In this document: piece after piece, positions 1 to 64,000 of the stretch
Layout of the letters: each line of letters opens with the position of its first letter
How positions within the stretch are numbered: the first letter of the stretch is position 1
Assembly (NCBI GenBank): GCA_902517615.1
Contig: CABYCY010000004.1
Coordinates: forward strand, 18,041-82,040
DNA length: 64,000 bases
Direction: 5' to 3'
Origin: an uncultured Pelagibacteraceae bacterium
GTDB lineage: Bacteria; Pseudomonadota; Alphaproteobacteria; Pelagibacterales; Pelagibacteraceae
Translations under genes and position numbers: made by a program
Notes under the pieces: model-generated
Databases searched by the model: none
What the model was told of the DNA's origin: nothing
Seen by the model: the letters and a program-made list of their open reading frames with translations, nothing else

Positions 1-1302
1 GCAAATTATGCTAGAGGTGAAGATACTTATGATCCAGTTTTATCACAAGCAGTAGTATTTCCAGAAACTAACGAAGAAGTTTCTCAAATTTTAAAAATAT
101 GTAATGAGAATAAAATACCAGTTGTACCATTCGGCACCGGAACATCTTTAGAGGGTAATGCAGTTGGTAATTCTAATGGGATTACAATTTCATTAGAAAA
201 AATGAATAAAGTTTTATCTGTAAATGCTGAAGACTTTGATTGTAGGGTACAGGCAAATGTTACTAGAAAACAATTAAATGAATATTTAAGAGAGGATGGT
301 GTTTTTTTTCCAATTGACCCAGGTGCAGATGCTGCTCTTGGAGGAATGGCATCTACATCAGCTTCAGGAACGATGGCAGTAAAATATGGAACTATGAGAA
401 CTGTAATCTCAGGTTTAACTGTTGTTTTAGCTAATGGAGATATAATCAAAACAGGCGCAAGAACTAAAAAGACTTCAGCAGGATATAATCTAACAAATTT
501 GTTTATCGGTTCAGAGGGTACTCTAGGAATAATTACAGAGGTACAAGTTAGGTTATCACCAGTTCCAGAAAGTATAATGAGTGCTGTATGCTATTTTCCA
601 GATTTAGACTCAGCAGTTAAAACTGCTCAAGAAGTAATCCAGTATGGAGTTCCAATTGCAAGAATTGAAATGCTTAATAAAGATCAAATGGAGATTAGTA
701 TTAAATATTCAAAATTAGATAATATTAAAGCTTCACCAACTTTATTTTTTGAATTTCATGGAAGTGAAACTACAAACAATGAAGCAATAGGCATTGTAGA
801 AGAATTATCTAAAAATAATAATGGAAGTGATTTTCAGTGGGCATCTTCACCTGAAGAGCAAAAAAAATTATGGAAAGCAAGACATGATGTTTACTATTCT
901 GTAAAAGCACTTGGTAGCAACATGAAAGTTTATTCTACAGATGTATGTGTTCCCATTTCAAGATTAGTTGAATGTATTTCTTGGGCAGAAAAGGAAGTTA
1001 ACAAATTAGGTCTTACTGCCCCAATGGTGGGCCACGTAGGAGATGGGAATTTTCATTCGATTGTATTGTATGATCCACATGATAAAGAGAAACAAAAAAA
1101 AATAAGACAGTACAGTGATGATCTTATTAATAAAGCTTTAGAACTTGAGGGAACTATAACTGGTGAACATGGTATTGGCTTACAAAAAAAACATTATCTT
1201 TTAAAAGAGCATCTAGATAATCTTCCTGTGATGAAAGCAATAAAAAGAAGTCTAGATACTAATAATATTATGAATCCTGGAAAAGTATTCGATTTAAATT
1301 AA
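1..1302 (+). CDS. FAD-linked 2-hydroxyacid oxidase/dehydrogenase (D-lactate dehydrogenase/GlcD family), 5'-truncated by window edge
   Basis: Frame 1 is open from base 1 (ANYARGEDTYDPV...VVPFGTGTSLEG), upstream of the ORF-track Met at 202; family motifs IDPGADA, GSEGTLG, GHVGDGNFH, TGEHGIG, NPGK. Confidence 0.85.
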   Translation, partial: ANYARGEDTYDPVLSQAVVFPETNEEVSQILKICNENKIPVVPFGTGTSLEGNAVGNSNGITISLEKMNKVLSVNAEDFDCRVQANVTRKQLNEYLREDGVFFPIDPGADAALGGMASTSASGTMAVKYGTMRTVISGLTVVLANGDIIKTGARTKKTSAGYNLTNLFIGSEGTLGIITEVQVRLSPVPESIMSAVCYFPDLDSAVKTAQEVIQYGVPIARIEMLNKDQMEISIKYSKLDNIKASPTLFFEFHGSETTNNEAIGIVEELSKNNNGSDFQWASSPEEQKKLWKARHDVYYSVKALGSNMKVYSTDVCVPISRLVECISWAEKEVNKLGLTAPMVGHVGDGNFHSIVLYDPHDKEKQKKIRQYSDDLINKALELEGTITGEHGIGLQKKHYLLKEHLDNLPVMKAIKRSLDTNNIMNPGKVFDLN

Positions 1303-1317
1303 TCAAAAAAATTTTTT

Positions 1318-2271
1318 ATGAAAAAAATATTAATAACGAGAAGATTATTAAGATCTTGCGAGGAAAAAGCTGAAAAAACTTTTAAAGCTAACTTAAATTT
1401 AAATGATGAATTATATTCTCAAAAAAAATTAATTGAACTTAGTGAAGGTTGTGATGGTTTGCTCTCGTCTTTAACAGATAAACTTGATACAGAAACTATT
1501 AGTAAGCTCCCAGAAAGCATCAAAATAATATCAAATTTTGCTGTTGGATTTGGTAATATTGATTTAGAAGCAGCTAAAAAAAGAGACATAGCAGTAACAA
1601 ACACTCCAGAAGTACTTACTGATGCTACAGCAGAGATTGGTGTTTTGCTAATTCTTGGTGCTTGTAGAAGAGCATCGGAAGGAATTGCAAGTGCTAGAGA
1701 GGGCGGTTGGAAATGGTCAGCAGATTATTTAATTGGAAAACAATTAACAGGAGCAAGATTGGGTATTTTAGGAATGGGAAGAATCGGTCAAAAAATAGCA
1801 AAAATAGCAAAGTCTTTAGGAATGGTAATTCACTATCATAATCGATCAAAATTAAGTGGTGATAAAGAACAAGGAGCAATTTACCATAATAACTTAAAAG
1901 ATTTGTTATCAGTTTCTGATGTTCTTTCAATCTGCTGTCCTGCTTCGAAGGAAACTGTTGATATGATTAATAAAGATACTATTGAATATTTACCCAAAGG
2001 TGCCGTTGTAACTAATGTTGCAAGAGGAGATATAGTTGATGATGAAGCAATGATTGATGCTCTTGAAAGAAGAAAAATTTATGCAGTAGGTTTAGATGTC
2101 TATAAGAACGAACCAAATTTAAATCCTGGTTATCTTAAACATAAAAGCGCATTTATTCTCCCCCATTTAGGAAGCGCAACAAAAGATACTCGTACTGCAA
2201 TGGCTAATTTAGCAATAGATAATATTGATGAATTTTTTAATACAGGAAATTGCAAAAACAAAGTAAATTAA
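1318..2271 (+). CDS. D-isomer-specific 2-hydroxyacid dehydrogenase (glyoxylate/hydroxypyruvate reductase-like)
   Basis: AVGFGNID, NTPEVLTDATAE, GMGRIG nucleotide-binding motif, NVARG, LDVY, PHLGSAT. Confidence 0.88.
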   Translation: MKKILITRRLLRSCEEKAEKTFKANLNLNDELYSQKKLIELSEGCDGLLSSLTDKLDTETISKLPESIKIISNFAVGFGNIDLEAAKKRDIAVTNTPEVLTDATAEIGVLLILGACRRASEGIASAREGGWKWSADYLIGKQLTGARLGILGMGRIGQKIAKIAKSLGMVIHYHNRSKLSGDKEQGAIYHNNLKDLLSVSDVLSICCPASKETVDMINKDTIEYLPKGAVVTNVARGDIVDDEAMIDALERRKIYAVGLDVYKNEPNLNPGYLKHKSAFILPHLGSATKDTRTAMANLAIDNIDEFFNTGNCKNKVN

Positions 2272-2289
2272 AGCAAAATAATTTACATA

Positions 2290-3189
2290 CTAAATTCTAG
2301 ATAATAATAAAATTGTCACTCCTATTACAAAAATAATAATTCCCATAATTTCTGTAAATCTTACTTTTTCTTTAAATAAATATCTTGAAGAAAAATAACT
2401 AAATAACAATTCAACTTGACCAAGTGCTCTTACAAATGATGATTGAATTAAAGTGAAGGCATAAAACCAAGACAATGATGCAAATAATCCAGCTATGCCT
2501 GTTAAAATACATTCATACTTATCATTATAAAGTTTATTGAACTCTGATCTTTCAAAAAAAATTAAGTAAAATGTTAAAATTAAAGTTTGTATAAATAAAC
2601 CAATGAATAGGGCCGAAATAGCTTTTCCAAAATTTGAACTAATATTATCTAAAGTTAATATTGCTGCTCTAAAATAGACTACACTTAAAGCCAAGAATAA
2701 TCCTGATATCAATCCAATTAAAGTTGTTTTTGAAAATAAATTATTAAAAAATAATTTTACGTCTTTTATAGATAATAAGATAACACCCAGCGTTGATATA
2801 ATAATTCCACTAATTCCAAATTTATTTAATTTTTCATTTAATATTAAATATTCAAATAACGCTACTTGGATAACTTCAGTTTTGCTAAGGGATGTACCAA
2901 CAACAAAATTTGAAAAATTAAATAAATATAACAATATAAATGTAAAAATAATTTGAAAGATTGATGCAAGAAAAACATTAAATAAAAATCCTGGTTGTAT
3001 TAATATGGTGCTTATTATATTTAAATCTCTAAAGAATAAAAAAAACAATATTGCTGCAAATGGTAGTGCAAAAGCAAACCTAACATAAGTAGAAGCTATA
3101 GTAGAAATATCTTTATTTAATTTTTTTTGTAAAGATGATCTTAAATTTTGAAAAAAAGCCCCAAAAACTGTAACTAATACCCAGTTCAT
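2290..3189 (-). CDS. DMT/EamA-family membrane transporter
   Basis: 299 aa, ~10 hydrophobic segments in two repeats, RSSLQK and VRALGQVE-type motifs of EamA-like proteins. Confidence 0.75.
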   Translation of the reverse strand: MNWVLVTVFGAFFQNLRSSLQKKLNKDISTIASTYVRFAFALPFAAILFFLFFRDLNIISTILIQPGFLFNVFLASIFQIIFTFILLYLFNFSNFVVGTSLSKTEVIQVALFEYLILNEKLNKFGISGIIISTLGVILLSIKDVKLFFNNLFSKTTLIGLISGLFLALSVVYFRAAILTLDNISSNFGKAISALFIGLFIQTLILTFYLIFFERSEFNKLYNDKYECILTGIAGLFASLSWFYAFTLIQSSFVRALGQVELLFSYFSSRYLFKEKVRFTEIMGIIIFVIGVTILLLSRI

Positions 3190-3262
3190 TAATAATTATT
3201 TATTTGTAATACATTTAAAAGTCGACTTTAATATTAGGTTAAACAATTTAGAAGGAAATAAC

Positions 3263-4252
3263 ATGAAAATATTAAAAAAAATAATTTTTTCTTTAATTTT
3301 TGTTTCTATAGCTAGTGCAAGCTTTGCTGAAACAAAAATGAGAATAACTCTCCAATTACCTTTAAAGGCACACTTAGGTCAAAACCTTTTGGTGTTTAAA
3401 AAAGAATTGGAGTCAAGGTCAGACATAACAGTAGAAATTTATGACTCAGCACAACTTTATAAAGACAAGGAAGTTCCTCAAGCTGTAGGTTCGGGAGCTA
3501 TTGAAGCTGGCGTAGCATCAATAACAAGATTTGCAGGAACAAATCCAGAGGTTGATATTTTTTACTTACCGTTTCTATTTGACTCAGAGGCAAAAATTAG
3601 AAAAGCAACCAAGGCTGGATCTGAAATCAGATCAATTCTTGACCCTGCTATAGCATCTACTGGTGCTGTGCCATTATATTATCAGGCTTATGGATCAGCA
3701 ATTATGCTTTCTAACGGTGGACCAATGAAATCACCTGCTGATTTCAAAGATAAGAAAATTAGAGTATTTGGAAAAACTTTAGGAGCTTTTATAAGTTCTT
3801 TAGGTGGTAAACCAGCATTGATATCAGGCTCTGAGCAATATTTAGCTTATCAAAGAAATACTGTAGATGCAGGTATGACTGGAGTATCAGGAGTGAAATC
3901 AAGAAAACTTTATCAAGTTATGGACACTTTAACAATAACTAATCACGGTGATATAGAGTTCGTTGTCGTTGCAAATGATAAATGGTTAAAATCATTAACC
4001 CAAAAACAAAGAGATGCTATTGCTGAAGCATCTAAAGTTGCTGAAAAAGCTGTTAGAGATGACATGGCTAATATTGAAGCAGCTGCTTACAAAGAAGCAA
4101 AAGCAAATGGAATGAACATTGTTAACTTATCAAGTTCTGAAACATCTGCTCTTAAAAAAGCATCTTCTTCAGTTATAGATGATTATATTTCTAGAACTGG
4201 TGGAGCTGGTGGAGTTGGAGATAAATTAGTTAAAGCAGCTAATAATCTATAA
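3263..4252 (+). CDS. dctP: TRAP transporter substrate-binding protein (DctP family), system 1
   Basis: Sec signal peptide (…ASASFA/E), VEIYDSAQLYKDKE, DFKDKKIRVFG with conserved Arg, followed by small and large TRAP permeases; RBS GAAGGA. Confidence 0.9.
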   Translation: MKILKKIIFSLIFVSIASASFAETKMRITLQLPLKAHLGQNLLVFKKELESRSDITVEIYDSAQLYKDKEVPQAVGSGAIEAGVASITRFAGTNPEVDIFYLPFLFDSEAKIRKATKAGSEIRSILDPAIASTGAVPLYYQAYGSAIMLSNGGPMKSPADFKDKKIRVFGKTLGAFISSLGGKPALISGSEQYLAYQRNTVDAGMTGVSGVKSRKLYQVMDTLTITNHGDIEFVVVANDKWLKSLTQKQRDAIAEASKVAEKAVRDDMANIEAAAYKEAKANGMNIVNLSSSETSALKKASSSVIDDYISRTGGAGGVGDKLVKAANNL

Positions 4253-4265
4253 TTAAATAATAAAT

Positions 4266-4293
4266 AAATCCCGCAATTAATTTTGCGGGGTTT
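4266..4293 (+). terminator. Stem-loop between dctP and dctQ of TRAP system 1
   Basis: AAATCCCGCAA-TTAATT-TTGCGGGGTTT inverted repeat, 3' arm running into T residues. Confidence 0.7.
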
Positions 4294-4297
4294 TGTT

Positions 4298-4774
4298 ATG
4301 AATTATTACGATAAAATTGTAAAATATTCTGGCTATTTAGCTTCAGCTTTATTCATAGCCATAGGATTTATAGTTTCTTATGAAGTAATCATGAGATACT
4401 TATTTAATTCACCAACTATCTGGGTAAATGAAGTTTCAAGATTTTTGCAAATTTGGGCGACTTATCTTGCATTAACTTATTCATTTCATAAACAAGATTT
4501 TATTAGAATAACAGTTATTTATGACAGGTTAAATCAAACTGGAAAAAAAATTTTAGATTTTATTAGTTTTATTTTTATTATTATTTTTAGTTGTTTCGTT
4601 GTCTATTATGGATGGTTAATAGCTTATGACTCTTTAAAAGTTGGACGAACTAGTTCTACTATTTTAGACGTTCCATCATTTTTAACAGAATTAGCAATTC
4701 CACTTTGTTTTGCATTTTTAGTCATAAGAGTAATTTTAGAGGCGATAAGATATATAAGGAATTTTTCTAAATGA
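4298..4774 (+). CDS. dctQ: TRAP transporter small permease (DctQ), system 1
   Basis: ~4 TM segments, EVIMRYLFNSPTIWVNEVSR and IRITV motifs; ATG 4298 preferred over TTG 4283, which lies inside the hairpin. Confidence 0.88.
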   Translation: MNYYDKIVKYSGYLASALFIAIGFIVSYEVIMRYLFNSPTIWVNEVSRFLQIWATYLALTYSFHKQDFIRITVIYDRLNQTGKKILDFISFIFIIIFSCFVVYYGWLIAYDSLKVGRTSSTILDVPSFLTELAIPLCFAFLVIRVILEAIRYIRNFSK

Positions 4775-6042
4775 TAGTTGCATTAATTCTATTTGTTCTT
4801 TTTTCGATATTGTTTTTAGGAGTTCCTATCGCTTTTGGTCTTGGCTCACTAGGGTTAGGTTTAATGCTATTAGGGGATATTTCTCCACTTATGATACCAC
4901 AGACATTTTATAGTGTTGCAGATAATTTTATACTTTTGGCTGTACCCATGTTTTTAATGATGTCTAATATTCTTTTGAAAGCAGGAGTTGGTGAAGACCT
5001 TTTTAATTTTGCACAAAGTTGGGTTGGAAATTTTCCAGGAGGTTTAGCTATAGCAACTATTGTTTCGTGTAGTATCTTTGCAGCTATCTCTGGTTCATCT
5101 GTTGCTACAGCTGCAACAATTTCAACTGTAGCATTTCCTGCAATGATTAAAAGAGGTTATCATAGGAATTTTACTTTGGGAATTTTGGCTGCGGGAGGAA
5201 CATTGGGTATTTTAATACCTCCTTCTATTCCAATGATTGTATATGCATTTGTTGTTGAAGAATCGGTATTAAGTATGTTTTTAGCTGGTATTGGACCAGG
5301 AATAGTGTTGGCACTTTTCTTCATTATTTTTTCAGTTTTTTATGTAATTTTTTTTAATAAAGAAGTTCAAAATGTCAAAACATCATTTGAAGATAAAATT
5401 AAATATACAAAAAAAGGTTTACCAGTTTTATTAATGGCTTTTATAATGTTAGGAGGAATTTATGCTGGTATATACACTCCAACTGAAGCAGGTGGAATAG
5501 GTTTTTTAATATCCTTTATATATGTTGTCGCCAAAAAAAAAATAGACTTTAAACGTTTTATTGAAGCTGGTTTGGAGACTATGAAAACAACTGTAACAAT
5601 ATTTATTATTATTGCTGGTGCTAAAATTTTTGGTAAAGCTATTTCGCTTTATAGAATACCTCAAGAACTTTCTGCTTTCATAGTTACAAATATAACTGAA
5701 CAAGGTATGTTTATATTTGTTGTTGCGATCACTTTGTTAATTTTAGGATTTATAATGGAAACTTTATCCTTAATTTTAATTATGATGCCCATATTTGCTA
5801 TTTCTATTGCTGCAATGAATATTGATTTAATTTGGTTTGGAATTATTTTTACTCTTATGATTGAGTGTGCTTTGATAACCCCTCCTGTGGGTTTGAATAT
5901 TTATGTTCTGCAAGCCATTGGTAAAGCAAAAATGGCTGAAATAGCTAAAGGTGTGATACCTTTTGTATTAATTATGCTTTTTACAGTTTATGTGATTTAC
6001 TTGTTTCCTGACTTAGCGTTATATATACCTTTTAAATTATAA
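4771..6042 (+). CDS. dctM: TRAP transporter large permease (DctM), system 1
   Basis: 423 aa hydrophobic; LLAVPMF, AISGSSVATA, GTLGILIPPSI, TPTEA, ITPPVGLN motifs. Confidence 0.93.
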   Translation: MIVALILFVLFSILFLGVPIAFGLGSLGLGLMLLGDISPLMIPQTFYSVADNFILLAVPMFLMMSNILLKAGVGEDLFNFAQSWVGNFPGGLAIATIVSCSIFAAISGSSVATAATISTVAFPAMIKRGYHRNFTLGILAAGGTLGILIPPSIPMIVYAFVVEESVLSMFLAGIGPGIVLALFFIIFSVFYVIFFNKEVQNVKTSFEDKIKYTKKGLPVLLMAFIMLGGIYAGIYTPTEAGGIGFLISFIYVVAKKKIDFKRFIEAGLETMKTTVTIFIIIAGAKIFGKAISLYRIPQELSAFIVTNITEQGMFIFVVAITLLILGFIMETLSLILIMMPIFAISIAAMNIDLIWFGIIFTLMIECALITPPVGLNIYVLQAIGKAKMAEIAKGVIPFVLIMLFTVYVIYLFPDLALYIPFKL

Positions 6043-6044
6043 TT

Positions 6045-6920
6045 ATGTTTTCAAAAATAAAATCAAAAGATAAAGCTGCTAAATTAAGAAAAATTTTAGA
6101 TAAAAAAGATATAATTGTTATGCCTGGTTGTTTTGATGCTTTATCAGCAAAACTAATAGAGAGAGAAGGATTTAATGTAGGATTTATGTCTGGCTTTAGT
6201 GTTTCTTCAACGCGATTAGGCATGCCTGATACTGGACTAATATCATTTTCAGAAATGGCTGAGCAAGTAAGAAATATATGTAACTCAACATCGATTCCAA
6301 TTATTTTTGACGGTGATACTGGTTATGGAAATTCTGTTAATGTATTTAGAACAGTAAGAGGTTATGCAGACGCTGGTGCAGCTGGTGTAATGATTGAAGA
6401 TCAAAAATGGCCTAAAAAATGTGGACATACCAAAGGAAAAGATGTTGTGGAAATAGATGAGGCAAAATCAAGAATTAAAGCTGCTGTAGATGCAAGAAAA
6501 TACGGAGATAATGATATTTTAATTATGGCCAGAACAGATGCAATTGCAACTCATGGTCTCGATGAAGCAATTAAGAGAATGCAAATATTTTCAGAGATTG
6601 GCGTTGATATTCTTTTCATAGAAGCTGTCAAATCAAAAGAAGATATGAAAAAAATTATGACAGAAGTTCCCGGAAATCACATGGTAAATTTAATTGAGGA
6701 TGGAGATACTCCATTGTTAGATATTAATGAATTAGAGGAAATAGGTTATAAGATTGCAGTGATGCCACTAACTTTAATGAGTGCTTCAGTTAAAACTATG
6801 CAAGAATGTTTAAAAAATATGAAAAATAAAACTTATAATACAAATATAACAAAGTTTTCAGAATTAAGAGATATAGTGGGTTTCAATGAATATTACAATA
6901 TTGAAGATAAGTATAAATAA
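6045..6920 (+). CDS. Isocitrate lyase/PEP mutase superfamily enzyme (methylisocitrate/dimethylmalate lyase-like)
   Basis: PGCFDALSAKL, DGDTGYG, IEDQ, KKCGH catalytic loop, ARTDA, FIEA. Confidence 0.88.
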   Translation: MFSKIKSKDKAAKLRKILDKKDIIVMPGCFDALSAKLIEREGFNVGFMSGFSVSSTRLGMPDTGLISFSEMAEQVRNICNSTSIPIIFDGDTGYGNSVNVFRTVRGYADAGAAGVMIEDQKWPKKCGHTKGKDVVEIDEAKSRIKAAVDARKYGDNDILIMARTDAIATHGLDEAIKRMQIFSEIGVDILFIEAVKSKEDMKKIMTEVPGNHMVNLIEDGDTPLLDINELEEIGYKIAVMPLTLMSASVKTMQECLKNMKNKTYNTNITKFSELRDIVGFNEYYNIEDKYK

Positions 6921-6984
6921 TGTTTTAAAAAAGATCCAAAAAAAAATTTACCAAAAAAATTAAAATTAATTAAAGGAGATTTGC

Positions 6985-7899
6985 ATGAGTGATAAAATTG
7001 CTTTTATTGGAGTCGGAAATATGGGCAATCCAATGGCAGAAAATTTATTTAAATCTGGAAAAGAAATCAAAGTATTTGATGTTTCAAATGAAATGATTGA
7101 GCGAGCTAAAAAAAAAGGTCTAAATACAACAGATAGTATTGAATCTTTAATTAATGACGAAATCTCTACAGTGATAACAATGTTGCCTGAGGGCAAACAT
7201 TCAAAAGAAATATATCTAGGCGATAGTGGAATAATTAATAAAGTTTCAAAAAATTGTTTGTTAATAGATTGTTCAACAATAGATATAGAAACTTCAAAAG
7301 AAATTGGGAAAGTTGCAAATAATCAAGGTATTATGATGATAGATGCTCCAGTAAGTGGTGGAGTAATGGGGGCTCAAAAAGCAACTCTTAATATAATGGT
7401 TGGTGGGTCTAAAGAAGCTTTCGATAGAGCATTACCAGTTTTAAAAGTTATGGGAAAAAATATTTATCATGCTGGCGATATTGGAAGTGGTAATGGAGCT
7501 AAGATTTGTAACAATATGGCTTTAGGAATTTCAATGATTGCTGCTTCAGAATCATTAATGTTAGCTAAAAGATTGCATATAGATATTAAAAAGGTCCATG
7601 AGATTATGAAAAATGCATCAGGCAATAGTTGGCCCATTTCAGTTTATCCTCCCTTACCAGGTTTGATTGATGGAACTCCATCTAATAATAATTATCGACC
7701 TGGTTTTTCTGCAGGAATGATGAACAAAGATCTTAAATTAGCTTATGAATGCGCAAAAAGCGTAGATGCAGAAACACCATTAGGTAAGATGGCGTTAGAA
7801 ATTTATGATCAATTTTGTAAAGAAGGAAATGAGTCAAAAGATTTTTCAGCTATTTCAAAGGTTATTGGTGGAAATGCTTGGGATTATCCAATAGATTAA
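6985..7899 (+). CDS. mmsB: 3-hydroxyisobutyrate dehydrogenase
   Basis: FIGVGNMGNPMA, ITMLP, DCSTID, DAPVSGG, AKICNN, MMNKDL; RBS AAGGAG. Confidence 0.88.
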   Translation: MSDKIAFIGVGNMGNPMAENLFKSGKEIKVFDVSNEMIERAKKKGLNTTDSIESLINDEISTVITMLPEGKHSKEIYLGDSGIINKVSKNCLLIDCSTIDIETSKEIGKVANNQGIMMIDAPVSGGVMGAQKATLNIMVGGSKEAFDRALPVLKVMGKNIYHAGDIGSGNGAKICNNMALGISMIAASESLMLAKRLHIDIKKVHEIMKNASGNSWPISVYPPLPGLIDGTPSNNNYRPGFSAGMMNKDLKLAYECAKSVDAETPLGKMALEIYDQFCKEGNESKDFSAISKVIGGNAWDYPID

Positions 7900-8008
7900 A
7901 ATATTCTACTTCAGATTGCATATAAACTGTGTGATACTATTTTTGCTCTAGACTCTAATGGTCAATTATACTTTAATCCTCAAAGTTAATTAACTAAGAG
8001 GAGAAATA

Positions 8009-9139
8009 ATGATTAAAGAAAAAAAATCATTGAAGGGAAAATTACCTTCAAGACGTAAGTTCTTTAAAGCTGCTGCTGCAACTGGTGTTGCTGCTGTAGC
8101 CGCATCATCTTTAGCCGCTCCAGCTGTTGCACAAGAAAGAGTTGAAGCAGCTATGGTAGCTACTTGGCCAAGAGATTTTCCTGGTCTAGGAACTGGTGCC
8201 CAAAGACTTGCACAAAGATTATCAGATATGAGTGACGGAAGAATACAAGTTACTTATTATGCTGCTAACGAAAGAGTTAAAGCATTTGATTCATTTGATG
8301 AAGTTGCATCTGGTAACTCACAAATGTATCATGGAGCTGACTACTACTGGGTTAAAAAACACCCAGCGTTTGGTTACTTCACAGCATGTCCGTTTGGATT
8401 TACTTATTCAGAAATTAATGCTTGGATTCACCATGGAGGTGGACAAGAACTTTGGGATGAATTAACTGATGATTTTGGTACTCAAAGTTTTATAGCAGGA
8501 AATACTGGAGTTCAAATGGGCGGTTGGTTTAATAAAAAAATTAGATCAGCTAATGACCTTAAAGGTTTAAAAATGCGTATGCCTGGATTAGGTGGACAAG
8601 TACTTGGAAAACTTGGTGGTTCTCCAATTTCACTTCCTGGCGGACAAATTTATGAAAACCTTGTTTCTGGTGCAATTGATGCAACTGAATGGGTAGGTCC
8701 TTGGAATGATGAAGCAATGAAGTTCCATGAAGCAGCTAAGTATTATTACTATCCTGGTATGCACGAACCTGGTTCGATGTTAGCTTGTGGTGTTAATAAA
8801 TCTTGGTTTACAAGCTTAACTAAGTCAGACCAAATGATAATCAAAACTGCTTGCGCATGGGCGGACGAGATTACAATGGCAGAATACAATGCTAAAAACG
8901 GTGCAGCTTTATCAAGACTAGTAAACGAAAATGGAGTTAAACTTGAGAAGTTTAGCGACAAAGTTTACGATGCTTTTGCTAAAGGTGCTGCTGAAGTTTA
9001 TGATGAAGTTCAACAACACAGTGATCTTGCTGCTAGAACGCACAAAGCTTTTGTTAAAGCTAGAAAAGAGATCGGTGCTTGGACCAACTTATCAGACTCA
9101 CCGTACATTGCTCAAAGAAACAGAGCTTTAGGACTATAG
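8009..9139 (+). CDS. dctP: TRAP substrate-binding protein, TakP/alpha-keto-acid-binding-like subfamily, Tat-exported, system 2
   Basis: Twin-arginine signal SRRKFFK; TWPRDFPGLG, GNTGVQMGGWF, GLKMRMPG, IDATEWVGP, PGMHEPG; strong RBS AGAGGAG. Confidence 0.9.
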   Translation: MIKEKKSLKGKLPSRRKFFKAAAATGVAAVAASSLAAPAVAQERVEAAMVATWPRDFPGLGTGAQRLAQRLSDMSDGRIQVTYYAANERVKAFDSFDEVASGNSQMYHGADYYWVKKHPAFGYFTACPFGFTYSEINAWIHHGGGQELWDELTDDFGTQSFIAGNTGVQMGGWFNKKIRSANDLKGLKMRMPGLGGQVLGKLGGSPISLPGGQIYENLVSGAIDATEWVGPWNDEAMKFHEAAKYYYYPGMHEPGSMLACGVNKSWFTSLTKSDQMIIKTACAWADEITMAEYNAKNGAALSRLVNENGVKLEKFSDKVYDAFAKGAAEVYDEVQQHSDLAARTHKAFVKARKEIGAWTNLSDSPYIAQRNRALGL

Positions 9140-9166
9140 TACTTAAAGTTTTAAGTTAAATTTAAT

Positions 9167-9193
9167 AAAAGGGCCCTTTTTAGGGCCCTTTTT
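9167..9193 (+). terminator. Intrinsic terminator-like hairpin after the TRAP 2 binding-protein gene
   Basis: AAAAGGGCCCT-TTTT-AGGGCCCTTTT perfect 11-bp stem ending in T tract. Confidence 0.8.
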
Positions 9194-9219
9194 AATAAGT
9201 ATAAAAATTCATTTAAATT

Positions 9220-10203
9220 ATGTTTGTAAAAAACAATTTACCAGTACTAATAAGAATATTTAGTTATTCAATATTAGCTACTACTTTTGTCTTTTTATTT
9301 AATAATGTTTTGACAGTTTGGTTTGACTGGCCAGGGGTAAAAAATTTATTTTCTCATTATGGCTTATTTGGATTTAAAAAATTGAGTAAACCACTTTCAG
9401 ATTCAGTTTTAAATTTTGCCTTTTTACAATTATTTTTTTACTTAATTTCAATATTGCTGGCAATTTTTTATGTAAATAGATCAATAAAACAAACATTAAC
9501 AGCAGATTCAAAAATTTTAGATAAATTCACTGCCTATATAATTCGTTCATCTTTTTGGGCAGTATTAATTGTTGGGCTCGCAGATTTACTAATCTCATTT
9601 TTAGTTGTAGAAAAATTAGTTGAACCATTATTAGGAGAATACTTAAAAATTAAATTAGTAGTTCCAGCTTTTAGGATTACATATGTTCATTTTCCACTAA
9701 TTTTAATTTCATTTGTAGTTGGATATTTTACTAGATCTGTAGGTTTTATTTGGCTAGCGGTGCTTGTGGTAGGTAGTGAGTTTTTTATAGTGTTATCCAG
9801 ATTTATATTTGAATATGAACAAGCTTTCCAAGGGGATTTAGTTCGTTTCTGGTATTCGGCCCTTTATCTTTTTGCAAGTGCTTATGCGTTAATTCACGAA
9901 GGACATGTTAGGGTTGATGTTTTATATACAGGTTTTAGTGAACGAAAAAAAGCTTGGACTAATTCAATAGGATCATTAATTTTTGGCATTCCTTTATGTC
10001 TCATAGTTTTATTTTTAGGAATGGGTGGAAAGGCGAGTATTATTAATGGCCCAGTTATTTCTTTTGAAATTACTCAGCAAGGTTCTAACGGATTATATTT
10101 ACTTTATTTGATGGCAATATATCTGGCTGTATTTGCTGTCTCAATGTTAATCCAATTTACCAGTTATTTTATGAGTAGTAGTGATAAACTTTTGAAAAAT
10201 TAA
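9220..10203 (+). CDS. dctQ: TRAP small permease (DctQ) with extra N-terminal membrane region
   Basis: C-terminal half has DctQ motifs (SRFIFEY, YALIHEGHVRVDVLY); 327 aa versus 158 aa for the other DctQ in this window. Confidence 0.82.
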   Translation: MFVKNNLPVLIRIFSYSILATTFVFLFNNVLTVWFDWPGVKNLFSHYGLFGFKKLSKPLSDSVLNFAFLQLFFYLISILLAIFYVNRSIKQTLTADSKILDKFTAYIIRSSFWAVLIVGLADLLISFLVVEKLVEPLLGEYLKIKLVVPAFRITYVHFPLILISFVVGYFTRSVGFIWLAVLVVGSEFFIVLSRFIFEYEQAFQGDLVRFWYSALYLFASAYALIHEGHVRVDVLYTGFSERKKAWTNSIGSLIFGIPLCLIVLFLGMGGKASIINGPVISFEITQQGSNGLYLLYLMAIYLAVFAVSMLIQFTSYFMSSSDKLLKN

Positions 10204-10206
10204 ATT

Positions 10207-12858
10207 ATGGAACATTTATTTTTAGCTTTACTTGTTATTATAATGATAGGAGCATTGGCTTCAGGTTTTCCAGTAGCTTTTGCTTTGCCCGGTTCAGCAA
10301 TTGTTTCAATAGGTTTTGCAGCTTTTTTTGGATATCTTTTTGAAGGAGATGTAAGCGCTTATTTTGCAACTGATGGCCCAAAAGAGTGGCTAACTGCAGG
10401 GATTACAAATTTCAGGAGTAATTATTGGGATGTAGAGACAGATACCTTAATTGCTATTCCATTATTTATTTTTATGGGAATTATGTTGCAAAAATCAAAG
10501 ATCGCTGAAGATCTTTTAGTTACTATGGGTCAATTATTTGGCCCAATTCCAGGAGGGTTAGGTATTTCAGTAATTTTCGTTGGAGCTTTACTTGCAGCAA
10601 CCACAGGTATAGTTGGGGCAACAGTTATTGCGATGGGATTAATTTCATTGCCAACTATGTTGAATAACAAATATGACAAAAGTCTTGCAAGTGGTATTGT
10701 TTGTTCATCAGGAACTCTAGGTCAAATAATACCTCCATCAATTGTTTTAATAATTATTGCAGATCAATTAGCTAGTGCAGCAGATGTAGCTAATACAATC
10801 CGTCAAACAGATTATAAAATTCTTACTGGTGAATTTAACATGCCTGGAGAGTTTAGAGTGGGGTCTACTAGTGCTGGAGATATGTTTTTAGGAGCTTTGT
10901 TACCCGGATTAGTTTTGGTTGGATTATATATGTTGTATGTTTTTGTTTATGCAAGAATAAACCCTAAAGCTGCACCGCCAGTAACATTTAAAGGAAACTT
11001 TGATTTTAAATTTTGGATAAAAGTTATAGGTGTAATAATTCCACCTCTTGCTTTAATTTTCGCAGTACTTGGATCTATATTAATGGGTATTGCTACTGTA
11101 AATCAAGCTGGATCCATTGGAGCAATTGGTGCAACAATGATGGCAGGTTACCGTCTTCATAAAGGTAGGAAAGATGCATATTATCCAATAATAATATCAG
11201 TTATATCGGTTATCCCAATATTTTTTCTCGCTAAGAATTATAACTTAAATATTAAAGCTATAGATACAAGAGACTCAACTGCAATATTAATTACAGGATT
11301 TTTTACAATCACATTTTTAATTGGAATTGTTTGGAGCTTTTGGAGGTCTTACAAAATTGAAAATGTCTTAAAAGAAGTGGTTACAGAAACATGTGTGACT
11401 ACTTCAATGGTTTTTATAATTCTTTTAGGAGCTGCAATGTTAACTTCTGGTTTTAGAGCTTTTGGAGGAGAAGAATTAGTAAGAGATTTTTTACAAGATT
11501 TACCTGGAGGTTTTTGGACACAGTTTATAGTTGTGATGGCTGTAATTTTTTTATTAGGTTTCTTTCTCGATTTTATTGAAATTGCTGTAGTGGTTGTTCC
11601 TATTATTGCACCAATATTATTAGCTGAACCAGGTGCAAATATAAGTGCAATTTGGCTAGGAGTGATGATTGGAGTTAATTTACAAACATCTTTCTTAACC
11701 CCGCCATTTGGGTTTGCATTATTTTACTTAAAAGGAGTTGCTTCAAAATTAGTTACTACTTTAAATATATGGAAAGGAGTTGTTCCTTTTATAATTCTTC
11801 AACTTATTGGTCTTGGAATTGTCGGTTTTTATCCATCATTAGTAAATTATTTACCTGCAAGAACATATTTAACATCAAATGTTGCACCACCACCAATGAA
11901 TCCTAAACTTCAATATTGTTTACAAGAATATAAATTCCCTATTTATAATAATGAAGGGGATAAAATTAGAAATGCAATAATAAATTTTCAAAAGCTGACA
12001 CCTTCTAATCTTCCAAATGATAAATTAGATATATTTGAAGAACACTTTGATAATGCTCTTGGAACTTTCGCAATAGTTAAAAAACTTCAAAAAACTGAAG
12101 AAGAGTACAATTTATTTGCAGAGGATTACAGAAATCTTCATTTCTCTGTTAGGAAAAAACAGAAAAAATTAAGAAAAATTGATCATAAAATTAAAAAGTT
12201 AAAATCTGAAATTAGAAATCTAGATAAAGATGATGTGTCAAATAAAAATAAATTAGAACTTAAAATAGAAAATTATAAATTAGAAATTATTGAAATAAAA
12301 AATCAAATACCTGAAAATTGGAAATCTCGAAACAAAGAATTTGAAATACTTCACAAGGCGAAAAATACTAGAACAAAACGTTATAGAAAAAATGTTGATG
12401 AAGCATATGACAGCTTAGATCAAATAGTAATGTTTATAAATGATCATGAAAAGTTAAAAAATCTTTCACCTGAAATTAAAGAATTAAAATATTCTATAAA
12501 TAATAAAGACTATGAAAATTCAATTTCAATAATTGATAACCTTTTCGAAAAATTAAGTGAAATTTCAGGTATGGAAGAATTTGGAAATAAATTAGATGAT
12601 TTAATAACTGTAATAGATAATGAGGAAATTGATGAACAAAAATTATTATCTACCAGCACCGAAACATTTAGTCTATTTGATCAAGAAGTTTCTTGGAGAG
12701 GAGACGCTAATAAAAATTTATTACCTGAGTTAATGAAATATAATGATGTAATCAAAAATAATATTGGATTAAGACTTCAGTCAAGATTAACAAAAGAACA
12801 AGCCAAGTTTGTTGCAAGATGTAACTCAGTTCATAGAGATATATCTTTAAATTTTTAA
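10207..12858 (+). CDS. dctM: TRAP large permease (DctM) with ~330 aa hydrophilic C-terminal extension
   Basis: LIAIPLFIFMG, ATTGIVGA, GTLGQIIPPSI, LDFIEI, SFLTPPFGFAL; hydrophilic from about aa 551 to 883. Confidence 0.9.
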   Translation: MEHLFLALLVIIMIGALASGFPVAFALPGSAIVSIGFAAFFGYLFEGDVSAYFATDGPKEWLTAGITNFRSNYWDVETDTLIAIPLFIFMGIMLQKSKIAEDLLVTMGQLFGPIPGGLGISVIFVGALLAATTGIVGATVIAMGLISLPTMLNNKYDKSLASGIVCSSGTLGQIIPPSIVLIIIADQLASAADVANTIRQTDYKILTGEFNMPGEFRVGSTSAGDMFLGALLPGLVLVGLYMLYVFVYARINPKAAPPVTFKGNFDFKFWIKVIGVIIPPLALIFAVLGSILMGIATVNQAGSIGAIGATMMAGYRLHKGRKDAYYPIIISVISVIPIFFLAKNYNLNIKAIDTRDSTAILITGFFTITFLIGIVWSFWRSYKIENVLKEVVTETCVTTSMVFIILLGAAMLTSGFRAFGGEELVRDFLQDLPGGFWTQFIVVMAVIFLLGFFLDFIEIAVVVVPIIAPILLAEPGANISAIWLGVMIGVNLQTSFLTPPFGFALFYLKGVASKLVTTLNIWKGVVPFIILQLIGLGIVGFYPSLVNYLPARTYLTSNVAPPPMNPKLQYCLQEYKFPIYNNEGDKIRNAIINFQKLTPSNLPNDKLDIFEEHFDNALGTFAIVKKLQKTEEEYNLFAEDYRNLHFSVRKKQKKLRKIDHKIKKLKSEIRNLDKDDVSNKNKLELKIENYKLEIIEIKNQIPENWKSRNKEFEILHKAKNTRTKRYRKNVDEAYDSLDQIVMFINDHEKLKNLSPEIKELKYSINNKDYENSISIIDNLFEKLSEISGMEEFGNKLDDLITVIDNEEIDEQKLLSTSTETFSLFDQEVSWRGDANKNLLPELMKYNDVIKNNIGLRLQSRLTKEQAKFVARCNSVHRDISLNF

Positions 12859-12861
12859 TTA

Positions 12862-14088
12862 ATGGAAAATTATATTCTTCCTAAAAGACAGGCGATAACT
12901 GTTTTTTTTGTATTCGCTTTTGGATATTTTTTATCATGTTTATTAAGAGCTATCACAGCAACACTGTCTCCAATTTTAACTTCAGAATTTAATTTATTAG
13001 CAGCAGATCTTGGGCTTTTAGCAGGAGGATATTTTTTAGGTTTTGCGTGTATGCAAATTCCCCTTGGATATTTATTAGATAAGTTTGGGCCTAAGAAAAT
13101 CGTATCATCATTTTTATTAATTGCATTAATTGGAACAACGTCATTTGCACTAGCTCAAAGTTTTTCTGGTTTATTAGTTTCTAGAATTTTAATTGGAGTT
13201 GGAGTTAGCGCTTGTTTAATGGCACCATTAACAGGATACAGAATTTGGTTTGCTGAAAATCAACAACAGAGAGCTAATTCTTGGATGTTGATGATTGCTT
13301 CGCTAGGATTTTTATCTTCAACATTACCCGTGCAGCTTTTACTTCCAAGTTTTGGCTGGAGATGGATATTTGGTGGAATAGCAATTCTTATTTTGCTTAG
13401 TATTTTTTTGATGTTAGCTTTTATTCCTAAGTGGAATCATCTAAAAGAAAATTTATCACAAGAAGGTTCTTCAAATTTTGGTTCCTTGGCGGATGTATGG
13501 AAAAATAAATTTTTTATAAGCGTTATTCCAATGGGTTTATTTAATTATGGGGGGCTGATGGCGATACAAACTCTTTGGGCAGGACCTTGGATGATAAGAG
13601 TTGCTGGTTACACCCCTCTTGAGAGTGCCACAGGATTATTTTGGATAAATATTACTATGCTTTTTTCATTTTTTTTATGGGGTTATTTTTTACCCAGAAT
13701 TACCAAACTTGGATTCAGTGCATTAAAAATACTAAAAATTGGTTTACCAATTAGTTTTTTGGTTATGCTAAGCATTATAATCTTAGGTTCAAAGGCAGGT
13801 GCATTTTATATTGCGTTATTTATTTTGACCTCAATTTTTTTATCAGTTACTCAGCCAGCTGTTGGATTATCATTTCCTAGCTATTTAGCTGGGAAAGCAC
13901 TTACTTCATTTAATTTGTTAATATTCTTAGGAACTTTTATAATGCAGTGGCTTATGGGTCTTGTAATTGATGTTGTTAAAAATTTTGGTTATTCAGAAAT
14001 AATAGGTTTTAAATCAGCTTTTTCTGTTTTTTTAATTTTAAGCCTCACGTCTTATGTATTTTTTTTAATTATAAATAAAAAAACTTAA
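12862..14088 (+). CDS. Major facilitator superfamily transporter
   Basis: 408 aa, ~12 TM, MFS motif A (GYLLDKFGPKK), FGWRWIF. Confidence 0.85.
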   Translation: MENYILPKRQAITVFFVFAFGYFLSCLLRAITATLSPILTSEFNLLAADLGLLAGGYFLGFACMQIPLGYLLDKFGPKKIVSSFLLIALIGTTSFALAQSFSGLLVSRILIGVGVSACLMAPLTGYRIWFAENQQQRANSWMLMIASLGFLSSTLPVQLLLPSFGWRWIFGGIAILILLSIFLMLAFIPKWNHLKENLSQEGSSNFGSLADVWKNKFFISVIPMGLFNYGGLMAIQTLWAGPWMIRVAGYTPLESATGLFWINITMLFSFFLWGYFLPRITKLGFSALKILKIGLPISFLVMLSIIILGSKAGAFYIALFILTSIFLSVTQPAVGLSFPSYLAGKALTSFNLLIFLGTFIMQWLMGLVIDVVKNFGYSEIIGFKSAFSVFLILSLTSYVFFLIINKKT

Positions 14089-14097
14089 TATTTTAAT

Positions 14098-14916
14098 GTG
14101 AAACAAAAAAGTAGGAATTTTATTTTGGAATTTGTTTTTGGAATACTAATAATTTATACATCAGTATTAATTTTATTATTCATATTCCAACGAAATTTAA
14201 TGTATCACCCTGATGAAAATAATTATTTTGGTGATAAGTTAGAGGTAAAAATTCAAAAAGTTCAAATTAAGACTTCAGATAATATCAATTTACTAGGCTG
14301 GTTTCATAATAAAGATCTAAAGAATTATAAAACTATTCTTTACCTTCATGGAAACGCTGGAAAATTAGAAAATAGAATACATAAATTAAATCACTTTAAG
14401 GACATGGATGTTAATTTCTTAATCATCGCTTGGAGAGGTTTTAGTGGGAATGAGGGCAAACCTTCAGAGAAAGGACTTTATGAGGATGGAAAGAGTGCAA
14501 TTATGTGGTTAAATAGTTTAGGTGTAGTTAAAGAAGATATTATTATTTATGGAGAGTCACTTGGAACTGGAATTGCAACTGAGATTGCACAAAATAAAAA
14601 TTTTGCTGGATTAGTTTTAGAAACACCATTTACATCAATGGTTGAAGCTGCAAAAAATTTTTATCCATATATCCCAGTAGGTTTAATTTTAAAAGATAAG
14701 TATAAAAATGATGAAAAAATTAAAAATATAACTATTCCCATATTAGTAATGCATGGTGAGGCCGATCAGATAGTTCCTTTTTGGATGGGTAAAAAAGTTT
14801 TTGATTTAGCAAATGACCCCAAATATTCATATTTTACATCAACTGATGATCATATGATGGAGTATGATGAAAAGTTAGTATTAGCTTTGAACTCTTTTAT
14901 TGAGAGTTTAAATTAA
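14098..14916 (+). CDS. Alpha/beta hydrolase with N-terminal membrane anchor (Bem46/ABHD13-like)
   Basis: GTG start; YLHGNAG, WRGFSGNEG, GESLG nucleophile elbow, HGEADQIVP, DDH. Confidence 0.82.
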   Translation: MKQKSRNFILEFVFGILIIYTSVLILLFIFQRNLMYHPDENNYFGDKLEVKIQKVQIKTSDNINLLGWFHNKDLKNYKTILYLHGNAGKLENRIHKLNHFKDMDVNFLIIAWRGFSGNEGKPSEKGLYEDGKSAIMWLNSLGVVKEDIIIYGESLGTGIATEIAQNKNFAGLVLETPFTSMVEAAKNFYPYIPVGLILKDKYKNDEKIKNITIPILVMHGEADQIVPFWMGKKVFDLANDPKYSYFTSTDDHMMEYDEKLVLALNSFIESLN

Positions 14917-14964
14917 GCCACATTTTCAACAAATATAATTCAATTTTTTTTTTTAATTTTTATT

Positions 14965-15528
14965 ATGAAGAAAATTATTAAATTAATTATTATTTTAATT
15001 ATCCCTATAAATTTTTCTTATGCTAAAGATAATCTTTCCACTGTTGATAACCTATTTTATATAGATCAGATGAATTCACATGATCAAAATTTTGCTTTAT
15101 ATTTTAAAACTAGAGAAAAAGCTATATTGGCTAAAGGTGAAAACAGCAACTATATAAATGATTTTCCTAAAGATCTTTATATTTATAACTATCGAACTAA
15201 GGAATCTTCTCCACTAATTTCTTACGAATGGTTTCCAAAGAAAGCAAAATATTTTTTAAAGGAATATGATTTCCCAGTATTTCCAGATGATTTTGCTTAT
15301 TATCTTTTAAATGATAATAAAACTCTAATAATGATAAGCGCTACCAAAAATTTGAAAGCTAATTTCAAGTTTGATATTTTTGAAAGAAAATTAGAACTTT
15401 ATCCTGTTAATGGAAAATTTGAATTTATAATTTCTTCAATTGCTAAAAGTTGTGGATATAATGAGTTTAAAGAAAATTATAAATGTAGTTTTTATAAACC
15501 GTTAATTTCCAGTAATTTAATTAACTAA
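14965..15528 (+). CDS. Hypothetical secreted protein
   Basis: 187 aa ORF, signal peptide MKKIIKLIIILIIPINFSYA/K, no family recognised. Confidence 0.7.
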   Translation: MKKIIKLIIILIIPINFSYAKDNLSTVDNLFYIDQMNSHDQNFALYFKTREKAILAKGENSNYINDFPKDLYIYNYRTKESSPLISYEWFPKKAKYFLKEYDFPVFPDDFAYYLLNDNKTLIMISATKNLKANFKFDIFERKLELYPVNGKFEFIISSIAKSCGYNEFKENYKCSFYKPLISSNLIN

Positions 15529-16438
15529 TTCGTGTAAAGGCTTCAGCAAAATTTTCTGCTTCAAAAATTTGTAAATCGTCCTCCTTTTCTCCTAATCCGA
15601 GGGCAATAATTGGTAGTTTATATTTTTTAGCAACAGCTAAAAGGATACCCCCTTTTGCTGTTCCATCTAATTTTGTCATTATAAGTCCTGTAATTGGTAT
15701 AATTTTGTTAAATTCTTCAACTTGATTGATTACGTTTTGACCAGATGTAGCATCTAAAACTAAAATTACATCATGTGGAGCATTAGCATCTATTTTTTTT
15801 GTTACGTTAGCAATTTTTTTATATTCCTCCATTAAGTTTTTTTTATTTTGTAATCTTCCAGCCGTATCAATTAAGACTTGGTCAAAATTGTTGTTTAATC
15901 CATCTTCAATAGCTTTGTATGCAACAGAAGCGGGATCTGACCCTTGTGAAGACTTTGTAATTTGGACATCAATTTTTTTCGCCCAATTTTCTAATTGTTC
16001 AATGGCTGCGGCTCTAAATGTATCTGATGCAGCTAACATTACTTTATTACCATTTGCTTTCAATATTTTGCTTATTTTTCCAATCGTTGTTGTTTTGCCC
16101 ACTCCATTTACTCCTGATACTAATATTGCGTTTAATTTTTCTTTTTTATTAAAAAAATCTAACTTTTCTAATGGTTTCATTATTGAGATAATATAATTTT
16201 TAAGAATATTATTTATTTCTTCAGCTATATCTTTGTTTGGGTCAATTTTTGTTTGTGAAATAATTTCCCTTATCTCCGATGCGGAAACGACACCCACGTC
16301 TGATTGAATCAAGTAATCTTCAATTTTATCTAAAGTTTTGTCATCAATCTCTTTTTTTATAACTATATCTCTTAAGCCTGTAGTAAATGCTGATGCACTT
16401 TTTTTAAAACCTGATTTAAATTTTTCAAATATGCCCAT
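15521..16438 (-). CDS. ftsY: Signal recognition particle receptor FtsY (NG domain only)
   Basis: GVNGVGKTTT, ASDTFRAAA, DTAGR, TKLDGTAKGG. Confidence 0.96.
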   Translation of the reverse strand: MGIFEKFKSGFKKSASAFTTGLRDIVIKKEIDDKTLDKIEDYLIQSDVGVVSASEIREIISQTKIDPNKDIAEEINNILKNYIISIMKPLEKLDFFNKKEKLNAILVSGVNGVGKTTTIGKISKILKANGNKVMLAASDTFRAAAIEQLENWAKKIDVQITKSSQGSDPASVAYKAIEDGLNNNFDQVLIDTAGRLQNKKNLMEEYKKIANVTKKIDANAPHDVILVLDATSGQNVINQVEEFNKIIPITGLIMTKLDGTAKGGILLAVAKKYKLPIIALGLGEKEDDLQIFEAENFAEAFTRIS

Positions 16439-17262
16439 TAGATTTCAAAGTTTATATCTTTTATATCTGAAACTGGTCCTCTCATATGAATACTATTATT
16501 CTTATCTATTGAAATTGACAATTTTCCAGTAGAAAATTCAATATCAACTTTATCATTAGCTAGCCCATTTTGTTTTGCTGCGTAAGCTGTAGCACAAGCT
16601 GCAGTTCCACAAGCTTTTGTAAGTCCAGCTCCTCTCTCCCAAACTCTAACTTTTATTAATTCTTTACTAACAACAGTAGCAAATGTGACGTTACATTTTT
16701 CTGGAAAAAGTGAATGATTTTCTATTTCTGGTCCAATTTTTCTGATTTCAAAATTTTCGTTATTATCTACAAAAAAAATTATATGTGGATTTCCAACATT
16801 CACAGCTGTACCACCAAAAAATTCATTTTTATTATGATCTACTAATTTAATTTTTAAATTATTTGTATTTAAATCCTCAGATAAAGGAATTTCATTCCAT
16901 TTCGTTTTTGCAAGACCAATCTCAGTAGTAACCAATTTTTCACCAACAATTTGAGATTTTAAATTTCCAGACAATGTAGTTAAGATTATTTCTTTTTTAT
17001 TATTTTCTTTTGATAGCAAGTCTGCAACACATCTTGTTCCATTCCCACAAGCACCCGAAATACCACCGTCTGAATTATAAAATTCTAATGACGCATCTGA
17101 GACTTCATTTTTTTTAATTATTATTAATTGATCACAACCTATAAAATTTCTGTCACATATTTTGATTATTTGTTCTTTATTCAGATTTATAATTTTTTGC
17201 CTATTATCTATGATGACAAAATCATTACCTAAACCGTCCATTTTAAAAGCTTTAATATCCAT
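16438..17262 (-). CDS. dapF: Diaminopimelate epimerase
   Basis: GLGNDF, CGNGTRC, NVGNPH, RVWERGAG, ACGTAACA. Confidence 0.95.
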   Translation of the reverse strand: MDIKAFKMDGLGNDFVIIDNRQKIINLNKEQIIKICDRNFIGCDQLIIIKKNEVSDASLEFYNSDGGISGACGNGTRCVADLLSKENNKKEIILTTLSGNLKSQIVGEKLVTTEIGLAKTKWNEIPLSEDLNTNNLKIKLVDHNKNEFFGGTAVNVGNPHIIFFVDNNENFEIRKIGPEIENHSLFPEKCNVTFATVVSKELIKVRVWERGAGLTKACGTAACATAYAAKQNGLANDKVDIEFSTGKLSISIDKNNSIHMRGPVSDIKDINFEI

Positions 17263-17284
17263 AAATAGATATTTAACTTATTTA

Positions 17285-17312
17285 TTGACTTTTTGAACCT
17301 CTATTATAGGTT
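17285..17312 (+). promoter_or_regulatory. Candidate sigma70 promoter for ffh
   Basis: TTGACT-N16-TAGGTT just upstream of the structured leader. Confidence 0.5.
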
Positions 17313-17410
17313 GGTGCCGTTTCCGCAAAAACATTAACTTTGTGGTGTCTTTGGAAACAAAGAGATCTACACTAGTCAGCGAGGGTTCGCCCACTAGTGA
17401 GTTGCTGCTA
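17313..17410 (+). ncRNA. ffh leader RNA motif (cis-regulatory, alphaproteobacterial ffh motif)
   Basis: GC-richer island 5' of ffh with TCTTTG-GAAA-CAAAGA hairpin and bulged hairpin CACTAGT-CAGCGA-GGG-TTCG-CCC-ACTAGTG; a structured ffh 5' motif is known in Pelagibacter and other Alphaproteobacteria. Confidence 0.75.
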
Positions 17411-17422
17411 TGCGTAATTATT

Positions 17423-18781
17423 ATGTTTGAAAATTTAACAAATAAATTTGAAGAAATATTTTCTTCTTTAAAAAAAGCACCTTCTCTTGATGAATCACAG
17501 GTAGATGAAGGCTTAAGAGCAATCAGGCAAGCTTTGCTTGAAGCGGATGTATCATTAGACGTAGCCAAAGATTTTATAGAAAAAGTTAAGCCAAAAGCAT
17601 TAGGACAAGAAATTATAAGATCAACCTCTCCTGGTGATATGGTTGTAAAAATTGTTTATGACGAACTTGTAAGTTTATTAGGAGCAACAAACAATGATGT
17701 AAATCTTAATGCTGTACCACCCGTTCCCATGATGTTAGTTGGGTTACAAGGTTCTGGTAAAACAACAACAACTGCAAAATTAGCCAAGTACCTAGAGAAT
17801 AATAAAAAGAAAAAAGTAATGATGGTCAGCTTGGATATTTATAGACCTGCTGCTCAAGAACAGCTTAGATCTCTTGGTGAACAAAATAGTATTTTAACTT
17901 TACCCATTATAGAGGGTCAACAACCAGCTGATATTTGCAGAAGAGCAATTAGCGCAGCTAATTTAAATGGTGCAGAAATAATTTTATTTGATACAGCTGG
18001 TAGAACCCAAATTGATTTGCAGATGATGAGTGAGATAAAGCAAATCGAGGGTGTAATTAATCCAACAGAAACTTTTTTAGTTGCAGATTCATTGACAGGT
18101 CAAGTCGCAGCCTCTGTTGCAAAAGAATTTAAAAATACGGTCAATCTTTCTGGAATTATTTTAACAAGAGCAGATGGTGATGCAAGAGGGGGAGCTGCTG
18201 TAAGTATGAAATATGTTTCTGAAGTTCCAATTAAATTTTTAGGAATAGGTGAAAAAATTGATAATCTTGAAGTTTTCCATCCTGATAGAATTGCAAATAG
18301 AATCCTTGGAATGGGAGATATCGTATCTCTTGTTGAAAAAGCAGCGCAAGACTTAGGGGAAGATAATATAAAAAAGGCTGAGGAAAATTTAAAAAAAGGC
18401 CAGTTTTCAATGGAGGATTATTTATCTCAATTAAGACAAATGAAAAAGATGGGAGGTATCGAAGGAATAATGTCTTTTATGCCTGGTGTATCAAAAATTA
18501 AATCACAAATGGATTCAGCTGGAATTGACGAAAGTATAATTAATAAAAATGAAGCTATAATTTTATCAATGACAAAAAAGGAAAGAGAGAACCCAAAAAT
18601 GATTGATGGTTCTAGAAAAAAAAGAATTGCTAATGGCTCTGGCACAGATCCAGCCACTATCAATAAATTGCTTAAGCAATTTAAAATGATGTCTGAAATG
18701 ATGAAAAAGATGTCAAAAGGAAATCTGAAAGGTATGTCTGATAAAGGTGTGCCGCCAGAGCTATTTAACCAATTAAAATAA
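17423..18781 (+). CDS. ffh: Signal recognition particle protein Ffh
   Basis: MFENLT start (ATG 17423; ORF-track extension from 17342 overlaps the leader RNA), GLQGSGKTTT, DTAGR, M domain (GMGD…QMKKMGG…SMT). Confidence 0.97.
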   Translation: MFENLTNKFEEIFSSLKKAPSLDESQVDEGLRAIRQALLEADVSLDVAKDFIEKVKPKALGQEIIRSTSPGDMVVKIVYDELVSLLGATNNDVNLNAVPPVPMMLVGLQGSGKTTTTAKLAKYLENNKKKKVMMVSLDIYRPAAQEQLRSLGEQNSILTLPIIEGQQPADICRRAISAANLNGAEIILFDTAGRTQIDLQMMSEIKQIEGVINPTETFLVADSLTGQVAASVAKEFKNTVNLSGIILTRADGDARGGAAVSMKYVSEVPIKFLGIGEKIDNLEVFHPDRIANRILGMGDIVSLVEKAAQDLGEDNIKKAEENLKKGQFSMEDYLSQLRQMKKMGGIEGIMSFMPGVSKIKSQMDSAGIDESIINKNEAIILSMTKKERENPKMIDGSRKKRIANGSGTDPATINKLLKQFKMMSEMMKKMSKGNLKGMSDKGVPPELFNQLK

Positions 18782-18795
18782 TATAAGGAGAACAA

Positions 18796-19197
18796 ATGTT
18801 AAAATTAAGGTTATCAAGAGGTGGAACAAAAAAGCGTCCAGTTTACAAGGTTGTTGTAGCTGATAGTCGTTTTGCAAGAGATGGAAGATTTATAGAAAAA
18901 CTTGGATTTTTTAATCCTTTGTTGCCAAAAGAAAAAAAAGAAAGAGTAGGCCTTGAGGCTGAAAGAATTAAATATTGGTTAGGTCAAGGCGCTAAACCAA
19001 CTACAAGAGTTGCAAGAATTCTTGGGGAGAATGAGTTAATGCCAATGCCTGTAAATGGAAATAATCCTAATAAAGCAGTTCCTAAAAAAGAGAGAAATAA
19101 AAAAGAAGAGGATGCTAAAAAAGCTCCAAAAGCAGAAGCAGCTCCTAAGGAAGAAGCTCCAAAAGCAGAAGCAGCTCCAGTAGAGGAAAAAAAATAA
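18796..19197 (+). CDS. rpsP: 30S ribosomal protein S16 with low-complexity C-terminal tail
   Basis: [37 protein letters not shown]; RBS AAGGAG. Confidence 0.97.
19121..19178 (+). repeat. 25-nt direct repeat (33-nt period) in the rpsP 3' end
   Basis: AAGCTCCAAAAGCAGAAGCAGCTCC at 19121-19145 and 19154-19178, encoding APKAEAAP twice. Confidence 0.9.
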
Positions 19198-19210
19198 TTT
19201 AAAATTATTT

Positions 19211-19897
19211 ATGTGGCAAGCTCAAGTTTTTACACTCTATCCAGATGTTTTTCCTGGTCCTTTATCTAAAGGTCTATACGGAAAAGCATTATCAAAAAAT
19301 TTATGGAGTTTAAAAGTGGTGAACATTAGAGATTCAGCTAAGGATAAACATAAAACTGTTGATGATACTCCATATGGTGGTGGATATGGCATGCTTTTAA
19401 AAGCAGATATTTTAGCAAAGTCATTAGATCAAAATAAAACTGAAGGTGAAAGAGTTTTGTATTTGTCACCTAAAGGAAAAAGATTTGATCAGAATTATGC
19501 TAAAGAATTAGCATCTGAAAAATCATTATCTCTAATTTGTGGTCATTTCGAAGGTGTTGATGAAAGAGTATTGTCTACAAGAAATATTGAAGAAGTAAGT
19601 ATTGGAGATTATGTATTATCAGGTGGAGAGTCAGCAGCCTATGTGGTTATAGATAGTATTCTTAGGCTTCTACCTGGGGTACTAGGAAATGATAATTCAA
19701 AAGTTGATGAAACCTTTGAAAATGGTTTGCTTGAGTATCCACAATACACAAAACCTCAAATTTGGGAGAAAAAAGCAGTTCCAAAGGTACTATTATCAGG
19801 AGATCATAGTAAAATTAAAGACTGGCGTTTATCACAATCTGAGGCTATAACACGCGTCCGAAGACCAGATTTATGGGAAAAATATAAGAAAAATTAA
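19211..19897 (+). CDS. trmD: tRNA (guanine37-N1)-methyltransferase
   Basis: [46 protein letters not shown]. Confidence 0.97.
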
Positions 19898-19913
19898 TTT
19901 GATAAATATTAAT

Positions 19914-20426
19914 ATGAAAACAATTGAAGAAATAAACCAATATAAGGTTAAAAAAATACTTTCAGAAAAAAAAATTCCTGAATTTTACCCTGGAGATGTT
20001 CTTAAAGTTGGTGTTAGAATTACAGAAGGTAAAAAAGAAAGAATTCAATATTTTGAAGGAGTATGTATTGCTAAAAAAAGTAGAGACTTAAATTCATCTT
20101 TTACTGTTAGAAAAATTTCATTTGGTGAAGGTGTTGAAAGAACTTTTCCTTTGTATGGAACACTTATTGATTCAATCAAAGTAATCAGATCTGGTAAAGT
20201 AAGAAGAGCAAAGCTTTATTATTTAAGAGACAGAACAGGTAAATCAGCAAGGATTGCAGAAAAAATTAGAAAGAAAATTGGTATTGATGTTGATGTAAAA
20301 CCAGAGACTGTTACTGAGGAAAATGTGGCTCCAGCAGAAGTAGCTCCAGCAGCAGAAGCTCCTAAAGCGGAAGCAGAAGCTAAAAAAGAAGAGCCTAAAT
20401 TAGAAAGCCCCACAGAAAAAAAATAA
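19914..20426 (+). CDS. rplS: 50S ribosomal protein L19 with Ala/Glu/Lys/Pro-rich tail
   Basis: [46 protein letters not shown]; ATG 19914 preferred to TTG 19899. Confidence 0.96.
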
Positions 20427-20437
20427 TTTTTTTTTCA

Positions 20438-21841
20438 ATGTCTACAACACTTTACGATAAAATTTGGAAAGACCATCTAGTTGATCAACAAGATGATGGT
20501 ACAGCATTACTTTTTGTTGATAGACATTTAGTTCATGAAGTAACAAGTCCTCAAGCTTTTGAAGGTTTAAGAAATTCGAAAAGAAAAGTTAGACATCCAA
20601 ATTTAACTTTAGCTGTTGCAGACCATAATGTTCCTACAACAGACAGAACAAAAGGAATTTCCGATCAAGAGTCAAAAATTCAAGTTGATACATTAGAGGC
20701 AAATTGTAAAGAATTTGGTGTCCAATTATTTGGTATGGATGATAAAAGACAAGGCATTGTCCATATTATTGGACCAGAACAAGGTTTTACCCAACCAGGT
20801 ACAGTTATTGTTTGTGGAGATAGTCATACAGCAACACATGGTGCGTTTGGTGCATTAGCATTTGGAATAGGAACTTCAGAAGTTGAGCATGTTTTAGCTA
20901 CCCAAACTTTAGTTCAAAAAAAAGCAAAAAATTTTAGAATTAATGTTAATGGAAAACTTCCTTTAGGAGTTACCTCTAAAGATGTAATCCTTCAGATAAT
21001 TGGAAAAATTGGAACTGCAGGTGGAACAGGATGCGTAGTGGAATATGCGGGAGATTTAATCACATCTCTAAGTGTTGAGCAAAGAATGACTATTTGCAAC
21101 ATGACAATAGAAGGTGGTGCAAGAGCAGGATTGATCGCACCAGATGAAAAAATTTTTGAATATCTAAAAGGCAAACCAATGTCACCTAAAAGAGAAAATT
21201 GGGATAAAGCTATAGATTATTGGCAAAAATTAAAAACAGATTCTGATGCTAGTTTTGATAAAGAAATTAGTCTTAATGCTCCTGAGATTTTACCAATGAT
21301 TACTTGGGGGACTTCACCACAAGATGTAATTACAATTGATCAAAAAATTCCAAATCCCAATAATGAAAATGATGAAGATAAAAAAAATTCAATTGAAAGA
21401 GCACTAAAATATATGGGTTTAAAACCAGATATGGCCGCTACAGACATAAAAATAGACAAGGTATTTATTGGAAGTTGTACTAACGGTAGAATTGAGGATT
21501 TGAGAGAAGCTGCAAAAATTTTAAAAGATAAAAAGATATCTTCACATGTTAACGCCATGGTAGTTCCAGGTTCAGGTTTGGTTAAAGAGCAAGCTGAACA
21601 GGAAGGATTAGATAAAATATTTGTTAATTCAGGTTTTGAATGGAGAGAGCCAGGCTGCTCTATGTGTTTAGCAATGAATGCTGATAAATTAAAACCAGAG
21701 GAAAGATGCGCATCTACCTCAAATAGAAATTTTGAGGGAAGACAAGGAAGAGGAGGAAGAACTCATTTGGTTAGCCCTGGGATGGCTGCAGCCGCAGCAA
21801 TCTCTGGTAACTTGGATGATGTTAGAAAGTATCAAAATTAA
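20438..21841 (+). CDS. leuC: 3-isopropylmalate dehydratase large subunit
   Basis: [44 protein letters not shown]. Confidence 0.97.
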
Positions 21842-22447
21842 ATGCAAAAATTCGATAAATTAAAAAGTATTCCTGCGTATCTGCCAATAGTTAATATCGA
21901 TACAGATATGATTATTCCAAAGCAGTTTTTAAAAACAATTAAAAGAACAGGGCTTGGAAAAAATCTATTTTTTGAAATGAGATATGATGATCAAGGAAAC
22001 GAAATAAATGATTTTGTATTAAATAAAGAGCCATTTAATAAATCTAATATCTTGATTGCTGGAAAAAATTTTGGGTGTGGATCATCAAGAGAGCATGCTC
22101 CTTGGGCTTTGTTAGATTTTGGAATAACTTGTGTCATTAGTTCTAGTTATGCAGATATTTTTTATAGCAACTGCTTTAAGAATGGAATTTTACCGATAAT
22201 ACTTGAAGAAGAAAAAATTAAAGAATTATCTGAATATGCCAATAGAAAAGAAGAGATATCTATTGATTTAAATGAGGAAAAAATTGTTTACGGAAATAAT
22301 GAAGTTGAATTTAAAATAGATCCATTTAAGAAAAAATGCTTGCTTGAAGGATTAGATGATATTGCTCTTTCATTAAAAAAATCAGATAAAATTGAAAATT
22401 TTGAAAATGATTTAAAAAATACTAAACCATGGATTTTTAATGATTAA
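21842..22447 (+). CDS. leuD: 3-isopropylmalate dehydratase small subunit
   Basis: [32 protein letters not shown]-like SYADIFYSN. Confidence 0.97.
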
Positions 22448-23546
22448 AGTAAAAAAGAGAAAAATACTTTTATTACCAGGAGATGGAATTGGTCCTGAAG
22501 TTATAGGTGAAGTTAAAAAGATTATTAATTGGTTTAATGATAAAAAATCTTTAGATTTTGAAATTGATGAAGATCTTGCTGGTGGTTGTTCATATGATAA
22601 GCACGGAACGCCTATAACTGATGAAGTGTTTTACAAAGCTTTGGAAAGTGAAGTAGTTATACTGGGTGCAGTTGGGGGACCTAAATGGGATAATTTAGAG
22701 TTTTCAAAAAAACCAGAAAGAGCTCTATTAAAACTTAGAAAAGAACTAAAATTGTTCGCAAATTTAAGACCTGCAATTTGTTTTGAACAATTGGTAGATG
22801 CATCAACACTTAAGCCCGAGATTGTGTCAGGTTTAGATATAATGATAGTGAGAGAGTTAACTGGTGGGATCTATTTTGGTGAGCCAAGAGGAATAAAACC
22901 AATTGATAATGGAGAGAGAAAAGGAATTAATACTCACACATATACTACTAGTGAAATTACTAGAGTAGCAAGAGTAGCTTTTGATTTAGCTAAAAAACGA
23001 TCTAACAAAGTAACCTCATGTGAAAAATCAAATGTAATGGAGGCTGGACAGCTTTGGAAAGAAGAGGTCCAAGAACTACATGATAAGGAATATAAAGATG
23101 TAGAATTAAGCCATATGCTTGCAGATAACTGTGCAATGCAGCTTTTAAGAAATCCAAAACAATTTGACGTTATAGTAACGGACAACTTGTTTGGAGATAT
23201 GCTTTCAGATCAAGCTTCAATGCTAACAGGTTCTTTAGGACTTCTTCCATCAGCTTCTTTAGGAGCAAAAAATAAAGATGGTCAAATGAGAGCAATGTAT
23301 GAGCCTATTCATGGCTCAGCACCCGATATTACAGGTAAAGGAATTGCAAATCCAATTGCATCAATTTTAAGTTTTGCAATGGCCTTAAGGTATTCATTAG
23401 ACCTTGATAATGAAGCTGATAGTCTAGAAAAAGCAGTTCAAGAAGTGCTAAATGACGGCTTAAGAACTAAAGATACATTATCTGAGGGAATGAAAGAGGC
23501 ATCGACTTCAGAGATGGGTGATGCGATAATTTCAAAATTGCAATAA
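22440..23546 (+). CDS. leuB: 3-isopropylmalate dehydrogenase
   Basis: [53 protein letters not shown]. Confidence 0.97.
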
Positions 23547-23566
23547 ATATAGAATTATTCTAAGGT
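23538..23566 (+). promoter_or_regulatory. Candidate leaderless promoter for dmdC with overlapping inverted repeat
   Basis: TTGCAA-N17-TAAGGT, 6 nt before ATG 23573; TAGAAT-T-ATTCTA at 23550-23562. Confidence 0.5.
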
Positions 23567-23572
23567 CCCAAA

Positions 23573-25336
23573 ATGCCAAGTTATACAGCTCCTTTAGATG
23601 ACATGTTATTTCTCTTTGAAAAATTAAGAGATAATAAAAATTATAATGAGCTAGAAAAATATAATGAAGTTAATTTAGATTTAGCAAAAGATATCTTAGA
23701 GGAAGCTGCAAAAATAAATCAAAATCTTTTATTACCACTTGCATTGGCTGGAGATGAAAATCCTGCTAAATTAGAAAATGGTGTTGTTAGAACCCCGCCA
23801 GGTTATAAAGAGGCTTATAACAAGTATATAGAAGACGGGTGGATATCGTTATCTTGTGATCCAAAATATGGTGGTCAGGGAATGCCTAAAACAATAAGTG
23901 CATTTTTCGATGAAATGTTATCTTCAACTTCACTTTCTTTTAAACTTTATAGTGAATTAACAATTGGTGCTTACAATTGTTTATTACATCACGCAAGTGA
24001 CGAGACTAAAGATAAATATCTTCCAAAAATGGTTGAAGGAAAATGGAGTGGAACAATGTGTTTAACAGAACCAGTTTGTGGAACTGATTTGGGAATGTTA
24101 AAAACTAAAGCTGAAGAACAAGCAGATGGTACTTTTAAAATTAGTGGGCAAAAAATATTCATTACTTCAGGCGATCATGATCTTACCGAAAATATTATAC
24201 ATTTAGTGATAGCTAGAGCCACCGACTCCCCTAAAGGAACAAAAGGAATAAGTTTGTTTCTTGTTCCTAAATTTATAGTAAATGAAGATGGATCTACAGG
24301 AACTAGAAATGGTGTGTCCACTGGTTCGGTAGAGCATAAAATGGGCATTAAAGGTTCAGCAACTTGTGTTTTAAATTTTGATGAAGCTACTGGATATTTG
24401 ATTGGAACAAAAAATAGAGGTTTAAATCAAATGTTCACAATGATGAATTTAGAAAGAATTTTGGTAGGCATTCAAGGTTTGGGAATATCTGAAATAGCTT
24501 ACCAGAATTCACTTGCATATGCTAAGGAGAGAAAACAAGGAAAAACAAATAATACTAAATCAACTAATGGGGCAGATTTTATAATTGAACACGCGGACAT
24601 TAGAAAATCTCTATTAAATATGAAATCAATTATTGAAGGTGAAAGAGCTTTATGTTTTTGGCTGTCGCAACAAACAGAAGTAAGTCTTAATCATCCTAAT
24701 GAAAAAGTAAAAAAAGAAGCATCTGATTATGTTTCACTAATGACACCAGTTGTAAAATCGTTATTTACAGATTTAGCAATGGAAATCACTAGCGATGCAA
24801 TGCAAATTCATGGAGGATATGGATTTACTAAAGATCAAGGAATTGAGCAATTGTATCGAGATAATAGAATTACTCCAATTTATGAAGGTACTAATTCAGT
24901 CCAAGCTGCCGATTTAGTATCTAGAAAACTTTTAAATAAAAATGGAAACATAATCGGTAAATTTTTAGAAATGATTAAAGAGGAAACAAATAGTAAAAAT
25001 GAAAAAGTAAAAATATTTACCAAGCAATTAAATTATTATTTAGATATTCTATCAAAGTTTACTGACTGGATTATTGATAAAAACAAAATAGATAAAGATG
25101 ATGTAAGCTCGGCAGCAAATGATTACTTAAAAACACTTGGATATGTTTCATTAGCATATTCATGGATTAAAATTTTAGAGGTAAGTTTTAAAGATTTAGA
25201 CTCAAATAAAAAATTTTATATTGATAAAATCAATACAGCTCAATTTTATTTTGAAAAAATATTACCTAGAGCTGAATATCATTACAAATCTGCAATTTCA
25301 GGAAGTTCTAATATAATGAAATTTAACTTCAATTAA
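23573..25336 (+). CDS. dmdC: Acyl-CoA dehydrogenase, 3-methylmercaptopropionyl-CoA dehydrogenase by context
   Basis: MPSYTAP start, GTMCLTEP, GQKIFIT, EHKMGIKGS, QIHGGYG, IYEGTN; same operon as dmdA. Confidence 0.85.
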   Translation: MPSYTAPLDDMLFLFEKLRDNKNYNELEKYNEVNLDLAKDILEEAAKINQNLLLPLALAGDENPAKLENGVVRTPPGYKEAYNKYIEDGWISLSCDPKYGGQGMPKTISAFFDEMLSSTSLSFKLYSELTIGAYNCLLHHASDETKDKYLPKMVEGKWSGTMCLTEPVCGTDLGMLKTKAEEQADGTFKISGQKIFITSGDHDLTENIIHLVIARATDSPKGTKGISLFLVPKFIVNEDGSTGTRNGVSTGSVEHKMGIKGSATCVLNFDEATGYLIGTKNRGLNQMFTMMNLERILVGIQGLGISEIAYQNSLAYAKERKQGKTNNTKSTNGADFIIEHADIRKSLLNMKSIIEGERALCFWLSQQTEVSLNHPNEKVKKEASDYVSLMTPVVKSLFTDLAMEITSDAMQIHGGYGFTKDQGIEQLYRDNRITPIYEGTNSVQAADLVSRKLLNKNGNIIGKFLEMIKEETNSKNEKVKIFTKQLNYYLDILSKFTDWIIDKNKIDKDDVSSAANDYLKTLGYVSLAYSWIKILEVSFKDLDSNKKFYIDKINTAQFYFEKILPRAEYHYKSAISGSSNIMKFNFN

Positions 25337-25338
25337 TT

Positions 25339-26955
25339 ATGAACCATTACGAAACAAATTTAGATAAAAATAAAGCTAATTATGTCCCTTTAACGCCACT
25401 AACTTTTTTAAAAAGAGCAAAAGAAATTTATCCTAATTATGAGGCTGTAATTTATGAAGATCGTAAATATACTTGGACAGAAGTCTATAAAAGAAGTGTT
25501 AAATTTGCGAGTGCACTTTCTAAAATTGGTATTAAGAAAGGTGATACAGTTTCATTTTTAGCTTTTAACACCCCAGAAATTTTTGAGGCACATTATTCGG
25601 TACCAATGATTGGTGCTGTATTAAATACAATTAACATTAGATTAGATGCTAATACAATTGCGTATATTTTAGAACATAGCGATGCAAAAGTTTTAGTTGT
25701 AGACAGGCAACTTCATATTGAAGTTAAAAAGGCATTAAAATCTATAGATAAAAAAATTATTACAATTGATATTGATGACAAGCATGCAGACCAATCAAAA
25801 TCCGAGAAAATTGGTGATTTAGAATATGAAAGTTTTTTAAATACGGGCGATGAAAATTATGATTGGCAAATGCCAGATGACGAATGGCAATCTATTTCAT
25901 TAAGTTATACTTCTGGGACCACAGGAAATCCAAAAGGAGTTGTTTATCATCATAGAGGAGCTTATTTAATGTCTACTGGAAGTTCAGTTGCATGGAATAT
26001 GCCAAATAGATTAAATTTCTTAACTGTAGTTCCAATGTTTCATTGTAATGGATGGTGTTATCCATGGACTATCCCTATGTTAAATGGAAGAACAATATGT
26101 TTGAGAAACATTGATATAAAAAAGATTTTTGAATTGATTGATAAATATGATGTAACTCATTTTGGAGGTGCACCTATAGTTTTAAATATGATTACAGGGG
26201 CGTCTGAGAATGATCAAAAAAAATTAAAACAAAAAGTATTTGTTTTAACTGCTGGAGCTCCTCCTCCAAGTATAATTTTCAAAAAAATGAAAGCACTTGG
26301 TTTTGAGGTGATGCATGTTTATGGATTAACAGAAACATATGGACATGTTACCCAATGCGCATGGAATGATGAATGGAATAATTATGATGAGGAAAGACAA
26401 AATGAAATTAAAGCAAGGCAAGGTGTTAGATATCCTAACACCGAAGGTGTATCTGTTTTAGATCCCGAAACAATGAGAGCAGTTCCTAAAGACGGGAAGA
26501 CAATTGGAGAGATAATGATAAGAGGGAACGTAGTAATGAAGGGGTACTTTAAAGACAAGGATGCTACAGATAAAGCTATGAAAGATGGATGGTTTCATAG
26601 TGGTGATTTAGCAGTCATGTATCCAGACGGATATGTCAAAATACAAGACAGATCGAAAGATATAATTATCTCAGGTGGAGAGAATATTTCTTCAATTGAA
26701 ATTGAAAATACTCTTTCTAAACATCCATCAGTTTCTATTGCTGCAGTTGTTGCTAAACCAGACGAAAAATGGGGAGAAGTTCCTTGTGCATTTATTGAAA
26801 TGGTTAAAAATAAATCTGTTTCGGAAAATGAATTAATCGATTTTTGTAAAGAAACTTTAGCAGGATTTAAAGTCCCAAAGAAAGTTGTCTTCTGTGAGTT
26901 ACCAAAAACCTCAACAGGAAAAATACAAAAATTTGAATTAAGAAAACAGGTTTAG
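25339..26955 (+). CDS. dmdB: Acyl-CoA synthetase, 3-methylmercaptopropionate-CoA ligase by context
   Basis: YTSGTTGNPKG, PMFHCNGW, YGLTET, GWFHSGD, DRSKDIIISGGENISS, PKTSTGKIQK; between dmdC and dmdA. Confidence 0.85.
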   Translation: MNHYETNLDKNKANYVPLTPLTFLKRAKEIYPNYEAVIYEDRKYTWTEVYKRSVKFASALSKIGIKKGDTVSFLAFNTPEIFEAHYSVPMIGAVLNTINIRLDANTIAYILEHSDAKVLVVDRQLHIEVKKALKSIDKKIITIDIDDKHADQSKSEKIGDLEYESFLNTGDENYDWQMPDDEWQSISLSYTSGTTGNPKGVVYHHRGAYLMSTGSSVAWNMPNRLNFLTVVPMFHCNGWCYPWTIPMLNGRTICLRNIDIKKIFELIDKYDVTHFGGAPIVLNMITGASENDQKKLKQKVFVLTAGAPPPSIIFKKMKALGFEVMHVYGLTETYGHVTQCAWNDEWNNYDEERQNEIKARQGVRYPNTEGVSVLDPETMRAVPKDGKTIGEIMIRGNVVMKGYFKDKDATDKAMKDGWFHSGDLAVMYPDGYVKIQDRSKDIIISGGENISSIEIENTLSKHPSVSIAAVVAKPDEKWGEVPCAFIEMVKNKSVSENELIDFCKETLAGFKVPKKVVFCELPKTSTGKIQKFELRKQV

Positions 26956-26963
26956 GTAATTTT

Positions 26964-27740
26964 TTGATTTTTCAATTAGAAAATAAAAGTATTTATGCGT
27001 CTGATGCAGGACAAGGCATAGATCAAAATAAAGAAACTATAGTATTTCTTCATGGAAGTGGCCTCTCACACATTGTTTGGTCTCTAACAGAACAGTTTTT
27101 TTCAAATAATAATTTTAATGTTTTATCTATTGATTTACCTGGACATGGAAATTCAGATGGTCCGTGCTTGGAAAGCATTGAAAAAATAGCTGATTGGCTA
27201 GAAAAAGTTTTTGATAAATTAAATTTAAATAATTTAATTTTAATTGGCCATTCTCAAGGATGTTTAGAGATAATTGAATATGCTCACAAATATAGGAATA
27301 GATTAAAAAAATTAGTTTTTGTTGGTGGCTCAAATAAAATGCCAGTTCATCCAGATTTAATAGACCTAGCAAAAAATGGAGACTCTGATGCAGTTAAATT
27401 AATGATGAAGTGGGGATTTACTGACTCAAAAAAATTTATTGGAGGCAATCCAATAGAAAAAATAATTCAGTCACCTAGAGATATAAGAGACATACTGGCT
27501 GTTGATCTGGTTGCATGTAATAATTACAAAAATGGTTCTGAAGCTGTAAAATCAATAGAATGTCCATCGATGTTAATTTTTGGATCTTTAGATAAGATGT
27601 TAAACTTAGAAGCTGGAAAAAAATTTTCTAGTTTAATCAGTAATTCATCAACCTATATAATAGAAGGTTGTGGTCATATGATTATGATTGAAAAAGCATT
27701 TGAAATGAGAGAGAAAGTTTTAGAATTTTTAAAATCATGA
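26964..27740 (+). CDS. Alpha/beta hydrolase of unknown function within the dmd cluster
   Basis: TTG start with AGGT RBS; FLHGSG, DLPGHG, GHSQG elbow, GCGHM. Confidence 0.85.
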
Positions 27741-28846
27741 AAAATTATTTAATTGCAAAATCAAGAAGACTTAGAAGCACACCATACACTTCTAGAATTG
27801 AGGAACAAGGCGTTACAGCTTATACAACTTATAACCATATGTTACTTCCTGCTGCTTTTGGTTCAATAGAGGACTCTTATCATCACTTAAAAGAGTATGT
27901 TCAAATTTGGGATGTAGCAGCTGAAAGACAAGTTGAAATTTCTGGAAAAGATTCTGCTAAATTAGTTCAGTTAATGACTTGCAGAGATTTATCAAAATCT
28001 AAGGATGGAAGATGTTATTATTGTCCAATTATAGACGACAATGCTGGACTAATTAATGATCCAGTTGTTTTAAAAATAAATGAAAACAAATGGTGGATTT
28101 CTATTGCTGATACCGACGTAATATTATTTGCAAAAGGACTAGCAATTGGAAATAAATTTGATGTAGAAATTATAGAACCCAATGTTGACATTATGGCCGT
28201 ACAAGGTCCGAAATCCTTTAAATTAATGGAAAAAGTGTTTGGAGATAAAATTACAAAACTAAAATTTTTTGGTTTTGATTATTTTGATTTTGGCGGTGCA
28301 AAGCATCTTATTGCACAATCAGGATGGTCCAAACAAGGTGGATATGAAGTTTATGTTCAGAATACTCAAGTTGGTTTAAGATTATATGATCATTTATTTG
28401 AAATTGGAAAAGAATTTAATGTTAAACCAGGGTGTCCTAATTTAATTGAACGTATCGAAAGTGGACTGTTATCCCATGGTAACGATATGGATAATGGAGA
28501 TAATCCTTATGAATGTGGTTTTGATAAATATGTAAATATAGATAGCGATGCCATATTTTTAGGAAAAGAAAAATTAAAAAAAATAAAATTTGATGGAATT
28601 AAAAAAAAATTAATGGGAGTTAAATTTGATATAGAAAAAATTAGTTTAACGGGATCTTTAAATTTAATGGATAATGAAAATAATATCATAGGAGAATTAA
28701 GATCAGCTTGTTATTCGCCTCATTTTAAAAAAGTGATTGGTATCGCTATGATGAAAAAACCACATTGGAATATAGACCAGGACCTAAAAGCTGAGATAAA
28801 TGGTGATATTTGTGGTGGTAAAGTTTGCGATTTACCTTTTATTTAG
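27737..28846 (+). CDS. dmdA: DMSP demethylase (GcvT family)
   Basis: 369 aa; [56 protein letters not shown]-terminal DLPFI, matching my recollection of Pelagibacter DmdA. Confidence 0.95.
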
Positions 28847-28861
28847 TATAACAGCTTTAAA

Positions 28862-29857
28862 ATGAACATAGCTATAATAGGTGCAACAGGTAACGTAGGT
28901 AGAAAAACTCTTGAAGTTTTTAATAAAAAAAACTTTAAGTTTGATGAACTACATCTCGTTGCGTCAGCAAAAAGTGCAGGAAAAAAAATTAAATTTAGAG
29001 ATAAAGATTATGAAATTGAAAATCTGGAAACCTATGATTTTTCAAAAGCTAATATAACCTTTTTTGCAGCAGGAGGAAAAATTGCAGAACAGTATGCTGC
29101 AAAAGCCGCCAAGCATACAACAGTAATCGATAATTCAAGTTATTTTAGAATGGATCCAGAGGTTCCTTTAATTGTTCCTCAAGTAAATGCAGCTGATATA
29201 AAAAATATGAAAAAAAATATTATTGCAAATCCTAACTGTTCTACTGCACAACTTGTTATCGTCCTTAAACCTTTGCATGATTTATTTAAAATAAAGAGAG
29301 TTGTAGTATCAACATATCAATCAGTTTCAGGTGGTGGTAAAAGTCCTATGGATGAATTAATTGAGCAGACCAAACAGCATTTAGAAGGAGAACAAATAGA
29401 GTCAAAAAATTTTACTAAACAAATTGCATTTAATGTTATTCCTCATATCGATGTTTTTGCTGATGATGGATATACAAAAGAAGAAATAAAAATGACAAAT
29501 GAAACAAAAAAAATTTTAGATGACAAAATCGAACTTACAGCAACATGTGTAAGAATTCCTGTATTAGTATCACATTCTGAAGCCGTAAACATAGAGTTTG
29601 AGAAACCATATAATTTAGAAAAAGTTAGAGAAGCTTTGAGTAATGCAGAAGGATGTGAGGTTATCGATAAGAGGGAAGATGGAGGTTATAGTACACCTCT
29701 TGAAGCAACAGGAAAAGATGAGACTTATATATCTAGAATTAGAGAGGACAAAACAAAAGAAAATTCTCTAAATTTATGGATAGTTTCAGATAATTTATTA
29801 AGAGGTGCTGCTTTAAACTCTGTAGAAATTGCAGAAACAATAATTAATTCTAAATAA
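28862..29857 (+). CDS. asd: Aspartate-semialdehyde dehydrogenase
   Basis: GATGNVG, IDNSSYFRM, ANPNCST, TYQSVSGGG, TCVRIPV, SDNLLRGAA. Confidence 0.96.
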   Translation: MNIAIIGATGNVGRKTLEVFNKKNFKFDELHLVASAKSAGKKIKFRDKDYEIENLETYDFSKANITFFAAGGKIAEQYAAKAAKHTTVIDNSSYFRMDPEVPLIVPQVNAADIKNMKKNIIANPNCSTAQLVIVLKPLHDLFKIKRVVVSTYQSVSGGGKSPMDELIEQTKQHLEGEQIESKNFTKQIAFNVIPHIDVFADDGYTKEEIKMTNETKKILDDKIELTATCVRIPVLVSHSEAVNIEFEKPYNLEKVREALSNAEGCEVIDKREDGGYSTPLEATGKDETYISRIREDKTKENSLNLWIVSDNLLRGAALNSVEIAETIINSK

Positions 29858-29861
29858 ATTA

Positions 29862-30242
29862 ATGGCAAATAAACCTTTATCGCCACATATACAAATTTAT
29901 AAATGGCATATCTCTTCTTTAGTATCTATCTCACATAGAATTACTGGAATAATAAATATATTAGCAATAACATTAATCTGTTTTTGGATTGCTCTAATTC
30001 TGCTTGGTGAAAGTAATTATGAGTTAATAAATTTTTTTTTACAGACTTTCATTGGAAAATTTATTTTAATTGGAATAACTTGGTCTTTTAGTTTTCAAAT
30101 GCTTAGTGAGATTAGACATTTAATTATGGATATGGGTTATGGTTTTGAATTACAAACAACAAAGATTACAGGATTGCTCGTTATTTTTGGTTCAATTATT
30201 TTAACAATATTAATTTACTTGTTTGGAAGAGGTATTATTTAA
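29862..30242 (+). CDS. sdhC: Succinate dehydrogenase cytochrome b556 subunit
   Basis: KPLSPHIQIY, SISHRITG, IRHLIMD; 3 TM; position before sdhD/A/B. Confidence 0.93.
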   Translation: MANKPLSPHIQIYKWHISSLVSISHRITGIINILAITLICFWIALILLGESNYELINFFLQTFIGKFILIGITWSFSFQMLSEIRHLIMDMGYGFELQTTKITGLLVIFGSIILTILIYLFGRGII

Positions 30243-30571
30243 TGCCTCCAGTTACAAAAAAATGGTTATTTCTGAAAATTAGTTCATTGATTTTGCTGCC
30301 ATTAATGTTTTGGTTTATAATAAATTTGGTGCATATTTACGATAAAAGTTATCAAGAGGTAGTTGTTTTTTTAACGACTCAACCATCTAAAATTTTAATA
30401 GGTTTATTTTTAGTTCTTGCTTATTTTTTTTCAGCATTAAGTATAAGTGAGGTTTTTGAGGACTATATTAAAGAAGAAAAAATCAAAAATGCCGCAAACA
30501 AAGCCCTTAATTTTTTTGCTATAATCATTCCAACAATTACAATTATTGTAATACTTAACTTAAACACATGA
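30242..30571 (+). CDS. sdhD: Succinate dehydrogenase hydrophobic anchor subunit
   Basis: 3 TM, EVFEDYI quinone-site motif, between sdhC and sdhA. Confidence 0.88.
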
Positions 30572-32343
30572 AAGCATATAATATTATAGATCATGAGTAC
30601 GACGTTGTTGTACTTGGAGCTGGAGGCTCTGGATTAAGGGCAGCCGTTGGACTTAGTGAGGCCGGTTTAAAAACCGCATGTATTTCAAAAGTATTTCCAA
30701 CAAGAAGTCATACATCAGCAGCACAAGGTGGTATTTCAGCTGCTCTTGGAAATATGGGAGAAGATGATTGGAGATGGCATATGTATGATACCGTTAAGGG
30801 AGCTGATTGGTTGGGAGACCAAGATAGTATTGAATATTTATGCAAGGAGGCACCTAAAGCTGTATTAGAGTTAGAGAAATATGGAGTTCCTTTTAGCAGA
30901 ACCGATGAAGGAAAAATTTATCAAAGACCATTCGGTGGAATGACAAAAAATTATGGAAATGGAATTGTTCAAAGAACATGTGCTGCAGCAGACAGAACTG
31001 GTCATGCAATTCTACATACTCTTTATGGGCAAGCATTAAAACATAATACAGAATTTTTTATAGAATACTTTGCTTTAGATTTATTAATGAAAAATGGTGA
31101 ATGCAAGGGGTTAATTGCTTGGAATTTAAATGATGGAACTATTCATAGATTTAGAGCGCATACTGTGATTATTGCAACAGGAGGTTATGGTAAAGTTTAT
31201 TATTCAGCAACTTCTGCTCATACTTGTACAGGTGATGGAAATGCCATGGTTTTAAGAGCTGGACTACCTTTGCAAGATATGGAATTTGTGCAATTTCATC
31301 CAACAGGTATTTATGGACACGGAACACTTATTTCTGAAGGTGTTAGAGGTGAAGGTGGATATTTGGTAAATGCTAAAGGTGAAAGATTCATGGAAAGATA
31401 CGCTCCTAATGCAAAAGATTTAGCCTCTAGAGATGTGGTAAGTAGATCAATGTCGATTGAAATTAACGAGGGAAGAGGGGTTGGTGAAGATAAAGATCAT
31501 GTTCATTTACATTTAAGCCATTTAGATAAAAGTGTAATTGAAAATCGATTACCAGGTATAACTGAGGCAGCAAGATTATTTGCAAATGTAGATGTAACTA
31601 AGGACCCAATTCCAGTAGTTCCAACAGTTCATTACAATATGGGAGGAATTCCAACAAATTATAAAGCAGAAGTATTAACTGTAAATGGTTCAGAAAAAAC
31701 AGTCCCAGGTTTAATGGCAATTGGTGAAGCAGCATGTGTTTCTGTTCATGGAGCCAATAGACTAGGCTCGAATTCATTAATTGATCTAGTTGTGTTTGGA
31801 AGAGCAGCAGCAAAAAGAGCAGCTGAATTAGTAAAACCTGGAACACCTCATGAAGAGGTTCCTGAGTCTGAGACACAAAAATGTCTAGATAGATTTGATA
31901 AATTAAGAAATGCTGAGGGCAGCAATAGCACTGCAGAACTAAGACTTTCAATGCAAAAAACAATGCAATCAAAGTGTGCAGTATTTAGAACTGAAAAGAA
32001 TCTTAAAGAAGGTGTTGATGAAATTAGAAAAACTTACGATGGAATGGAATCAATTTCTGTTAAGGATAGATCTTTAGTTTTTAATACTGATTTGGTTGAA
32101 ACATTGGAATTTGATAATTTAATAAGACAAGCAGTAACGACTGTAGACTCAGCATATCATAGAAAAGAAAGTAGAGGTGCCCATGCCAGGGAAGATTATC
32201 CGAAAAGGGATGATGAAAAATTTATGCAACATACCCTTGCTTGGTGTGATGGAAAAAATACAAAAATAAAATACAGAGAAGTTCACAAATCAACCCTCAC
32301 AAACGAAGTTCAATATTTCCCACCTCAAGAAAGAGTCTATTAA
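30568..32343 (+). CDS. sdhA: Succinate dehydrogenase flavoprotein
   Basis: [16 protein letters not shown] (FAD-His), [33 protein letters not shown]. Confidence 0.98.
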
Positions 32344-33122
32344 TGGTTCAAATAAGTTTACCTAAAAACTCAGAGGTTAAAAAAGGTAAGTACTTTAAGG
32401 ATAAAACTGGTTCAAAAAATCTAAAAAAAGTGAATGTTTACAGATGGGATCCATCGACTGAGGAGAATCCTAGAATAGATACGTATGAAGTTGATATGGA
32501 TAATTGTCCCTCAAAAGTTTTAGATATTTTAAATAAAATTAAAAACGAAATTGATCCTACAATAGCTTATAGAAGATCTTGTGCTCATGGTGTTTGTGGT
32601 TCTTGTGCTATGAATATGGGAGGTAAAAATGGACTTGCTTGTACAACTCCACATGCAGAAATAGATGGAGATATTGATATTTATCCACTACCACATTTAA
32701 AAGTAAAGAGAGATCTTATTGGGGATTTAGATGGTTTGTATAAACAATATCAATCAATTGAACCTTGGTTAAAAAATAACTCTACAAAACAAACTACTGA
32801 AATTTACCAGTCAAAAGAAGACAGGGCAAAACTAGATGGTGCCTATGAATGTATTATGTGCGCTTGTTGTTCTACATCATGCCCGAGTTATTGGTGGAAT
32901 GGAGATAAGTACTTAGGACCAGCAGTGCTCTTACAAGCTTATAGATGGATTGTAGATAGTAGAGATGAAGAAAGGAAAGCAAGATTAAAAAAAGTTGCTG
33001 ATGAATTAAAACTTTACAGATGTCATACTATTTTAAATTGTACAAATGCATGTCCTAAAGGCTTGAATCCTGCAAAAGCTATAGCTGAAATAAAAAAAAT
33101 GCTCGCAATGACTAATCTTTAA
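32343..33122 (+). CDS. sdhB: Succinate dehydrogenase iron-sulfur subunit
   Basis: [38 protein letters not shown]. Confidence 0.98.
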
Positions 33123-33161
33123 ATAGACTATTTATCAATTTTGATCTAAAACACCGTATTC

Positions 33162-34655
33162 ATGAATTTAATAGAGCATTTCGTAAACGGAAAAATAAAT
33201 CCGGGATCCTCAGATAAAAAAGCGAAAGTATTCAATCCAGCAACTGGAGATCAGGAATCAGAAGTAAGACTGGCTACAAAATCTGATCTAGATAATGCAG
33301 TTGCAATAGCAAAGAAAGCATTTGAAACTTGGTCTTTAAAACCAGCTCTCCAAAGAGCAAGAGTAATATTTAAGTTTAAGGAATTGATAGAAAGAAATTC
33401 TGATGAACTTACAAAAATGATAGTTTCTGAGCATGGTAAAGTTTATGAGGATGCAAGAGGTTCATTAACAAGAGGACTTGAAGTAGTAGAGTTTGCATGT
33501 GGAATCCCACATTTATTAAAAGGTGAATTTTCTGAAAATGTAGGAACAAATGTTGACAGTTGGTCGATTAGACAACCATTAGGCGTTGTTGCAGGTATTA
33601 CTCCATTTAATTTTCCAGCGATGGTTCCAATGTGGATGTTTCCAATAGCAATAGCTTGTGGAAACACATTTATTCTTAAACCTTCAGAAAAGGATCCGTC
33701 GTGTGCGATAAAATTGGCTGAATTACTTTCTGAGGCTGGCCTTCCTGATGGAGTTTTTAATGTAGTAAATGGAGATAAAGAAGCAGTTGATGCAATTTTA
33801 GAAAACAAAGATATTAAAGCTGTAAGTTTTGTTGGATCAACACCTATTGCTAAATATATTTATGAAAATTCTGCAAAAAATGAAAAAAGAGTGCAAGCTC
33901 TAGGAGGAGCCAAAAATCATTTGGTTGTAATGCCAGATTGTGATTTAGATGGTGCAGTTAATGGTTTAATGGGCGCAGCATATGGTTCAGCTGGAGAAAG
34001 ATGTATGGCTCAATCAGTTGCAGTTGCAGTTGGAGATATTGGAGACGAACTTGTAGCTAGATTATCAAAAAAAGCAGAAGCTTTAAAAGTAGGTCCAGGT
34101 ATGGATAAAACCTCTGAAATGGGACCCTTGGTTACAAAAGAACATTTAGAAAAAGTAAAAAGCTATGTTGATTTAGGTGTTCAAGAGGGAGCTAAGCTAG
34201 TAGTTGATGGAAGAAATTTAAAACTTCAAGGTTATGAAAATGGTTTCTATATAGGTGGCTGCTTATTTGATCATGTAAACAAAGATATGAAAATTTACAA
34301 AGAAGAAATATTTGGTCCAGTTTTATCAGTCGTGAGAGTTAAAACTTTTGAGGATGCTGCAAAGTTGATTAATGATCATGAATATGGAAATGGTGTAAGT
34401 ATTTATACAAGAGATGGTGACGCGGGCAGAACTTTTGCAAGTAAAATTCAAATAGGAATGGTAGGAATAAATGTACCAATTCCTGTACCAATGGCTTTTC
34501 ATAGTTTTGGTGGATGGAAAAGATCTTTATTTGGAGATAGTGGGATGCATGGCATGGAAGGAATAAAATTTTATACTAAACTTAAAACAGTAACATCTAG
34601 ATGGCCTTCTGGTGTCCGTTCAAATGCAGAATTTGTAATGCCAACAATGAAATAA
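33162..34655 (+). CDS. mmsA: CoA-acylating (methyl)malonate-semialdehyde dehydrogenase
   Basis: ITPFNFPAMVPMWM, KPSEKDP, SFVGSTP, GGAKNH, YGSAGERCMA, EEIFGPV, FGGWKRS. Confidence 0.93.
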   Translation: MNLIEHFVNGKINPGSSDKKAKVFNPATGDQESEVRLATKSDLDNAVAIAKKAFETWSLKPALQRARVIFKFKELIERNSDELTKMIVSEHGKVYEDARGSLTRGLEVVEFACGIPHLLKGEFSENVGTNVDSWSIRQPLGVVAGITPFNFPAMVPMWMFPIAIACGNTFILKPSEKDPSCAIKLAELLSEAGLPDGVFNVVNGDKEAVDAILENKDIKAVSFVGSTPIAKYIYENSAKNEKRVQALGGAKNHLVVMPDCDLDGAVNGLMGAAYGSAGERCMAQSVAVAVGDIGDELVARLSKKAEALKVGPGMDKTSEMGPLVTKEHLEKVKSYVDLGVQEGAKLVVDGRNLKLQGYENGFYIGGCLFDHVNKDMKIYKEEIFGPVLSVVRVKTFEDAAKLINDHEYGNGVSIYTRDGDAGRTFASKIQIGMVGINVPIPVPMAFHSFGGWKRSLFGDSGMHGMEGIKFYTKLKTVTSRWPSGVRSNAEFVMPTMK

Positions 34656-34664
34656 GGAAAATAA

Positions 34665-35627
34665 ATGTCAAAAATATCTTTAATTGGTGCAGGCCAGATA
34701 GGTGGAACTCTTGCACATTTAATAGGAACAAAAGAATTAGTTAATGATGTAGTTTTATTTGATATAGCAAGTGGTATTGCAAAAGGAAAAGCATTAGATA
34801 TTGCACAATCATCATCTGTAGATGGTTTTAATGTAAAATTTTCTGGAACTGATAATTATAAAGATATTAAAGACTCAGATGTAATAATTATCACCGCAGG
34901 TGTCCCAAGAAAACCAGGAATGAGCAGAGACGATTTGCTGGGAATTAATTTAAAAATAATCAAACAGGTTGCGGAAGGAGTGAAGAAAAATGCTCCAAAT
35001 TCTTTTGTTATTTGTATAACAAATCCTTTGGACGTCATGGTTATGGCATTTCAAAAATTTTCAGGTTTACCAGCAAATAAGGTTGTTGGAATGGCAGGTA
35101 TTTTAGATAGTTCAAGATTTAAATTATTTTTATCATTAGAGCTAAATGTGCCAGTTAGCGAAATTGAAGCAATGGTAATGGGTGGTCATGGTGACACTAT
35201 GGTTCCAATGCCAAGATTTACAAAAATTTTAGGAAAGCCACTGCTAGATTTAGTCAAAGAAGGAAAGATATCTCAAGAGAGAATAGAAGAAATTAATCAG
35301 AGAACCAGAGATGGAGGTGCAGAAATAGTTAAATACTTAGAAAAAGGTTCTGCATTTTATGCTCCAGCAGCTTCAGGCGTTCAAATGGCAGAAGCATATT
35401 TAAATGATGAAAAAAAATTATTACCTTGCGCGGTTCAGTTGAGTGGACAGTATGGGGTTGAAAATGTTTATGCAGGTGTCCCTGTAATAATAGGAAAAGA
35501 TGGAGTTGAAAAAATTGAGGAAATTAATTTAGATGAAAAAGAGAAAAAAGAATTTATGCATTCTATAGATGCAGTTAAAGCTCTTTGGGAAGCTGCATCT
35601 AAAATTGATCCTGATCTTTTTAAGTAA
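34665..35627 (+). CDS. mdh: Malate dehydrogenase (LDH-like)
   Basis: [48 protein letters not shown]. Confidence 0.97.
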
Positions 35628-35629
35628 TA

Positions 35630-36790
35630 ATGAATATTCACGAGCATCAAGCTAAACAAATCCTAAAAAAATATGGCGCAGTAGTACCAGAAGGTATTTT
35701 TGCATTAAATGTAAAAGAACTAATTGAAAAGGCAAAATCACTTAAAACAGAAAAGTATGTTTTAAAAGCTCAAATTCATGCTGGTGGCAGAGGTAAAGCT
35801 GGTGGAGTAAAAATTTTAGATACAATTGAGGAATTAGGCAAAGCAGCTGAGAATTTATTAGGTAAAACACTGGTTACACATCAAACAGGCCCTGATGGAA
35901 GAGAAGTAAAACGACTATATGTAGAGGAGTCTTCTAATATTGATAAGGAGTTTTATCTATCATGCTTAGTAGATAGAGCGAGTTCTAAAATTGCTTTCAT
36001 ATCAAGTGATCAAGGCGGAATGGATATTGAAGAAGTTGCGAGTGATAATCCTGAAAAAATTATAAAAACCAAAGTTGATATTAATGATGAAATATCTGAC
36101 TCTGATTGTGAAAAAATAATTAAAATATTTAATTTAAATGATAATGCTCAAAAACAAGCGTTATTATTAATTAAATCTATCTATAAAATGTTTGTTAGCA
36201 CAGATGCTAATATGGTTGAGGTAAACCCACTAATATTAACTAAAGAAGAAAAAATTGTTTGTTTAGATGCAAAAGTAAATTTTGATTCTAATGCTTTATT
36301 TAGGCATCCAGAAATAATTGAGCTGAGAGACTTAAATGAAGAAGACTCAACTGAAATAGAAGCTAGTAAACATGATCTTTCTTATATTAAATTGGATGGA
36401 AGTATTGGATGTATGGTCAATGGAGCGGGATTAGCTATGGCAACAATGGATATTATTAAGTTGTATGGAAAAGAGCCAGCTAATTTTTTGGATGTTGGTG
36501 GAGGCGCATCTAAAGAAAAAGTCTCAGCAGCTTTAAAAATTATTCTTTCTGATAAAAATGTTAAAGGAATTTTGATTAATATTTTTGGTGGAATTATGAG
36601 ATGTGATGTTCTTGCACAAGGAGTTGTTGAAGCAGCTAAAGAAATTAATATCAACGTACCTTTAGTTGTAAGACTTGCAGGAACAAACTTTAAAGAAGGA
36701 AAAGAAATACTAGATAACTCTGGACTAAAATTAATTTCTGCCGAAAATTTAGATGATGCTGCTAAAAAAATTGTTGAGGTTATAAAATAA
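35630..36790 (+). CDS. sucC: Succinyl-CoA ligase beta subunit
   Basis: [51 protein letters not shown]. Confidence 0.98.
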
Positions 36791-37665
36791 TGTCAGTATT
36801 AGTTAATAAAAATACAAAAGTAATTTGCCAAGGATTTACAGGATCCCACGGAACTTTTCATTCTGAGCAAGCTATAAAATATGGAACAAATTTAGTTGGC
36901 GGTGTTACACCTAATAAAGGTGGTCAAAAACATTTAGATAGACCAGTTTTTAATAGTGTAACCCAGGCAAAAAACGAAGTAGGGGCAGATGCAACTATGA
37001 TTTATGTTCCAGCAAAATTTGCTGCTGCTGCAATCATTGAAGCAATCGATGCTTCAATCGAACTTATTGTTTGTATTACTGAGGGAATACCTATTCAAGA
37101 TATGCTTAAAGTTAGGCAAAAATTAAATGGTTCTAAAAGTAGATTAATCGGACCTAACTGCCCAGGAATTATTACTCCAGATGAATGCAAAATTGGAATT
37201 ATGCCAGGTAATATCCATAAAAGAGGAAGTGTTGGTATTGTTTCAAGATCAGGTACGTTAACGTATGAAGCTGTTGCTCAAACAACAGAAAATGGACTTG
37301 GGCAATCTACTTGTATTGGAATTGGTGGTGATCCCATAAACGGAACAAATTTTATAGATTGTTTGGATTTGTTTTTAAATGATGATGAAACACAATCTAT
37401 TTTAATGATAGGAGAAATAGGAGGAACCGCTGAGGAAGAAGCTGCAGAATTTGTAAAAAATCATAAAATTAAAAAACCTATAGTTGGATTTATTGCAGGA
37501 ATTACTGCTCCTCCAGGAAGAAGAATGGGGCATGCCGGTGCAATAATTTCAGGTGGAAAAGGTGGCGCTCAAGATAAAATTAAAATAATGGAGGAATGTG
37601 GCATTACAGTCGCTAAATCACCATCAATAATTGGCAAAACTTTATTTAATAAACTGTCTAATTGA
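36790..37665 (+). CDS. sucD: Succinyl-CoA ligase alpha subunit
   Basis: [33 protein letters not shown]. Confidence 0.98.
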
Positions 37666-37702
37666 AAAATAATATTAGGGTTATATATTAAATAAAATAA
37701 AG

Positions 37703-40621
37703 ATGTCTTCATTAAAAAATCTTGAATTCGAAAAAACTTCATTTTTAAATAAGTCTAATAGTGCATTTATTGAGCAAATGTATTTAAAGTTTGTTAATAA
37801 AGATGTAGATCTCCCTGAAAGTTGGGCAAATTATTTTGAAGGAATTGGTGAAGAAATAAATGTAATTGCAAATGAAATTAATGGTCCTTCTTGGGGTCCA
37901 ACAAAAAATAAAATTAATATTGATGAATTGCAAAAGAAAATTGAAGAAGAAGATAAGAATAATTTTTCTAATAATAAAGTTGATACATCTGAAAAATTTA
38001 ATTTTCAATTACTGGCGGATTCAAATAAAGACTCAATAAGTGCAGTTGCCTTAATTAGAGCTTACAGGCTTAGAGGTCATTTATTGGCAGACCTTGACCC
38101 TTTAGAGATGAGAGAGTCTGAATATTTAGATGAACTTCATCCTGAGTTTTATGGTTTTAAAAAGGAAAATTATGATAAGAAAATTTTTCTTAATGGAGTA
38201 ATTAATCGTAATTACGCAAATATAAGAGAAATACTTAAATTCATGAAAAAAACCTATTGTGGAAAAATAGGTTATGAGTTTATGCATATTTCAAATCCAG
38301 TAGAAAGAAAATGGTTTAGAGACAGAATTGAGCAAGACAAAAATGCACTTCAATTTACAAAAAATGGAAAAGAAGCAATTTTAAATAAATTAGTTCAAGC
38401 AGAAGGTTTTGAAAAATTTTTAGCTACCAAATATGTTGGAACAAAAAGATTTGGTTTAGATGGTGGCGAAAGTTTAATTCCAGCTCTTGAGCAAATAATT
38501 AAAATTGGTGGTCAAAATGAAATTAAAGAAGTTAAAATTGGAATGTCACACAGAGGTAGACTGAATGTTTTGGCAAATGTATTACAAAAATCCTATAAAA
38601 GAATATTTAATGAATTCGCAGGTGAAATTAATTCAGATAAAGAAGATGGTGCTGGAGATGTAAAATATCATCTTGGTGCATCATCTGATAGAGAGTTTGA
38701 TGGTAATTCTGTTCATGTAAGTTTAACTGATAATCCTTCTCATTTAGAAGCTGTTAACCCAGTTGTTTTAGGACAGACAAGGGCAAAACAGTTTTTCCAT
38801 AAAGACAAAGAAAGAAATAAAGTTATTCCAATTTTAATTCATGGTGATGCAGCCTTTGCAGGACAAGGGGTTGTGGCAGAGTGTTTTGCTATGTCTGGAC
38901 TACCTGGCCACAACACTGGTGGTACTATTCATATAATAGTTAATAATCAGATTGGTTTTACGACAAGTCCTAGATTTGCTAGATCTTCGCCTTATCCATC
39001 AGACGTTGCAAAAATGGTTGAGGCTCCAATATTACATGTTAATGGTGATGACCCAGAAGCAGTTGTTTATGGGACCAGAATTGCTACAGAATTTAGATTA
39101 AAGTTTAACAGAGACGTTGTTGTAGATTTAATTTGTTATAGACGGTTCGGACACAATGAAGGAGATGAGCCTTCCTTCACGCAACCTTTAATGTATAAAA
39201 AAATCAGATCTCATCCAGGTGTCTATAAAATTTATGGTAATAAGCTTGTTAATGAACAATCTATTACCCAAGATTTATTAAACCAAAATGTAAAGACATT
39301 TAAAGAACTATTAGATGAACAGTATAAAAGTGCAAAAGATTATAAGCCAAAAATTGAGTGGTTCGAAGGAACTTGGTCAAGATATAAACCAGAAAAAGGA
39401 AAAGATAAAAGAGGAGTAACTGGTTTTAATGAGAAAAAACTAAAAGATATATCTGATAAGATAAACTCAATTCCTCCAGATAAAAATATTCATAAGACTA
39501 TTTCTAAAATTTTTAATTCAAGAAAGGATAGTATAGAAAAAGGTGTTGGAATTGATTGGTCATCTGCAGAAGCTCTTGCTTTTGGATCTTTGTTAGAAGA
39601 AGGCTATCCAGTAAGACTTGTAGGGCAAGATTCAGGAAGAGGAACATTTAGTCAAAGACATTCTGTGTTAAGAAATCAGGTTGATAATTCTAGATATATT
39701 CCACTCAACAATATTTCAAAAAATCAAAAACAATTTGAAGTAGTCGATAGCTTTTTATCAGAACTTGCAGTTTTAGGTTTTGAGTATGGATATAGTTTGG
39801 TAGAACCAAATACGCTTACTTTGTGGGAAGCTCAATTTGGAGATTTTGCTAACGGAGCTCAAGTAGTAATTGATCAGTTTATTGCCTCTGGAGAAAGAAA
39901 ATGGAGTAGAGCTTCAGGAATAGTAATGTTGTTACCACATGGTTATGAAGGTCAAGGACCAGAACATTCATCAGCTAGGTTAGAGAGATTTTTACAGTTA
40001 TGTTCTAATGACAATATGCAAGTAATGAATTGCACAACTCCTGCAAATTATTTTCATGCTTTGAGAAGACAAATGCATAGAGATTTTAGAAAGCCTTTAA
40101 TTATAATGACACCCAAGTCTTTGTTAAGAAATAAATATTGTGTTTCTTACCTTGAAGATTTTAATAAAAATAATTCTTTTCATAGAATATTGTGGGATCA
40201 CGCTATAGATCCAAAGTCTAAAGGATTTGTTAAACTAAAAGAGAGTTCTAAAATTAAAAAAGTAATACTTTGTTCTGGTAAAGTATATTTTGATTTATTA
40301 GATGCCAGAGAAAAGCTTCAAAGAGATGACGTGGTATTTTTTAGAATAGAGCAACTTTACCCATTTCCAGCTAAAGCGTTATTTAATGAACTAAAACCAT
40401 ATGCTAATAACGCTGAATTTTTCTGGTGCCAAGAAGAACCTAAAAATATGGGTGCCTGGTTTTCAGTTAGGGATTATATCCAATGGACATTAGATGCTTT
40501 AAAGGCTAAAAATAACAAAATTTCTTATATAGGAAGAAGCCCAGATGCAACACCGGCTACAGGATATGCTCAAAGGCACAATTCTCAACAACAAGAAATA
40601 ATTAATAAGGTTTTTAAATAA
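37703..40621 (+). CDS. sucA: 2-oxoglutarate dehydrogenase E1
   Basis: KRFGLDG, GMSHRGRLN, GDVKYHLG, HGDAAFAGQG, GQDSGRGTFSQRH, WEAQFGDF, EGQGPEHSS. Confidence 0.98.
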   Translation: MSSLKNLEFEKTSFLNKSNSAFIEQMYLKFVNKDVDLPESWANYFEGIGEEINVIANEINGPSWGPTKNKINIDELQKKIEEEDKNNFSNNKVDTSEKFNFQLLADSNKDSISAVALIRAYRLRGHLLADLDPLEMRESEYLDELHPEFYGFKKENYDKKIFLNGVINRNYANIREILKFMKKTYCGKIGYEFMHISNPVERKWFRDRIEQDKNALQFTKNGKEAILNKLVQAEGFEKFLATKYVGTKRFGLDGGESLIPALEQIIKIGGQNEIKEVKIGMSHRGRLNVLANVLQKSYKRIFNEFAGEINSDKEDGAGDVKYHLGASSDREFDGNSVHVSLTDNPSHLEAVNPVVLGQTRAKQFFHKDKERNKVIPILIHGDAAFAGQGVVAECFAMSGLPGHNTGGTIHIIVNNQIGFTTSPRFARSSPYPSDVAKMVEAPILHVNGDDPEAVVYGTRIATEFRLKFNRDVVVDLICYRRFGHNEGDEPSFTQPLMYKKIRSHPGVYKIYGNKLVNEQSITQDLLNQNVKTFKELLDEQYKSAKDYKPKIEWFEGTWSRYKPEKGKDKRGVTGFNEKKLKDISDKINSIPPDKNIHKTISKIFNSRKDSIEKGVGIDWSSAEALAFGSLLEEGYPVRLVGQDSGRGTFSQRHSVLRNQVDNSRYIPLNNISKNQKQFEVVDSFLSELAVLGFEYGYSLVEPNTLTLWEAQFGDFANGAQVVIDQFIASGERKWSRASGIVMLLPHGYEGQGPEHSSARLERFLQLCSNDNMQVMNCTTPANYFHALRRQMHRDFRKPLIIMTPKSLLRNKYCVSYLEDFNKNNSFHRILWDHAIDPKSKGFVKLKESSKIKKVILCSGKVYFDLLDAREKLQRDDVVFFRIEQLYPFPAKALFNELKPYANNAEFFWCQEEPKNMGAWFSVRDYIQWTLDALKAKNNKISYIGRSPDATPATGYAQRHNSQQQEIINKVFK

Positions 40622-40627
40622 ATTATA

Positions 40628-41956
40628 ATGAGTGAAAAAATAGTAGTCCCAGCACTTGGAGAAAGTATTACTGAAGCCACTGTAGCAAAATGGTTAAAAA
40701 ATCTGGGGGATGCAGTTGAAGCTGATGAGCCAATTGTTGAGCTTGAAACAGACAAAGTAAATTTAGAAGTTCCATCACCAATAACAGGTGTTCTATCAGA
40801 GATAAATTCAAAAGATGGGTCAGTTGTAGAAGTAGGAGCATTACTAGGTTCAGTATCTGAAGGAGGAGCTAACAAAAACCCATCAGTTAAAAAAGAAGAA
40901 GACATCAAAAGTTCTAATGTAGCTACAAAAGAAAATAATGTAATAAAATTAGAGGCAAATAAGAAAGAGCCAAAAATTTTTGAAGATAAATCAATAGAAA
41001 AACTAGAACGTGAAAAACCATTAGTTTTAACAGATCAAGAAAAGCCTCTAGTTTTAACAGATGAAGTTATGCAAGAAGTTTCAGCTAAGAAAGAAACTAA
41101 TCAAACTTTATCACCAGCAGTTAGAAAGATTGTTGTTGAGAACAAAATAAATATTAATGCAATACAAGGATCAGGAAAAGATGGCAGAGTTTTAAAAGGC
41201 GATTTAATTGGAATGATGGGTATAAATCCAAAACCATCTGAAAGAAAAATTCAATATGGTCAAGAGGAAAGAATTAAAATGACTAGATTGAGACAGACAA
41301 TTGCTAAAAGATTAAAACAAGCTCAAGAGAATGCTGCACTACTAACAACATTTAACGAAGTCGATATGAGTAGTGTTATGGATATGAGAAAAGAAAATCA
41401 GGAAGATTTTCAATCTCGTTATGGAGTAAAGCTAGGATTTATGTCTTTCTTTGTAAAGGCATGTGTTGTTGCATTAAAAAATTTCCCAGCCGTAAATGCT
41501 GAAATTGATGGAGATGAAATTATTTACAAAAACTATTATAATATAAGTTTCGCTGTTGGGACTGATAAAGGTTTAGTTGTTCCAGTATTGAGAAAAGCTG
41601 ATGAATTGTCATTTGCCGATATTGAAAAAAATATTAAAGAAATTTCAGAGAAAGCAAGAGATGGAAAATTAACTATTGAAGATCTTCAAGGAGGAACTTT
41701 TACAATTAGTAATGGTGGCGTTTATGGATCAATGTTATCAACACCAATTCTAAACCTTCCTCAATCAGGTGTTCTTGGAATGCATAATATTGTTGAAAGA
41801 CCTGTTGTAGTTGACGGAGAAATAAAAATTAGACCTATTATGTATTTGGCTTTGTCATATGATCACAGAATAATTGACGGGAAAGAGTCAGTTTCATTTT
41901 TAAAAATGGTTAAAGAAAATTTGGAAGACCCTAGAAGGTTGTTTTTGGATATTTAA
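40628..41956 (+). CDS. sucB: Dihydrolipoamide succinyltransferase E2
   Basis: Lipoyl domain [32 protein letters not shown]. Confidence 0.98.
41012..41065 (+). repeat. Diverged 27-nt tandem duplication in the sucB linker
   Basis: GAAAAACCATTAGTTTTAACAGATCAA / GAAAAGCCTCTAGTTTTAACAGATGAA ([18 protein letters not shown]). Confidence 0.85.
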
Positions 41957-43357
41957 ATGTCAGAAAATTTTCAAGTAGTAGTAATTGGAGGGGGTCCTGG
42001 CGGATATGTTTGTGCTATCAGGCTTGCTCAACTTGGATTAAAAACAGCATGTATTGAGTCAAGAGGATCTCTTGGAGGAACATGTTTAAATGTTGGATGT
42101 ATTCCATCAAAAAGCTTATTAAATCTATCTGAAGAATTTCATAAAGTTCAAAATTTATCTAATAAAGGAATTGAAGTTGGAGAAGTTAAGCTAAATCTTG
42201 AAAAAATGATGAAAAGTAAGGACAAAGCAGTGACTATACTTACTAAAGGTGTCGAGTTTTTACTGAAAAAAAATAAAGTAACTTATTATAAAGGAACTGG
42301 AGTCTTCAAATCTCAAAATGAAATCATAATTAAAGACGATCAAAATAAAGAGACTATTATTAAAGCTGAAAAAACAGTGATAGCAACTGGTTCTGTGCCT
42401 GTGTCCTTGCCTGGAATAGAAATTGATGAGAAAGTTATTGTATCTTCAACAGGTGCATTAAAATTAGATAAAGTTCCAAAAAAAATGGTTGTTGTCGGTG
42501 GCGGTTACATTGGATTAGAAATGGGCTCTGTTTGGTCAAGGTTAGGAGCTGAAGTACAAGTGATAGAATTTTTAGATCATATTACTCCTGGTATGGATAA
42601 AGAAATTTCTTCAGAATTCATGAAAATATTAAAAAAACAAGGCATTAAATTTAATATGCAAAATAAAGTTGAAGCTATCCAAAATAATAAAACAGGAGCA
42701 GTTGTTTTAACAATAGATAAAGATGGAAAAAAAAATAACTTTGAATGTGATGTTGTACTTATTTCAGTTGGACGAAAAGCAAATACTAATAGTTTAAATT
42801 TAGAAGCTGCCGGTGTTGAATTAGATGAAAGAAAAAGAGTTAAAACAGACAATGGGTTTAAAACAAATATAGATAATATTTATGCAATAGGTGATGTTAT
42901 AAGTGGACCAATGCTTGCCCATAAGGCAGAGGATGAAGGAATTGCAGTTGCAGAAAATATTGTAGGTCAATCAGGCCATGTTAATTATGATACAATTCCC
43001 GGCGTTGTTTATACAACACCTGAAGTTGCATCAATTGGCAAGACAGAAGAACAATTAAAAGAATTAAAAACAAAATATAAAGTTGGTAAATTTTCATTCA
43101 TGGCAAACTCTAGAGCAAAAGCAATAGATGATGTAGAGGGGTTTGTAAAAATTTTAGCAGATGAAACTACAGATAAAGTTTTAGGTGCACATATAATAGG
43201 CCCGCATGCAGGAGAGCTTATTGCAGAAATAGGTGTTGCAATGGAATTTGGTGCTAGCTCTGAAGATATTGCAAGAACATGCCATGCCCATCCAACATTT
43301 TCAGAAGCTGTTAAAGAAGCAGCATTATCAGTAGATAAAAGAGCAATACACTCTTAA
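41957..43357 (+). CDS. lpdA: Dihydrolipoamide dehydrogenase
   Basis: GGGPGGY, GGTCLNVGCIPSK, GGGYIGLE, HAHPTFSE. Confidence 0.97.
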   Translation: MSENFQVVVIGGGPGGYVCAIRLAQLGLKTACIESRGSLGGTCLNVGCIPSKSLLNLSEEFHKVQNLSNKGIEVGEVKLNLEKMMKSKDKAVTILTKGVEFLLKKNKVTYYKGTGVFKSQNEIIIKDDQNKETIIKAEKTVIATGSVPVSLPGIEIDEKVIVSSTGALKLDKVPKKMVVVGGGYIGLEMGSVWSRLGAEVQVIEFLDHITPGMDKEISSEFMKILKKQGIKFNMQNKVEAIQNNKTGAVVLTIDKDGKKNNFECDVVLISVGRKANTNSLNLEAAGVELDERKRVKTDNGFKTNIDNIYAIGDVISGPMLAHKAEDEGIAVAENIVGQSGHVNYDTIPGVVYTTPEVASIGKTEEQLKELKTKYKVGKFSFMANSRAKAIDDVEGFVKILADETTDKVLGAHIIGPHAGELIAEIGVAMEFGASSEDIARTCHAHPTFSEAVKEAALSVDKRAIHS

Positions 43358-43379
43358 TAAATTTTCATATTATTAAGAT

Positions 43380-45335
43380 ATGAAAGTACCGATTCTTTTA
43401 CCAAATATATTTAATCATCCTTTTACTTACGAGAGTGATATTAATTTAAAGGTAGGTGATTATGTATTGGTACCTTTTGGTAAATCTAAAATTACAGGAG
43501 TAGTTTGGGACGAGTTTGAAAAAAAAAATAGTAGAAATTTTAAGATTAAAAGCGTTTTGAAAAAATTGGATGTTACTCCATTAAAAAAAACAACTATCAA
43601 ATTTCTTAATTGGTTTTCAGAATATAATATAATTCCAAAAGGAATGGCTTTAAAATTGGTTTTACTGAGTAGTAATGCCGTAGAGAAGTTTCAAAAAGAT
43701 GTTTACAAAATTTTTGATATCAATATCAAAAAAAATTCAATAGAGCTCTCAGAAGAACAAAAAAAATCACTTAAAAAAATGAATGTTTCTAATCAAAAAT
43801 TTAGGGTTCATGTTCTTCAAGGCACTACAGGCTCAGGAAAAACCATGGTTTATTTTGAAGCCCTTAAGGATATAATAAATAAGGGTTTTCAGGGCTTAAT
43901 TTTATTACCAGAGATTGGCTTAACAGGTCAATTTGAAAAAAAATTTATAGAATTTTTTGGTTTTACTCCAGCAGTTTGGCACTCTGGTATTACAAAAAAA
44001 AAGAAAGAAATTATTTGGAGTGGAATTGCAAATGGAGAAATTAAAGTTGTCATAGGTGCTAGATCATCACTATTTTTACCATTTAAAAAACTAGGTTTAA
44101 TTATTGTTGATGAAGAGCATGATCAATCTTATAAACAAGATGAGGGTGTTACCTATAATGCAAGAGATATGGCTATTTCAAGAGCATCATTTGAAAATAT
44201 TCCTATCAATTTAATTACAGCCGTTCCATCAATTGAAACTTATGAAAATATAAAAAAAGGTAAATATAGTATTTCTAAATTAGAAAAACGCTACCAAGAT
44301 GCATCGTTACCTAATTATGAAATAATTAATCTTAATGATACAAAACTAGAAAAACAATCTTGGCTTTCAAAAAAAATAATTGAGAAAGTAAATTTTCATC
44401 TTGATAAGAACGATCAAGTCTTATTTTTTTTAAATAGACGTGGGTTTTCTCCACATGTGCTTTGTAATAAATGTTTTAATAGTTATTCGTGTCCGAATTG
44501 TTCAATTAATTTAGTTTATCATAAAAATAAAAATAATTTATTGTGCCATTATTGTGGTTTTAAATCTTCTTTAAAAAGAAATTGTGAAAAAGATGGAGAT
44601 TGTGAGTTAATTTTTAGTGGTCCTGGAGTTGAAAGAATATCTGAAGAAGTCAAAAAAAACTTTCCATCTAAAAAAATTGAAATTTTTTCAAGTGACACTA
44701 TGAACAAAAAAGACTCTCGTGATAAATTAGAAAAAATAATTAATAATGAAGTTCAAATTTTAGTTGGAACACAGTTAATCTCTAAAGGTTTTCATTTTCC
44801 AAGCCTAAATTGTATTGTGGTAGTTGATATTGATCTTTCATCTCAAGGACACGATTTGAGAGGAGCTGAAAAAAATTTACAGTTATATCATCAGCTTTCC
44901 GGTCGAGCAGGAAGAACAGGCAAACCTGCTACTGTATATTTTCAAACTTATAATACTAATACTAAAATGATTTCAGATTTAACAAACAGTAATCCAGATA
45001 TTTTTCTTGACAGAGAATTAGATATTAGAAGACAAAACAAACTACCGCCATTCCAAAGATTTATCTCATTAATTTTTACAGGAAATAATGAAGTTAAATT
45101 AGAAAAGGAAGCTTTTTATTTCAAAAACTTTATTGAAACAAAAATTAATGGAAGAGTATTAGGACCAGTTAGTGCACCAATTTTTAGATTAAAAAGGAAA
45201 TTTAGAGTAAGAATGTTAATTAGGGGTTCAAAATCTCTCAAATTACAAAATTCAATCGCTGAAATTATCCTAAATTACAAATTTTCATCAGGAATAAAAC
45301 TTTCAGTTGATGTTGATCCAATAAACTTCAATTAA
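43380..45335 (+). CDS. priA: Primosomal helicase PriA
   Basis: GTTGSGKT, PEIGLT, GARSSLF, DEEHD, two CxxC-type Zn pairs, GRAGR. Confidence 0.96.
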   Translation: MKVPILLPNIFNHPFTYESDINLKVGDYVLVPFGKSKITGVVWDEFEKKNSRNFKIKSVLKKLDVTPLKKTTIKFLNWFSEYNIIPKGMALKLVLLSSNAVEKFQKDVYKIFDINIKKNSIELSEEQKKSLKKMNVSNQKFRVHVLQGTTGSGKTMVYFEALKDIINKGFQGLILLPEIGLTGQFEKKFIEFFGFTPAVWHSGITKKKKEIIWSGIANGEIKVVIGARSSLFLPFKKLGLIIVDEEHDQSYKQDEGVTYNARDMAISRASFENIPINLITAVPSIETYENIKKGKYSISKLEKRYQDASLPNYEIINLNDTKLEKQSWLSKKIIEKVNFHLDKNDQVLFFLNRRGFSPHVLCNKCFNSYSCPNCSINLVYHKNKNNLLCHYCGFKSSLKRNCEKDGDCELIFSGPGVERISEEVKKNFPSKKIEIFSSDTMNKKDSRDKLEKIINNEVQILVGTQLISKGFHFPSLNCIVVVDIDLSSQGHDLRGAEKNLQLYHQLSGRAGRTGKPATVYFQTYNTNTKMISDLTNSNPDIFLDRELDIRRQNKLPPFQRFISLIFTGNNEVKLEKEAFYFKNFIETKINGRVLGPVSAPIFRLKRKFRVRMLIRGSKSLKLQNSIAEIILNYKFSSGIKLSVDVDPINFN

Positions 45336-45370
45336 CCTTTAAAAAAAGGACTTTTAAACGAACGTGCTAC

Positions 45371-45399
45371 TTGAAGACATAATGGTCATATGCTAATTA
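45371..45399 (+). promoter_or_regulatory. Candidate promoter of the atpHAGDC operon
   Basis: TTGAAG-N17-TAATTA with TG extension at 45391; GAGGTG RBS at 45433-45438 before TTG 45444. Confidence 0.45.
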
Positions 45400-45443
45400 G
45401 AGCGTGATTTTAAAATAACCTTCAACATAACAGAGGTGCCAAG

Positions 45444-46001
45444 TTGAGTAAAAATAAAGGATTTTCAATAACTTCAGCTGAAAGATATTCTTTAGCTTTG
45501 TATGAACTTGCAAGCGAAAATAATATTCTTCCAAAAATAGAAGATCAATCCCTATCTATTATAAATTTAATTTCCTCAAGTAGAGACTTTTCAGATCTGA
45601 TTAAAGACCCAACAAATAACCAGTATGATCTTTTAAAAGTTATTGATCACATTTCTAAAAATAATAAATTTGAGAGTTTATTAAAAAGTTTTTTAAGTTT
45701 TCTAGTTACAAAAAGACGTTTTTTTTATGTAGAACAAATTCTAAAAAGTTTTATTGAAATATGTTCTCAAAAAAGAGGAGAATTAAAAGCTGAATTAAAG
45801 TCTGCAAAACAATTATCTAGTGATGAGATTACAAAAATTACAGATGAGTTAACTAAAAATTTTAGCTCAAAAATAAAATTAAACTACAAACATGATGAAA
45901 GTTTAATAGGAGGTTTGGTAGTGCAAGTTGGAAGCACTATGGTCGATACTTCAATTAAAAATAAATTACAACAAATCGAAAATAGAATGATAGAGGCATA
46001 A
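45444..46001 (+). CDS. atpH: ATP synthase delta subunit
   Basis: AERYSLALYELA, DESLIGGLVVQVGSTMVDTS; TTG start with RBS. Confidence 0.95.
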   Translation: MSKNKGFSITSAERYSLALYELASENNILPKIEDQSLSIINLISSSRDFSDLIKDPTNNQYDLLKVIDHISKNNKFESLLKSFLSFLVTKRRFFYVEQILKSFIEICSQKRGELKAELKSAKQLSSDEITKITDELTKNFSSKIKLNYKHDESLIGGLVVQVGSTMVDTSIKNKLQQIENRMIEA

Positions 46002-47537
46002 ATGGAAATAAATCCTTCAGAAGTTACAAAGATATTAAAAGAACAAATTAAAAATTTTGGTGATAAAGTTGAAGTTACAGAAGTTGGACAGGTTTTGTCA
46101 GTAGGAGATGGTATCGCTAGGATTTATGGTTTAGATAATGTCCAAGCTGGTGAAATGGTAGAATTCGCAGATGGTTCCAAAGGTATGGCTCTTAACTTGG
46201 AAAGTGAAAATGTTGGGGTTGTAATTTTTGGAGATGACAGAAATATTAAAGAAGGTGATACTGTAAAAAGAACTGGAAATATTGTTGATACTCCAGTTGG
46301 AAAAGAATTATTAGGCAGAGTTGTTGATGGATTGGGAAATCCAATTGATGGTAAAGGGCCTTTAGATAAGAGCATTCAAAAAAGCAGAGTTGAAGTTAAA
46401 GCTCCAGGAATTATTCCAAGACAGTCAGTTAGTGAACCTATGCAAACAGGTTTAAAATCTATTGATAGTTTGGTTCCAGTTGGAAGAGGTCAACGGGAGT
46501 TAATTATTGGTGATAGACAAACAGGTAAAACTGCGGTTGCAATTGATGCAATTATTAACCAAAAGAAAATTAATGAGTCTGGTGATGAGAAACAAAAACT
46601 TTATTGTATCTATGTTGCCATTGGTCAAAAAAGATCAACTGTAAGACAAATTCAAAAAACATTAGAAGAGGCTGGAGCAATGGAGTATACAACAATCGTT
46701 GCAGCAACAGCATCCGACTCCGCACCACTTCAGTTTTTAGCGCCTTACACAGGGTGTACAATGGGTGAATATTTTAGAGATAATGGTATGCATGGATTAA
46801 TTATATATGACGATTTATCTAAGCAGGCTGTTGCTTATAGACAAATGTCTCTATTATTAAGAAGACCCCCAGGACGTGAAGCTTACCCTGGTGATGTATT
46901 CTATCTTCATAGTAGATTATTAGAAAGAGCAGCAAAATTAAGTGATGAGCATGGTGGAGGTTCTTTAACAGCACTTCCAATTATTGAAACCCAAGGTGGT
47001 GATGTATCAGCATTTATTCCAACCAATGTAATCTCAATTACTGATGGTCAAATTTTCTTAGAAACTGAACTTTTTAACCAAGGGATAAGACCAGCTATTA
47101 ACGTAGGTTTATCTGTTTCTAGGGTTGGTTCTTCAGCACAAACAAAAGCGATGAAAAAAGTTTCTGGATCAATGAAATTAGAACTAGCACAGTACAGAGA
47201 AATGGCTGCTTTTGCTCAATTTGGTTCTGATTTAGATGCTTCGACACAGCAACTCTTAAATAGAGGGTCAAAATTAACTGAACTTCTTAAACAAAAACAA
47301 TATTCACCAATGACAGTAGCCGAACAAGTTATTTCTGTCTTCTGTGGAGTAAAGGGATATTTGGATGATATTGAACTAAAAGATATTGCTGATTTTGAAA
47401 ACAAAATCATCGAAAAATGCAAGTCTGATAAACCTGAAATAATTGATTCAATTCAAAGCTCAGGTAAACTCGAAGATGATAAAGAAAAACTATTAATTGA
47501 AGTAATTACTCAGCTAAAGGAAAAATTTAAATCTTAA
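46002..47537 (+). CDS. atpA: ATP synthase alpha subunit
   Basis: [30 protein letters not shown]. Confidence 0.98.
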
Positions 47538-47543
47538 TTTATC

Positions 47544-49839
<2,296 letters not shown>

Positions 49840-49840
<1 letters not shown>

Positions 49841-50232
49841 TGAGTGAAGAGTTTAAAATTGAAATAGTTAATCCTGAAAAATCTTTTCTTGTAAAAGAAG
49901 ATGTTTCAGAGGTTGTAGTGCCAGCATTTGAGGGTGAAATGGGAATTTTAAAAGATCATATTTCTATTATCTCTTTTTTAAAACCAGGTATAATTAAGAT
50001 CTTGGCAAAATCAGGTGATGAAAATTACTATGTCGAAGATGGAATTGTAGAGTTTAAAAATAATAATTTATCTATACTAACTAGCACAATATTTAATGTT
50101 GCTGTTATGGATAAATCAAAACAAGAAGATTTACTTAAACAAGCTGAGGAAGAAGCTAAAAAACCTGAGATTAATGATCAGTCTAAATATTTAGCTGATC
50201 AAAAAGTAGAAGTTTTAAAAAATCTTAATTAA
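49840..50232 (+). CDS. atpC: ATP synthase epsilon subunit
   Basis: EIVNPE, VPAFEGEMGILKDH, LKPG; follows atpD. Confidence 0.94.
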
Positions 50233-50701
50233 TTATTTTTTTTACTTTTTCTTTAACTTCTTTGTAAACATGATGTTTGAAATCAACCACAACATCAGTA
50301 ATTAAATCTAAGTCAATCCACTTCCAATCTAAAAACTCTGGATTGGATGTATTAATATTTATTTCACTATCATTTCCAATAAATCGCATTAAAAACCATT
50401 TTTGCTTCTGACCTCTATATTTTCCTTTCCATATTATTCCTAACAATCGATCAGGAAGGTTGTATGTTATGGTTCCGTCTAACTCACTAATAAGTTCAAC
50501 ACTTTTTATGCTAGTTTCTTCTTCTAATTCTCTAAAGGCTGCTTTTAAAAAATCTTCACCTTCATCAACTCCACCTTGAGGCATTTGCCAGAAATTTCTT
50601 GGGTTATCTATTCTTCTTGCAACAAATACTTTGTTTTCTTTATTCAACAATACAATCCCAACACCACTTCGCAGTGGTAAAGTGCTAAAATTTTTATTCA
50701 T
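50225..50701 (-). CDS. rppH: RNA pyrophosphohydrolase (Nudix)
   Basis: WQMPQGGVDEGE…AFRELEEET Nudix box, GQKQKWF, VVDFK. Confidence 0.93.
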   Translation of the reverse strand: MNKNFSTLPLRSGVGIVLLNKENKVFVARRIDNPRNFWQMPQGGVDEGEDFLKAAFRELEEETSIKSVELISELDGTITYNLPDRLLGIIWKGKYRGQKQKWFLMRFIGNDSEININTSNPEFLDWKWIDLDLITDVVVDFKHHVYKEVKEKVKKIIN

Positions 50702-50702
50702 T

Positions 50703-51842
50703 TTATCCGTTAAGTAATTTTAAAGCGTAATTTAACTGATTATCTGTATCAGTTTTAATTCGAAAATCGTCACTTTCTTCGCCTACTTCTATATCAGGTC
50801 TAACACCTACTTCAGAAATAGATTTGCCCGATGGGAGATAATACTTGGCTACTGTTAAACGTATTGCACCTCTGTTTCTAAGGGGGATAATTGATTGAAC
50901 AGATCCTTTACCAAAACTGTTTTCACCAAGAATAATTGCTCTTTTGTGGTCTTTAAGGGCACCAGCAACAATTTCTGAAGCTGAAGCAGAACCATAATTG
51001 ATTAACACCAAAAGAGTTTTCCCTCCGGTGATATCTCCTTTTTTTGCAAACCATTTTCTATTTTCAGATTTTTTCCTAGACTTGGTTGAAACAATTTCAC
51101 CATTTTCTAAAAAGAAATCAGTGATTTTTATTGCTTGAGATAAGAGGCCTCCAGGGTTATTTCTCAGATCTAAAATAAATGCGTTTACATTTTTGTTTTT
51201 TTTTAATTTTTTAATTTGTTTTTCAATTTGATTACTACTGTTATCATTAAAAGAAGTAAGTCTTAGGTATCCAATATTTTCATCTAGTATTTCAGATTTA
51301 ACAGACTGAACCTGAATGACTTCTCTAACAATGTTAAATGTTAATGCTTTTTTTTCGCCTCTACGTCTTACTGTTAATTCTATTCCTGAACCTACCGGAC
51401 CTCTCATTAAATCAACAGCTTCGCTTAAAGATTTTCCTTGGACCTGAATATTATCTATTTTAACGATATAGTCTCCAGCTTTTAGACCTGCTCTAGATGC
51501 AGGTGTGTCATCTATTGGAGATATTACTTTTACTACACCAGCCTCCATACTGACTTCAATTCCTAATCCTCCAAATTCTCCACTTGTTTCAGTTTGCATT
51601 TCGTCAAAAGTTTTAGGAGACATGTAAGATGAATATGGATCTAAAGATTGCAAAAGTCCGTTTATTGCTGAGTCCATACTTTCAGACTGATTAATTTCAT
51701 CTACATATTCTTTGTTTATTTTTTCAAGGACTTCACCAAAAAGATCAATTTTTTTATAAATATCAATTTCAGCAGAGATCGACAGCTTATTAAAATAAAA
51801 AATAGTAAAAAAAATTAAAATGAAGAATTTAAATTTTTTCAT
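50703..51842 (-). CDS. ctpA: C-terminal processing protease (S41, PDZ)
   Basis: LDPYSSY, GLGIEV, DLRNNPGG, SASASEIVAGAL, FGKGSVQ; ATG 51842 overlaps the rsfS stop (ATGA), N-terminal signal/anchor. Confidence 0.93.
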   Translation of the reverse strand: MKKFKFFILIFFTIFYFNKLSISAEIDIYKKIDLFGEVLEKINKEYVDEINQSESMDSAINGLLQSLDPYSSYMSPKTFDEMQTETSGEFGGLGIEVSMEAGVVKVISPIDDTPASRAGLKAGDYIVKIDNIQVQGKSLSEAVDLMRGPVGSGIELTVRRRGEKKALTFNIVREVIQVQSVKSEILDENIGYLRLTSFNDNSSNQIEKQIKKLKKNKNVNAFILDLRNNPGGLLSQAIKITDFFLENGEIVSTKSRKKSENRKWFAKKGDITGGKTLLVLINYGSASASEIVAGALKDHKRAIILGENSFGKGSVQSIIPLRNRGAIRLTVAKYYLPSGKSISEVGVRPDIEVGEESDDFRIKTDTDNQLNYALKLLNG

Positions 51843-52189
51843 ATAATAACTTTTTCTTTTGGTATTAGTTCTGACCAAATTTTTTCTAGTTCATAAAACT
51901 TTCTTTTTTCAGGATGAAAAATATGAACAATTAAATCAATTCCATCAACAAGTTTCCATTCACTACTTTCTTTACCCTCAATTTTTGAGTTTTTAAGACC
52001 ATTTTTTTTTAATTTTTGCAATACTTGCTCAGATAAAGATTGTATATGTCTTGATGATGTGCCGCTTGCAATAATCATATAATCCGCCATTGAACTCTTG
52101 TGCTTTAGATCAATTGCTACAATGTCTTCTGCTTTATTGATATCTAATGTGCTGATTATAATTTCTTTTAAGTCTGAAATTTTGTCCAT
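51839..52189 (-). CDS. rsfS: Ribosome silencing factor (Iojap/YbeB)
   Basis: KAEDIVAIDL, MADYMIIASGTSSRH, WKLVD, IVHIF, RKFYELEKIW. Confidence 0.94.
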   Translation of the reverse strand: MDKISDLKEIIISTLDINKAEDIVAIDLKHKSSMADYMIIASGTSSRHIQSLSEQVLQKLKKNGLKNSKIEGKESSEWKLVDGIDLIVHIFHPEKRKFYELEKIWSELIPKEKVII

Positions 52190-52207
52190 TAATTATTATT
52201 TAGATTA

Positions 52208-52729
52208 TCAAATTTTTCTTAATTGAGAAGATGAAATGTTGACTTTATTAAATTCAATAAATTCAAGTGAACTTTTACTTAGTTGTCTAAATGTCTTTGA
52301 TTTTAATGAATTTTTTTTATAGCCATGTCTATCAAAAGCTAAAATAATACATTTTTGTGAAATAGATTTAGATTTATACCACTTATGAAAATTAATTAGG
52401 TTATCAGCACCCATTAAAAAATAAATTTCGAAATTTTTATTTTTTTTTAAGTAATTAATTAAATTAATAGTTTTATTGGATTTTATAATATTTTCATAAA
52501 ATTTAACTTTAATAAATAAATTTGATCCAATAATTTTTTTGCAATATCTAATTCTTTTAGTAACAGAGGTTTTACTTTGAGTTTTAAAAGGATTTTTCTT
52601 TGTAATTGCCCAAATAATTTTTTTTAGTCCAAATCTTTTTCTTGCTTCTTTAGAGATTGCCAGGTGACCTTTGTGAGCAGGATCAAAAGAACCACCCAAA
52701 ACTCCTATTTTTATTTTATTTGCTTTCAA
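52208..52729 (-). CDS. nadD: Nicotinate-nucleotide adenylyltransferase
   Basis: GGSFDPAHKGH, NPFK, LMGADN, FHKW, ISSS; TTG start. Confidence 0.9.
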   Translation of the reverse strand: MKANKIKIGVLGGSFDPAHKGHLAISKEARKRFGLKKIIWAITKKNPFKTQSKTSVTKRIRYCKKIIGSNLFIKVKFYENIIKSNKTINLINYLKKNKNFEIYFLMGADNLINFHKWYKSKSISQKCIILAFDRHGYKKNSLKSKTFRQLSKSSLEFIEFNKVNISSSQLRKI

Positions 52730-52730
52730 T

Positions 52731-53981
52731 TTAGTTTCTTATTTTTCCTTTACTTGTAATTTCATACTTATATGAAACTAATTGATTTAAACCCACTGGA
52801 CCTCTTGGTGGCAAGGTGTTAGTGGATATACCAACTTCTCCTCCAAAACCGAATTCTCCGCCATCGGCAAATTGAGTTGAAGTATTATGCATCGCTATTG
52901 AACTTTTCACATTTTTTAAAAAATATTTCGCAGTTTTTTTATTTTTAGTAATTATTGAGTCTGTATGCATTGTTCCATATTTATTTATGTGCTTAATTGC
53001 TTCGGTAGAGTTCTTGACAATTTTAACAGAAACAGTTGAAGATAGATATTCAGTTTTCCAATCTTTTTCTTTTACTAGATATAATTTGCCTTTAAAATAT
53101 CTTTTTAAAGTTTTATCTCCATAAATTTTACATCCACCTTTTTCTAGTTTTTGCAAAACTGGAGTACAAAATTTTTTAACTATATTTTTGTGCATAAGTA
53201 TTGTCTCAGTTGCTCCACAAATACTTGTATTTCTTAATTTAGCGTTAAAAACAACTTCTTTTGCCATTTTTAATTTTGCATCTTTATCAATGTAAGTGTG
53301 ACAAAGCCCTTCTAAGTGGCCAATTATAGGTACCTTAGATAAGTCTAAAACTTTTCTTACTAAATTTTTTCCACCACGAGGAATGATTACATCAACATAT
53401 TTTTTCATTTTAGAAAGCATGATATCCACTAGCTTTCTTTGTTTTGAGTCAATAAATTGTATAAAGTTTTCATCAACTTTGTTTTTCTTAAGTGCTTTTC
53501 TAAACAATTTAGCTAAAGCTTTGTTAGAATTTATTGCCTCTGATCCCCCTTTTAGAATTACAACATTTCCAGATTTAAAACAAAGACTAGCAACATCTGA
53601 AGTTACATTTGGTCTACTTTCGTAAATAACACCAATAACTCCAATTGGTATTGATACTCTACTTATATTTAGACCATTTGGTCTTTTCCATTTTTCTAAA
53701 ATATTGTCTATAGGGTCTTTTAATTTAGCTATTTTTAAAATTGAACTTACAATGCCATTCAATTTATCTTCATTAAGATGAAGTCTTTTAATTAAGTTTT
53801 CTTTTAATCCTTTTTTCTTTGCAAAATTAATGTCTTTTAAATTTTGATTAATAATAAATTTTTTTTGTTTATTTATTAATTTTGCATAATCTTCTAAGAC
53901 TTTATTTTTTACTTTAGAGCTAATTTTATTTTCACATGCTTTTCTAGCCTTAACTCCTATTAAATTCATATATTTAATCAT
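52731..53981 (-). CDS. proA: Gamma-glutamyl phosphate reductase
   Basis: GVIGVIYESRPNV, LKGGSEA, IIPRGG, GLCHTY, FADGGEFGFGGEVGIST, RGPVGL. Confidence 0.96.
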   Translation of the reverse strand: MIKYMNLIGVKARKACENKISSKVKNKVLEDYAKLINKQKKFIINQNLKDINFAKKKGLKENLIKRLHLNEDKLNGIVSSILKIAKLKDPIDNILEKWKRPNGLNISRVSIPIGVIGVIYESRPNVTSDVASLCFKSGNVVILKGGSEAINSNKALAKLFRKALKKNKVDENFIQFIDSKQRKLVDIMLSKMKKYVDVIIPRGGKNLVRKVLDLSKVPIIGHLEGLCHTYIDKDAKLKMAKEVVFNAKLRNTSICGATETILMHKNIVKKFCTPVLQKLEKGGCKIYGDKTLKRYFKGKLYLVKEKDWKTEYLSSTVSVKIVKNSTEAIKHINKYGTMHTDSIITKNKKTAKYFLKNVKSSIAMHNTSTQFADGGEFGFGGEVGISTNTLPPRGPVGLNQLVSYKYEITSKGKIRN

Positions 53982-55088
53982 CTAAATTTCTACCATATCA
54001 TCTTTGTGAATAACTTCTGATTTTGAAACATAACCCAATAATTTTTCAATCTCATTAGAGTGATGACCCATAATTTTAGTAACTTCATCAGATGTGAAGG
54101 AACTTAAACCTCTAGCACATTCATTATTTTTTTTATCTAAAACTTTAATATGATCACCTTTATTAAATCTTCCTGAAACTTTCTTGATTCCTGCTGCTAA
54201 CAAACTTTTTCCAGATTTTAATGCTTTTTTAGCACCGTCATCAATTATTACAGCTCCTTTAGGTGCTATAGAACTTATTATCCATTTTTTTCTAGCATCT
54301 AATTTTGAAATCTTTGGAATGAACCAAGTACAGTTATTTTTTTCAATTATTTTTGAAATAGGATTTGAATATAGTCCATTTGCAATAACCATGCTTGTAC
54401 CAGCTAGCTGACATATTTTTGCTGCTTCAATTTTAGTTTGCATACCTCCACTTCCATACTCATTTACACCTTTAATATAAATTTTTTTAAGATCTTTTTT
54501 AAGATCATCAATTTTCTTTATTAGTTTAGCGTCCTTAAAAATTTTAGGATTTTTTGTATATAAACCGTCAACATCAGATAGTAAAATTAGGGTATCTGCA
54601 TTTGTAATTTGTGCAACCCTTGATGCCAACCTATCATTATCCCCATATTTTATTTCACTTGTTGCAATAGTATCATTTTCATTGACCACAGGAATAAAAC
54701 CAAGTTGAAAAAGATTATCAAAAGTTCGTTTTGCATTAAGAGATCTTCTTCTTTCCTCAGTATCCTCCAGTGTAAGCAGAATCTGCGAAATGTTTAATTT
54801 ATATTTTACGAAAGCTTGTGAAAATAAATTCATCAGTTCTATTTGGCCAATAGAAGCAATAGCTTGACTCTTATCTAATTTGATATTTTTTTTATTATAG
54901 TTCATTTTTTTACAACCCAAAGCTATAGCGCCCGAACTAACAATAACTACTTTTTGGTTTTTTTCTTTTAATTTTTTAATATCTTTTGCAAAACTAGATA
55001 ACCACTGTTTCCTGATTTTTTTATTTTGATCAACCAAAAGAGATGATCCAATTTTAATAACAATTATTTTAGAGTTTTTAAGATACAT
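53982..55088 (-). CDS. proB: Glutamate 5-kinase with PUA domain
   Basis: KIGSSLL, VSSGAI, NENDT, GDNDRL, GSGGMQTK, C-terminal PUA (SLLAAGI…VIHKDDM). Confidence 0.96.
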   Translation of the reverse strand: MYLKNSKIIVIKIGSSLLVDQNKKIRKQWLSSFAKDIKKLKEKNQKVVIVSSGAIALGCKKMNYNKKNIKLDKSQAIASIGQIELMNLFSQAFVKYKLNISQILLTLEDTEERRRSLNAKRTFDNLFQLGFIPVVNENDTIATSEIKYGDNDRLASRVAQITNADTLILLSDVDGLYTKNPKIFKDAKLIKKIDDLKKDLKKIYIKGVNEYGSGGMQTKIEAAKICQLAGTSMVIANGLYSNPISKIIEKNNCTWFIPKISKLDARKKWIISSIAPKGAVIIDDGAKKALKSGKSLLAAGIKKVSGRFNKGDHIKVLDKKNNECARGLSSFTSDEVTKIMGHHSNEIEKLLGYVSKSEVIHKDDMVEI

Positions 55089-56061
55089 AGGATAAAAGTT
55101 TTGCTTTAATTTTCGATATAGATTTTTTTTCTAGAGTTGTCATTGTCATAATTTCACAATTTCTACCTTTTGAAAAATGGTCTATAACGTCATTTGCTGT
55201 ATCTTCATCAATTAAATCAATTTTATTAAGCACAATTAATTCTTTTTTTTCTAACAACTTTGTACTGTAACTTTTTAATTCATTTTTAACCTGATTATAA
55301 GACTCATTAAGATCTAAGTTAGTAATATCAATTAAGTGCAGTAAAGACTTACATCTTTCTATGTGTTTCAAAAATTGTATACCCAGGCCCACACCTTCGT
55401 GAGCCCCCTCTACTAACCCTGGTATATCTGCAATAGTAATTTCTTTATCATCGTAGGAAGCAACACCAAGATTTGGATTTAGAGTCGTAAATTTATAATT
55501 TGCAATTTTTGGATTTGCATTAGTTAACGCTGCTAACAAACTTGATTTTCCAGCGTTTGGTAAACCAATAATACCTATATCAGCAATTGTTTTTAATTGG
55601 AGCCATATTATAAATTCTTCTCCGATAGTACCTTTAGTAAATTTTCTTGGGGCTCTATTTGTAGAGCTTTTAAATCTTGTATTTCCCAACCCACCTTTTC
55701 CACCGGCTGCAGCAACATATTCTTCACCTTTTTTATTAAAATCAAAAAGGAGAGTTTTGTTATCCTCTTCAAATACTTGTGTACCTAGAGGAACTTTTAA
55801 AATTGAATCTTCACCACTTCTTCCTGTTCGGTTTTGACCAGAACCATTTTCTCCACGTTCAGCTTTATGGTGTTGTTGATATCGGTAGTCAATAAGGGTA
55901 TTTAAATTTTCTTCTGACTTTAAAATAATTGATCCACCTTTACCCCCATCACCGCCATCTGGTCCACCAAACTCTACATACTTCTCTCTTCTAAAACTTG
56001 GGGATCCATCTCCACCGTTTCCAGCTTTAATATATATTTTAACTTGATCGAGAAATTTCAT
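55078..56061 (-). CDS. obgE: GTPase ObgE/CgtA
   Basis: FRREKYVEFGGPDGGDGG, GLPNAGKS, YKFTTL, DIPGL, NKID. Confidence 0.97.
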   Translation of the reverse strand: MKFLDQVKIYIKAGNGGDGSPSFRREKYVEFGGPDGGDGGKGGSIILKSEENLNTLIDYRYQQHHKAERGENGSGQNRTGRSGEDSILKVPLGTQVFEEDNKTLLFDFNKKGEEYVAAAGGKGGLGNTRFKSSTNRAPRKFTKGTIGEEFIIWLQLKTIADIGIIGLPNAGKSSLLAALTNANPKIANYKFTTLNPNLGVASYDDKEITIADIPGLVEGAHEGVGLGIQFLKHIERCKSLLHLIDITNLDLNESYNQVKNELKSYSTKLLEKKELIVLNKIDLIDEDTANDVIDHFSKGRNCEIMTMTTLEKKSISKIKAKLLSYVS

Positions 56062-56092
56062 AATACAACATCTATTTTAATTGGTTGTACTA

Positions 56093-56347
56093 TTAATTGG
56101 GCTTTACAGAAACAAAAGTTCTATCTGACTTAGATTTTTTGAAGACAACTTTTCCTTTGATAACTGAGAAGATTGAATGATCTTTACCCATTCCAACATT
56201 TTCTCCAGGAAAAATCTTAGTTCCTCTTTGTCTTACAATTATATTTCCAGGTATTACTGTTTCACCACCGTACTTTTTAACACCAAGTCTTCTACCAGCA
56301 CTATCTCTTCCGTTTCTTGATGATCCACCTGCTTTTTTTGTTGCCAT
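56093..56347 (-). CDS. rpmA: 50S ribosomal protein L27
   Basis: [29 protein letters not shown]. Confidence 0.98.
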
Positions 56348-56361
56348 AATATACCTAATAC

Positions 56362-56760
56362 TTATTTACTTACAGCTTCTTTCACTTTTTCTTTTTTTGA
56401 AGTTGTAGAAATTTTTTCTGCCTCTGATAAAATTTTACCATCTTTTGAAAAAATCTTATTAATTCTTACCATAGAATATTCTTGTCTATGACCATTTTTT
56501 CTTCTTGAATTTTGTCTTCTTCTTTTTTTGAAGATTAATACTGTTCTATTTTTACTATTTTTAATTAAATCTGCTTCTACTTTAGCGCCTTCAACATTTG
56601 GCGCTCCAATCTCTATAGATTTATCATCTCCATAGGCTAAGATTTCATTAAATTCTACTTTTGCTTCAGGTTTAGAATCTGGTAACTTTTCTATTTTTAG
56701 AATTTCACCAGATTTTACTTTGTATTGTTTTCCACCTGTTTTAATAACTGCGTATGACAT
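56362..56760 (-). CDS. rplU: 50S ribosomal protein L21
   Basis: [30 protein letters not shown]. Confidence 0.97.
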
Positions 56761-56787
56761 AGTATGATCTTTAAATTAAGTTAACGC

Positions 56788-56815
56788 AATATAGTTGTAG
56801 CAATCCTTTAGTCAA
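56788..56815 (-). promoter_or_regulatory. Candidate sigma70 promoter for rplU-rpmA-obgE
   Basis: Minus strand TTGACT-N16-TATATT, 27 nt upstream of the rplU ATG. Confidence 0.6.
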
Positions 56816-56825
56816 GTCGAATTAA

Positions 56826-57545
56826 TTAAAAATTATCCTTTAAATCTCTTAATTTTGAAAAGGTTTCCAGGTTTTTTGCCCTTAAAAAGATGTTGCAGTC
56901 TAATTCATCCTTTACTGTTGTTGGGATTGTGGGCTGACCGTTATCTCTTTGTTTTCTTATAAGTTTAATTTTTTTTTGTAAATTTTGGTTTTCAAAATCA
57001 TGTTTAATACAAAAATTTGCATTATTAAGAGTATATTCATGACCGCAATAAATTTTGGTTTCCTCGGGCAAAGATTTAATTTTATTTAAAGATAAAAACA
57101 TTTCCTCATAAGTACCTTCAAAAATTCTACCACAACCAAGAGAAAAAAGTGTATCTCCAGTAAAAATTAATTTTTCTTTAAAAAAATGAAAACAGATATG
57201 TCCCGTTGTGTGTCCTGGTACATGAATTATTTTAGCTAAAAAGTTTTCAGCTTCCCATATTTCTCCATCCTCTAACAATACTTCAATTCCAGGTATCCTT
57301 TTAGAATCTTTTTTAAAACCTACTACAATTGATTTAAATTTTTTTTTTAAATCTTCATTACCACCAGTATGATCAAAATGATGATGTGTATTAAGAATAT
57401 ATTTTAATTCGATATTTTGTTTCTGTAAGAAATTAATTATAGGAGCAGCCTCACTTGGATCAATTACACATGCAGTATTATTGCTTTCGTCAATAATTAC
57501 ATAACTATAATTATCTTGAAGGCATGGTATTATTTCAACTTGCAT
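56826..57545 (-). CDS. gloB: Hydroxyacylglutathione hydrolase (glyoxalase II)
   Basis: DNYSY, THHHFDHTGG, PGHTTGH, FTGDTLF, GCGR, CGHEYT. Confidence 0.93.
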   Translation of the reverse strand: MQVEIIPCLQDNYSYVIIDESNNTACVIDPSEAAPIINFLQKQNIELKYILNTHHHFDHTGGNEDLKKKFKSIVVGFKKDSKRIPGIEVLLEDGEIWEAENFLAKIIHVPGHTTGHICFHFFKEKLIFTGDTLFSLGCGRIFEGTYEEMFLSLNKIKSLPEETKIYCGHEYTLNNANFCIKHDFENQNLQKKIKLIRKQRDNGQPTIPTTVKDELDCNIFLRAKNLETFSKLRDLKDNF

Positions 57546-57546
57546 A

Positions 57547-58143
57547 TTATTTCTCGATTAAAAATATACCTAGATCTGCAGATAAATTTTTAAACCCTAA
57601 ATTATTATCATTTATTAAAGAGGTATTAAAATTGTTTAATGCCAGTGATTTAAAAATTTTTATATCCTTTGATTTAATAAAATGAACAAAATCTTTTATT
57701 GTACACATATGTAAATTTGCAGTGTTGTACCATTCGTCTGGTAGTGTTTTAGTGATTGGCATTGTTCCTTTAAATAGTAAATGAACTCTTATTCTCCAAT
57801 AACCAAAATTTGGGATTGTTACTATTGCTTTTTTTCCAACTCTTAAAAGTTCGTTCAAAACTAATTCGGGATTTAAAAAAGCCTGAAGTGTTTGACTTAA
57901 AATAACGTAATCGAAAGATTTATCTGGAAATTGTTTCAAATCTGTTTCAGCATTCCCTTCTATCACGGTCAAACCTTTTGCTATGCATTCTTGAACTTTT
58001 TCTTTAGAAATTTCTAATCCTCTAATATTTATATTTTTGTCATCTTCCAAAAATTTCATCAAAGTCCCATCAGCACAACCTACATCTAGTACTTTTTTAT
58101 CTTTTTCGATTAAGTCTGCTATTACCTTGAATTCTTTTTTCAT
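57547..58143 (-). CDS. metW: Methionine biosynthesis protein MetW
   Basis: VLDVGCADG, QGLTV-like KGLTVIEG, VILSQTLQ, PNFGYWR, WYNTANLH; 4-nt overlap with metX. Confidence 0.92.
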   Translation of the reverse strand: MKKEFKVIADLIEKDKKVLDVGCADGTLMKFLEDDKNINIRGLEISKEKVQECIAKGLTVIEGNAETDLKQFPDKSFDYVILSQTLQAFLNPELVLNELLRVGKKAIVTIPNFGYWRIRVHLLFKGTMPITKTLPDEWYNTANLHMCTIKDFVHFIKSKDIKIFKSLALNNFNTSLINDNNLGFKNLSADLGIFLIEK

Positions 58144-59264
58144 TTTTCATTTTCCACATATGATTTATCTAAAAAGTTTTTAAGAGCATTTAAAAAATTA
58201 GGAACATCAAGTAAGAAAGAATCGTGACCTTTATCAGACTCTATTTCGACAAACCCAACATCAGCTCCAATTGAATTTAATGCAATAACGATTTCTTTAT
58301 TTTCCTGAGTTGGATAAAGCCAATCAGAAGTAAAAGAGATTATAAAAAATTTAGCTTTTGTATTTTTAAAAGCTTTTGAAAGATCTCCATCAAATTGCTT
58401 AGCTAAATCAAAGTAATCCATAGCTCTAGTAATATAAAGATAGCTATTTGCATCAAATCGATCAACAAAAACTGAACCTTGATATCTTAAATAACTTTCA
58501 ATTTGAAAGTCTGCATCAAAACCAAATTTAAGATCTTCTCTTTCCTGTAATTTTCTTCCAAATTTTTCCTGCAAACCTTTTTTTGATAGATAGGTTATAT
58601 GAGCAGCCATTCTAGCTACGGCCAATCCTTTACCTGGAATTGTATTGTTGGAAGCATAATTTCCATCTTTCCAATTACTATCGGCTGTAATTGCTTGTCT
58701 TCCTAATTCATTTAACGCAATATTTTGAGCTGAATGACTAGAAGTTGTCGCAATAGGTATTACTGTTTTAGCTTTGTCAGGAAAGTTACTTATAAATTGA
58801 AGAACCTGCATACCACCCATTGAGCCTCCAGTTATAGAAAACAGTTTATCAATATTAAAATGATCAAGTAAATTATATTGTGCGTTAACCATATCATTAA
58901 TCGTAATGACTGGAAAATTGGTTCCAAAAATATTATCGGAGACAGGATCTTTATCGCTCGGTCCATATGAACCCATACATCCACCAATTACATTTGTGCA
59001 GATAACAAAATATTTATTTGTATCAATTGCTTTGTTTGGGCCAACTGCATAGCTCCACCAGCCATCTTTTTTTGTAACAGGATTTATGCCAGTTACATAT
59101 TGATCTCCTGTAAGTGCATGAAATACTAATATAGCATTATTTTTTTTTAAATTGAGTTCTCCGTAAGTTTCGTAGGCTATAGGAAAATTATTTATAGTTT
59201 TACCACAGTCTAGTTTTAGTGGTTTATTAACAATTAAAGTTTTTAAGTTTTTCTCAGTATTCAT
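58140..59264 (-). CDS. metX: Homoserine O-acetyltransferase
   Basis: AYETYG, HALTGD, NVIGGCMGS, GGSMGG, RFDANSY, GHDSFL. Confidence 0.95.
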   Translation of the reverse strand: MNTEKNLKTLIVNKPLKLDCGKTINNFPIAYETYGELNLKKNNAILVFHALTGDQYVTGINPVTKKDGWWSYAVGPNKAIDTNKYFVICTNVIGGCMGSYGPSDKDPVSDNIFGTNFPVITINDMVNAQYNLLDHFNIDKLFSITGGSMGGMQVLQFISNFPDKAKTVIPIATTSSHSAQNIALNELGRQAITADSNWKDGNYASNNTIPGKGLAVARMAAHITYLSKKGLQEKFGRKLQEREDLKFGFDADFQIESYLRYQGSVFVDRFDANSYLYITRAMDYFDLAKQFDGDLSKAFKNTKAKFFIISFTSDWLYPTQENKEIVIALNSIGADVGFVEIESDKGHDSFLLDVPNFLNALKNFLDKSYVENEK

Positions 59265-59295
59265 ATTTTTGCTTTATTTGAATTGTGAGAAAAAA

Positions 59296-59347
59296 AACTA
59301 TTTTAGCGGTTTTTTTTAAGCGCTCGCAATTCAGTTAAATCAGCGCA
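59296..59347 (-). ncRNA. SAM-II riboswitch
   Basis: Minus strand GCGCTGATTTAACTGAATTGCGAGCGC-TTAAAAAAAACC-GCTAAAATAGTT closely matches the SAM-II aptamer pattern (GCGCUGAUUUAAC..AUUGC.AGCGC…GCUAAA); upstream of metX. Confidence 0.92.
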
Positions 59348-59353
59348 TAAATT

Positions 59354-59382
59354 TTTTACAAGATGTTAATTATTATGTCAAT
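59354..59382 (-). promoter_or_regulatory. Candidate promoter for riboswitch-metX
   Basis: Minus strand TTGACA-N17-TAAAAA, a few nt upstream of the aptamer. Confidence 0.5.
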
Positions 59383-59453
59383 TTTTTAAAAAAACCTCTT
59401 ATTCTCTATAAAAATTTGTAATTTTATCTATAAAGAGCTCATAAATTAAAAAA

Positions 59454-60539
59454 ATGAATACTCCAAAATTTAAAAAATTTAACATTGAGGCTTATAAACC
59501 GGGCAAGTCAAAAGTTAAAAAATTAAAAAAAGTAATAAAGTTGTCAGCTAATGAGTCTGCTTTGGGCATGAGTCCTAAAGCTAGAAAACTGATATTAAAT
59601 AAAAATTTAACTTTAGATAAATATCCTGATGGAAGATCTGAAATTTTAAAAAAAGCAATATCCAAAGCTTACAAATGTGATAAAAAAAAAATCATTTGTG
59701 GAGCAGGATCTGATGAAGTTATTCAGATGATTTGTCAATTATTTTTAAATCCAAAAGATGAGGTAGTAATTCCAGAATACAGTTTTTTGATGTACAGAAT
59801 TTATTCAAAAATAGTTGGTGCAAAAATTATATTTGCTAAAGAAATTAACTTTAAAGTTTCAACTAAAGAGATTTTAAAAAAAGTTTCCAGAAAGACAAAA
59901 ATTGTTTTTATAGCAAATCCAAATAACCCAACGGGGACTTACTTGACTAAAAAAGAAGTTTTAGAACTAAGAAAGAAATTAAATAAAAATGTTTTATTAG
60001 TTATTGATGATGCTTACGCTGAATATATGAAAAATTTAAATTATGCCTCTGGATTAGATTTATTTAAAAATAAAGAAAATGTTTTTATTTTGAGAACATT
60101 TTCAAAAATTTTTGGTCTTGCTTCTTTAAGAGTGGGGTGGGGTTATGGTTCAAAAAAAATAATAAATGCATTAAATGTGATCAAACCTCCTTTTAATGTT
60201 AATGGTATCGCTCAATTAGCTGCAGCCGAGTCGCTTAAAGATAAAAAATTTATTAATAAATCAATTAAGCACAATTTATTTTATGCAAATAAGATAAAAA
60301 AGTTTCTTGAAAGTTATCATATTAAATCAAACCCTATATCTGCAAATTTTTTGTTACTTAGTTTCGAAAATTGCAAGTATTCAGCAAAATATCTGTATGA
60401 AAAATTAAAAAATAAGGGAATTATTTTAAGATCAACACAAGATGGTTATCATATAAAGAATAAATTAAGATTAACTATTGGATCAAAAAAAGAAAATATA
60501 AAATTTATGAGCACTGTTAAAAAGGTTCTAAACAAATGA
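59454..60539 (+). CDS. hisC: Histidinol-phosphate aminotransferase
   Basis: KLSANES, YPDG, GAGSDE, ANPNNPTG, IDDAYAEY, RTFSKIFGLASLRVG (PLP Lys). Confidence 0.93.
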   Translation: MNTPKFKKFNIEAYKPGKSKVKKLKKVIKLSANESALGMSPKARKLILNKNLTLDKYPDGRSEILKKAISKAYKCDKKKIICGAGSDEVIQMICQLFLNPKDEVVIPEYSFLMYRIYSKIVGAKIIFAKEINFKVSTKEILKKVSRKTKIVFIANPNNPTGTYLTKKEVLELRKKLNKNVLLVIDDAYAEYMKNLNYASGLDLFKNKENVFILRTFSKIFGLASLRVGWGYGSKKIINALNVIKPPFNVNGIAQLAAAESLKDKKFINKSIKHNLFYANKIKKFLESYHIKSNPISANFLLLSFENCKYSAKYLYEKLKNKGIILRSTQDGYHIKNKLRLTIGSKKENIKFMSTVKKVLNK

Positions 60540-61432
60540 AAAAAGTTTTAATTATTGGGTGTGGACTATTAGGCTCATCTTTATTGAGAAGAATTTATAA
60601 AAAGAATATAGCTAAAAAAATATTTATTTATGAAAAGTCAAAGTCAAAAGTCGCAAGAATTAAAAAATTAAAATTACCTGGAACAATTGTCAAAACATTA
60701 AAAGAAGGAGCGTTGAATTCAGATCTCATTATTTTTTGTACGCCAATGAGTGAATATAAAAAACTTATTCTGAAATTAAATAATTATAATTTGCCAAATA
60801 CTTTAATTACTGACATAGGGTCTTCTAAAATTGAGACCTCGAAAATTATTAAAAAATTTTTAAAGAAAAGTTTAAATTGGACTCAAAGTCACCCAATTGC
60901 AGGATCAGAAGTAAGTGGTCCAGAGCATGGTAGAGAAAATATGTTTGTTGAAAGATGGTGTATATTAATAAGGGATAAAAATACTAAAAAAATTCACTTA
61001 AACTTTTTAAATAAATTTTGGAAAAAAATTGGGTCTAAAATAGTTGTGATGACCCCGGAGAAACATGATAAGATTTTTTCTATAACTAGTCACTTACCCC
61101 ATTTAATTGCATATAATTTGGTTAAATCTGCACAAGATTTTGAGAAAAAGCAAAGCTATGGGTTAATTAAATATAGTGCAGGTGGTTTAAGAGATTTTTC
61201 AAGAATTGCAGCATCTAATGAGATTATGTGGAGAGATATTTTTTTTAATAATAAAGTTAATATTTCAAAAGCAATTGACCTGTTTGTCAAAAATTTAAAT
61301 GCATTTAAGAAAGATATTAACTCTAAAAATAATAAGTCGATCTTGAAAAAACTTATTCAGACTAAAAAGGTAAGATCAAAAATTATTAAGTTAAAACAAG
61401 ATATTGATAAGCCAGATTTTGGTAGAAATTAA
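60536..61432 (+). CDS. tyrA: Prephenate/arogenate (cyclohexadienyl) dehydrogenase
   Basis: IGCGLLGSS, TDIGSSK, SHPIAGSE, HDKIFSITSHLPH, AGGLRDFSRIA. Confidence 0.92.
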   Translation: MKKVLIIGCGLLGSSLLRRIYKKNIAKKIFIYEKSKSKVARIKKLKLPGTIVKTLKEGALNSDLIIFCTPMSEYKKLILKLNNYNLPNTLITDIGSSKIETSKIIKKFLKKSLNWTQSHPIAGSEVSGPEHGRENMFVERWCILIRDKNTKKIHLNFLNKFWKKIGSKIVVMTPEKHDKIFSITSHLPHLIAYNLVKSAQDFEKKQSYGLIKYSAGGLRDFSRIAASNEIMWRDIFFNNKVNISKAIDLFVKNLNAFKKDINSKNNKSILKKLIQTKKVRSKIIKLKQDIDKPDFGRN

Positions 61433-62175
61433 TATTTAATTCTAGACACTTTTTTTACTTCAAGTTTTGCTGTTTCTCTAATTCTATTAATAGTTTTGAT
61501 TATTGGCATAATTAAAACTTTTTTTTTTGGCCCATAAGCATGAATAAGCTTTTTTGAATTTAAACATATTGCAACGTGACCTTTCCAAAATATAACATCA
61601 CCTTTTTTATATTTTATTTTTTTTATTTTTCCTTTTGAATATTTAATTTGGTCCTTTGTGTCTCTTGGGTAGAATATATTATTATAAAGATAAAATATTT
61701 GTAACAAGGCAGAACAGTCAATACCATTAAAGGATTTTCCTCCCCAAATATATTTAACTTTTAAAAACTTTTGAAAAATTTTAACAAAATTTTTTTCTTT
61801 ATAATTTATTTTTTTAATATCTTTTTTTTTAATCCATTTATTTTTTTGAATTTTTATATAACTATCAGTTTCATCTATAGCTGATAATTTTGATCCAAAT
61901 GAAAGCCAACTTTTTGTTCCTAACTTAGGTTTTTTGAAAATTTTTGCTTTTAGATTACTTACTTTGTAATTTGGTTTAATTTTACGAATGTATTGCCTGT
62001 TTTTAATATACCCAACATAATTATCAAATAAGGTTTTAATTTTTAACCACTCTTTATTTCTTGATAAAATTTTAAACTTTTCACCATATATAATCTGAGA
62101 AGCAACCTCAGACGACTTTGACGGTTTTGAGTAGATATTTGTAAAATTACCTATGAAATAAAAATTATTTTGCAC
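61429..62175 (-). CDS. NlpC/P60 cysteine peptidase with N-terminal SH3b-like region (YkfC-like)
   Basis: YIWGGKSFNGIDCSAL, PRDT, GDVIFWKGHVAI, LIHA; SQIIYGE…DNYVGYI SH3-like part; no signal peptide. Confidence 0.88.
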   Translation of the reverse strand: MQNNFYFIGNFTNIYSKPSKSSEVASQIIYGEKFKILSRNKEWLKIKTLFDNYVGYIKNRQYIRKIKPNYKVSNLKAKIFKKPKLGTKSWLSFGSKLSAIDETDSYIKIQKNKWIKKKDIKKINYKEKNFVKIFQKFLKVKYIWGGKSFNGIDCSALLQIFYLYNNIFYPRDTKDQIKYSKGKIKKIKYKKGDVIFWKGHVAICLNSKKLIHAYGPKKKVLIMPIIKTINRIRETAKLEVKKVSRIKY

Positions 62176-63541
62176 TAATCTTAATTTTATCTTTTATAAA
62201 CCACAAGCAAATTAAAGAAGGGATGACCATTATAGTTGTTAGGATAAAAAATGTGCCCCAGTCTCCATTTAACCAATCGACTAAAGCACCTGAAGAAGAT
62301 GCCAATGTTGTTCTACCAGCAGTACCGATTGAAGCAAGCAGAGCATATTGTGTTGCTGTGTAAGTCCTGTCTACTAACAAAGAAATAAATGCAACAAAAG
62401 CAACCGTTGCGAACGCTGCAGTTATGTCATCTGCAATTACTGCAATTGCAAATAAAATTTCAGATTTTCCTGTCCAAGCTAAAACTGCAAATAAAATATT
62501 TGTTATAGCCATTAATCCTCCAGCAAAGAACATTGTTTTTATTGTTCCAGCCCTCATGGCCATCAAACCTCCCAATAATGTGAATACGACTGTTGTAATC
62601 CAACCAAGTCCTTTAGAATAAATTGCAATTTGTCCTTTAGAGAAACCTATTTCTTTATAAAAAACAATAGACATTCTTCCCATGAATGCTTCACCAATTT
62701 TAAATAAGAATACAAAACCTAAAATCCCAGCTGCGATAGCAAAACCATTTTTTTTAAAAAAACTGATGATTGGACCACCAATTGTTCCTGTTATATAAGC
62801 AATAAAGTTAGTTATAATATTGCTAGAACCAAGTTTACCCCCAATTAACTTGTCAGTTTCTTTTTGTTTTGTCTGTCTGTCTGTATCAATTGGCTCATGC
62901 ACAAACATTAAACCGATATTCATTAGAATAATTAAAATACCTAAAATTAAAAAGGTAGCCTGCCAATAATCAACGATACCTATATTTTGAAAAAACTCTG
63001 CTGTGAATAAAGCAACCACTCCACCTAGCTTGTAACCTGTCCACCATCCCACAACAGCCATCGCAGCTCCAGCTGCCATAGATTTTCCTTCATTTTCATT
63101 TATTTGCTCAATCCTTAAAGCATCAACTGTTATATCTTGAGTTGCTGAAGCTATAGCAATAATTAATCCAACAGTTATCAACAAAGCTAAATTTTCAGTT
63201 GGATTAATAAAACTCCATACTAGTAAGCTTAGTAAAATAATTATTTGCATTAAAACTATCCATCCTCTTCGATGACCTAGTCTTTTTGTTAAAAATGGTA
63301 TTTGAATTCTATCTATAATTGGTGCCCATAAATAATTAAAAGCATAAACACCAAAAATTAAACCTGCCCATCCTATTGTAGACCTACTTAGTCCTTCTTC
63401 TTTTAACCATAGACTTAAACTACTCGCAATTAAAACCCAAGGAAAGCCACTGATAGAACCCAGAAGCAGAATTCTTAACATACGGATATCTCTGTAAACC
63501 GAAAGAGATTCGAGCCAAGATTGTTTTTTTACTTCTTTCAT
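62165..63541 (-). CDS. ampG: AmpG-family muropeptide MFS permease
   Basis: LGSISGFP, LWAPIID, SATQDITVDALRIE, FKIGEAF, TATQYALLAS. Confidence 0.9.
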   Translation of the reverse strand: MKEVKKQSWLESLSVYRDIRMLRILLLGSISGFPWVLIASSLSLWLKEEGLSRSTIGWAGLIFGVYAFNYLWAPIIDRIQIPFLTKRLGHRRGWIVLMQIIILLSLLVWSFINPTENLALLITVGLIIAIASATQDITVDALRIEQINENEGKSMAAGAAMAVVGWWTGYKLGGVVALFTAEFFQNIGIVDYWQATFLILGILIILMNIGLMFVHEPIDTDRQTKQKETDKLIGGKLGSSNIITNFIAYITGTIGGPIISFFKKNGFAIAAGILGFVFLFKIGEAFMGRMSIVFYKEIGFSKGQIAIYSKGLGWITTVVFTLLGGLMAMRAGTIKTMFFAGGLMAITNILFAVLAWTGKSEILFAIAVIADDITAAFATVAFVAFISLLVDRTYTATQYALLASIGTAGRTTLASSSGALVDWLNGDWGTFFILTTIMVIPSLICLWFIKDKIKISAK

Positions 63542-64000
63542 TTAATTTCTCCAAAATGATGGTAAGAACAATACTAATATTGCGAACAACTCAAGTCTAC
63601 CTAAAATCATACCAACAGTTAAAATCCACTTTGAAACATCAGGTAAAGATGAAAAATCTCCATTTGGACCAATTATTGGCCCTAAACCAGGACCAACATT
63701 TGAAATTGAAGTCGCTGCTCCTGATATTGCAGTAATAAAGTCAAGACCAGTTAAAGATAATAATGCAGTTAAAATAAAAAATATTACAAAATAAAAATAA
63801 ATAAAAGAAATTATTGAAGAAATAAACTTATCATCAACGGAGCTTTGATCATATTTAATTACAAAAACACCTTTTGGGTAAATAATTTTTTTAAGTTGAT
63901 TTAATATAAATAAATATAGTATTTGAATTCTAAAAATTTTTACCCCACAAGTAGTTGATCCAGCACAACCACCAATAAACATCAATGCTAAAAATATAGT
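63542..64000 (-). CDS. trkH: TrkH/KtrB-family potassium uptake permease, 5'-truncated by window edge
   Basis: MFIGGCAGSTTCGVK, ISNVGPGLG, MILGRLE; frame open to base 64000. Confidence 0.92.
   Translation of the reverse strand, partial: TIFLALMFIGGCAGSTTCGVKIFRIQILYLFILNQLKKIIYPKGVFVIKYDQSSVDDKFISSIISFIYFYFVIFFILTALLSLTGLDFITAISGAATSISNVGPGLGPIIGPNGDFSSLPDVSKWILTVGMILGRLELFAILVLFLPSFWRN

Follow-up and report, generated by a model that had tools for sequence, protein, structure and literature searches.

The enzyme described here has its closest characterised relatives in two carbon–carbon lyases of the ICL/PEPM superfamily. The petal death protein of Dianthus caryophyllus (PDB code 1zlp) is a 2-alkylmalate lyase of broad specificity that also hydrolyses oxaloacetate; it is a plant enzyme and has no transporter partner. 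The 2,3-dimethylmalate lyases, represented by an enzyme of Aspergillus niger (3fa3) and by that of nicotinate fermentation in Eubacterium barkeri, convert a 2,3-dialkylmalate to pyruvate and propionate, and serve a long nicotinate pathway or fungal metabolism. A third relative, PrpB of Escherichia coli (b0331, 1mum), acts on methylisocitrate and is encoded within prpBCDE. A TRAP importer that works with one lyase, which liberates pyruvate from the acid taken up, is known from SiaPQM and the N-acetylneuraminate lyase NanA.

In SAR11, DctPQM "metaparalog" operons are accessory, island-borne and strain-variable, and their substrates have been guessed from neighbouring genes (PMC11796062; bioRxiv 10.64898/2026.10.07.757358). 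The word "lyase" occurs nowhere in one of these two texts and once in the other, for sulfolactate sulfo-lyase. The only characterised TRAP binding protein of strain HTCC1062, SAR11_0864, binds isethionate and DHPS (PMC11485210). Nothing relevant on a characterised operon of a TRAP transporter and a lyase was found in the literature searched.

Gene organization

The locus lies in a window of 64,000 nucleotides from an uncultured Pelagibacteraceae bacterium (GCA_902517615.1, contig CABYCY010000004.1). The dctP, dctQ, dctM, lyase and mmsB genes of the original prediction were all found as open reading frames on the plus strand where it had placed them (Table 1). The DctP, DctQ, DctM and lyase domains exceed their Pfam cut-offs (PF03480, PF04290, PF06808, PF13714 and PF00463). 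The dctQ and dctM genes overlap by 4 bp, and the start codon of the lyase gene follows the dctM stop codon after 2 bp (TAA-TT-ATG). For dctQ, ATG 4298 is a more likely start than TTG 4283 of the open reading frame list; inspection of the start context places this ATG 3′ of a hairpin in the spacer behind dctP. The hairpin is probably a partial terminator or a stabiliser, through which the transcript of the binding protein would exceed that of the permease.

Table 1. Features of the locus, in window coordinates.
Feature	Position	Strand	Evidence and remarks
EamA-family membrane protein, divergent from dctP	2290..3189	-	PF00892
dctP1, TRAP solute-binding protein, 329 aa	3263..4252	+	PF03480 175.7 bits; NF037995 113 bits (cut-off 50)
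Hairpin, GC-rich, followed by a T-rich run	4270..4289	+	dctP-dctQ spacer; pattern scan and sequence inspection
dctQ1, small TRAP membrane subunit	about 4298..4774	+	PF04290 102.5 bits; order conserved across loci
dctM1, large TRAP permease subunit, 423 aa	4771..6042	+	PF06808 319 bits; TIGR00786 352 bits (cut-off 268)
ICL/PEPM-superfamily C-C lyase, 291 aa (P0001)	6045..6920	+	PF13714 162.1 bits; PF00463 55.5 bits
mmsB-type beta-hydroxyacid dehydrogenase (HIBADH)	6985..7899	+	TIGR01692 366.6 bits (cut-off 291.6)

Identity and active site of the lyase

The window lyase contains the three motifs that had been named for it: the catalytic cysteine loop KKCGH (K124–H128), the metal motif DGDTGYG (D89–G95), and FMSGFS in place of the YLSGGG of E. 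coli PrpB. The alignment retains a catalytic set of S49, G50, D62, D89, D91, E118, K124, C126, H128, R163, E193 and N215. The domain, the Mg ligands and the K-x-C-G-H gating loop with its catalytic Cys assign the enzyme to the C–C lyase branch of the superfamily.

In the PDB, the petal death protein ranks first (217.5 bits, E 2.3e-63, over residues 11–291) and dimethylmalate lyase second (174.5 bits), in agreement with the kinship suggested in the original prediction. The petal death protein has the same KKCGH loop and an F-x-S-G-aromatic motif at the YLSGGG position of PrpB, whereas dimethylmalate lyase has KRCGH and YMTGAG. Two representatives regarded as candidate tree anchors (P0220 and P0260) are no nearer to 1zlp than is the window lyase. 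A more distant second lyase group (37–40% identity), with hydrophobic residues at the three PrpB sites considered next, is also linked to DctP1-like TRAP systems, and its YMTG[F/Y]G motif resembles the YMTGAG of dimethylmalate lyase.

The window lyase and PrpB are 34% identical in sequence and agree in fold, metal ligands and catalytic Cys loop, but PrpB differs in its YLSGGG motif, its operon and residues T212, R241 and R270, which we take to hold the succinate (distal) carboxylate of methylisocitrate. These positions are T/R/R both in E. coli PrpB and in the genome's own PrpB. The aligned residues are I217, S246 and F271 in the window lyase and likewise I/S/F in its SAR11 orthologues; among the other alphaproteobacterial homologues, the first residue is I, V or L, the second is in most cases S or A and otherwise K, N or T, and the third is F. 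The PDB-search alignment shows I/Y/F at these sites in the petal death protein and V/G in dimethylmalate lyase. With non-polar or small residues at the succinate sites, and with these two enzymes as its closest characterised relatives, the window lyase is by sequence of the petal-death/dimethylmalate-lyase type, a type defined by the splitting of (2R)-alkylmalates into a 2-oxoacid and a monocarboxylate.

The second pocket of interest is formed in PrpB by F186, L234 and P236, presumably the methyl pocket around the C2 substituent. It aligns with F191, V239 and P241 of the window lyase, which resemble it; the pocket is wider in the petal death protein, where A and S take the places of V239 and P241. 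Oxaloacetate acetylhydrolase is marked by a serine in the gating loop after CGH. Neither the window lyase (KKCGHTKGK) nor the petal death protein (KKCGHMRGK) has a Ser at this position, although the latter does hydrolyse oxaloacetate.

That the enzyme serves as a second 2-methylisocitrate or isocitrate lyase for imported tricarboxylates is very improbable. Its best NCBIfam match is indeed the PrpB model TIGR02317, and isocitrate lyases have the same KKCGH loop; however, the score of 267.1 bits lies under the curated cut-off of 354.4, the T/R/R residues are replaced, and both a true PrpB and an isocitrate lyase are encoded elsewhere in the genome. The second PrpB-family copy, on another contig (C9), scores 372.6 bits with TIGR02317 and stands beside a PrpD/MmgE-like gene, the only such match in the genome; no prpD-like gene was found on the contig of the window. 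These results rule out that the window lyase is PrpB, and they bear out the original prediction both in its caution that this was not clearly a methylcitrate-cycle lyase and in its report of no prpD nearby. Across the loci examined nothing beyond dctPQM recurs beside the lyase, and this includes prpC and prpD.

Phosphonate or mutase chemistry (PEP mutase, carboxy-PEP mutase or phosphonopyruvate hydrolase) is scarcely credible. The protein does belong to the Pfam PEP_mutase family and matches the carboxy-PEP mutase model at 213.3 bits (TIGR02319, cut-off 420.05), but this and the related models TIGR02320 (120.4 against 319.55 bits) and TIGR02321 (118 against 374.4 bits) all fall far short of their cut-offs, the catalytic Cys loop is of the lyase type, and none of the loci examined showed phosphonate genes.

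The TRAP transporter

DctP1 has a predicted signal peptide up to about residue 22, and its R167 corresponds to the carboxylate-binding Arg conserved among solved DctP proteins. With P, Q and M components and this Arg in P, the system is a DctP-type TRAP transporter. DctP1 has no close relative among solved structures, the best matches reaching about 90–92 bits; the nearest, 4o94 and 4ovs, are presumably succinate-bound C4-dicarboxylate binders. Similarity to the solved isethionate binder 8t9t is also distant (65.6 bits).

If the succinate complexes are taken as a guide, the transporter might import a plain C4 acid (D- or L-malate, oxaloacetate or tartrate), which the lyase would convert to glyoxylate or oxalate plus acetate. 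The oxaloacetate hydrolase activity of the petal death protein is in keeping with such a role, as is the position of the cassette in the window among glcD-like and glyoxylate/hydroxypyruvate-reductase-like genes, and SAR11 could then gain glyoxylate for glycine. Nevertheless, the likeness of DctP1 to 4o94 and 4ovs is low, the F191/V239/P241 pocket next to C2 resembles the methyl-accepting pocket of PrpB, and the neighbouring glcD and 2-hydroxyacid dehydrogenase genes are not constant companions of the cassette. Import of a plain C4 acid is therefore considered unlikely.

Conservation and distribution of the operon

The dctP-dctQ-dctM-lyase arrangement is kept in all 11 SAR11 loci examined, from five genera, and is also present in metagenome contigs. 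Outside SAR11 it was found in 4 of 17 loci in one set and in 34 of 77 in another, whose carriers include SAR116 and cultured Thalassospira, Roseovarius, Marivita, Stappia and Roseibium. In the latter 34 loci, DctP1 orthologues (44–61% identity) are encoded upstream of the lyase homologues; in the 77-locus set as a whole, roughly one lyase homologue in two has no adjacent TRAP genes. Gene order is constant throughout, with dctM and the lyase gene either 2 bp apart or overlapping by 4 bp. The coupling of TRAP transporter and lyase, for which a co-occurrence analysis had been proposed, is thus conserved over several alphaproteobacterial groups.

Within SAR11 the cassette is accessory, being carried by about 17 of 201 genomes. 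Marine metagenomes hold it in abundance, with thousands of variants. In being accessory and strain-variable it behaves like the DctPQM metaparalogs of SAR11; a lyase partner and a spread outside SAR11 are both absent from the text of the two reports on these operons (PMC11796062; bioRxiv 10.64898/2026.10.07.757358). One genome (G637) provides an empty site, with the same flanks and exactly dctP, dctQ, dctM and the lyase gene missing. The dctPQM-lyase cassette, at about 3235–6950 in the window, is a conserved, self-contained operon and behaves as one insertion/deletion unit.

Clustering of the neighbours of 30 operons revealed no recurrent neighbour family beyond a few closely related genomes, and neither this clustering nor Pfam analysis of the flanks, which returned unrelated genes, gave a conserved regulator or second enzyme. 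The flanking genes are unrelated housekeeping genes.

Neighbouring genes

The five genes had been described as one run. This is true of the present genome only, since the conserved unit consists of dctPQM and the lyase gene, with mmsB outside it. The mmsB gene stands beside the lyase gene solely in some Pelagibacter genomes that are close relatives of one another, is absent from all 34 non-SAR11 operons, and occurs without the lyase in five genomes (G603, G621, G622, G623 and G637). Such lyase-free copies adjoin glcD-like and 2-hydroxyacid dehydrogenase genes elsewhere. Additionally, mmsB has its own ribosome-binding site and upstream region, which are retained in the cassette-free genome. Synteny, distribution and the empty site of G637 rule it out as a member of the unit, and its inclusion in the proposed catabolic unit is withdrawn.

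The same reasoning disposes of the EamA gene, a frequent neighbour in SAR11, which stays at the empty site and is missing beside the non-SAR11 operons. In one locus (L029), Pfam identified aceE upstream of dctP; a second (L030) has an 884 aa open reading frame of similar size at that position, and two more (L032 and L033) have gaps of the same size. This association is not general, and aceE was not counted as a partner.

Reductases of the 2-hydroxyacid dehydrogenase and HIBADH types stand on both sides of the cassette in the window, which raises the question of whether the transporter serves them, importing hydroxypyruvate or 2-hydroxy-3-oxopropanoate for reduction to glycerate, with the lyase present incidentally. 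That substrate has been inferred for the SAR11 "Dct-6" island, where two such reductases flank a version of DctPQM (PMC11796062). However, the two reductase genes are directly adjacent, with neither TRAP nor lyase, in G603, G621 and G623, and are separated by EamA alone in G637, where the empty site marks the cassette as a separate insertion/deletion unit; conversely, the TRAP-lyase pair occurs without the reductases in nearly all other loci. A transporter dedicated to the reductases is accordingly judged improbable.

Proposed function

Given that the coupling of transporter and lyase is conserved across groups, import of a substituted malate and its cleavage to a 2-oxoacid is the best reading of the cassette. 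On balance we think it probable that the imported acid is citramalate or a close relative and that the lyase splits it into pyruvate and a short acid.

DctP1 would take up the carboxylate in the periplasm, and DctQM would move it inward on an ion gradient. The translationally coupled, Mg-dependent lyase would then use its Cys126 loop to break the C2–C3 bond of a 2-hydroxy-dicarboxylate. The residues that would hold the far carboxylate of succinate are hydrophobic or small in the window lyase, which suggests that the leaving group is a monocarboxylate (acetate or propionate) rather than succinate. From the F191/V239/P241 pocket, which is like that for the methyl group in PrpB, the 2-oxoacid product would be pyruvate. 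The likeliest substrate would be citramalate (2-methylmalate) or a near relative of it among the 2-alkyl- and 2,3-dialkylmalates, giving pyruvate and acetate or propionate; these products would be directly usable, so that no further dedicated gene would be needed. We infer which class of substrate is used, what products arise and in which direction flux runs; within that class, citramalate or a similar 2-alkylmalate is our best guess. Likeness to the petal death protein fixes no single substrate, since that enzyme is of broad specificity and hydrolyses oxaloacetate as well. No report of dissolved citramalate in seawater was found in the literature searched.

The chemistry proposed here is that of dimethylmalate lyase, which, unlike the window lyase, has no place in a four-gene import cassette. 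In logic, the cassette resembles SiaPQM/NanA, an analogous combination of a TRAP transporter with one pyruvate-releasing lyase, although NanA is of the class I aldolase family, acts on another substrate and depends on extra genes for its second product.

Biological implications

SAR11, according to culture work, needs pyruvate or pyruvate precursors. With this need and few carbon entry points, each accessory transporter of SAR11 informs on the compounds available in seawater. It is possible, though we hold this tentatively, that citramalate or a 2-alkylmalate related to it is a labile constituent of dissolved organic matter in the sea that has so far gone unrecognised, and that the cassette marks it; a minimal set of four genes would scavenge this compound and pass pyruvate directly into central metabolism. 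Its sources, if so, may be leakage from the cyanobacterial citramalate-isoleucine route, algal exudates, or photochemical or aerosol input, and its scavengers would be a subset of SAR11 together with many Roseobacter, Stappia, Thalassospira and SAR116 bacteria. Since the cassette is shared with cultured, tractable Alphaproteobacteria, the substrate should be findable by ordinary experiments. Identifying the ligand would put right the customary annotation "methylisocitrate lyase / C4-dicarboxylate transporter", and a further labile organic carbon flux could then be named and followed by a marker gene.

Gene content of the locus

The locus lies in a Pelagibacteraceae genome assembled into 37 contigs with a total of 1.32 Mb. 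The open reading frames listed for it in the original prediction were all recovered and named by Pfam and NCBIfam models, and the motifs quoted there (KKCGH, DGDTGYG and FMSGFS) are all present in the lyase. The dctM and lyase genes are separated by 2 bp, and in the dctP-dctQ spacer a GC-rich hairpin runs into a T-rich stretch. DctP1, the solute-binding protein of the cassette, has a signal peptide, which puts the mature protein at about residues 23-329, and keeps R167, the ligand-carboxylate-binding arginine of TRAP binding proteins. On the 5' side of the cassette are genes for an FAD oxidase resembling GlcD, for a D-2-hydroxyacid dehydrogenase of the glyoxylate/hydroxypyruvate reductase type and, in divergent orientation, for an EamA membrane protein. 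A second TRAP system, unrelated to that of the cassette, lies 3' of mmsB; its binding protein resembles the 2-oxoacid binders of PDB entries 7ug8 and 2hzk (E ~1e-72), and after it come a DctQ-like protein of 327 aa and a DctM-like protein of 883 aa that carries extra sequence.

Features of the TRAP-lyase locus and associated genes in the window
Feature	Position	Strand	Model support
EamA membrane protein	2290-3189	-	
DctP solute-binding protein (DctP1)	3263-4252	+	Pfam/NCBIfam
DctQ	start more likely ATG 4298	+	Pfam/NCBIfam
DctM	4771-6042	+	Pfam/NCBIfam
ICL/PEP-mutase-superfamily protein, 291 aa (lyase)	6045-6920	+	Pfam/NCBIfam
3-hydroxyisobutyrate dehydrogenase-model protein (HIBADH; mmsB)	6985-7899	+	NCBIfam, 366.6 bits (cut-off 291.6)
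Second TRAP system	8009-12858		
Methylmalonate-semialdehyde dehydrogenase (mmsA)	33162-34655		705 bits, above cut-off

Conservation of the operon

The conserved unit is dctP-dctQ-dctM-lyase. Each of 11 SAR11 loci, which represent five genera, has the four genes side by side and in the same order, mostly with EamA divergent upstream, and the downstream neighbor, always convergent, changes each time (GSDH, TauD, SDR with FAH, aldehyde dehydrogenase, DAO). Metagenome contigs give the same picture. Outside SAR11, an even sample of the class gave 17 alphaproteobacterial loci, of which 4 hold the operon (DctP 56–61% and lyase 51–58% identical); with one genome per species, it was found in 34 of 77 named loci. 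Carriers include Roseibium, Thalassospira lucentensis Mv1, T. lohafexi, Pseudooceanicola, Marivita hallyeonensis DSM 29431, Roseovarius litoreus DSM 28249, Jhaorihella, Tateyamaria, Stappia (including S. indica), Pseudovibrio, several SAR116 genomes, Geminicoccaceae and Hyphomicrobiales. The annotated flanks of these operons are housekeeping genes, and clustering of every ORF from 30 non-SAR11 loci revealed no recurrent fifth gene, neither a regulator nor a second enzyme. A second, more distant group of lyases (37–40% identical, with a YMTG[F/Y]G motif), found in four more genomes, likewise accompanies DctP1-like TRAP systems. Together with the spread of the operon, this association indicates that lyases with a predicted non-polar leaving-group site have long and repeatedly been coupled to this TRAP subfamily, far above chance adjacency.

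At one locus (L029, 13508-16171), a gene for a pyruvate dehydrogenase E1 (aceE-like, 887 aa, Pfam), on the strand of the operon, separates EamA from dctP. Locus L030 has an 884-aa ORF (4064-6718) in the equivalent position, and gaps of equal size are found in L032 and L033. The aceE-like gene may point to a pyruvate product or may be there by chance. One SAR11 lyase orthologue (G104:C1:113655-114528; L022) is in two pieces with an in-frame TGA, which might reflect a sequencing error or a pseudogene.

The dehydrogenase gene and the empty site

The original prediction had counted mmsB as part of the unit. This assignment was not upheld, in view of gene arrangements without the lyase, non-SAR11 operons without the dehydrogenase, and an empty site in genome G637. 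The gene is accessory: of 41 genomes in the genus, 10 have an orthologue of at least 79% identity. It lies 3' of the lyase in the window and in G608, G609, G611, G617, L084 and L200-L202; a small membrane-protein gene usually intervenes in such pairs (in L084, at 5565-5900, it encodes 111 aa and is SMR by Pfam) and is missing in the window. A gap separates lyase and dehydrogenase in several Pelagibacter genomes and measures 236 bp in L091-L094. In G603, G621 and G623, the dehydrogenase directly follows a 2-hydroxyacid dehydrogenase, itself preceded in G623 by a GlcD-like FAD oxidase gene, with no TRAP or lyase; the order in G637 is 2-hydroxyacid dehydrogenase, EamA, dehydrogenase. These four genomes have no lyase orthologue, only a PrpB-like paralogue, and the dehydrogenase is nearby in none of the 34 non-SAR11 operons.

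The left half of the 114-bp EamA-dehydrogenase spacer of G637 matches the EamA-dctP spacer of the window, and the right half matches the lyase-dehydrogenase spacer, including the ribosome-binding site. A clean insertion or deletion of exactly the four cassette genes, approximately window 3235-6950, thus separates the two genomes. Window segments 1-2271 and 6985-7899 (cf. L087-L089) look like a separate small hydroxy-acid module, split here by the TRAP-lyase cassette. The 64-bp lyase-dehydrogenase spacer showed no terminator, so co-transcription of the lyase and mmsB is possible in the window genome. mmsB can pair with mmsA, which is located 26 kb downstream on the same contig, near DMSP demethylation genes.

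The two reductases flanking the SAR11 'Dct-6' island, which may be the island of the window, have been read as a sign that hydroxypyruvate or 2-hydroxy-3-oxopropanoate is imported (PMC11796062). For the TRAP system of the cassette such a ligand is distinctly unlikely, as reductases and cassette also occur apart from each other.

The lyase is distinct from 2-methylisocitrate lyase

The lyase scores 267 bits on the PrpB model, below the cut-off of 354. Another gene of the same genome, on contig C9, scores 372.6 bits and adjoins a PrpD/MmgE-like gene; an isocitrate lyase is encoded on contig C3. The PrpD/MmgE-family gene that precedes this true PrpB (C9:60385-62538; L001, L005) scores 101 bits, far under the PrpD cut-off of 458, and the SAR11 methylcitrate-type locus is thus atypical. 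True lyase orthologues (at least 69% identity) were found in only about 17 of 201 sampled Pelagibacteraceae genomes, from five genera, while in the majority the only homologue is 30–38% identical, the same range as the PrpB of the source genome. This bimodal distribution marks the lyase as a distinct, accessory paralogue.

The lyase was aligned with E. coli PrpB, the PrpB of its own genome, SAR11 orthologues and other alphaproteobacterial homologues. Every catalytic and metal-binding position is retained (S49, G50, D62, D89, D91, E118, K124, C126, H128, R163, E193 and N215). Residues T212, R241 and R270 of PrpB (E. coli numbering), which in methylisocitrate lyase structures bind the second, distal carboxylate of succinate, are replaced by I217, S246 and F271 in the lyase and all SAR11 orthologues aligned. 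In other alphaproteobacterial homologues the first position is I, V or L and the third is F, with the second mostly S or A, sometimes K, N or T; the distant TRAP-linked group has V/L/F. The T/R/R triad is kept in E. coli PrpB, the PrpB of the source genome and the Bacillus protein 4iqd.

The model score, the separate PrpB and the replaced triad bear out the earlier doubt that this is a methylcitrate-cycle lyase. The lyase failed the PrpB tests and was rejected as PrpB; that it is a second methylisocitrate lyase is very improbable. It also failed the mutase tests and was rejected as a mutase, and mutase chemistry is barely conceivable.

Closest relatives of the lyase

The top solved relatives are carnation petal death protein (1zlp, 217.5 bits) and 2,3-dimethylmalate lyase (3fa3, 174.5 bits), both of which outscore all methylisocitrate lyases. 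Where PrpB has the T/R/R triad, petal death protein has I/Y/F compared to I/S/F in the lyase, and 2,3-dimethylmalate lyase has V/G in the alignment. In a tree of 108 sequences, which did not contain petal death protein, the SAR11 lyases form a fully supported clade nested in a well-supported group (99% SH-aLRT) with other alphaproteobacterial homologues and a set of long proteins. Both PrpBs fall outside this group. Neither of two candidate tree anchors compared with petal death protein is closer to it than the lyase is. Judging from these sequence comparisons, the lyase probably belongs to the petal-death-protein/dimethylmalate-lyase branch of the superfamily and putatively works alike.

Proposed reaction and substrate

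The lyase appears equipped for an ICL-type retro-aldol cleavage of a 2-hydroxy acid with a carboxyl group on C3. Since the site that accommodates the second carboxylate of succinate in PrpB is non-polar here, acetate or propionate is the expected leaving group. The C2 pocket (F191, V239 and P241) is close to F186, L234 and P236 of PrpB, presumably its methyl pocket, and pyruvate is therefore the likely oxoacid product. Import of a C4 acid and its cleavage to glyoxylate or oxalate would also release acetate, with glyoxylate or oxalate in place of the pyruvate suggested by this pocket, and is considered unlikely. Cleavage of a 2-alkylmalate-type acid to a 2-oxoacid and a monocarboxylate is given a slightly better than even chance. 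A unit with no further enzyme would suit a substrate whose two products are central metabolites, and the best-fitting route would be citramalate to pyruvate and acetate, with 2,3-dimethylmalate or 2-ethylmalate as alternative substrates; citramalate specifically is less likely than the 2-alkylmalate class as a whole.

Significance of the cassette

A literature search found no paper characterizing the dctPQM-lyase operon or its ligand. Recent SAR11 pangenome papers (PMC11796062; bioRxiv 10.64898/2026.10.07.757358) describe TRAP operons as strain-variable 'metaparalogs' and do not mention the lyase partner. The cassette is a new, uncharacterized case of a known kind of enzyme, with a simple transporter-plus-enzyme layout of ordinary logic. 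Its moderate interest comes from its abundance, its variation between SAR11 strains and the prospect of testing it in cultured relatives.

Follow-up and report, generated by a model that had tools for sequence, protein, structure and literature searches.

Demethylation is a main marine bacterial route to the sulfur and carbon of DMSP, and it diverts DMSP from DMS. SAR11 bacteria are the most abundant carriers of dmdA, the gene for the DMSP demethylase; they have no DmdD orthologue, the last step of the pathway is left without an assigned enzyme, and 'alternate enzymes are hypothesized' (PMC5069961). In Ruegeria pomeroyi this step is catalyzed by DmdD, a hexamer with the crotonase fold whose reaction involves Glu121 and Glu141. 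Its release of methanethiol is spontaneous after hydration, with malonate-semialdehyde-CoA as the product, and cleavage of the CoA ester is a separate reaction that depends on Glu141 (PMC3660561, Tan et al. 2013). This second activity is the role that we propose below for a SAR11 protein of a different kind, an alpha/beta serine hydrolase that lacks an ECH domain.

Two other described enzymes resemble this hydrolase. AF-Est2 (Archaeoglobus fulgidus, PDB 5FRD) is an archaeal esterase with a preference for pNP-valerate; it does not act as a thioesterase on acetyl-CoA or succinyl-CoA but does hold CoA, with the pantetheine in its leaving-group pocket, where Cys172 is ~4 Å from the thiol of the bound CoA (PMC4861933). 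MetX shares with the hydrolase an alpha/beta fold and a Ser-Asp-His triad, employs acetyl-CoA acyl-enzyme chemistry and is associated with MetY in some bacteria, but it is a protein of ~370 aa with a large lid domain, whereas the hydrolase has 258 aa and no MetX lid domain.

The presence of the hydrolase gene in the SAR11 dmd cluster is already published. Sun et al. 2011 (PMC3160333) give the same gene set for SAR11 Ia, with dmdB and dmdC drawn in the arrangement described here, dmdA of strain HTCC1062 tagged SAR11_0246 and the hydrolase drawn as "mhpC" without comment. Our literature search turned up no discussion or test of the function of the hydrolase. The same search found nothing on SAR11_0247, which we take to be its HTCC1062 counterpart (the tags of this cluster presumably run from SAR11_0246 to SAR11_0249), and nothing relevant on a metY-linked hydrolase or an S-methyl-thioester esterase. 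New here are the one-to-one co-occurrence of the family with MetY, its two exclusive states within one genus, a tree with clade-specific substitutions, the count of crotonase genes inside the operon (51/64 loci) and the adjacency of crotonase and SBP56 genes (15/15).

The hydrolase gene and its neighbors

The window, meaning the whole 64-kb stretch of DNA that was analyzed (30.7% G+C, 97.6% coding), is part of contig C4 of a 1.32-Mb genome that is 91% complete. Between positions 22440 and 33122 of the + strand, it contains in order leuB, a dmdC-type gene, a dmdB-type gene, the hydrolase gene, dmdA, asd and sdhCDAB. The features relevant to this study are as follows.

23573..25336, + strand: dmdC-type acyl-CoA dehydrogenase, 587 aa (Pfam Acyl-CoA_dh_N, _M, _1 and Acyl-CoA_dh_C)
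25339..26955, + strand: dmdB-type AMP-dependent acyl-CoA ligase, 538 aa (PF00501, PF13193, NF006020)
26964..27740, + strand: alpha/beta hydrolase, 258 aa (from the open reading frame, its translation and Pfam)
26964..26966, + strand: TTG start codon of the hydrolase, the sole start before Met126
27252..27254, + strand: codon of Ser97, the nucleophile in GHSQG (G95-H96-S97-Q98-G99), aligned with AF-Est2 Ser89
27516..27518, + strand: codon of Cys185 in the family motif D-L-x-A-C, aligned with AF-Est2 Cys172
27591..27593, + strand: codon of Asp210, the catalytic acid in GSLDKM, aligned with AF-Est2 Asp200
27675..27677, + strand: codon of His238, the catalytic base in GCGHM, aligned with AF-Est2 His228
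27737..27740, + strand: ATGA, the 4-bp stop/start overlap of the hydrolase gene and dmdA, read in the sequence
27737..28846, + strand: dmdA, DMSP demethylase, 369 aa (NF009133 equivalog)

Assignment of dmdA is secure (577.6 bits against NF009133, cut-off 410), and the dmdC-type gene keeps the same cluster position in related genomes. The dmdB-type ligase scores 863 bits against NF006020 (cut-off 677) and 346 bits against NF005426, the 3-(methylthio)propionyl-CoA ligase model, which is below that model's cut-off of 822; the name dmdB for the SAR11 ligase comes from the SAR11 literature (PMC3160333, PMC6850173).

[quoted passage not shown] Its best solved-structure match is AF-Est2 (E 4.8e-18, full length, ~24% identity). 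The two proteins have in common their fold (TM 0.81), a GHSxG elbow, a triad in register, as judged from a phmmer alignment against the published triad of PDB 5FRD, and a D-L-x-x-C lid motif in which AF-Est2 Cys172 corresponds to Cys185. Unlike the hydrolase, AF-Est2 has no link to dmd or metY gene contexts. Ser97, Asp210 and His238 are invariant in a family alignment (A1) of 25 diverse homologues, and Cys185 is at least 90% conserved across the family, in the dmd-linked and metY-linked clades alike.

An AlphaFold2 model of the hydrolase (mean pLDDT 93.4) predicts the canonical order of strands and helices with a helical lid at residues 130-196. Foldseek aligned this model to many alpha/beta hydrolases at TM 0.8-0.86, its matches in the PDB being generic small esterases, haloperoxidases and lactonases only, and a search of the ESM Atlas returned just 'alpha/beta hydrolase' clusters. 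The protein database contains 4712 homologues, the best of them named Pelagibacterales, and the homologue clusters carry names that are pipeline defaults only. The top NCBIfam match is the alpha/beta domain of acetoin-dehydrogenase acetyltransferase; MetX models (TIGR01392, NF001209) are not among the best 25 of 30 NCBIfam matches, and scores for named small alpha/beta hydrolases fall far under the equivalog cut-offs (bioH 58/207, menH 74/209, pcaD 65/256 bits). A Pfam scan found no PF00378 (crotonase/ECH) domain in the hydrolase, which separates it from DmdD and AcuH, and PF00975 (Thioesterase) gave a weak match (32.5 bits) in the metY-linked Pelagibacter copy only.

An earlier note on this DNA, made from the sequence alone, had described an intact serine hydrolase with GHSQG, GSLDKM and GCGHM motifs, 8 bp after dmdB and overlapping dmdA by 4 bp, and the reading frame, Pfam matches, aligned triad and coordinates all agree with that description. 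Same-strand gaps in the window have a median of 2 bp, and overlaps of 1 or 4 bp occur at 10/53 junctions. Because tight spacing is ordinary here, the 8-bp gap and the 4-bp overlap provide no evidence of a functional link, and we dropped any meaning read into them. The evidence for such a link is conserved synteny. The note had also taken the TTG start to suggest low stoichiometry, a conclusion that the start codon does not allow in view of the mRNA levels. TTG is kept in 17/17 dmd-linked orthologues with the same N-terminus (56-91% identity), which also have an AGG ~8-10 nt upstream, and in HTCC1062 microarrays the values for SAR11_0247 (~6.1-7.6, log scale) are similar to those for dmdA (SAR11_0246). 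The same or a similar overlap with dmdA is present in most orthologous loci checked.

A MetY-coupled family with two exclusive states in Pelagibacter

A family profile identified the hydrolase in 40/400 other Pseudomonadota genomes. At each of the 29 loci examined outside SAR11 (29/29), the gene is immediately downstream of a MetY gene. NF006004 scores above its cut-off in 39/401 genomes, and these are 39 of the 40 hydrolase-bearing ones, with the two genes at adjacent coordinates; conversely, all 39 genomes with an NF006004-type MetY also have the hydrolase. No other gene is conserved in the metY-hydrolase neighborhood, an Rfam scan found no SAM riboswitch at 11 of these loci, and a MetX-type gene also occurs in 28/30 genomes that bear the module. 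A strict metY-hydrolase pair is thus the ancestral and general context of the family, and it suggests that direct sulfhydrylation or the assimilation of methanethiol includes a step not yet recognized. The pair is spread through Alpha-, Beta- and Gammaproteobacteria.

The MetY-coupled proteins are true homologues of the window's hydrolase, which scores 338 bits against the family profile (A1), within the 235-352 bits of metY-linked members, and which the tree places within the family. Their pipeline names are just 'alpha/beta fold hydrolase' or 'pimeloyl-ACP methyl ester carboxylesterase'. Genomic position sets the window's gene apart. The MetY-coupled genes adjoin an NF006004-type metY, whereas the window's gene sits between dmdB and dmdA, rather than directly downstream of such a metY, in a genome that has none.

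We then compared 151 Pelagibacterales genomes, 101 of which belong, with the window's own genome, to the genus Pelagibacter; the sampled genomes are close kin, and counts drawn from them overstate independence. dmdA was counted in all 101. These tallies include an unpublished genome (G083) that has no hydrolase and no strong dmdA match, and its weight here is limited to one count in 101. An orthologue of the hydrolase (55-100% identity) was found in 81/101 genus genomes, in the window's genome and in one genome of another genus (G113), and in these 83/83 genomes the dmdA match begins within ~15 bases of the hydrolase match. The hydrolase-dmdA junction is present in ~80% of the sampled Pelagibacter species. 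In one genome (G124), the hydrolase copy is broken by stop codons.

Other genus genomes show a second state. In ~18/101 Pelagibacter species, the dmd cluster contains no hydrolase and dmdB is joined directly to dmdA. In 17 genus genomes the sole homologue is 40-43% identical and located elsewhere. Two genomes (G062 and G095) illustrate this arrangement: their dmd cluster reads leuB-dmdC-dmdB-dmdA-asd, with no gene between dmdB and dmdA, and their hydrolase homologue overlaps by 4 bp the 3' end of a gene for a MetY-type sulfhydrylase that scores 660 bits against NF006004 (cut-off 636). An NF006004-type MetY occurs in 18 genus genomes, the same 17 plus one that is cut by a contig end (G128). It is absent from the window's genome, whose best MetY is 44% identical and of another subtype, and from all 81 sampled genomes with a dmd-linked copy. 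Among the 101 Pelagibacter genomes, the dmd-linked and metY-linked states of the hydrolase are mutually exclusive.

A midpoint-rooted maximum-likelihood tree unites the dmd-linked proteins in one clade (100/100), which has a long stem (0.96 changes per site). Its sister group, weakly supported (87/49), is formed by the metY-linked copies of Pelagibacter, and both Pelagibacter groups join one further metY-linked row at 100/98. As placed by this tree, the dmd-linked clade is a single derived, fast-evolving branch of the family.

Comparison of the two clades separates what was kept from what changed. Conservation of at least 85% in both the dmd-linked and metY-linked clades is seen at 37 positions, including H36, W39, W78, M126, V128, W150, D181, C185, Y188 and M212. 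Five substitutions (R44Q, D35S, T213V, P214N and L249R) are fixed in the dmd-linked clade at sites that are invariant or near-invariant in metY-linked enzymes. R44 is invariant in the latter and D35 is 90% conserved, and both are replaced throughout the dmd-linked clade, which has also gained basic residues (R249, K251 and K156) and lost ~9 residues from the lid loop. The substitutions and the lid deletion are consistent with a switch to another substrate or partner once the gene had moved.

A crotonase that accompanies the hydrolase

The dmd cluster of the window contains no crotonase gene, as the earlier note had observed, and this extends to the whole contig; the two PF00378 genes of the genome are on contigs C10 and C1. 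One of them encodes an ECHDC3-like crotonase of 259 aa (C10:18942-19718; match to PDB 2VX2 at E 6e-63; 342 bits against NF006008). This crotonase is present in 94/101 Pelagibacter genomes. Outside the genus, family members have it only in G113 and G123, which are also the only two with dmdA there. The distribution of the crotonase thus mirrors that of dmdA in the Pelagibacterales sample.

Other genomes place the crotonase gene within the dmd cluster itself. The order in G113 is fadB-like, dmdC, dmdB, osmC-like, crotonase, hydrolase (with a TTG start) and dmdA. A separate scan of species-representative genomes identified 64 further Pelagibacteraceae loci with the same type of hydrolase. The crotonase gene is directly upstream of the hydrolase gene in 51/64 of these, in the order (fadB-like)-dmdC-dmdB-(osmC-like)-crotonase-hydrolase-dmdA, and the remaining 13/64 have the dmdB-hydrolase order of the window. 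In sister lineages, the fadB-like gene immediately precedes dmdC. In addition, a gene of the SBP56 family (the methanethiol-oxidase family) occurs in 15 genus genomes, the window's included, and is directly downstream of the crotonase gene in 15/15.

The 51/64 gene order and the 15/15 SBP56 adjacency together indicate that the hydrolase occurs alongside a crotonase and does not take its place, and that this crotonase is tied to methanethiol. The idea of the hydrolase as a crotonase replacement is ruled out by the same gene order. Since crotonase-fold enzymes act on acyl-CoA esters, the neighbor points to a CoA-ester substrate for the hydrolase as well. The reaction of the crotonase itself is uncertain, because both canonical glutamates appear to be absent; where rat enoyl-CoA hydratase has its two catalytic glutamates, this protein, like ECHDC3, appears to have Gln and Gly. 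There are two concrete, co-localized candidates for the last, methanethiol-releasing step of the pathway, the ECHDC3-like crotonase and the serine hydrolase. Both can be expressed and assayed, as enzymatic synthesis of the substrates is already possible.

Candidate reactions of the hydrolase

A lineage without DmdD needs a means of CoA-ester disposal, which makes a serine hydrolase beside a crotonase and dmdA an obvious candidate. Our preferred reading, to which we assign a probability of about 0.45, is that the hydrolase acts on a thioester and provides, in trans, the CoA-releasing half of the DmdD reaction. The earlier note had proposed a thioesterase for the missing step of the pathway; this proposal holds up as the best single guess for the end of the pathway, but not in its form as a stand-in for an absent crotonase. 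The hydrolase gene abuts dmdA in all 83 sampled genomes with the orthologue but is missing from the cluster in ~18/101 Pelagibacter species.

The gene, its triad, the synteny, the family history and the transcription are shown by the data above. The protein is a cytoplasmic Ser-Asp-His hydrolase and a SAR11 offshoot of the MetY-paired family. In an ancestor of most Pelagibacter, its gene moved in front of dmdA, and several residues invariant in MetY-paired enzymes, along with part of the lid loop, were lost after the move. We infer the substrate and the division of labor with the crotonase as follows. DmdB and DmdC would generate methylthioacryloyl-CoA, which a crotonase-type enzyme (the ECHDC3-like crotonase and the FadB-like protein being the candidates) would hydrate. 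Methanethiol would then depart spontaneously, and the hydrolase would cleave the remaining malonate-semialdehyde-CoA via an acyl-Ser97 intermediate, freeing CoA.

Several observations argue for such an in-trans thioester hydrolase. The gene adjoins dmdA in 83/83 genomes with a conserved TTG start and overlap, its HTCC1062 counterpart has mRNA at a dmdA-like level, and its frequent crotonase neighbor tracks dmdA and is always followed directly by SBP56 where the latter occurs. The dmd-linked proteins are monophyletic, with a long stem, fixed changes and new basic residues. The chemistry of DmdD is separable into two steps (PMC3660561), and SAR11 has no DmdD orthologue (PMC5069961). The top NCBIfam match is to the alpha/beta domain of an acetyltransferase, and the best PDB match by sequence is an enzyme that holds CoA, with corresponding pocket residues: in the 24%-identity alignment, AF-Est2 L118, V120, L169 and C172 become M126, V128, L182 and C185.

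Other observations weigh against this reading. AF-Est2 is inactive on acetyl-CoA and succinyl-CoA, the residues with which it contacts the CoA nucleotide (R117, R119, R182, K206 and Y207) are not conserved in the hydrolase, identity to it is only ~24% and the Foldseek matches are generic. Support from AF-Est2 for a CoA-ester role is by analogy and suggestive only. The ancestral partner, MetY, catalyzes a reaction without a CoA ester, and 18/101 Pelagibacter species have dmdB and dmdA with nothing between them. The ECHDC3-like crotonase apparently lacks both canonical glutamates, and closely packed genes are the norm in this genome.

The pocket comparison also bears on a first alternative. Both clades of the family keep M126, V128 and C185 but vary at the acyl-pocket positions and in the lid loop, and this pattern would equally fit a small leaving group shared by both contexts, such as methanethiol, which would explain the link to MetY. 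The hydrolase might accordingly be read as an S-methyl-thioester hydrolase that releases methanethiol in both contexts from thioesters with different acyl parts, an explanation that we consider unlikely. The metY-side copy would supply methanethiol to the sulfhydrylase, and in the dmd operon the thioester would come from MMPA-CoA intermediates or from methanethiol plus acyl-CoA. Methanethiol, a product of the dmd pathway and a substrate of MetY (PMC5069961), is the sole metabolite common to the two contexts. The mapped leaving-group pocket is small and hydrophobic (M126, V128, L182, C185), there is no evident conserved basic patch for the CoA nucleotide, and the mutual exclusion of the dmd-linked and metY-linked copies across 101 genomes suggests equivalent roles. 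Against this, we know of no such S-methyl thioester in either pathway, and the pocket mapping comes from an alignment at 24% identity. Methanethiol moreover departs spontaneously after hydration of methylthioacryloyl-CoA (PMC3660561).

The near-universal partner of the family is a MetY-type sulfhydrylase, so its chemistry may lie on the methanethiol or methionine side altogether. It is improbable, in our estimate, that the dmd-linked enzyme has simply retained an ancestral function as MetY partner in methionine synthesis, outside any CoA pathway. Possible reactions would be hydrolysis of homocysteine thiolactone or turnover of O-acyl-homoserine by-products, and the gene would neighbor dmdA only because DMSP-derived methanethiol is assimilated by MetY. 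The strict pairing with NF006004-type MetY (39/40 and 39/39, adjacent wherever checked), a neighborhood that conserves these two genes only, the exclusive states within Pelagibacter and the position of asd after dmdA in the window are all in keeping with this. The partner subtype of MetY is absent, however, from the very genomes at issue (the window's and 81 dmd-linked ones), R44 and D35 are replaced across the dmd-linked clade, the lid is shortened and the gene travels with the crotonase in sister lineages.

We think it decidedly improbable that the protein takes no part in DMSP catabolism and is instead a general short-chain esterase, kept beside dmdA by the extreme compaction of SAR11 genomes and the shared ancestry of the sampled species. 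Gene spacing is uninformative here, the sampled genomes are close kin and the structural neighbors are all promiscuous esterases, as such an enzyme would have it, but the synteny persists to 55% identity and across genera, and the gene stays together with the crotonase gene and dmdA where the gene order is different. SAR11 genomes, furthermore, keep few dispensable genes.

More speculatively, and with little probability in our view, SAR11 may complete DMSP demethylation without DmdD, by a beta-oxidation-like route that retains the CoA thioester and involves the FadB-like protein, the hydrolase and the ECHDC3-like crotonase. The FadB-like protein may hydrate methylthioacryloyl-CoA and then oxidize the product to the S-methyl thioester of malonyl-CoA, the hydrolase may cleave this thioester with release of methanethiol, and the crotonase may decarboxylate malonyl-CoA to acetyl-CoA. 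Such a route, if true, would give the ECHDC3 family its first function and provide a reason why relatives of the hydrolase feed MetY.

Least credible of all is a compact homoserine O-acetyltransferase that makes O-acetylhomoserine via acetyl-Ser97, with MetY then trapping methanethiol. MetX belongs to the alpha/beta-fold acyltransferases, the top NCBIfam match of the hydrolase is an acetyltransferase domain, and metX is downstream of metY in some bacteria, the place that the metY-linked hydrolase occupies. It also favors this activity that beta-proteobacterial MetX can be succinyl-specific, leaving an OAH-specific MetY without substrate (PMC13683966). We rejected the hydrolase as the cell's homoserine O-acetyltransferase, given that it lacks both the MetX lid and any MetX model among the best 25 of 30 NCBIfam matches, that a MetX-type gene is present in 28/30 module-bearing genomes and that the window has its own metX-metW pair (57547-59264), whose MetX (58140-59264, 511 bits against NF001209) carries Leu316 at catalytic Asp+2, a position taken by Arg in succinyl-type enzymes, and is thus predicted to be of the acetyl type.

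The dmd operon in related genomes

Many Pelagibacteraceae single-cell genomes carry a longer dmd operon, in which the gene order is fadB-like, dmdC, dmdB, osmC-like, crotonase, hydrolase and dmdA. The OsmC-like and FadB-like genes are additional members of this operon, and the crotonase lies inside it at 51 of 64 Pelagibacteraceae loci. One example comes from G113, a Pelagibacteraceae genome of another genus, and further loci are L077-L140.

G113, L074:5924-14763, (-): seven-gene dmd operon

The dmd-linked hydrolase is broken by TAA stops in a single genome (G124, contig C2:29729-30494), where the gene has decayed or the assembly is faulty.

The window itself is extremely compact: across positions 1-64000 about 97.6% is coding, same-strand neighbours lie a median of 2 bp apart, and genes overlap at 14 of the 53 junctions. 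Spacing alone is therefore an unsafe ground for operon inference in the source genome, G000.

Related genes elsewhere in the source genome

The following genes lie outside the window on other contigs of G000.

C1:25456-26565: second dmdA-family gene (NF009133, 524 bits, above the cut-off of 410)
L001:1495-2274, within C10:17374-19718, (-): ECHDC3-like crotonase (PDB 2VX2, E 6e-63)
L001:2-1282, within C10:17374-19718, (-): SBP56 (methanethiol-oxidase family) gene

G000 also holds additional, lower-scoring aminomethyltransferase paralogues, and such weaker paralogues have been described for SAR11 Ia. The SBP56 gene lies directly downstream of the ECHDC3-like crotonase; among 102 genomes of the genus, 15 carry it, and it adjoins the crotonase in all 15. 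This crotonase apparently lacks both of the glutamates that are canonical for crotonases.

A metY-hydrolase module and the window MetX

Genes of the family to which the window hydrolase belongs also occur in a strict two-gene module, where they follow an NF006004-type metY, often with a 4-bp overlap. This module (loci L014, L016-L043 and L044-L055) is present in approximately 10% of sampled Pseudomonadota, spanning Alpha-, Beta- and Gammaproteobacteria, and genomes that encode it hold a second, ordinary MetY or MetZ as well. An Rfam scan of 11 metY-hydrolase loci found no SAM riboswitch. In G062, a Pelagibacter genome, an ORF without any Pfam or NCBIfam match separates the metY-linked hydrolase from a second MetY-type gene.

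G062, L004:4687-5796, (-): 369-aa ORF
Window, 57547-59264, (-): metX-metW pair (MetX: NF001209, 511 bits)

The window MetX scores too low for either the acetyl-specific or the succinyl-specific model. Because it has Leu316 at catalytic Asp+2, the Arg/Leu rule for MetX acyl specificity (PMC13683966) predicts an acetyl-type enzyme.

What the first reader, a model, noticed from the sequence alone, without database searches (positions are those of the whole stretch)
29862..30571. Succinate dehydrogenase anchors appear to lack both heme-b axial histidines: predicted naturally heme-free complex II
Seen: SdhC reads FSFQMLSEIRHLIMD. Anchoring on IRH against E. coli AYH84VVVG88IRH91 puts Gln79 (codon 30096) at the His84 ligand position and Glu83 at the heme-packing Gly88. 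SdhD reads [15 protein letters not shown]. Anchoring on DY against E. coli H71AWIG75MWQVLTD82Y83 puts Phe63 (codon 30428) at His71 and Ser67 at Gly75. The only SdhD His (H31) lies near the end of helix 1. Quinone-site residues (SdhC Ser/Arg in SISHR, SdhD Asp-Tyr) are kept. Established: His84 and His71 ligate heme b556 in type C SQR, and engineered heme-free E. coli variants still assemble and reduce quinone. Inference: four coordinated changes remove the ligands and fill the pocket, consistent with an iron-sparing complex II in an oligotrophic marine bacterium.
Basis: partly seen in the sequence, partly recalled or inferred. Interest (0 to 1): 0.75.

Follow-up and report, generated by a model that had tools for sequence, protein, structure and literature searches.

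The report
SAR11 succinate dehydrogenase without heme ligands
The succinate dehydrogenase of this Pelagibacter (SAR11) genome, and of its whole genus, has replaced both histidines that normally hold the heme in its membrane anchor, so the ocean's most abundant heterotroph very probably runs a heme-free complex II, known so far from yeast and a few protists and not found reported for a bacterium in the papers I could search.

Summary
Window 29862-33122 is a compact sdhCDAB operon of a Pelagibacter (SAR11) genome. Three independent alignments put SdhC Gln79/Glu83 at E. coli His84/Gly88, and SdhD Phe63/Ser67/Lys12 at His71/Gly75/Arg20.

Outside the order, one genome from each of 50 alphaproteobacterial families keeps the SdhC His in 50 of 50 and the SdhD His in 49 of 50. 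All 46 Pelagibacter-type sequences read have Gln+Glu in SdhC and Phe, Tyr or (once) His plus Ser/Thr/Asn in SdhD.

Relatives show a stepwise path:
- Fonsibacter and several other SAR11 genera are canonical.
- Two genera have lost only the SdhD His but already carry SdhC Gly88Glu and SdhD Arg20Lys.
- The SdhC His then changed to Gln at least twice.
- A sister family has the mirror state, SdhC Tyr with SdhD His, like heme-free yeast complex II.

The anchors stay under purifying selection, the quinone-site residues are intact, and the genome still makes heme and encodes cytochrome b.

Best reading (about 0.8): a functional heme-free succinate:ubiquinone oxidoreductase. In it Glu83-Lys12 and Glu70-Arg26 may stand in for the heme propionates (inferred). 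The iron-sparing motive is plausible but untested.

I found no paper reporting this.

The parts
29862..30242 (+). sdhC, large membrane anchor subunit (126 aa), normally cytochrome b556
   Evidence: ORF. TIGR02970 1e-35 and PF01127 2.5e-26. The AF2 model has pLDDT 89.6 and its best Foldseek matches are E. coli SQR chain C, TM 0.77-0.80.
30096..30098 (+). SdhC Gln79 (CAA) at the position of the axial heme ligand His84 of E. coli (His98 of chicken)
   Evidence: It is Gln in all 23 genus sequences and in the Pelagibacter-type named loci. It is His in 50/50 outside families.
30108..30110 (+). SdhC Glu83 (GAG) at the position of Gly88, which packs against the heme
   Evidence: This is the only SdhC column with fully disjoint residues between the ligand-less clade (Glu 28/28) and its canonical relatives (Gly 10/10). 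Outside alphaproteobacteria have Gly 49/50.
29925..29939 (+). SdhC Ser22-Ile-Ser-His25-Arg26, equivalent to E. coli Ser27...His30-Arg31 (quinone site and proximal-propionate partner), retained
   Evidence: Invariant in all groups. Roles in E. coli are taken from PMC3290573.
30117..30119 (+). SdhC His86, equivalent to E. coli His91 (H-bonds the distal propionate; not an axial ligand), retained
   Evidence: Role from PMC3290573.
30242..30571 (+). sdhD, small membrane anchor subunit (109 aa)
   Evidence: ORF. TIGR02968 2.8e-13. The order-wide profile hits 1nek_D at 1.8e-6. The AF2 model has pLDDT 91.8 and its best Foldseek matches are E. coli SQR chain D and M. smegmatis Sdh2 SdhD.
30428..30430 (+). 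SdhD Phe63 (TTT) at the position of the axial heme ligand His71
   Evidence: In the genus it is Phe 18, Tyr 4, His 1. It is His in 49/50 outside families.
30440..30442 (+). SdhD Ser67 (AGT) at the position of Gly75
   Evidence: Ser/Thr 28/28 in the ligand-less clade against Gly 10/10 in canonical relatives and 48/50 outside.
30275..30277 (+). SdhD Lys12 (AAA) at the position of Arg20 (distal-propionate partner); proposed partner of SdhC Glu83
   Evidence: Lys 28/28 against Arg 10/10. The role of Arg20 is from PMC3290573. The pairing itself is inferred.
30449..30451 (+). SdhD Glu70 (GAG) at the position of Gln78 (proximal-propionate partner); proposed partner of SdhC Arg26
   Evidence: Glu throughout the order, including the canonical members. 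The pairing is inferred.
30461..30466 (+). SdhD Asp74-Tyr75, equivalent to E. coli Asp82-Tyr83 (quinone site), retained
   Evidence: Invariant in all 100 sequences.
30568..32343 (+). sdhA flavoprotein (591 aa); its start overlaps the sdhD stop by 4 bases
   Evidence: Used with SdhB for the tree.
32343..33122 (+). sdhB iron-sulfur protein (259 aa); keeps the CHTILNC motif, whose His is equivalent to E. coli SdhB His207
   Evidence: Translation. The role of His207 is from PMC3290573.

Best explanation
This is the single respiratory succinate:ubiquinone oxidoreductase (sdhCDAB) of a Pelagibacter. It descends from an ordinary one-heme type C enzyme, but its membrane anchor no longer binds heme b.

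**Electron path.** Electrons go from FAD through the three iron-sulfur clusters of SdhB to ubiquinone. The quinone site is made by SdhB, SdhC (Ser22, Arg26) and SdhD (Asp74, Tyr75), and all of these residues are kept. In E. coli and yeast the heme is not needed for this path.

**What replaces the heme (inferred).** The heme is thought to cross-link the four-helix core. I propose that side chains now do this:
- SdhC Gln79 and SdhD Phe63 (with Ser64 and Ser67) occupy the space of the iron and porphyrin.
- SdhC Glu83 pairs with SdhD Lys12, standing in for the distal propionate.
- SdhD Glu70 pairs with SdhC Arg26, standing in for the proximal propionate.

**Order of events.** The loss arose stepwise inside the SAR11 family. 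First came SdhD His-to-Phe together with SdhC Gly88Glu, SdhD Gly75Thr/Ser and Arg20Lys. After that the now useless SdhC His drifted to Gln at least twice.

**Shown:** the ligand and pocket substitutions, their fixation, their phylogenetic pattern, intact quinone-site residues, and purifying selection.
**Inferred:** the absence of heme, the salt bridges, and the order of events.
For: **Register.** Confirmed against chicken, E. coli and a PDB profile hit.

**Conservation of the normal state.** His/His plus Gly/Gly is held in 50/50 (SdhC) and 49/50 (SdhD) alphaproteobacterial families, and in 136 of the 150 best 50%-identity-cluster SdhD representatives.

**Fixation of the new state.** The genus has Gln+Glu in all 23 sequences and in 23 further Pelagibacter-type named loci.

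**Diagnostic columns.** Between the ligand-less clade and its canonical sister genera, the fully disjoint columns are only SdhC Gly88Glu and, in SdhD, positions 18, 20 (Arg to Lys), 30, 58, 73 and 75 (Gly to Ser/Thr). Other heme-contact positions also change: SdhD 19 Gln to Leu, and 72 Met/Leu to Ser.

**Tree built without the anchor columns.** The SdhA+SdhB tree groups g1, g8, g9 and g10 at 100/100 support. It needs at least 4 changes of the SdhC ligand.

**Selection.** Anchor dN/dS is 0.08-0.2, the same range as in canonical clades.

**One enzyme only.** There is one Sdh_cyt pair in the genome. Ferrochelatase and cytochrome b are present, so the loss is specific to complex II.

**Precedent.** Yeast complex II has no heme by cryo-EM and spectra. 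Its His-heme-His unit is replaced by a direct His156-Tyr108 H-bond. Sdh4 Glu112 replaces the Gly four residues after the ligand and bridges to Arg97 in place of a propionate (PMC13066397, PMC12508127). E. coli Arg20/Arg31 and His91/Gln78 are pseudo-symmetric propionate partners (PMC3290573). Engineered heme-free E. coli SQR assembles and works, as cited in those papers.
Against: - No biochemical datum exists for any SAR11 enzyme.
- The title of a 2001 study cited in PMC13066397 says that E. coli axial-ligand mutants retain heme. That paper is not held in the library and I could not read it. Ligand loss alone is therefore not proof, especially for the one-ligand relatives.
- The heterodimer could not be modelled, so the Glu83-Lys12 and Glu70-Arg26 contacts are untested.
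- The covariation rests on one or a few evolutionary events.
- One genus member (G138) has His at SdhD position 63.
- The placement of the canonical genus g10 is unresolved. Monophyly of the ligand-less genera is not rejected but is also not shown (p-AU 0.093).
Confidence: 0.8

Rival explanations
1. Heme b is still bound, held by non-histidine or displaced ligands or as a five-coordinate heme. Candidates would be SdhC His25 or His86, Met80, SdhD Tyr61, or the Tyr/His seen at SdhD position 63 in some species.
For: The title of a 2001 study cited in PMC13066397 says E. coli axial-ligand mutants retain heme (that paper is not held and I could not read it). SdhC His25, the equivalent of E. coli His30, lies about 3.5 A from the porphyrin in E. 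coli (PMC3290573). The propionate partners Arg26, His86 and SdhB His are all kept.
Against: - Both ligands are gone, and a Glu and a Ser/Thr replace the two glycines that let the porphyrin pack.
- Candidate substitute ligands are not conserved. SdhC position 80 is Ile/Met/Val/Thr. SdhD 61 is Tyr/Phe. SdhD 63 is Phe/Tyr/His. SdhD His31 is mostly Ser.
- His25 and His86 are equally present in all heme-binding homologues, where they are not ligands.
- In yeast a single His-to-Tyr change with similar pocket changes already gives a heme-free enzyme (PMC12508127, PMC13066397).
- The SdhC His was lost repeatedly once the SdhD His was gone, as expected if it had no ligand role left.
Confidence: 0.1
2. 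The heme is absent, but the loss is neutral or a by-product of genome and proteome streamlining, not an adaptation to scarce iron. Once side chains could stabilise the anchor, the off-pathway heme simply became dispensable.
For: - The heme is off the catalytic path and dispensable in E. coli and yeast (PMC13066397, PMC12508127).
- It is only 1 of 10 Fe atoms per complex (established cofactor content).
- The genome keeps heme synthesis and cytochrome b.
- Several SAR11 genera and other small-genome alphaproteobacteria keep both ligands.
Against: Departures from bis-His ligation arose several times within SAR11 but in only 1 of 50 other alphaproteobacterial families. That clustering suggests something in this lineage's biology favours it. 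The freshwater relative Candidatus Fonsibacter lacus is canonical.
Confidence: 0.45
3. The anchor is decaying, and the enzyme is losing membrane attachment or quinone reduction, so this would be a degenerate complex II.
For: SdhC and SdhD evolve faster than SdhA and SdhB: 70-86% against 91-96% amino-acid identity in the same genome pairs.
Against: - Canonical clades show the same faster rate in the anchors.
- Anchor dN/dS is 0.08-0.2, with no rise in the ligand-less clades.
- There are no stops or frameshifts in about 100 genomes.
- The quinone-site residues are invariant.
- The replacement residues themselves are fixed.
- This is the only Sdh_cyt pair in the genome.
- Both AF2 models are confident.
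Confidence: 0.02

Closest known systems
Saccharomyces cerevisiae mitochondrial complex II (Sdh1-4), shown heme-free by cryo-EM (PDB 9KPS/9KQ3, 9QDL/9QDM; PMC12508127, PMC13066397)
   Same: - Type C architecture, with two anchors of three transmembrane helices each.
- An axial His is replaced.
- The Gly four residues after a ligand is replaced by Glu, which in yeast bridges to the Arg that normally holds a heme propionate.
- The quinone site is kept.
- The enzyme descends from a heme-binding ancestor.
   Different: - Yeast loses only the SdhD-side ligand (Tyr108) and keeps Sdh3 His156. Pelagibacter loses both (Gln and Phe).
- The Gly-to-Glu change is on the opposite, pseudo-symmetric subunit: SdhC Glu83 here, Sdh4 Glu112 in yeast.
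- This case is bacterial and the cell has no paralogous anchor.
- The sister SAR11 family, with SdhC Tyr and SdhD His, is the closer mirror image of yeast.
- Heme absence is measured in yeast and only inferred here.
E. coli SdhCDAB (type C SQR, PDB 1NEK/2WDQ) and its engineered heme-free variant (Tran et al. 2007, as cited in PMC12508127 and PMC13066397)
   Same: Same operon order, the same protein families (TIGR02970, TIGR02968) and the same fold (TM 0.77-0.80 for SdhC). The quinone-site Ser/Arg and Asp-Tyr are the same. The engineered variant shows the enzyme can assemble and reduce quinone without heme.
   Different: The natural E. coli enzyme binds heme b556 through SdhC His84 and SdhD His71, with Gly88 and Gly75. 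The window has Gln79/Glu83 and Phe63/Ser67. The E. coli heme-free form is a laboratory mutant without compensating substitutions.
E. coli quinol:fumarate reductase FrdABCD (type D, no heme; PDB 1L0V/1KF6)
   Same: Two membrane anchors and no heme.
   Different: A different anchor lineage. SdhC scores only 18.6 bits on PF02313 against a cut-off of 25, and Foldseek E is 0.6 against 1kf6_D. FrdABCD is a menaquinol-linked anaerobic enzyme. The SAR11 enzyme derives from type C within its own order, not from Frd.
Complex II of Tetrahymena thermophila and Perkinsus marinus (no heme in the membrane domain, as cited in PMC13066397)
   Same: A natural loss of the anchor heme in a type C descendant.
   Different: These are highly divergent eukaryotic enzymes embedded in supercomplexes with extra subunits. 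The SAR11 enzyme is a plain four-subunit bacterial operon.

Membership tests
Type C succinate:quinone oxidoreductase (SdhCDAB, one heme b) | Four subunits encoded as sdhC-sdhD-sdhA-sdhB | tested here: met
   ORFs at 29862-33122 with overlapping starts and stops.
Type C succinate:quinone oxidoreductase (SdhCDAB, one heme b) | Two anchor subunits of the Sdh_cyt family, each with three transmembrane helices | tested here: met
   PF01127, TIGR02970 and TIGR02968 all score above their cut-offs. The AF2 models show three long helices each, and the best fold matches are E. coli SQR chains C and D.
Type C succinate:quinone oxidoreductase (SdhCDAB, one heme b) | Bis-histidine ligation of one heme b (E. 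coli SdhC His84 and SdhD His71) | tested here: not met
   Gln79 and Phe63 sit at those positions. No other conserved His lies in helix II of either subunit.
Type C succinate:quinone oxidoreductase (SdhCDAB, one heme b) | Proximal quinone-site residues (SdhC Ser27 and Arg31; SdhD Asp82 and Tyr83) | tested here: met
   Ser22, Arg26, Asp74 and Tyr75 are invariant.
Type D (E. coli FrdCD-like, heme-free anchors) | Anchors belong to the FrdC/FrdD families | tested here: not met
   PF02313 scores only 18.6 bits against a cut-off of 25, and FrdC gives no hit. The SdhA+SdhB tree places the operon within SAR11 type C relatives.
Type D (E. coli FrdCD-like, heme-free anchors) | No heme in the membrane domain | not testable with these tools
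   Only the loss of ligands and the remodelling of the pocket are shown. Heme content needs spectroscopy or a structure.
Heme-free descendants of type C complex II (yeast Sdh3/Sdh4 type) | Loss of at least one axial His in an otherwise type C anchor | tested here: met
   Both are lost.
Heme-free descendants of type C complex II (yeast Sdh3/Sdh4 type) | A compensating polar residue at the Gly four residues after a ligand, taking over a propionate contact | tested here: inconclusive
   Glu83 is present, fixed, and covaries with SdhD Arg20Lys. The contact itself could not be modelled, because only single chains can be predicted here.
Heme-free descendants of type C complex II (yeast Sdh3/Sdh4 type) | Heme shown to be absent experimentally | not testable with these tools
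   No data for SAR11 were found in the searchable papers.

The most novel reading that the evidence does not exclude
SAR11 holds a natural graded series of complex II anchors: canonical His/His (Fonsibacter and others), one ligand lost on either subunit, and both lost (Pelagibacter). The series was produced by repeated independent loss, possibly driven by iron or heme economy in the surface ocean. It would make the long-debated role of the complex II heme testable by swapping anchors between close relatives. It would also lower estimates of the iron and heme quota of the ocean's most abundant heterotroph.
Probability: 0.3. Interest if true: 0.78.

Novelty: new variant of a known kind. Interest (0 to 1): 0.66.

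Why it matters
What the heme b of complex II is for has been argued for decades: a structural staple, an electron sink, or suppression of reactive oxygen. Natural heme-free type C enzymes were established only in 2025-2026 for yeast, plus a few protists.

If Pelagibacter also lacks this heme, the most numerous heterotrophic bacteria in the sea run their TCA cycle and respiratory link without it. They would do so with a different, mirror-image set of compensating residues.

Close relatives with canonical, half-lost and fully lost ligands give a ready-made comparative system for experiments. The finding bears on cellular iron and heme budgets in iron-poor oceans. It also matters for annotation: these genes are labelled "cytochrome b556 subunit" by family models, although they probably bind no heme.

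Tried and rejected
- **Heterodimer model.** I looked for natural SdhC-SdhD fusions to fold the two anchors as one chain. The long hits P0001, P0002 and P0121 are internally duplicated SdhC or SdhD, that is, assembly chimeras. No complex model was possible. AF2 on the single chains only confirms the fold and the helix positions.
- **SdhD against the PDB.** The single SdhD sequence found nothing. A profile of order-wide sequences was needed.
- **Papers not held.** PMC2084287 (heme-free E. coli variant) and PMC2888824 (E. coli axial-ligand mutants and yeast) are not in the library. Their content is cited only through PMC12508127 and PMC13066397.
- **dN/dS.** dS is saturated at about 1, so the ratios are rough. 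One pair (L200-L202, SdhD) picked a wrong ORF and was ignored.
- **Monophyly of the ligand-less genera.** The free tree leaves g8, g9, g10 and g1 as a polytomy. The AU test gives p = 0.093, so neither a single origin nor g10 nested inside can be claimed.
- **Fumarate-reductase (type D) origin.** Rejected on family scores and on the tree.
- **His31 of SdhD and His16 of SdhC as substitute ligands.** Rejected. His31 is Ser in most of the genus. His16 also occurs in the canonical genus g10 and is Gln or Asn in most ligand-less g8/g9 sequences.
Full report
**What is there.**

Window 29862-33122 holds a compact sdhC-sdhD-sdhA-sdhB operon on the + strand. The sdhC stop and the sdhD start share one base. 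sdhD and sdhA overlap by four bases.

SdhC (126 aa) matches TIGR02970 "succinate dehydrogenase, cytochrome b556 subunit" at 1e-35. SdhD (109 aa) matches TIGR02968 at 2.8e-13. Both are above the curated cut-offs, and both also hit Pfam Sdh_cyt. It is the only Sdh_cyt pair in the 1.32 Mb genome.

Related loci carry record titles such as "Pelagibacteraceae bacterium" and "Candidatus Pelagibacter sp. HIMB1695". The organism is therefore a SAR11 Pelagibacter.

**Check of the observation.**

The quoted peptides and codons are exact. CAA at 30096 is Gln79, GAG at 30108 is Glu83, TTT at 30428 is Phe63, and AGT at 30440 is Ser67.

The register was tested three ways:
- HMMER aligns SdhC to chicken SDHC (2fbw_C, E = 1.8e-14), with SFQmlsEIRH under SYHtwnGIRH.
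- E. coli sdhC and sdhD were fetched from NC_000913. MAFFT and hmmalign place Gln79 at His84, Glu83 at Gly88, Phe63 at His71 and Ser67 at Gly75.
- The single SdhD sequence finds nothing in the PDB. A profile of 19 SdhD sequences from the order hits E. coli 1nek_D at E = 1.8e-6. The alignment has no gaps over 98 residues and a constant offset of 8. The His71Met mutant chain 2wu5_D differs exactly at the profile's His column.

PDB titles ("SdhC His84Met mutant", "SdhD His71Met mutant") and PMC3290573 confirm which residues these are in E. coli.

AF2 models are confident: pLDDT 89.6 for SdhC and 91.8 for SdhD. Gln79, Glu83 and His86 lie in the middle of SdhC helix 63-90. Phe63 to Tyr75 lie in SdhD helix 49-75. 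The best fold matches are E. coli SQR chains C and D.

**How unusual it is.**

I read SdhC and SdhD from one genome of each of 50 alphaproteobacterial families outside the order. The SdhC His is present in 50/50 and the SdhD His in 49/50. The two glycines are present in 49/50 and 48/50.

Another 44 named genomes outside the SAR11 order (L140-L183 without L163, mostly alphaproteobacteria with a few gammaproteobacteria) are all canonical.

Among the 150 best SdhD representatives of 50%-identity clusters, drawn from 1.84 billion proteins, 136 have His+Gly. Thirteen have Phe or Tyr with Ser or Thr, and all thirteen carry the Pelagibacter motif ISE[VI]FEDY. One has His+Ser.

**Pattern within SAR11.**

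- In the window's genus (g1), all 23 sequences have Gln+Glu in SdhC. In SdhD they have Phe (18), Tyr (4) or His (1), plus Ser/Thr and Lys at the Arg20 position. The Pelagibacter-type named loci show the same states.
- Genera g8 and g9 keep the SdhC His. They already have SdhC Gly88Glu and SdhD Phe, Thr and Lys. One g8 sublineage has also changed the His to Gln.
- Genera g5, g6, g7 and g10 are fully canonical. The locus of Candidatus Fonsibacter lacus (L135) is also canonical and carries the g6-type motif.
- In the sister family, g3 is canonical. g2 and g4 have SdhC Tyr plus Cys/Ser and keep the SdhD His and Gly.
- One single-cell genome (AG-913-N02) has SdhC Tyr+Glu and SdhD Asn.

A tree built from SdhA+SdhB only, so that the trait's own columns are left out, supports [g5, g6, g7] and [g1, g8, g9, g10] at 100/100. 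Within g8, the Gln form is sister to His forms. The order of g8, g9, g10 and g1 is unresolved. Holding g1+g8+g9 together is not rejected (p-AU 0.093). At least four changes of the SdhC ligand state are needed on this tree.

The most economical story is this. The SdhD ligand went first, together with Gly88Glu, Gly75Thr/Ser and Arg20Lys. The SdhC His, no longer needed, was then replaced more than once. Bis-His ligation was also lost separately, in a different way, in the sister family.

**Is the enzyme still working?**

- No stops or frameshifts were seen in any of the roughly 100 genomes read.
- The quinone-site residues Ser22, Arg26, Asp74 and Tyr75 are invariant.
- SdhB keeps the CHTILNC motif.
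- Anchor dN/dS is 0.08-0.2 in the ligand-less clades, the same range as in canonical clades. dS is saturated, so the values are rough.
- The replacement residues are themselves fixed.
- The genome encodes ferrochelatase and cytochrome b. Heme b is therefore made and used elsewhere, and the change is specific to complex II.

**Mechanism proposed.**

In E. coli, the distal heme propionate is held by SdhC His91, SdhB His207 and SdhD Arg20. The proximal propionate is held by SdhD Gln78 and SdhC Arg31. Arg20/Arg31 and His91/Gln78 are pseudo-symmetric pairs (PMC3290573).

In heme-free yeast complex II, the His-heme-His link is replaced by a direct His156-Tyr108 hydrogen bond. Sdh4 Glu112 replaces the Gly four residues after the ligand and bridges to Sdh3 Arg97 in place of a propionate (PMC13066397). 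Spectra also show no heme (PMC12508127).

Pelagibacter carries the mirror image. The Gly-to-Glu change is on SdhC (Glu83), and its pseudo-symmetric basic partner on SdhD has changed from Arg to Lys (Lys12). SdhD Glu70 faces SdhC Arg26. Other heme-contact positions are also remodelled: SdhD 19 Gln to Leu, and 72 Met/Leu to Ser.

I therefore propose that two carboxylate-to-base pairs and a filled core replace the heme as the staple of the four-helix bundle. Electrons would pass from the [3Fe-4S] cluster straight to ubiquinone. These contacts are inferred. Only single chains could be modelled, and apparent SdhC or SdhD "fusions" in metagenomes are assembly chimeras.

**Comparison with what is known, and novelty.**

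The enzyme works like a type C SQR and descends from one, but it fails the defining bis-His feature. It is not an FrdCD-type (type D) enzyme by family membership or by descent.

The nearest established cases are yeast complex II, the divergent enzymes of Tetrahymena and Perkinsus, and engineered E. coli variants (PMC12508127, PMC13066397).

Six full-text searches found no paper describing missing heme ligands in SAR11 or in any natural bacterial type C enzyme. The 2023 complex II review still describes class C as heme-binding.

An earlier, unchecked note of this scan reports loss of both histidines in many Brevundimonas species. I could not test it. If true, SAR11 is not the only bacterial case, and an ocean-specific explanation is weakened.

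**On iron sparing.**

The heme is one of ten iron atoms in the complex, from the established cofactor content: 2+4+3 Fe in the clusters plus one heme. The saving is therefore modest.

- In favour of some lineage-specific pressure: repeated departures from bis-His within SAR11, against one in fifty other families, and the canonical state of freshwater Fonsibacter.
- Against a simple iron story: canonical SAR11 genera, canonical small-genome alphaproteobacteria in the sample, retained heme synthesis, and the Brevundimonas lead.

I rate adaptive iron or heme economy at about 0.3, and neutral or streamlining loss as at least as likely.

**Limits.**

- No biochemical evidence exists for any SAR11 enzyme.
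- No model of the complex could be made.

**Verdict.**

This is a new bacterial variant of the recently recognised heme-free type C complex II, with a clear evolutionary series and a testable structural hypothesis.

Noticed in passing
L024-L032, L026, L049 and L163 (sister family of the order, genera g2 and g4): SdhC has Tyr at the His84 position and Cys/Ser at Gly88, while SdhD keeps His71 and Gly75. This is the mirror image of the yeast Sdh3-His156/Sdh4-Tyr108 pair, so these enzymes may also be heme-free. Genus g3 of the same family is canonical.
   Followed up: partly
L137 (uncultured Pelagibacteraceae isolate AG-913-N02): A third combination: SdhC Tyr+Glu, and SdhD Asn at the His71 position with Gly75 and Arg20 kept.
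   Followed up: no
L099 / L214 (genome G208, a 1.1 Mb single-contig alphaproteobacterium outside the order, on a very long branch): The only one of 50 outside families without the SdhD His (Phe, with Ser at Gly75). Its SdhC keeps His84 but has Thr at Gly88 and Tyr at His91. The organism was not identified.
   Followed up: no
L052 / L205 (genome G138, same genus as the window): SdhD has His at position 63 (the His71 position) in an otherwise Pelagibacter-type background with SdhC Gln+Glu. Four other species have Tyr there. The position behaves as a variable aromatic site, not as a ligand.
   Followed up: partly
P0001, P0002, P0121 (ENA metagenome proteins): Over-long SdhC or SdhD homologues of 186-202 aa are internal duplications of the same subunit. 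They are most likely assembly chimeras of co-occurring SAR11 strains, not SdhC-SdhD fusions.
   Followed up: yes
L120 (MAG 'Candidatus Pelagibacterales bacterium isolate TrH-25oct19-165'): It carries the intermediate state, SdhC His+Glu with SdhD Phe+Thr. The habitat of this MAG is not given in the title. If it is a lake genome, the ligand-less state is not confined to the sea.
   Followed up: no
window 29862-30571 and its homologues in public collections: Source names for these proteins read "cytochrome b subunit", and TIGR02970 names them "cytochrome b556 subunit". For Pelagibacter this label is probably wrong as to heme.
   Followed up: no
window 27737-28846, 28862-29857 and 33162-34655: Neighbours of the operon, judged only from the translations and not checked with any tool: an aminomethyltransferase-like ORF (a first-reader note calls it dmdA), a probable aspartate-semialdehyde dehydrogenase just upstream, and an aldehyde dehydrogenase-like gene downstream. 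No extra small membrane ORF that could be a fifth subunit was seen.
   Followed up: no
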